A stretch of 11,718 nt of DNA from Bacteroidales bacterium (GCA_028282585.1 JANQHR010000112.1:1-11718); one strand, 5' to 3'. Shown: positions 1 to 11,718, counted from the first letter of the stretch. A program made the numbers and translations. The notes: generated by a model from the sequence alone, not told the origin.

Positions 1-60
1 AGACAAGGAATAGTCCTTTTGTGTTCGCCTAACATACTTGTTTTCACTTTTTTCTTTCAT
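1..60 (-). CDS. IS3-family transposase OrfA (HTH), N-terminal 20 aa only
   Basis: Manual translation MKEKSENKYVRRTQKDYSLS. The 'RTQKDYS' start resembles Bacteroidota IS3 OrfA proteins (recognised from memory, not searched). Confidence 0.72.
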   Translation of the reverse strand, partial: MKEKSENKYVRRTQKDYSLS

Positions 61-99
61 AACATTACTTTTTTTGTAACGCTATTTCAGGACGAGACA
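1..99 (-). mobile_element. Left end of an IS3-family-like insertion sequence (partial, continues off the window)
   Basis: Minus strand from 99 reads TGTCTCGTCCTGAAATAGCGTTACA (99->75), a TG-initiated terminal-IR-like sequence that I recognise from Bacteroidota IS3-family elements. An ATG at 60 opens an orfA-like frame. The other end and the target duplication are outside the window. Confidence 0.75.
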
Positions 100-109
100 T
101 TAAGATTAC

Positions 110-142
110 AAAAAAAGGAGGCGTAAAATACACCTCCTTTTT
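110..142 (-). terminator. Intrinsic terminator of the exbB-exbD operon (possibly bidirectional)
   Basis: Minus strand AAAAAGGAGGTGTA-TTT-TACGCCTCCTTTTTTT is a stem-loop with a T-tract, about 20 nt after the exbD stop. Confidence 0.85.
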
Positions 143-162
143 ACATGAATAGTAAACTATTT

Positions 163-636
163 TTATTCGATAGCTTCAACCTTTCTGGTAGAATAGTTGA
201 TCTTAAGGGCACTTGCTTTACGCAATTCCTGCTTAACGTCAACAATAATTCCCATTTTTGTTTCTTGATCAACTTTAAGTGAAACTGTCATTAATGGACG
301 TTCATTTTCATCCATCTTTTCTCTTTCAGCTGCAACATAATCTCTAATATCTTCTACTTTAGCGAAAGCATCGTTCAATTGAATCCTAGGCTCAGTTCCA
401 AACATTTTCTGGAAAGTCTTTTTCGGTTTACCAATATTGATATAACTTACTAATGATTTTCTTTCCAGTTTTTTTACCTCCGTTGCACCAGGTAATTTTT
501 GATTAATTTTTAATGTTTGTTCTCTCATTACAGTACTTACCATAAAGAAGAATAACAACATAAAAACGATATCTGGTAACGAAGCTGTTGAAACTTGAGG
601 CATTCCGCCTTTTCCTTTTCGTTGAAATTTAGCCAT
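163..636 (-). CDS. exbD: ExbD/TolR family biopolymer transport protein
   Basis: Single N-terminal TM with the conserved Asp (SLPDIVFMLLFFFMV) and a C-terminal periplasmic domain (VSLKVDQETKMGIIVDVKQEL). Confidence 0.9.
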   Translation of the reverse strand: MAKFQRKGKGGMPQVSTASLPDIVFMLLFFFMVSTVMREQTLKINQKLPGATEVKKLERKSLVSYINIGKPKKTFQKMFGTEPRIQLNDAFAKVEDIRDYVAAEREKMDENERPLMTVSLKVDQETKMGIIVDVKQELRKASALKINYSTRKVEAIE

Positions 637-637
637 A

Positions 638-1222
638 TTAGTTTCCTCCTCCGATGTTTTTAGGTTCTGCTTCAGAAATGATCTGAGGATAATATTTCTT
701 TATTGCATCTTGTTTGTCTTCAGGAAGATTTTCATAAAACTTCCCAAACTCTCTCATCGAAACTTCATCACGAACTTCATTGTAAGCTGCTATAAGCTCA
801 TTCTGCACCTTGATATACATTCCATATGAGGTTCCCCGGTCGTTTTGCAACGAAATTATACCTTTAGAAACCATTCTTTCACCTAAGAAATCTATTTCTC
901 TTGGTTCTTTTTCCGGTAAATTCTCTTTATTCTCAGGATTAACAATAAATTCTTTAGCAGCTTCTCTAAGATTATAAACATTCATTTGTTGACCTTCAAC
1001 TAAAAGCTGATCATTAGAATTAATAAGAACAACGTATACATTACGCTCTTTAATCTGATCATTATTATCAATCTGATCTGGATTATACGGAGGTAATTTC
1101 CTAGATAATCCGGTGTCGATATCCATTGTAGTTGCTACAAGGAAAAAGATCAATAAAAGGAAAGCTATGTCGGCCATAGAACCACCGTTAATTTCGGGAG
1201 TTTCTCTTGACTTTCTTGCCAT
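638..1222 (-). CDS. exbD: ExbD/TolR family biopolymer transport protein
   Basis: TM with the conserved Asp (SMADIAFLLLIFFLVATTM); 1-nt gap to the next exbD. Confidence 0.9.
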   Translation of the reverse strand: MARKSRETPEINGGSMADIAFLLLIFFLVATTMDIDTGLSRKLPPYNPDQIDNNDQIKERNVYVVLINSNDQLLVEGQQMNVYNLREAAKEFIVNPENKENLPEKEPREIDFLGERMVSKGIISLQNDRGTSYGMYIKVQNELIAAYNEVRDEVSMREFGKFYENLPEDKQDAIKKYYPQIISEAEPKNIGGGN

Positions 1223-1246
1223 AAACTATTTTTTAAATGTTTGAAC

Positions 1247-1267
1247 AAGCAAGGTTTAACCTTGCTT
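1247..1267. other. Intercistronic perfect inverted repeat/hairpin
   Basis: AAGCAAGGT-TTA-ACCTTGCTT between the 4TM gene and the first exbD; no long U-tract on the minus strand. Confidence 0.6.
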
Positions 1268-1272
1268 AAATT

Positions 1273-1704
1273 TTATTTAAATATCTTAGCTACTTCAGTA
1301 TATAACATTGAAACAATAGCTATTATTGCCAATACATATATTGAATGTATCATTGTTCCTGCATATTTTAATGTTGAAGGAACGTCATACTGAACTAAGT
1401 CAACATTTGTAATTCCCAATTGTTCTGTTGATGATAACATATATGCAATACCCACTACAACAACTAATGCAACGATTCCTAATAAACCTTTCTTTGCATT
1501 TTTAGGGTTTGTTATCATTTGAATAACCGGAAATATAATTGTGAATCCAACAGCAATTCCGGTTAATACATATGCCCACAAAATAAATATGTTAGTATAT
1601 GCCGGATCGCCGGTAATATCCTCACCACCTGCGTAAAATAATATTGTTAATAATGCAGATATGGCAAGTAGGACTATTAAAAGTATCCTTAATATTTTAG
1701 CCAT
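1273..1704 (-). CDS. Hypothetical inner-membrane protein (about 4 TM) in the exbB-exbD operon
   Basis: Four hydrophobic segments. Probable start ATG at 1704 (MAKILR); an alternative ATG at 1716 overlaps the exbB stop. Confidence 0.8.
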   Translation of the reverse strand: MAKILRILLIVLLAISALLTILFYAGGEDITGDPAYTNIFILWAYVLTGIAVGFTIIFPVIQMITNPKNAKKGLLGIVALVVVVGIAYMLSSTEQLGITNVDLVQYDVPSTLKYAGTMIHSIYVLAIIAIVSMLYTEVAKIFK

Positions 1705-1712
1705 AGTTATAA

Positions 1713-2543
1713 TCATTTTTTAAGGTTGTATTTTACTAATATATCAATTAAAGAAATTGAAGCATCTTCCATATCATTAACAATGCTATCGATCTTTGAA
1801 ACAATATAATTATAAAATACTTGTAAGATAACCGCAACGATCAAACCAGATACGGTAGTAATTAACGCAACTTTAATACCTCCAGCTACTAAGGTTGGAG
1901 AAATATCACCAGCTTTTTCGATAGAGTCGAATGCACCGATCATACCAATTACTGTACCCATGAAACCTAACATAGGAGCTGTAGCAATAAATAATGAAAT
2001 CCAGGTAATTCCTTTTTCTAATAGTCCCATTTGAACTGAACCGTAAGAAACAACTGATTTTTCAACAACTTCAATTCCTTCTTCCATTCTATCAAGACCT
2101 TGATAGAAAATACTAGCAACAGGCCCCTTAGTGTTACGGCAAACTTCTTTTGCAGCTTCAACACCACCTTGGTTCAACGCTTCTTCAACAGCTAATAAAA
2201 GCTTGTTTGTATTGGTTGATGCAAGGTTAAGGTAAATAATTCTTTCAATTGCAATTGCTAAACCTAAAATTAAACAAAGAAGAACAACACCCATAAATCC
2301 AGGGCCTCCTTCAATGAACTTTAGTTTAATTTGTTTATGCAAAGTCTGAGTTTCTTCAACTTCAACTTCAGCAACTTCCTCTGTAGCATCTTCTTCAACA
2401 ACTGCTGATTCTTCCATAGCTTCTTCCATAATGGTATCAGCTTGTTCAACAGCTGTTTCTTCAGCCTCTTCTTGAGCAACTGCATAGAATGACGCTCCTA
2501 AAAGCATCCCAAAAACTGCTATAAATGCAAATAATTTTTTCAT
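1713..2543 (-). CDS. exbB: MotA/TolQ/ExbB proton channel family protein
   Basis: APMLGFMGTVIGMI and GGIKVALITTVSGL motifs; signal-peptide-like N-terminus followed by a Glu-rich linker. Confidence 0.92.
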   Translation of the reverse strand: MKKLFAFIAVFGMLLGASFYAVAQEEAEETAVEQADTIMEEAMEESAVVEEDATEEVAEVEVEETQTLHKQIKLKFIEGGPGFMGVVLLCLILGLAIAIERIIYLNLASTNTNKLLLAVEEALNQGGVEAAKEVCRNTKGPVASIFYQGLDRMEEGIEVVEKSVVSYGSVQMGLLEKGITWISLFIATAPMLGFMGTVIGMIGAFDSIEKAGDISPTLVAGGIKVALITTVSGLIVAVILQVFYNYIVSKIDSIVNDMEDASISLIDILVKYNLKK

Positions 2544-2621
2544 GGTTTGTTTTCTGTTTAAATTATTAACGATTTTTATGTTTGTAAAATTATTAAAAAA
2601 TTAACTAATTAAAAATAATTG

Positions 2622-2711
2622 CGGAGAAAGAGGGATTCGAACCCTCGATACCGCTCCACACGGTATACACACTTTCCAGGCGTGCGCCTTCGACCACTCG
2701 GCCATTTCTCC
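2622..2711 (-). tRNA. tRNA-Ser(GGA)
   Basis: Acceptor stem GGAGAAA/TTTCTCC with discriminator G, anticodon arm CACGC-CTGGAAA-GTGTG, long variable arm ATACCGT/GCGGTAT, T-arm GAGGG-TTCGAAT-CCCTC. CCA is not encoded. Confidence 0.97.
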
Positions 2712-2772
2712 TTCACGTATTCTCCCCAATTTAGGGGCACAAAATACAAAAAAATAAGCAAAATCAAATAAT

Positions 2773-3807
2773 TTATTTTGTTATTTCACCACTTATGGAC
2801 TGATTTAACAGTAATTTAGTTCTACTCACTTCATATTTTTTTCCTAGCAAATGCATTAATTTCGCAACCGCAGCTTCTGTTGTAATATCATACCCACTTA
2901 TTACTCCAAGTTTTTGTAATTCATTACCTGTTTCATATTTAGTCATATCTACACTACCTGCAGAACACTGAGTTACATTTAATATTATTATATCATTATT
3001 AATTGCTTTTTTTAGTTCATTTAAAAACCACTTTTCAGTAGGAGCATTTCCTGCTCCATATGATTCCAAAACCACTGCTTTTAATTTTTCAATATTTAAT
3101 ATAGCGCTTATAACTTCTTTACTAATCCCGGGGAAAATTTTTAGGATTGCAATATTAGTATCCAAATCTGTATGAGTTACTAATTCTTTTACAGAAGTTG
3201 AATAATGAATAGCTCCATAGTTAAATTTTAGCTTTATTCCTGCATCAGCAAGATTAGGATAATTAGGAGATTCAAATGCATTAAAATGTTCTGAATTATA
3301 TTTAGTGGTTCTGTTTCCGCGCATTAATTTATTTTCGAAATAAATGCAAACTTCAGGAGCCAATGGTTGTCCATTTTTCTCAGTTGCAGCTATTTCTATA
3401 GCGGAGATAAGATTTTCTTTTCCATCTGTTCTCAAAGTGCCAATAGGCAACTGTGATCCTGTAAAAATAACAGGTTTACCAAGATTCTCCAGCATAAAAC
3501 TTAATGCCGATGCTGAAAAAGCCATCGTGTCAGTTCCATGGAGAACAACGAATCCATCGAAATTATTATAATTTTTTTTAACTATTTCAATCAGTTTAAC
3601 CCAAACCTCAGGATTTAGATTAGATGAATCAATAATGGGATCAAATGAAATCGTAGAAAGCTTAAAACCAAATCGTTTTAACTCTGGTACTTCTTTGAGT
3701 ATTTGATCAAAATCGAAAGGAGCAAGCACTCCGGTTTCAGGATCTTTTTTCATTCCGATAGTACCACCTGTATAAATAATTAATATAGATTTTGACCTAT
3801 TTCCCAT
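2773..3807 (-). CDS. ansA: Type I (cytoplasmic) L-asparaginase
   Basis: YTGGTIGM, HGTDTM and TGSQ motifs; no signal peptide. Confidence 0.93.
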   Translation of the reverse strand: MGNRSKSILIIYTGGTIGMKKDPETGVLAPFDFDQILKEVPELKRFGFKLSTISFDPIIDSSNLNPEVWVKLIEIVKKNYNNFDGFVVLHGTDTMAFSASALSFMLENLGKPVIFTGSQLPIGTLRTDGKENLISAIEIAATEKNGQPLAPEVCIYFENKLMRGNRTTKYNSEHFNAFESPNYPNLADAGIKLKFNYGAIHYSTSVKELVTHTDLDTNIAILKIFPGISKEVISAILNIEKLKAVVLESYGAGNAPTEKWFLNELKKAINNDIIILNVTQCSAGSVDMTKYETGNELQKLGVISGYDITTEAAVAKLMHLLGKKYEVSRTKLLLNQSISGEITK

Positions 3808-3812
3808 ATATA

Positions 3813-4580
3813 TTATATCCCAAAAAGTTGCTTTGCATTATCTGTTGTAATCATAGCAACTTCTTCTATTGTAATATTTTTTATTTCTGCAATTTTTTGA
3901 GCAATATAAAGTATATATGCACTTTCGTTCCTTTTTCCCCTTTTTGGAACAGGTGCCAAATATGGTGAATCTGATTCTAAAACGACATGATTAATGTCAA
4001 TATTATTCACAACTTTATCTAAACCGGAATTTTTAAATGTTACGATCCCTCCTATTCCAATCTTGAATCCCCAACTAATTATCTGCTTTGCCTGCTCATC
4101 ATTACCAGTAAAGGCATGAAAAACTCCATTCAATTCTTCATCAATTACATCATGCATTATAGTAAAAATCTCATCAAAAGATTCTCGCGCATGGATAACA
4201 ATAGGTAATTTATATTTTTTCGCTAATTCAATTTGATATCTAAAAGCCTCTTCTTGCTCTAGTTTAAATGATTTATCCCAGTAAAGATCAATACCGATTT
4301 CACCAATTGCATAAAACTTTTGTTTAGTTAACCAATTCTCAACTTTCTCTAATTCTGTTTTATAATTCTCTTTGACTGATGTTGGATGCAAACCCATCAT
4401 AGGTAAACAATAGTCAGGGTATTTAGAAACTAATTCCATCAATCGTTCAGTTGTAGAATTATCTACATTTGGAAGAAGAATCTTTCTTACTCCATCCTTC
4501 TGCGCCTTGAGTATAACTTCATCACGATCAGAATCAAATTCCGGAAGAAAAATATGACTATGTGTATCTATTAGTTGCAT
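3813..4580 (-). CDS. tatD: TatD family metal-dependent nuclease/hydrolase
   Basis: DTHSH, GLHP, GEIGID, IHAR, FHAF and ESDSPY motifs. Start moved to ATG 4580 because the track's TTG at 4598 lies inside the promoter box. Confidence 0.93.
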   Translation of the reverse strand: MQLIDTHSHIFLPEFDSDRDEVILKAQKDGVRKILLPNVDNSTTERLMELVSKYPDYCLPMMGLHPTSVKENYKTELEKVENWLTKQKFYAIGEIGIDLYWDKSFKLEQEEAFRYQIELAKKYKLPIVIHARESFDEIFTIMHDVIDEELNGVFHAFTGNDEQAKQIISWGFKIGIGGIVTFKNSGLDKVVNNIDINHVVLESDSPYLAPVPKRGKRNESAYILYIAQKIAEIKNITIEEVAMITTDNAKQLFGI

Positions 4581-4595
4581 AAAATTTAAACGCTG

Positions 4596-4603
4596 CAAAC
4601 ATA
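4596..4603 (-). promoter_or_regulatory. Bacteroidota sigma-A -7 promoter element for tatD-ansA
   Basis: TATGTTTG(C) matches TAnnTTTG, 15 nt upstream of the ATG; no well-spaced -33 box is evident. Confidence 0.6.
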
Positions 4604-4774
4604 AAAAATTTCTTAATCAAAACTTATAATCAGTATTTAATTCTGTATGTCTTAAAACATTTATTAATTAAATAGATTAACTTTTAAAAGAAAACCCTTA
4701 AACAAAAAGAGGCTAACAGAAAAGTCAATTTATCTTTTGCAGAATAAGATATTTGAAAAAAGCCCAGGGCGGGT

Positions 4775-4812
4775 AAAAATAAAAAGGGCTGTCGAAAAGT
4801 TTCAGACAGCCC
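4775..4812 (-). terminator. Intrinsic terminator of gdhA
   Basis: Minus strand GGGCTGTC-TGAAACTTTTC-GACAGCCC-TTTTTATTTTT, 24 nt after the stop codon. Confidence 0.85.
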
Positions 4813-4836
4813 CTAAGTTCTTTGCAGATTAATTAT

Positions 4837-6177
4837 TTATACTGCTCCTTGAGCAAGCATAGCCTCAGCAACTTTAACAAATCCACCGATATTTGCTCCT
4901 TTAACATAATCAATAAATCCCTCAGAGTCTTTACCGTATTTTTCACAAGTAGCATGAATATCTTTCATAATTTGATTTAATCTCTGGTCAACTTCTTCTC
5001 TTGTCCAGCTTAAACGTAAACTATTTTGCGACATTTCAAGGCCCGAAACAGCAACACCACCGGCATTAGCGGCTTTACCAGGACCATAAAGTATCTTGTT
5101 TTGTAAATATACTTCTACAGCTTCCGGAGTTGAAGGCATATTAGCTCCTTCAGAAATTACGAAACATCCGTTTGCAACAAGTGTTTTTGCTTCTTCTTCA
5201 TTAATTTCATTTTGAGTTGCCGATGGAAGAGCAACATCACACTTAATGCCCCAAGGGCGCTTACCTTCATAATATTCGCAACCGTACTTGTCTGCATATT
5301 CTTTAATACGTCCACGCTTCACATTTTTAAGTTCCATTACGTAAGCTAACTTTTCAGCATCAATTCCGTTTGGATCGTGAATAAATCCTGCAGAATCTGA
5401 TAATGTAACAACTTTACCTCCTAGTTCATTAACTTTTTCAGTAGCAAATTGAGCTACGTTGCCAGAACCAGAAACTGCAACTATTTTACCTTTGAAGCTA
5501 TCTCCGCGAGTTTTCAACATTTCCTCGGCAAAATAAACGGCTCCATAACCTGTAGCTTCAGGACGAATTAGGCTACCACCATACATGGTGCCTTTTCCTG
5601 TAAGTACTCCAACGAATTCGTTACGTATACGCTTATATTGTCCGAACATATAACCTATTTCGCGACCGCCTACTCCAATATCACCAGCGGGAACATCGGT
5701 GTTATGACCGATATGTTTACATAACTCTGTCATAAAACTTTGGCAAAAACGCATTACTTCGTTATCTGATTTTCCCTTTGGATCAAAATCAGAACCACCT
5801 TTACCTCCACCCATAGGAAGTGTAGTTAAACTATTCTTAAATACTTGTTCGAATGCTAAAAATTTAAGAATACTTAAGTTTACTGTTGGATGGAATCTTA
5901 ATCCTCCTTTGTATGGACCTATCGCACTGTTCATTTCAATACGATAACCTTTGTTAATTTGAATTTCTCCCTTATCGTCTAACCAAGGAATTCTAAAAAG
6001 TATTACTCTTTCAGGTTCAGCAATTCTATCAAGAATCTTTGCATGTTTGTACTTGGGATTTTCCTCGATATAAGGAATAAGAGATTCGGCTACTTCTTGT
6101 ACTGCCTGATGGAATTCATTTTCATTTGGATTCTTGGCAATAATTTGAGCCATAAATTGTTCTACACGTGGATCCAT
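4837..6177 (-). CDS. gdhA: Glutamate dehydrogenase, probably NADP(H)-utilising
   Basis: GPYKGGLRFHP, GGGKGG, VPAGDIGVG and RPEATGYG motifs, Rossmann GSGNVA, and the LSDS motif of E. coli-like NADP-GDH (the C. symbiosum NAD-type has SGPDG). Start set at ATG 6177 (MDPRVEQF). Confidence 0.93.
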   Translation of the reverse strand: MDPRVEQFMAQIIAKNPNENEFHQAVQEVAESLIPYIEENPKYKHAKILDRIAEPERVILFRIPWLDDKGEIQINKGYRIEMNSAIGPYKGGLRFHPTVNLSILKFLAFEQVFKNSLTTLPMGGGKGGSDFDPKGKSDNEVMRFCQSFMTELCKHIGHNTDVPAGDIGVGGREIGYMFGQYKRIRNEFVGVLTGKGTMYGGSLIRPEATGYGAVYFAEEMLKTRGDSFKGKIVAVSGSGNVAQFATEKVNELGGKVVTLSDSAGFIHDPNGIDAEKLAYVMELKNVKRGRIKEYADKYGCEYYEGKRPWGIKCDVALPSATQNEINEEEAKTLVANGCFVISEGANMPSTPEAVEVYLQNKILYGPGKAANAGGVAVSGLEMSQNSLRLSWTREEVDQRLNQIMKDIHATCEKYGKDSEGFIDYVKGANIGGFVKVAEAMLAQGAV

Positions 6178-6186
6178 AATTTTTAT

Positions 6187-6210
6187 TAGTTTTTTAGTTT
6201 GTAATTTATG
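6187..6210. repeat. 24-bp sequence, exact inverted copy of 11620-11643; lies in the gdhA leader
   Basis: + strand TAGTTTTTTAGTTTGTAATTTATG is the reverse complement of CATAAATTACAAACTAAAAAACTA at 11620-11643. Confidence 0.9.
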
Positions 6211-6222
6211 GTTTAATACTAA

Positions 6223-6230
6223 CAAACATA
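6223..6230 (-). promoter_or_regulatory. -7 promoter element for gdhA
   Basis: TATGTTTG on the minus strand matches TAnnTTTG and predicts a leader of about 40 nt. Confidence 0.55.
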
Positions 6231-6382
6231 TGTAAAAAAAAAATTAAAGAAAATAACGCAAAACACAATACACGTTTATTTGCATATGTTTTAAAACTAC
6301 CTACAAGTCTGAACATTACATTAGATGGGTATTTCGACTACCGAAATGATGCAACATGTTTAAAAACACTTCCTGATTTTTA

Positions 6383-7504
6383 TCATAGATAAACCGATGA
6401 AATCAGCTTGTATATTTTACCTGGTAAAGTCTTTACTACTCCCATAAATTCGAGGTTCAATAAAATTGGAGAAACCTTACTTGTAGGCATATTTGATTTT
6501 AAACAAATTTTATCAATTGGTATTTCATCTTCAGTTTTCAAGATATCTGCTATCAATTTCTCCTCTTCATTAAGGTTCGCAAACAAACTTCCTTGTATAT
6601 CTGTCTTTTCAGGCTGTATTGCTTCCCATCCCAGTATATACTCCAAATCATTTATTGAAGTAAGCATTGCTGCTTTATTTGATTTTATTAAATTATTACA
6701 ACCAACAGAATACTCATCGGAAACACGTCCGGGTACAGCAAACACATCCCTGTTATAAGAGTTCGCAATATCTGCAGTAACTAAAGATCCTCCTTTTACT
6801 CCAGATTCTACAACAATTGTAGCATCTGACAAACCTGCAATTATCCGATTTCTTTTTAAAAAGTTGTTTTTATCCCGAACTGACTCGCTTGGAAAATCTG
6901 TAAGTAGCATACCTTGTCCTTCAATTTCCGTTGCCAACTTTTTATGTGATGCCGGATATACAATATCCAATCCGTGTCCGAATACTGCAATGGTATCCAA
7001 ATTATTATCTAATGCAGCTCGATGCGCAACAGCATCTATTCCATATGCTAAACCACTTACTATTATAGGATTATGATTTCGAGACTTTAAATCTTCAACT
7101 AATTTTTTACAAAAGTCTTTTCCTTCCGTTGTTGCTTTTCTTGTACCAACAATACTTATAATTTTACGTGAATTTAAATTAGCATTACCTTTCGTATATA
7201 AAAGGATCGGCGCATCTTCGCAATATTTTAATCTTTCCGGATAATTTTTATCTAAATAAAAAATGACAGAAATCTCATTTTCTTTAATAAAACCTAATTC
7301 TTCTTCAGCCTTAGGTATAACGTCTGAATTCATTATCAAATCTGCCAGAGTATTTCCAATTCCCGGAATTTTAAGTAAACTGCTTCTATTTTCTAAAAAA
7401 ACTCCTTCGAAACTTCCAACGTAAGAAACTAGTTTCTTTGCAGTAATATGCCCTATTTTAGGAATTAAACTTAGGGCAATCTTATATTTAAGGCTACCAT
7501 TCAT
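6383..7504 (-). CDS. dprA: DNA-processing protein DprA (Smf)
   Basis: IVGTR, VSGLAYGID, FLKRNRIIAGLS, ESGVKGGSL and AVPG motifs; N-terminal HhH/SAM-like and C-terminal winged-helix regions. Probable ATG at 7504. Confidence 0.93.
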   Translation of the reverse strand: MNGSLKYKIALSLIPKIGHITAKKLVSYVGSFEGVFLENRSSLLKIPGIGNTLADLIMNSDVIPKAEEELGFIKENEISVIFYLDKNYPERLKYCEDAPILLYTKGNANLNSRKIISIVGTRKATTEGKDFCKKLVEDLKSRNHNPIIVSGLAYGIDAVAHRAALDNNLDTIAVFGHGLDIVYPASHKKLATEIEGQGMLLTDFPSESVRDKNNFLKRNRIIAGLSDATIVVESGVKGGSLVTADIANSYNRDVFAVPGRVSDEYSVGCNNLIKSNKAAMLTSINDLEYILGWEAIQPEKTDIQGSLFANLNEEEKLIADILKTEDEIPIDKICLKSNMPTSKVSPILLNLEFMGVVKTLPGKIYKLISSVYL

Positions 7505-7621
7505 TAATAACAAGTAATTTTTACATGAAATTAATGAAAAAATCTCAGACTAAATAAAGCCTTATTTTTTTATAGCTGTTATTTAATTATTACCTAAATA
7601 ATAAAAATACAATCACTTGCA

Positions 7622-7629
7622 CAAAGCTA
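7622..7629 (-). promoter_or_regulatory. Candidate -7 promoter element for dprA
   Basis: TAGCTTTG(TGC) on the minus strand in the divergent intergenic region. Confidence 0.5.
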
Positions 7630-7744
7630 AAAAATTCTTTCAATCCTTATTAGTTAAAATTCAAACAACTACGGCAAAAATCAAGTAAGGTTTTTTTTAT
7701 TTAAAATTTATTTTCTAATATTATACTTATTAAACCCTAAATAA

Positions 7745-9616
7745 ATGATTATGAAAAAACTTTTCTTTTTAACAACAATTCTTGTTATTACATCCCAATT
7801 AATTACGGCAAAAGCCCCGATAAAATTTGGAAAAATTGATATTGCAGAACTTGAAATGACCAGTTACGAACACGATACAAGTGCAGCAGCAGTAGTACTA
7901 TGTAAATATGGATATTTCAGTGGTAATAGTTACACTTATACAGAAATAACACGAGTAAAGATCTTAAAAAAATCAGGTGTATCATTATCTGAGTTTACTT
8001 TTCCGGGCAAAGAAAGTATGACTGTTAAAGGTATTGTTTACAATCTTGAAAATGGGGAAGTTATTAAAGAAAAACTTAAAAGAGAGTCCATTTTTAAGTT
8101 AAAAATTACTGATGATGTTTACAGAATAAGAATTGCTTTACCAAATGTAAAAGTCGGTAGTGTTTATGAAATTCAAACCACCCAAACTCTTTTACCAGTG
8201 GAATTTGCTTTTCAAAGAGAAATTCCTATTAAGTATTGTGAGCTAGTTTTAGAAAAATCGGAATATTTAGACTATCGAAAAAGATTTAAAGGTTTTGAGC
8301 TCATTAGTTCTGATGGGAATAGATTCTATGTTGAAAATATGCCTGCATTTAAATCAGAACCTTTTATTGATTCTAAAGAAAATTACTTATCTAAATTCGA
8401 ATTTGATATTCTTAACGTTAGTATTCCCGAACAACTCTATTATAAAAGTTATACAACTTCATGGGAATCAGTAAATAAACGGTTAAGGTCTTATAAGGAT
8501 TTTGGAGGTGTATTAACCACTGGTTCTCTTTATTTATCAGATATTAAAAAAGATATTGAGCAAAAATATTCTGATCCTTACGATAAATTAAAAGCTGCTT
8601 ATGAAGCAATCAAACAAGTAAAATGGAATGGGATTGAGTCTTTGTATTCATCTTCAACTCACCTGGTAGGTGTTTTTAAAGATAAAAAAGCTAATTCTGC
8701 AGAAATTAATATGATGCTATATCAGCTTCTACAAAAACTTGACATTTACTCTTTGCCCGTAGCAATAAGCACAAGGGACGAAGGGCGATTAGACCCTGTT
8801 TATCCAAGTTTAGAGAGGTTAAATTATATGTTTATATGGGCTAAAATAGACGATAAAGAATATCTCTTAGATGCAACCGAAGAAATGCTGCCTTTGGGTA
8901 TGTTACCTAAAAGGTGTTTAAATCAATCAGGCAGGTTAGTAAATAACGAAAGTGGAAAATGGATTGATCTTAGAACAGACAAAAAAGATAAGGTAAACAT
9001 AATGTATAACTTAACAATTACTGATGAATTAGAGGCTGAGGGAACTATGGAGTGCTCTAGGTTCGATTATGCTGCATTTAACTTTAGAAAAAAATACAAA
9101 GATTATGCAAGTGAAGAGGAGTATTTAACAGATCTGGAGTTTGAAAATGCAGGTTTAAGGGTAAAATCTTTTTCATTATCTGATTTAGATTCAATATACA
9201 AACCCATTAAAGAAAAGTATGAAATTAAGGTTGCAAACTTTGCACAAGAGACTGGTGATCTAATTATGATCAATCCTTTCGTCTTTAGTAAAGAAAATAA
9301 TAATCCGTTCAAATTAGAGGAAAGAAAGTACCCTATTGATTTTGCATATAAAAAGGAGAAATTAATTATATCAAATATTGTTATCCCAGAAGGGTACACA
9401 TTTAATACTATACCAAAACCAGCAAGAATCTCGCTACCCGAAAAAGCCGGATCTATTTTAATTAATTATTCAGCTAATGGCAACAGTTTAAATGTAATAT
9501 ACAAGTTCATATTAAATAAGGATAGATTTAGTATCGAAGAGTATCCATATCTAAAACAACTTTATGCATTGGTTATCGAGAAACATTCAGAGCCAGTAAT
9601 TATTAAAAAGTTGTAA
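7745..9616 (+). CDS. Exported DUF3857 / transglutaminase-like protein, degenerate catalytic site
   Basis: Signal peptide; DUF3857-like N-terminus (DTSAAAVVL, RVKILKKSG, LPNVKVGSVYE); triad-equivalent motifs ANSAEIN / LNYMF / LLDAT; C-terminal ERKYPIDF region. Start may be 7751. Confidence 0.8.
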   Translation: MIMKKLFFLTTILVITSQLITAKAPIKFGKIDIAELEMTSYEHDTSAAAVVLCKYGYFSGNSYTYTEITRVKILKKSGVSLSEFTFPGKESMTVKGIVYNLENGEVIKEKLKRESIFKLKITDDVYRIRIALPNVKVGSVYEIQTTQTLLPVEFAFQREIPIKYCELVLEKSEYLDYRKRFKGFELISSDGNRFYVENMPAFKSEPFIDSKENYLSKFEFDILNVSIPEQLYYKSYTTSWESVNKRLRSYKDFGGVLTTGSLYLSDIKKDIEQKYSDPYDKLKAAYEAIKQVKWNGIESLYSSSTHLVGVFKDKKANSAEINMMLYQLLQKLDIYSLPVAISTRDEGRLDPVYPSLERLNYMFIWAKIDDKEYLLDATEEMLPLGMLPKRCLNQSGRLVNNESGKWIDLRTDKKDKVNIMYNLTITDELEAEGTMECSRFDYAAFNFRKKYKDYASEEEYLTDLEFENAGLRVKSFSLSDLDSIYKPIKEKYEIKVANFAQETGDLIMINPFVFSKENNNPFKLEERKYPIDFAYKKEKLIISNIVIPEGYTFNTIPKPARISLPEKAGSILINYSANGNSLNVIYKFILNKDRFSIEEYPYLKQLYALVIEKHSEPVIIKKL

Positions 9617-9617
9617 A

Positions 9618-11528
9618 ATGAAATCAGGTTACTTTATATTATTTATAACATTATTTTACGGAAATATTTCTTTTGCGAAGAAAACTCCCAAGTACCCTGT
9701 TGAAGATATTCCAACTGAACTCCTTATAGCTGCAGATGCTGTAGTAAGAGAAAAAAGTACTGTGCTTGAAGTAATTTCAGAAAATAGAATAGAATGCCGT
9801 GAAAAGTACGTAATAACAATATTAAAAGAAAGTGGTAAAGAAAAAGCCTTTTTTGAAGAGTATTACGATAAACTAAGCAGTATAAGCAATATTTCAGCTA
9901 CAGTATACAACAAAGATGGAAAGAAAATAAAAGTAATTAGATCTGATGATATTATTGATTTAACTGCAGTATCTGGTTTCTCCCTATATGATGATTCAAG
10001 AAAAAAAATTATAGATCCAAAATATGCTATATATCCTTATACTGTTGAATACACATTTGACAAAAGATATAATTCTGCATATTATCTTCATGGTTGGAGT
10101 GCTTTTTTGGGTTACAATACTTCCGTCGAAAAGCTATCTTTTAAGATTATCAGTCCAGCAAGTTATAATTTTTATTATAAAGAATTTAACTTGAACGAAA
10201 AAGCTGCAGAACAACAAGTTGATCAGAAAAAAGTATTATCATGGGAATTTAAAGGATTTAAAGCATTACAGTACGAACCTTTAAGCGACTATCTGCATAA
10301 ATGGGTACCTTTAGTGAACATAGCTCCAGACAAATTTAATTTAGATGGCTATGCAGGCAGTTTAAAGTCCTGGAAAGAATTTGGCAAATTCTTTGCTAGT
10401 TTAAATAGTGGAAAGGATAATATTCCGCAAGAAACAATCGATTATGTTGGAACACTTCTTAATGAAGAAATGACCGATTATGACAAAATAGCTACTATTT
10501 ATAAATTCTCGCAAGATAAAAACAGATATGTTAGTATTCAAGAAGGTATCGGTGGACAACAACCCTTTGATGCAAAAACAGTTGATAGATTGTCATATGG
10601 TGATTGCAAAGCACTATCAAACTATGTTGTAACCCTTCTAAAGAAATTTGGTTTTGAAGCATATTATACCCTGGTATACTCAGGAGATTATATTTATACA
10701 GACAAGGAGTTTGTTAAGGATTATTTTAATCATGTAATTGCTTGTGTACCTATAAATAATAACGATACCATTTGGTTAGAATGTACCAATTCTTACTATC
10801 CCTGTGGTTACCTAGGAAGTTCTACAGATAACAGAAATGTTCTTTTAATTAAAGAAGACGGTGGGGAATTGGCTAAAACACCTTCATACTCACTTATTGA
10901 TAATAAGCAGAATTCAAATGGAGAAGCAACTATTTCTCAGGATGGTTTAGTTGATATTGATATAAATATTACTTATTGTGGAACCATGTATTCAGATCAG
11001 TATGGTTTATTGTTATTGGATGAAATAGACAAAAAGAAAAAAATTATACAATCTATTGATATACCAGATTTCAATCTTTTAAACTATAAAATTACTACTA
11101 ACAACGACCGTAAGCCATCATTAAATAAGGAATTATCTATTTCTGTTACCCACTTTGCAAGCAAAATGGGCGACCGAATGTTTTTTGATTTAAATATGAT
11201 GAACCAATCGAGTTTTACTCTTCCTTACTCGCGTAATAGAATCTCTCCAGTACTTATATTTAGACCTTTTAGTGAAGTTGATTCCATAGTTTATTCTTTG
11301 CCACAGGGATATAAGATGGAAGCTTTACCTAAACCAATTGAGTTAAAATCAGAGTTTGGTGAGTACAGTAGTCAGGCTAAATCAGAGGACAACAAGATCT
11401 ATTATGAGCGCTCAGTTAAAATTTGGAATGGGCAATATCCGAAAGAAAAATACAATGAATTTGTTGAATTTCTAGAAAAGATTGCTAAGCATGATGAAGC
11501 TAAAGCAGTATTGATAAAAGAAATCTAA
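9618..11528 (+). CDS. Exported DUF3857 / transglutaminase-like protein with an intact Cys-His-acid triad
   Basis: Signal peptide; RYVSIQEGIGG, YGDCKALSNY, FNHVI and WLECT motifs; 1-nt gap after the upstream paralogue. Confidence 0.85.
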   Translation: MKSGYFILFITLFYGNISFAKKTPKYPVEDIPTELLIAADAVVREKSTVLEVISENRIECREKYVITILKESGKEKAFFEEYYDKLSSISNISATVYNKDGKKIKVIRSDDIIDLTAVSGFSLYDDSRKKIIDPKYAIYPYTVEYTFDKRYNSAYYLHGWSAFLGYNTSVEKLSFKIISPASYNFYYKEFNLNEKAAEQQVDQKKVLSWEFKGFKALQYEPLSDYLHKWVPLVNIAPDKFNLDGYAGSLKSWKEFGKFFASLNSGKDNIPQETIDYVGTLLNEEMTDYDKIATIYKFSQDKNRYVSIQEGIGGQQPFDAKTVDRLSYGDCKALSNYVVTLLKKFGFEAYYTLVYSGDYIYTDKEFVKDYFNHVIACVPINNNDTIWLECTNSYYPCGYLGSSTDNRNVLLIKEDGGELAKTPSYSLIDNKQNSNGEATISQDGLVDIDINITYCGTMYSDQYGLLLLDEIDKKKKIIQSIDIPDFNLLNYKITTNNDRKPSLNKELSISVTHFASKMGDRMFFDLNMMNQSSFTLPYSRNRISPVLIFRPFSEVDSIVYSLPQGYKMEALPKPIELKSEFGEYSSQAKSEDNKIYYERSVKIWNGQYPKEKYNEFVEFLEKIAKHDEAKAVLIKEI

Positions 11529-11550
11529 GAATTATGAAATAACATGATAG

Positions 11551-11585
11551 GCTGTTGCATTACTAAAATTTGCAACAGCTTTTTT
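11551..11585 (+). terminator. Intrinsic terminator of the DUF3857 operon
   Basis: GCTGTTGCA-N11-TGCAACAGC-TTTTTT. Confidence 0.8.
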
Positions 11586-11589
11586 GTAT

Positions 11590-11618
11590 AAAGAAGGAGG
11601 TACTAAAAGCACCTCCTT
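11590..11618 (-). terminator. Probable terminator of the second gdh gene
   Basis: Minus strand AAGGAGGTGCT-TTT-AGTACCTCCTT-CTTT, about 40 nt after the gdh stop. Confidence 0.7.
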
Positions 11619-11619
11619 A

Positions 11620-11643
11620 CATAAATTACAAACTAAAAAACTA
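11620..11643. repeat. 24-bp inverted copy of the gdhA leader segment, in the 3' UTR of the second gdh
   Basis: CATAAATTACAAACTAAAAAACTA; on the minus-strand transcript it reads UAGUUUUUUAGUUUGUAAUUUAUG, directly before the terminator stem. Confidence 0.9.
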
Positions 11644-11659
11644 CAAGTTATATAATGAA

Positions 11660-11718
11660 TTAAATAACTCCTTGATCTAGCATTGCATTAGCTACTTTTA
11701 AGAAACCTGCAATGTTTG
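11660..11718 (-). CDS. gdh: Second glutamate dehydrogenase paralogue, C-terminal fragment
   Basis: Manual translation ...(A)NIAGFLKVANAMLDQGVI* aligns with the gdhA C-terminus ANIGGFVKVAEAMLAQGAV*. Confidence 0.88.
   Translation of the reverse strand, partial: NIAGFLKVANAMLDQGVI

Follow-up and report, generated by a model that had tools for sequence, protein, structure and literature searches.

The window, by which we mean the whole stretch of DNA analyzed (11,718 nucleotides), is one entire contig (C84) from the 4.9-Mb genome assembly (G000) of an uncultured Bacteroidales bacterium. It carries one complete glutamate dehydrogenase (GDH) gene, the 3′ end of another, and a pair of short elements that are complementary to each other:

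4837–6177, minus strand: gdhA, encoding a 446-amino-acid GDH (Pfam ELFV_dehydrog and ELFV_dehydrog_N); its mRNA is the predicted target.
6187–6210, minus strand: 24-nt leader element in the predicted gdhA 5′ UTR, −33 to −10 from the ATG (repeat search).
6223–6230, minus strand: Bacteroidota-type −7 box (TAnnTTTG) of gdhA, read from the sequence according to a consensus given in PMC7366714.
6383–7513, minus strand: dprA (Pfam DNA_processg_A).
7745–11528, plus strand: two DUF3857/DUF3858 genes (Pfam), on the strand opposite to gdhA.
About 11594–11618, minus strand: gdh2 terminator hairpin with an 11-bp G+C-rich stem, directly after the anti-leader (predicted fold).
11620–11643, minus strand: anti-leader element in the gdh2 3′ UTR, the exact complement of the gdhA leader element (repeat and pattern searches).
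11660–11718, minus strand: last 19 codons and stop codon of gdh2, which runs off the contig (read from the sequence).

The solved structures nearest to GdhA are the NADP-specific GDHs 4fcc and 3sbo, and the nearest solved relative of gdh2 is the NAD-GDH of Clostridium symbiosum (PDB comparison), which fits an NADP type for gdhA and an NAD type for gdh2, two GDH types such as those invoked in a sequence-only reading of this DNA. The paralogous proteins are about 60–64% identical, and a tblastn search of the whole assembly with GdhA matches gdhA only. The second gdh gene named in that reading does have a 3′ UTR carrying the complement of the gdhA leader, but the window holds only its last 58 nt (19 codons plus the stop codon at 11662–11660). 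This C-terminal coding sequence recurs in gdh2 and gdh3 of relatives. The contig shares its last 99 nt, without any difference, with the start of contig C68 (first 99 nt), and the two contigs part precisely where the 24-mer ends. The split is an assembly fork, which a comparison with the contexts in relatives identifies as two paralogous 3′ ends, that of gdh2 leading into C84 and that of gdh3 into C68. An assembly chimera was rejected as an explanation, as the genome of a relative (G038) has the same junction, collinear with 6001–11718 at 94.3%, and both downstream contexts are present in relatives.

In most relatives, dprA is the sole gene between gdh2 and gdhA, and it is collinear in all 27 tandem loci, in which the gdh2–gdhA gap is about 1.43–1.66 kb as opposed to 5.4 kb in the window. 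Most of the genus lacks the DUF3857/DUF3858 genes here, and they lie outside the mechanism discussed below; the same layout is found in G038. A scan of the window with Rfam 15 at the gathering score gives a single match, a tRNA at 2622–2711, and neither the leader nor the anti-leader element matches a family at that score.

The two arms (6187–6210 and 11620–11643) form a 24-nt inverted repeat with 100% complementarity and 5409 nt between them, the sole perfect pair among the 25 longest of the 167 inverted pairs in the window. A pattern search of the window with up to three mismatches finds the 24-mer at only two sites, and two matches arise in 0 of 200 dinucleotide-preserving shuffles. The repeat and pattern searches bear out the 24/24 antisense match and its coordinates as originally read, and the complementarity between a gdh 3′ UTR and the gdhA leader is confirmed as real. 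The sharp edges described for the pairing also hold for the window copy, in which complementarity ends at both edges of the 24-mer; the gdh3 copy on C68 extends the duplex with the gdhA leader to 26 bp.

Across the whole of G000, again with up to three mismatches, the 24-mer has three copies, located in the gdhA leader and in the gdh2 and gdh3 3′ UTRs. All are at gdh genes, and the sequence is not the common genome-wide repeat that had been named as a possible objection. The complete genome G008 has four sites, three of them at gdh genes, and five relatives have 0–4 copies per genome. Among 185,579 species genomes, the exact 20-mer occurs at 26 loci, 20 of which adjoin a gdh gene (tblastn); one further locus (L060) is itself the 3′ end of a gdh gene. 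The genome-wide ranking of targets suggested at the outset places gdhA first of 4,077 crude ORF leaders in G000 by duplex energy with the UTR (−30.4 kcal/mol; next leader, −23.9; median, −11.4).

The gdhA ATG lies at 6177–6175 on the minus strand, and the 24-mer therefore spans −33 to −10. A TAnnTTTG box, invariant in an alignment of 27 genus genomes, is found 12 nt upstream of the element, which should thus lie within the gdhA 5′ UTR; the original placement of the element downstream of a −7 box is upheld. Column identity in the 27 genomes is 0.93 for the leader element and 0.93 for the promoter block. A sigma-70 promoter scan gave nothing useful, its model not being built for Bacteroidota promoters; this −7 box and A-rich leaders lacking a Shine–Dalgarno (SD) sequence are those quoted for Bacteroides thetaiotaomicron (PMC7366714). 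The gdhA leader is almost without structure (predicted fold, −2.6 kcal/mol). Its conservation may stem from translation, since the motif's 3′ half often occurs immediately before start codons and the fuller motif is found in the leaders of fumarase, an AMP-binding ligase, a PP-binding protein and Thx.

On the gdh2 side, the order of stop codon, anti-leader and terminator hairpin is the layout of a 3′ UTR-derived sRNA that shares the parental terminator. In the predicted fold, part of the seed is exposed in a loop ahead of the terminator. A simple terminator scan of the window did not call this hairpin because its T-tract is weak. The anatomy of the UTR is constant in gdh2 and gdh3 of relatives (stop codon, 15–20 nt, element, terminator), with a seed that can form 24–28 bp with the gdhA leader near the start codon and that lies partly in a predicted loop. 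The UTR core has an identity of 0.79, compared with 0.60 for third codon positions of dprA and 0.63–0.70 for other intergenic stretches.

A gdhA leader and at least one gdh2 or gdh3 UTR were obtained from 33 of 37 genus genomes, and strong pairing was defined as a cofold ΔΔG of −10 or lower. By this measure, complementarity is kept in relatives: in 28 of the 33 evaluable genomes, at least one gdh2 or gdh3 UTR pairs with the gdhA leader of its own genome (ΔΔG down to −37.9), whereas all 23 control pairs of the leader with gdhA's own 3′ UTR are weak (−1.4 to −9.7). No UTR reaches −10 in the other five (G011, with a 15-nt deletion, G041, G043, G046 and G048, where only a gdh2-type UTR was recovered). 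The gdh2 UTR element is absent or degenerate in G007, G012, G034 and G044, in which another gdh UTR still pairs, and the gdh3 UTR lacks the element in G001, G003, G009 and G047. No comparable element was found in outgroup families of the same order (six genomes with two gdh genes); the duplexes there, −13.6 to −28.8 kcal/mol with approximate leader coordinates, come from unrelated stretches.

Leader and UTR fit each other better within a genome than between genomes. The values are −28.4 for own-genome pairs and −25.1 kcal/mol for cross-genome pairs (0 of 2000 permutations as low), and those for hairpin-free pairs are −27.3 and −25.0 kcal/mol (3 of 2000 as low); as states are shared among related genomes, few independent events underlie this result. 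The compensatory changes anticipated for relatives are present but sparse, the one double change being C-G to U-A in G036. For the gdh2 helix, a formal test for covariation across the 27 tandem loci is negative (score 0.080 versus 0.077 when shuffled; 171 of 500 as high). Likewise, in the gdh2/gdhA pairs of these loci, 72.5% of cells are paired versus 71.6% when shuffled (87 of 500 as high), with 35–46% in a slid register. For this set, independent conservation of the two elements accounts for the data just as well. Other changes keep G-U pairs (leader A-to-G in G008 and G016; UTR A-to-G in G040 and G042), and within one genome the A-run of the leader and the T-run of the UTR mostly have equal lengths, 6 or 5. 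Uncompensated mismatches occur in G001, G003, G009 and G047 (leader U to C), in G033 and G037, and in the gdh2 UTR of G032.

The best reading of this material, to which we assign about an even chance, is a trans-acting 3′ UTR antisense element of the s-SodF/sodN kind, new for Bacteroidota. The conserved anti-leader in the gdh2 and gdh3 3′ UTRs would act in trans on gdhA mRNA and create a reciprocal switch between paralogs, a proposal that could equally well hold or fail. The comparative checks asked for in the sequence-only reading mostly came out in its favor, which gives its interpretation partial support. The sequences themselves show the complementarity, its uniqueness in the genome, where it lies and its conservation at three loci across the genus; from them we infer that both elements are transcribed, that the UTR is processed, that the two RNAs pair in vivo, and the direction and sign of the regulation. 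The element is carried by the 3′ UTRs of both NAD-type paralogs between stop codon and terminator hairpin, and the active form would be either the full mRNA or a 3′ fragment of ~50–75 nt containing seed and terminator. It would pair with 24–28 nt in the 5′ UTR of NADP-type gdhA mRNA, which is A-rich and unstructured, reaching up to 10 nt before the AUG. On an SD-less Bacteroidota leader, such a duplex should block 30S loading, and its length could also permit cleavage by a double-strand RNase. High transcription of gdh2 or gdh3 would then keep gdhA low.

One other explanation, which we consider unlikely, is that the complementarity stems from a dispersed repeat as a by-product, without any role in regulation. 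A leader-like module, often associated with a GC-rich REP/MITE-like palindrome, would have landed inverted behind the ancestor of gdh2 and gdh3, the copies then being maintained by common descent and perhaps gene conversion. REP/MITE-like palindromic repeats occur inside untranslated regions, and here too intergenic DNA contains scattered short GC-rich palindromes, which turn up repeatedly within leaders and 3′ UTRs. A motif composed of AAATTACAAAC, an optional palindrome and (C)TAAAAACTA... ATG precedes other genes in G000, namely those for fumarase (contig C6), an AMP-binding ligase and a PP-binding protein (C44) and Thx (C47), and it persists in the fumarase leaders of the genus. Palindromes of the CCTGCC...GGCAGG type make up a family of about 58 in G000, and in many genomes palindromes interrupt the element at one and the same site in leaders and UTRs alike, a hint that the motif is part of a repeat family. 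The negative covariation test also agrees with this explanation. The full-length 24-mer, however, is not dispersed: it has only three copies in G000, not the many copies in both orientations expected of such repeats, and the palindromes are insertions into it rather than its conserved part. Antisense-oriented copies are seen only behind gdh2 and gdh3, and the leader-like copies inspected elsewhere are partial and all in the sense orientation just upstream of an ATG. Moreover, the UTR copy is orthologously placed at two loci across the genus with an identity above neutral proxies, and own-genome pairs fit better than cross pairs.

The same leader motifs, being common to several genes, could instead point to a broader regulator, in which RNA from the gdh2/gdh3 UTRs would act on the mRNAs of gdhA, class I fumarase, acyl-CoA ligase/ACP-like proteins and Thx, and would link amino-acid catabolism to central metabolism; we think this quite unlikely. 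The median duplex of fumarase leaders with the gdh2/gdh3 UTR of the same genome is −23.3 kcal/mol (27 genomes), compared with −15.1 for a control UTR (20 genomes) and −33.0 for gdhA leaders (27 genomes), and the G016 fumarase leader differs from the element by one missing base. Yet the best 25 of 4,077 leaders in G000 include none of these others, palindromes interrupt their sites, predictions for AU-rich duplexes are noisy, and in G000, G011 and G017 the gdh2/gdh3 UTR scores no better than the control UTR. An extension to which we give a similarly slim chance is a general anti-leader RNA in which the palindromes would serve as matched hairpins that retune or strengthen trans pairing with the shared leader module. 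Palindromes are found in both the leader and the gdh3 UTR in G007, G012, G014 and G044, with predicted duplexes of 34–50 bp. If true, this would constitute a post-transcriptional regulon, modular and assisted by mobile elements, in an SD-less and Hfq-less phylum.

A role as a DNA-level operator, with the 24 bp bound by a nitrogen- or carbon-responsive regulator at all three gdh loci regardless of orientation, is very doubtful. It would account for the location of all three full G000 copies at gdh genes and for the strongly conserved non-coding block adjoining the invariant gdhA promoter. Against it, the gdh2 and gdh3 sites, between the stop codon and an immediately following terminator, are strangely located for an operator, the site is not palindromic, insertions of 13–45 nt split it in many genomes while the flanks are kept, and several substitutions are G-U-tolerant.

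Finally, the arms flank dprA on one strand 1.4–1.6 kb apart in most of the genus and could in principle form a long-range stem in a read-through gdh2–dprA–gdhA transcript or serve as segment inversion sites, but such a cis or DNA role is extremely improbable, as the element also occurs at the unlinked gdh3 locus, every UTR copy is followed by a terminator hairpin, Pfam reveals no recombinase within the segment, and dprA is collinear in 27/27 loci and in G038. The segment between the repeats encodes only DprA and the two DUF3857/3858 proteins and is found in a single orientation. The assembled contigs of four DNA runs, which drop rare variants, contain no strand-switch joints, and contigs from these runs are collinear with the window (X1, 2675–11649; X2, 6188–11640). 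‘Skip’ joints from near 6127/6254 to 11023/11031 were not taken as real, their sides being only 21 nt. A mobile element spanning 6187–11643 with 24-bp terminal inverted repeats was likewise rejected, as there is no transposase or recombinase and the arms flank only dprA in most relatives.

Silencing of gdhA by the gdh2/gdh3 3′ UTRs, if true, would explain how assimilatory and catabolic GDHs avoid a futile cycle. The arrangement is conserved in 28 genomes, which brings the hypothesis within direct reach of a two-plasmid reporter test in any Bacteroidota host that is tractable. Because the site is exceptionally long, easily mutated and located in an SD-less leader, it could provide a clean model for antisense block of initiation in this phylum.

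Among known systems, the sRNA GlnZ acts by short imperfect pairing with Hfq, and we know of no Hfq in Bacteroidota. GlnZ is released from the glnA 3′ UTR in Enterobacteriaceae and targets SucA; in the account consulted, it resembles the gdh case in that the 3′ UTR of a nitrogen-assimilation mRNA adjusts another enzyme at the carbon/nitrogen node, and differs in that SucA is no paralog of glnA (PMC9731577).

A literature search of main texts for a glutamate dehydrogenase UTR sRNA in Bacteroides turned up one paper, on an unrelated subject. A 1996 paper on B. thetaiotaomicron gdhA reportedly mentions trans-acting gene(s) downstream of gdhA in its title. For B. thetaiotaomicron, which belongs to the same phylum as the gdh case, 21 UTR-derived sRNA candidates have been listed, those from 3′ UTRs being defined by a terminator in common with their parental mRNA (PMC7366714). 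The terms ‘gdh’ and ‘glutamate dehydrogenase’ are absent from the main text of that paper, the supplements of which may list gdh-associated sRNAs, and its passages on these candidates describe no paralog cross-targeting.

The closest parallel is s-SodF of Streptomyces coelicolor, an sRNA that is processed from the sodF 3′ UTR and silences sodN (PMC3919588). Such cross-silencing, which the sequence-only reading was not aware of as a described phenomenon, is thus not a new idea, the circuit being of the same kind. According to the passages of PMC3919588 on this sRNA, the sequence downstream of one enzyme gene perfectly complements the 5′ leader of the alternative enzyme up to the ribosome-binding region, and it was likewise spotted by sequence inspection, is conserved and follows a logic of reciprocal isoenzyme expression. 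Complementarity in that system covers 19 nt as opposed to 24–28 nt in the gdh case, and Fe-SOD and Ni-SOD are different enzymes whereas the gdh genes are paralogs (PMC3919588). The gdh case further differs in having the seed on two paralogous 3′ UTRs, in its uncultured Bacteroidales hosts with SD-less leaders, and in being known from sequence alone. The conceptual surprise is moderate since this kind of circuit is known from Streptomyces, but if the pairing is functional, the gdh genes would provide the first sequence-defined case in Bacteroidota of a metabolic mRNA that silences a paralog through its 3′ UTR.

The predicted target gene gdhA, which encodes a putative NADP-type glutamate dehydrogenase (GDH), is linked to the putatively NAD-type paralogue gdh2 at the window end by an inverted repeat. 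The features concerned are as follows.

2622–2711, minus strand: tRNA gene (Rfam, 59.3 bits)
4837–6177, minus strand: gdhA (Pfam ELFV_dehydrog)
6187–6210: repeat arm 1, in the gdhA leader, at −33 to −10 of gdhA on the minus strand
7745–11528: two DUF3857/DUF3858 genes (transglutaminase-like neighbourhood), between gdh2 and dprA
about 11594–11618, minus strand: 11-bp G+C-rich hairpin after arm 2 (from the fold)
11620–11643: repeat arm 2, in the gdh2 3′ UTR, between the gdh stop codon and the hairpin
11662–11660, minus strand: stop codon of the second gdh (from sequence reading)

An inverted-repeat search of the window gives arms of 24 nt with 100% complementarity, confirming the 24/24 antisense match between a gdh 3′ UTR and the gdhA leader that was claimed in the sequence-only reading. 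The arms are the only two sites in the window that match the element at ≤3 mismatches, and two such sites were reproduced in 0 of 200 dinucleotide-preserving shuffles. Given the minus-strand placement of the arms in a leader and a 3′ UTR, the two RNAs would be complementary. The tRNA is the sole Rfam match in the window, with none at the element. Summed contig depth at the tRNA is 914.9, 1511.7, and 197.4 in three DNA sequencing runs (X1, X2, and X5, respectively), as expected for sequence common to many organisms, and is about 13–57 (X1, X2) or 0.4–7 (X5) elsewhere. Downstream of gdhA (window 1–4598), all on the minus strand, are genes for a TatD-family hydrolase, an asparaginase, a MotA/ExbB protein, a 147-aa ORF without a Pfam match, and two ExbD proteins; the asparaginase adjoining gdhA fits an amino-acid nitrogen context.

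Only the last 58 nt of the second gdh are present in the window, and when the 173 contigs of the assembly are searched with GdhA by tblastn, gdhA itself is the only gdh hit. The common layout in the genus is gdh2, dprA, and gdhA on one strand, with a gap of about 1.43–1.66 kb, and a third gene, gdh3 (also NAD-type), elsewhere; gdh2 and gdh3 are about 60–64% identical to GdhA. The window is one entire contig, C84, and its final 99 nt (11620–11718) have an identical counterpart at the start of contig C68 (G000:C68:1–99, L001); the two contigs part company exactly after the 24-mer, C84 continuing with gdh2-type sequence and C68 with a gdh3-type terminator that is the same as in the compared genome G016. 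These flanks indicate that G000, the genome of the window, has two 3′ UTRs bearing the element. The gdh2 and gdh3 bodies, which are absent from the assembly, were probably collapsed during assembly; their absence together with the 99-nt overlap suggests two near-identical paralogues. The window layout, with the DUF3857/DUF3858 genes in place, is also that of G038 (collinear with window 6001–11718, 94.3% identity); in 27 tandem loci from other members of the genus, the gdh2–dprA gap lacks these genes. A 5,475-nt X2 contig from a related strain has both ends inside the two repeat arms (window 6188–11640), as may be expected if repeats break the k-mer graph; the arms may be longer in that strain.

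At ≤3 mismatches, the element has three sites in G000 (the gdhA leader and two gdh UTRs) and 0–4 in each of five relatives; of the four sites in G008, a complete genome, one is in the gdhA leader and one in each of the gdh2 and gdh3 UTRs. Among 185,579 species genomes, an exact 20-mer is present at 26 loci. By tblastn, 20 of these adjoin a gdh gene; a further one, L060, is itself the 3′ end of a gdh (21/26), and the remaining five are scattered in other taxa. By record title, the gdh-linked loci come from MAGs of uncultured Bacteroidales, Marinilabiliales, or Bacteroidetes. No such element is seen, at approximate leader coordinates, in six genomes from outgroup families of the order that have two gdh genes each.

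Of 37 genus genomes, 33 yielded a gdhA leader together with one or more gdh2/gdh3 3′ UTRs. With pairing defined as a cofold ddG ≤ −10 kcal/mol between a UTR and the gdhA leader of the same genome, some gdh2/gdh3 UTR pairs in 28 of these 33 (down to −37.9 kcal/mol); 23 control pairs, in which that leader is matched with the 3′ UTR of gdhA itself, range from −1.4 to −9.7 kcal/mol. The duplex often reaches 26–28 bp, with leader AAACC pairing with UTR GGUU(U). Pairing is weak in five genomes, namely G011, whose element has lost 15 nt, and G041, G043, G046, and G048; from each of the five, a gdh2-type UTR is the sole UTR recovered. The element is absent from the gdh3 UTR and present in the gdh2 UTR of G001, G003, G009, and G047; in G007, G012, G034, and G044, the gdh2 UTR lacks it or bears a degenerate copy, and another gdh UTR bears the element. 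In an alignment of 27 genomes over the span between the gdh2 stop and the gdhA ATG, the UTR core has a mean column identity of 0.79, and the leader and the promoter each reach 0.93; the corresponding values are 0.60 for dprA third codon positions and 0.63–0.70 for other intergenic stretches. The TAnnTTTG box upstream of gdhA, a promoter consensus quoted in PMC7366714, is invariant in this alignment, with 12 nt between its end and the element. In G040, an extra ~170 nt lie between the conserved gdhA promoter and the leader element, and the G035 leader has similarly different upstream sequence; the leader element is intact in both.

Evidence for coupled change of leader and UTR is mixed. In G036, the leader ..UUAUAAAC.. 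and the UTR ..GUUUAUAA.. carry a C–G to U–A double change, and G–U pairs are retained at A-to-G changes in the leaders of G008 and G016 and in the UTRs of G040 (two UTRs) and G042. In the genomes closest to G000, the leader A-run and the UTR T-run usually have a length of 6 each; in the other genomes, the usual length of each is 5. Predicted binding is stronger within a genome than across genomes, both in a set of 40 UTRs from 30 genomes (means −28.4 vs. −25.1 kcal/mol; 0/2000 label permutations as low) and in 21 hairpin-free pairs (−27.3 vs. −25.0 kcal/mol; 3/2000), a permutation result that rests on few inherited events. Across 27 tandem gdh2/gdhA loci, 72.5% of cells are paired, compared with 35–46% in slid controls; among-sequence shuffles of these loci do as well (71.6%; 87/500 as high), and the covariation score is 0.080 vs. 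0.077 shuffled (171/500 as high). Uncompensated mismatches occur in the CACAAATT clade (G001, G003, G009, G047), G033, G037, and the G032 gdh2 UTR. The check on relatives proposed in the sequence-only reading upholds the complementarity in 28/33 genomes, and compensatory change is sparse.

The genome-wide target search proposed for the UTR also returns gdhA: among the start regions (−60 to +21) of 4,077 crudely called G000 ORFs, gdhA has the best duplex energy with the 43-nt UTR (−30.4 kcal/mol; next −23.9; median −11.4). The gdhA leader is predicted to be essentially unstructured (−2.6 kcal/mol), and the gdh2 UTR is predicted to form a weak AU hairpin, whose loop holds part of the seed, ahead of the terminator hairpin. 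The gdh2/gdh3 mRNAs, or 3′ fragments consisting of seed and terminator, would pair with the gdhA 5′ UTR up to −10 and so block initiation on its SD-less, A-rich leader, a type described for Bacteroidetes in PMC7366714; the 24–28 bp duplex might also be a double-strand RNase substrate. In a PDB comparison in which margins are small, GdhA is closest to NADP-specific GDHs (4fcc, 3sbo) and G008 Gdh2 to the NAD-specific Clostridium symbiosum enzyme (1bgv, 1aup), which fits a putative division of labour between NADP-type GdhA and NAD-type Gdh2.

It is unlikely, if still worth weighing, that pairing is a by-product of all element copies having descended from one repeat module. This explanation draws on a family of GC-rich CCTGCC...GGCAGG palindromes, for which a regex gives about 58 hits in G000, nested pairs at one site among them. 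In many genomes, such palindromes are inserted within the element, between ACAAAC and TAAAA in leaders and at the corresponding point in UTRs. The family recurs in leaders and 3′ UTRs (e.g., L103, C6:76016; L104, C44; gdhA leaders and gdh2/gdh3 UTRs of relatives), and its size range of 13–45 nt suggests that insertion or excision has taken place repeatedly and independently. In G007, G012, G014, and G044, a palindrome is present in both the gdhA leader and the gdh3 UTR, and the predicted duplex grows to 34–50 bp because the two are alike. The same explanation is kept alive by partial gdhA-leader-motif copies in other G000 leaders, namely those of a class I fumarase (L103, C6), an AMP-binding ligase and a PP-binding protein (L104, C44), and Thx (L105, C47), which are placed as in gdhA with respect to the ATG and are usually palindrome-split. 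These copies also sustain a variant of trans pairing, a wider regulon, which is rather improbable; fumarase leaders across the genus retain the motif core, and their median duplex with the own gdh2/3 UTR is intermediate (−23.3 kcal/mol; gdhA leaders −33.0; control −15.1). The motif is not exclusive to gdhA and its 3′ half is common just upstream of start codons, so leader conservation is explainable by translation alone. Conservation of the leader complement in two 3′ UTRs calls for an explanation by RNA pairing; a DNA operator is improbable to a slightly greater degree than the regulon. A cis stem or inversion is very improbable: dprA is collinear in 27/27 loci, the segment between the arms lacks a recombinase, the gdh3 copy is unlinked, and no strand-switch joints are seen in contigs of four DNA runs, which drop rare variants.

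The complementarity behind the proposed pairing in trans of gdh2/gdh3 3′ UTR RNA with the gdhA leader is real, genus-wide, and gene-specific, with the anatomy of a candidate 3′ UTR antisense regulator. A 1996 journal paper on B. thetaiotaomicron reportedly speaks in its title of trans-acting gene(s) downstream of gdhA. A full-text literature search on glutamate dehydrogenase, UTR, and sRNA in Bacteroides found no related account. For B. thetaiotaomicron, 21 UTR-derived sRNA candidates are reported, and the main text of that study includes no gdh case (PMC7366714). The sequence-only reading was not aware of a description of such an RNA-level switch, but the kind of circuit is already known: the closest case is s-SodF, which comes from the sodF 3′ UTR and silences sodN in Streptomyces coelicolor (PMC3919588), and GlnZ, from the glnA 3′ UTR, is a second, nitrogen-linked example (PMC9731577).
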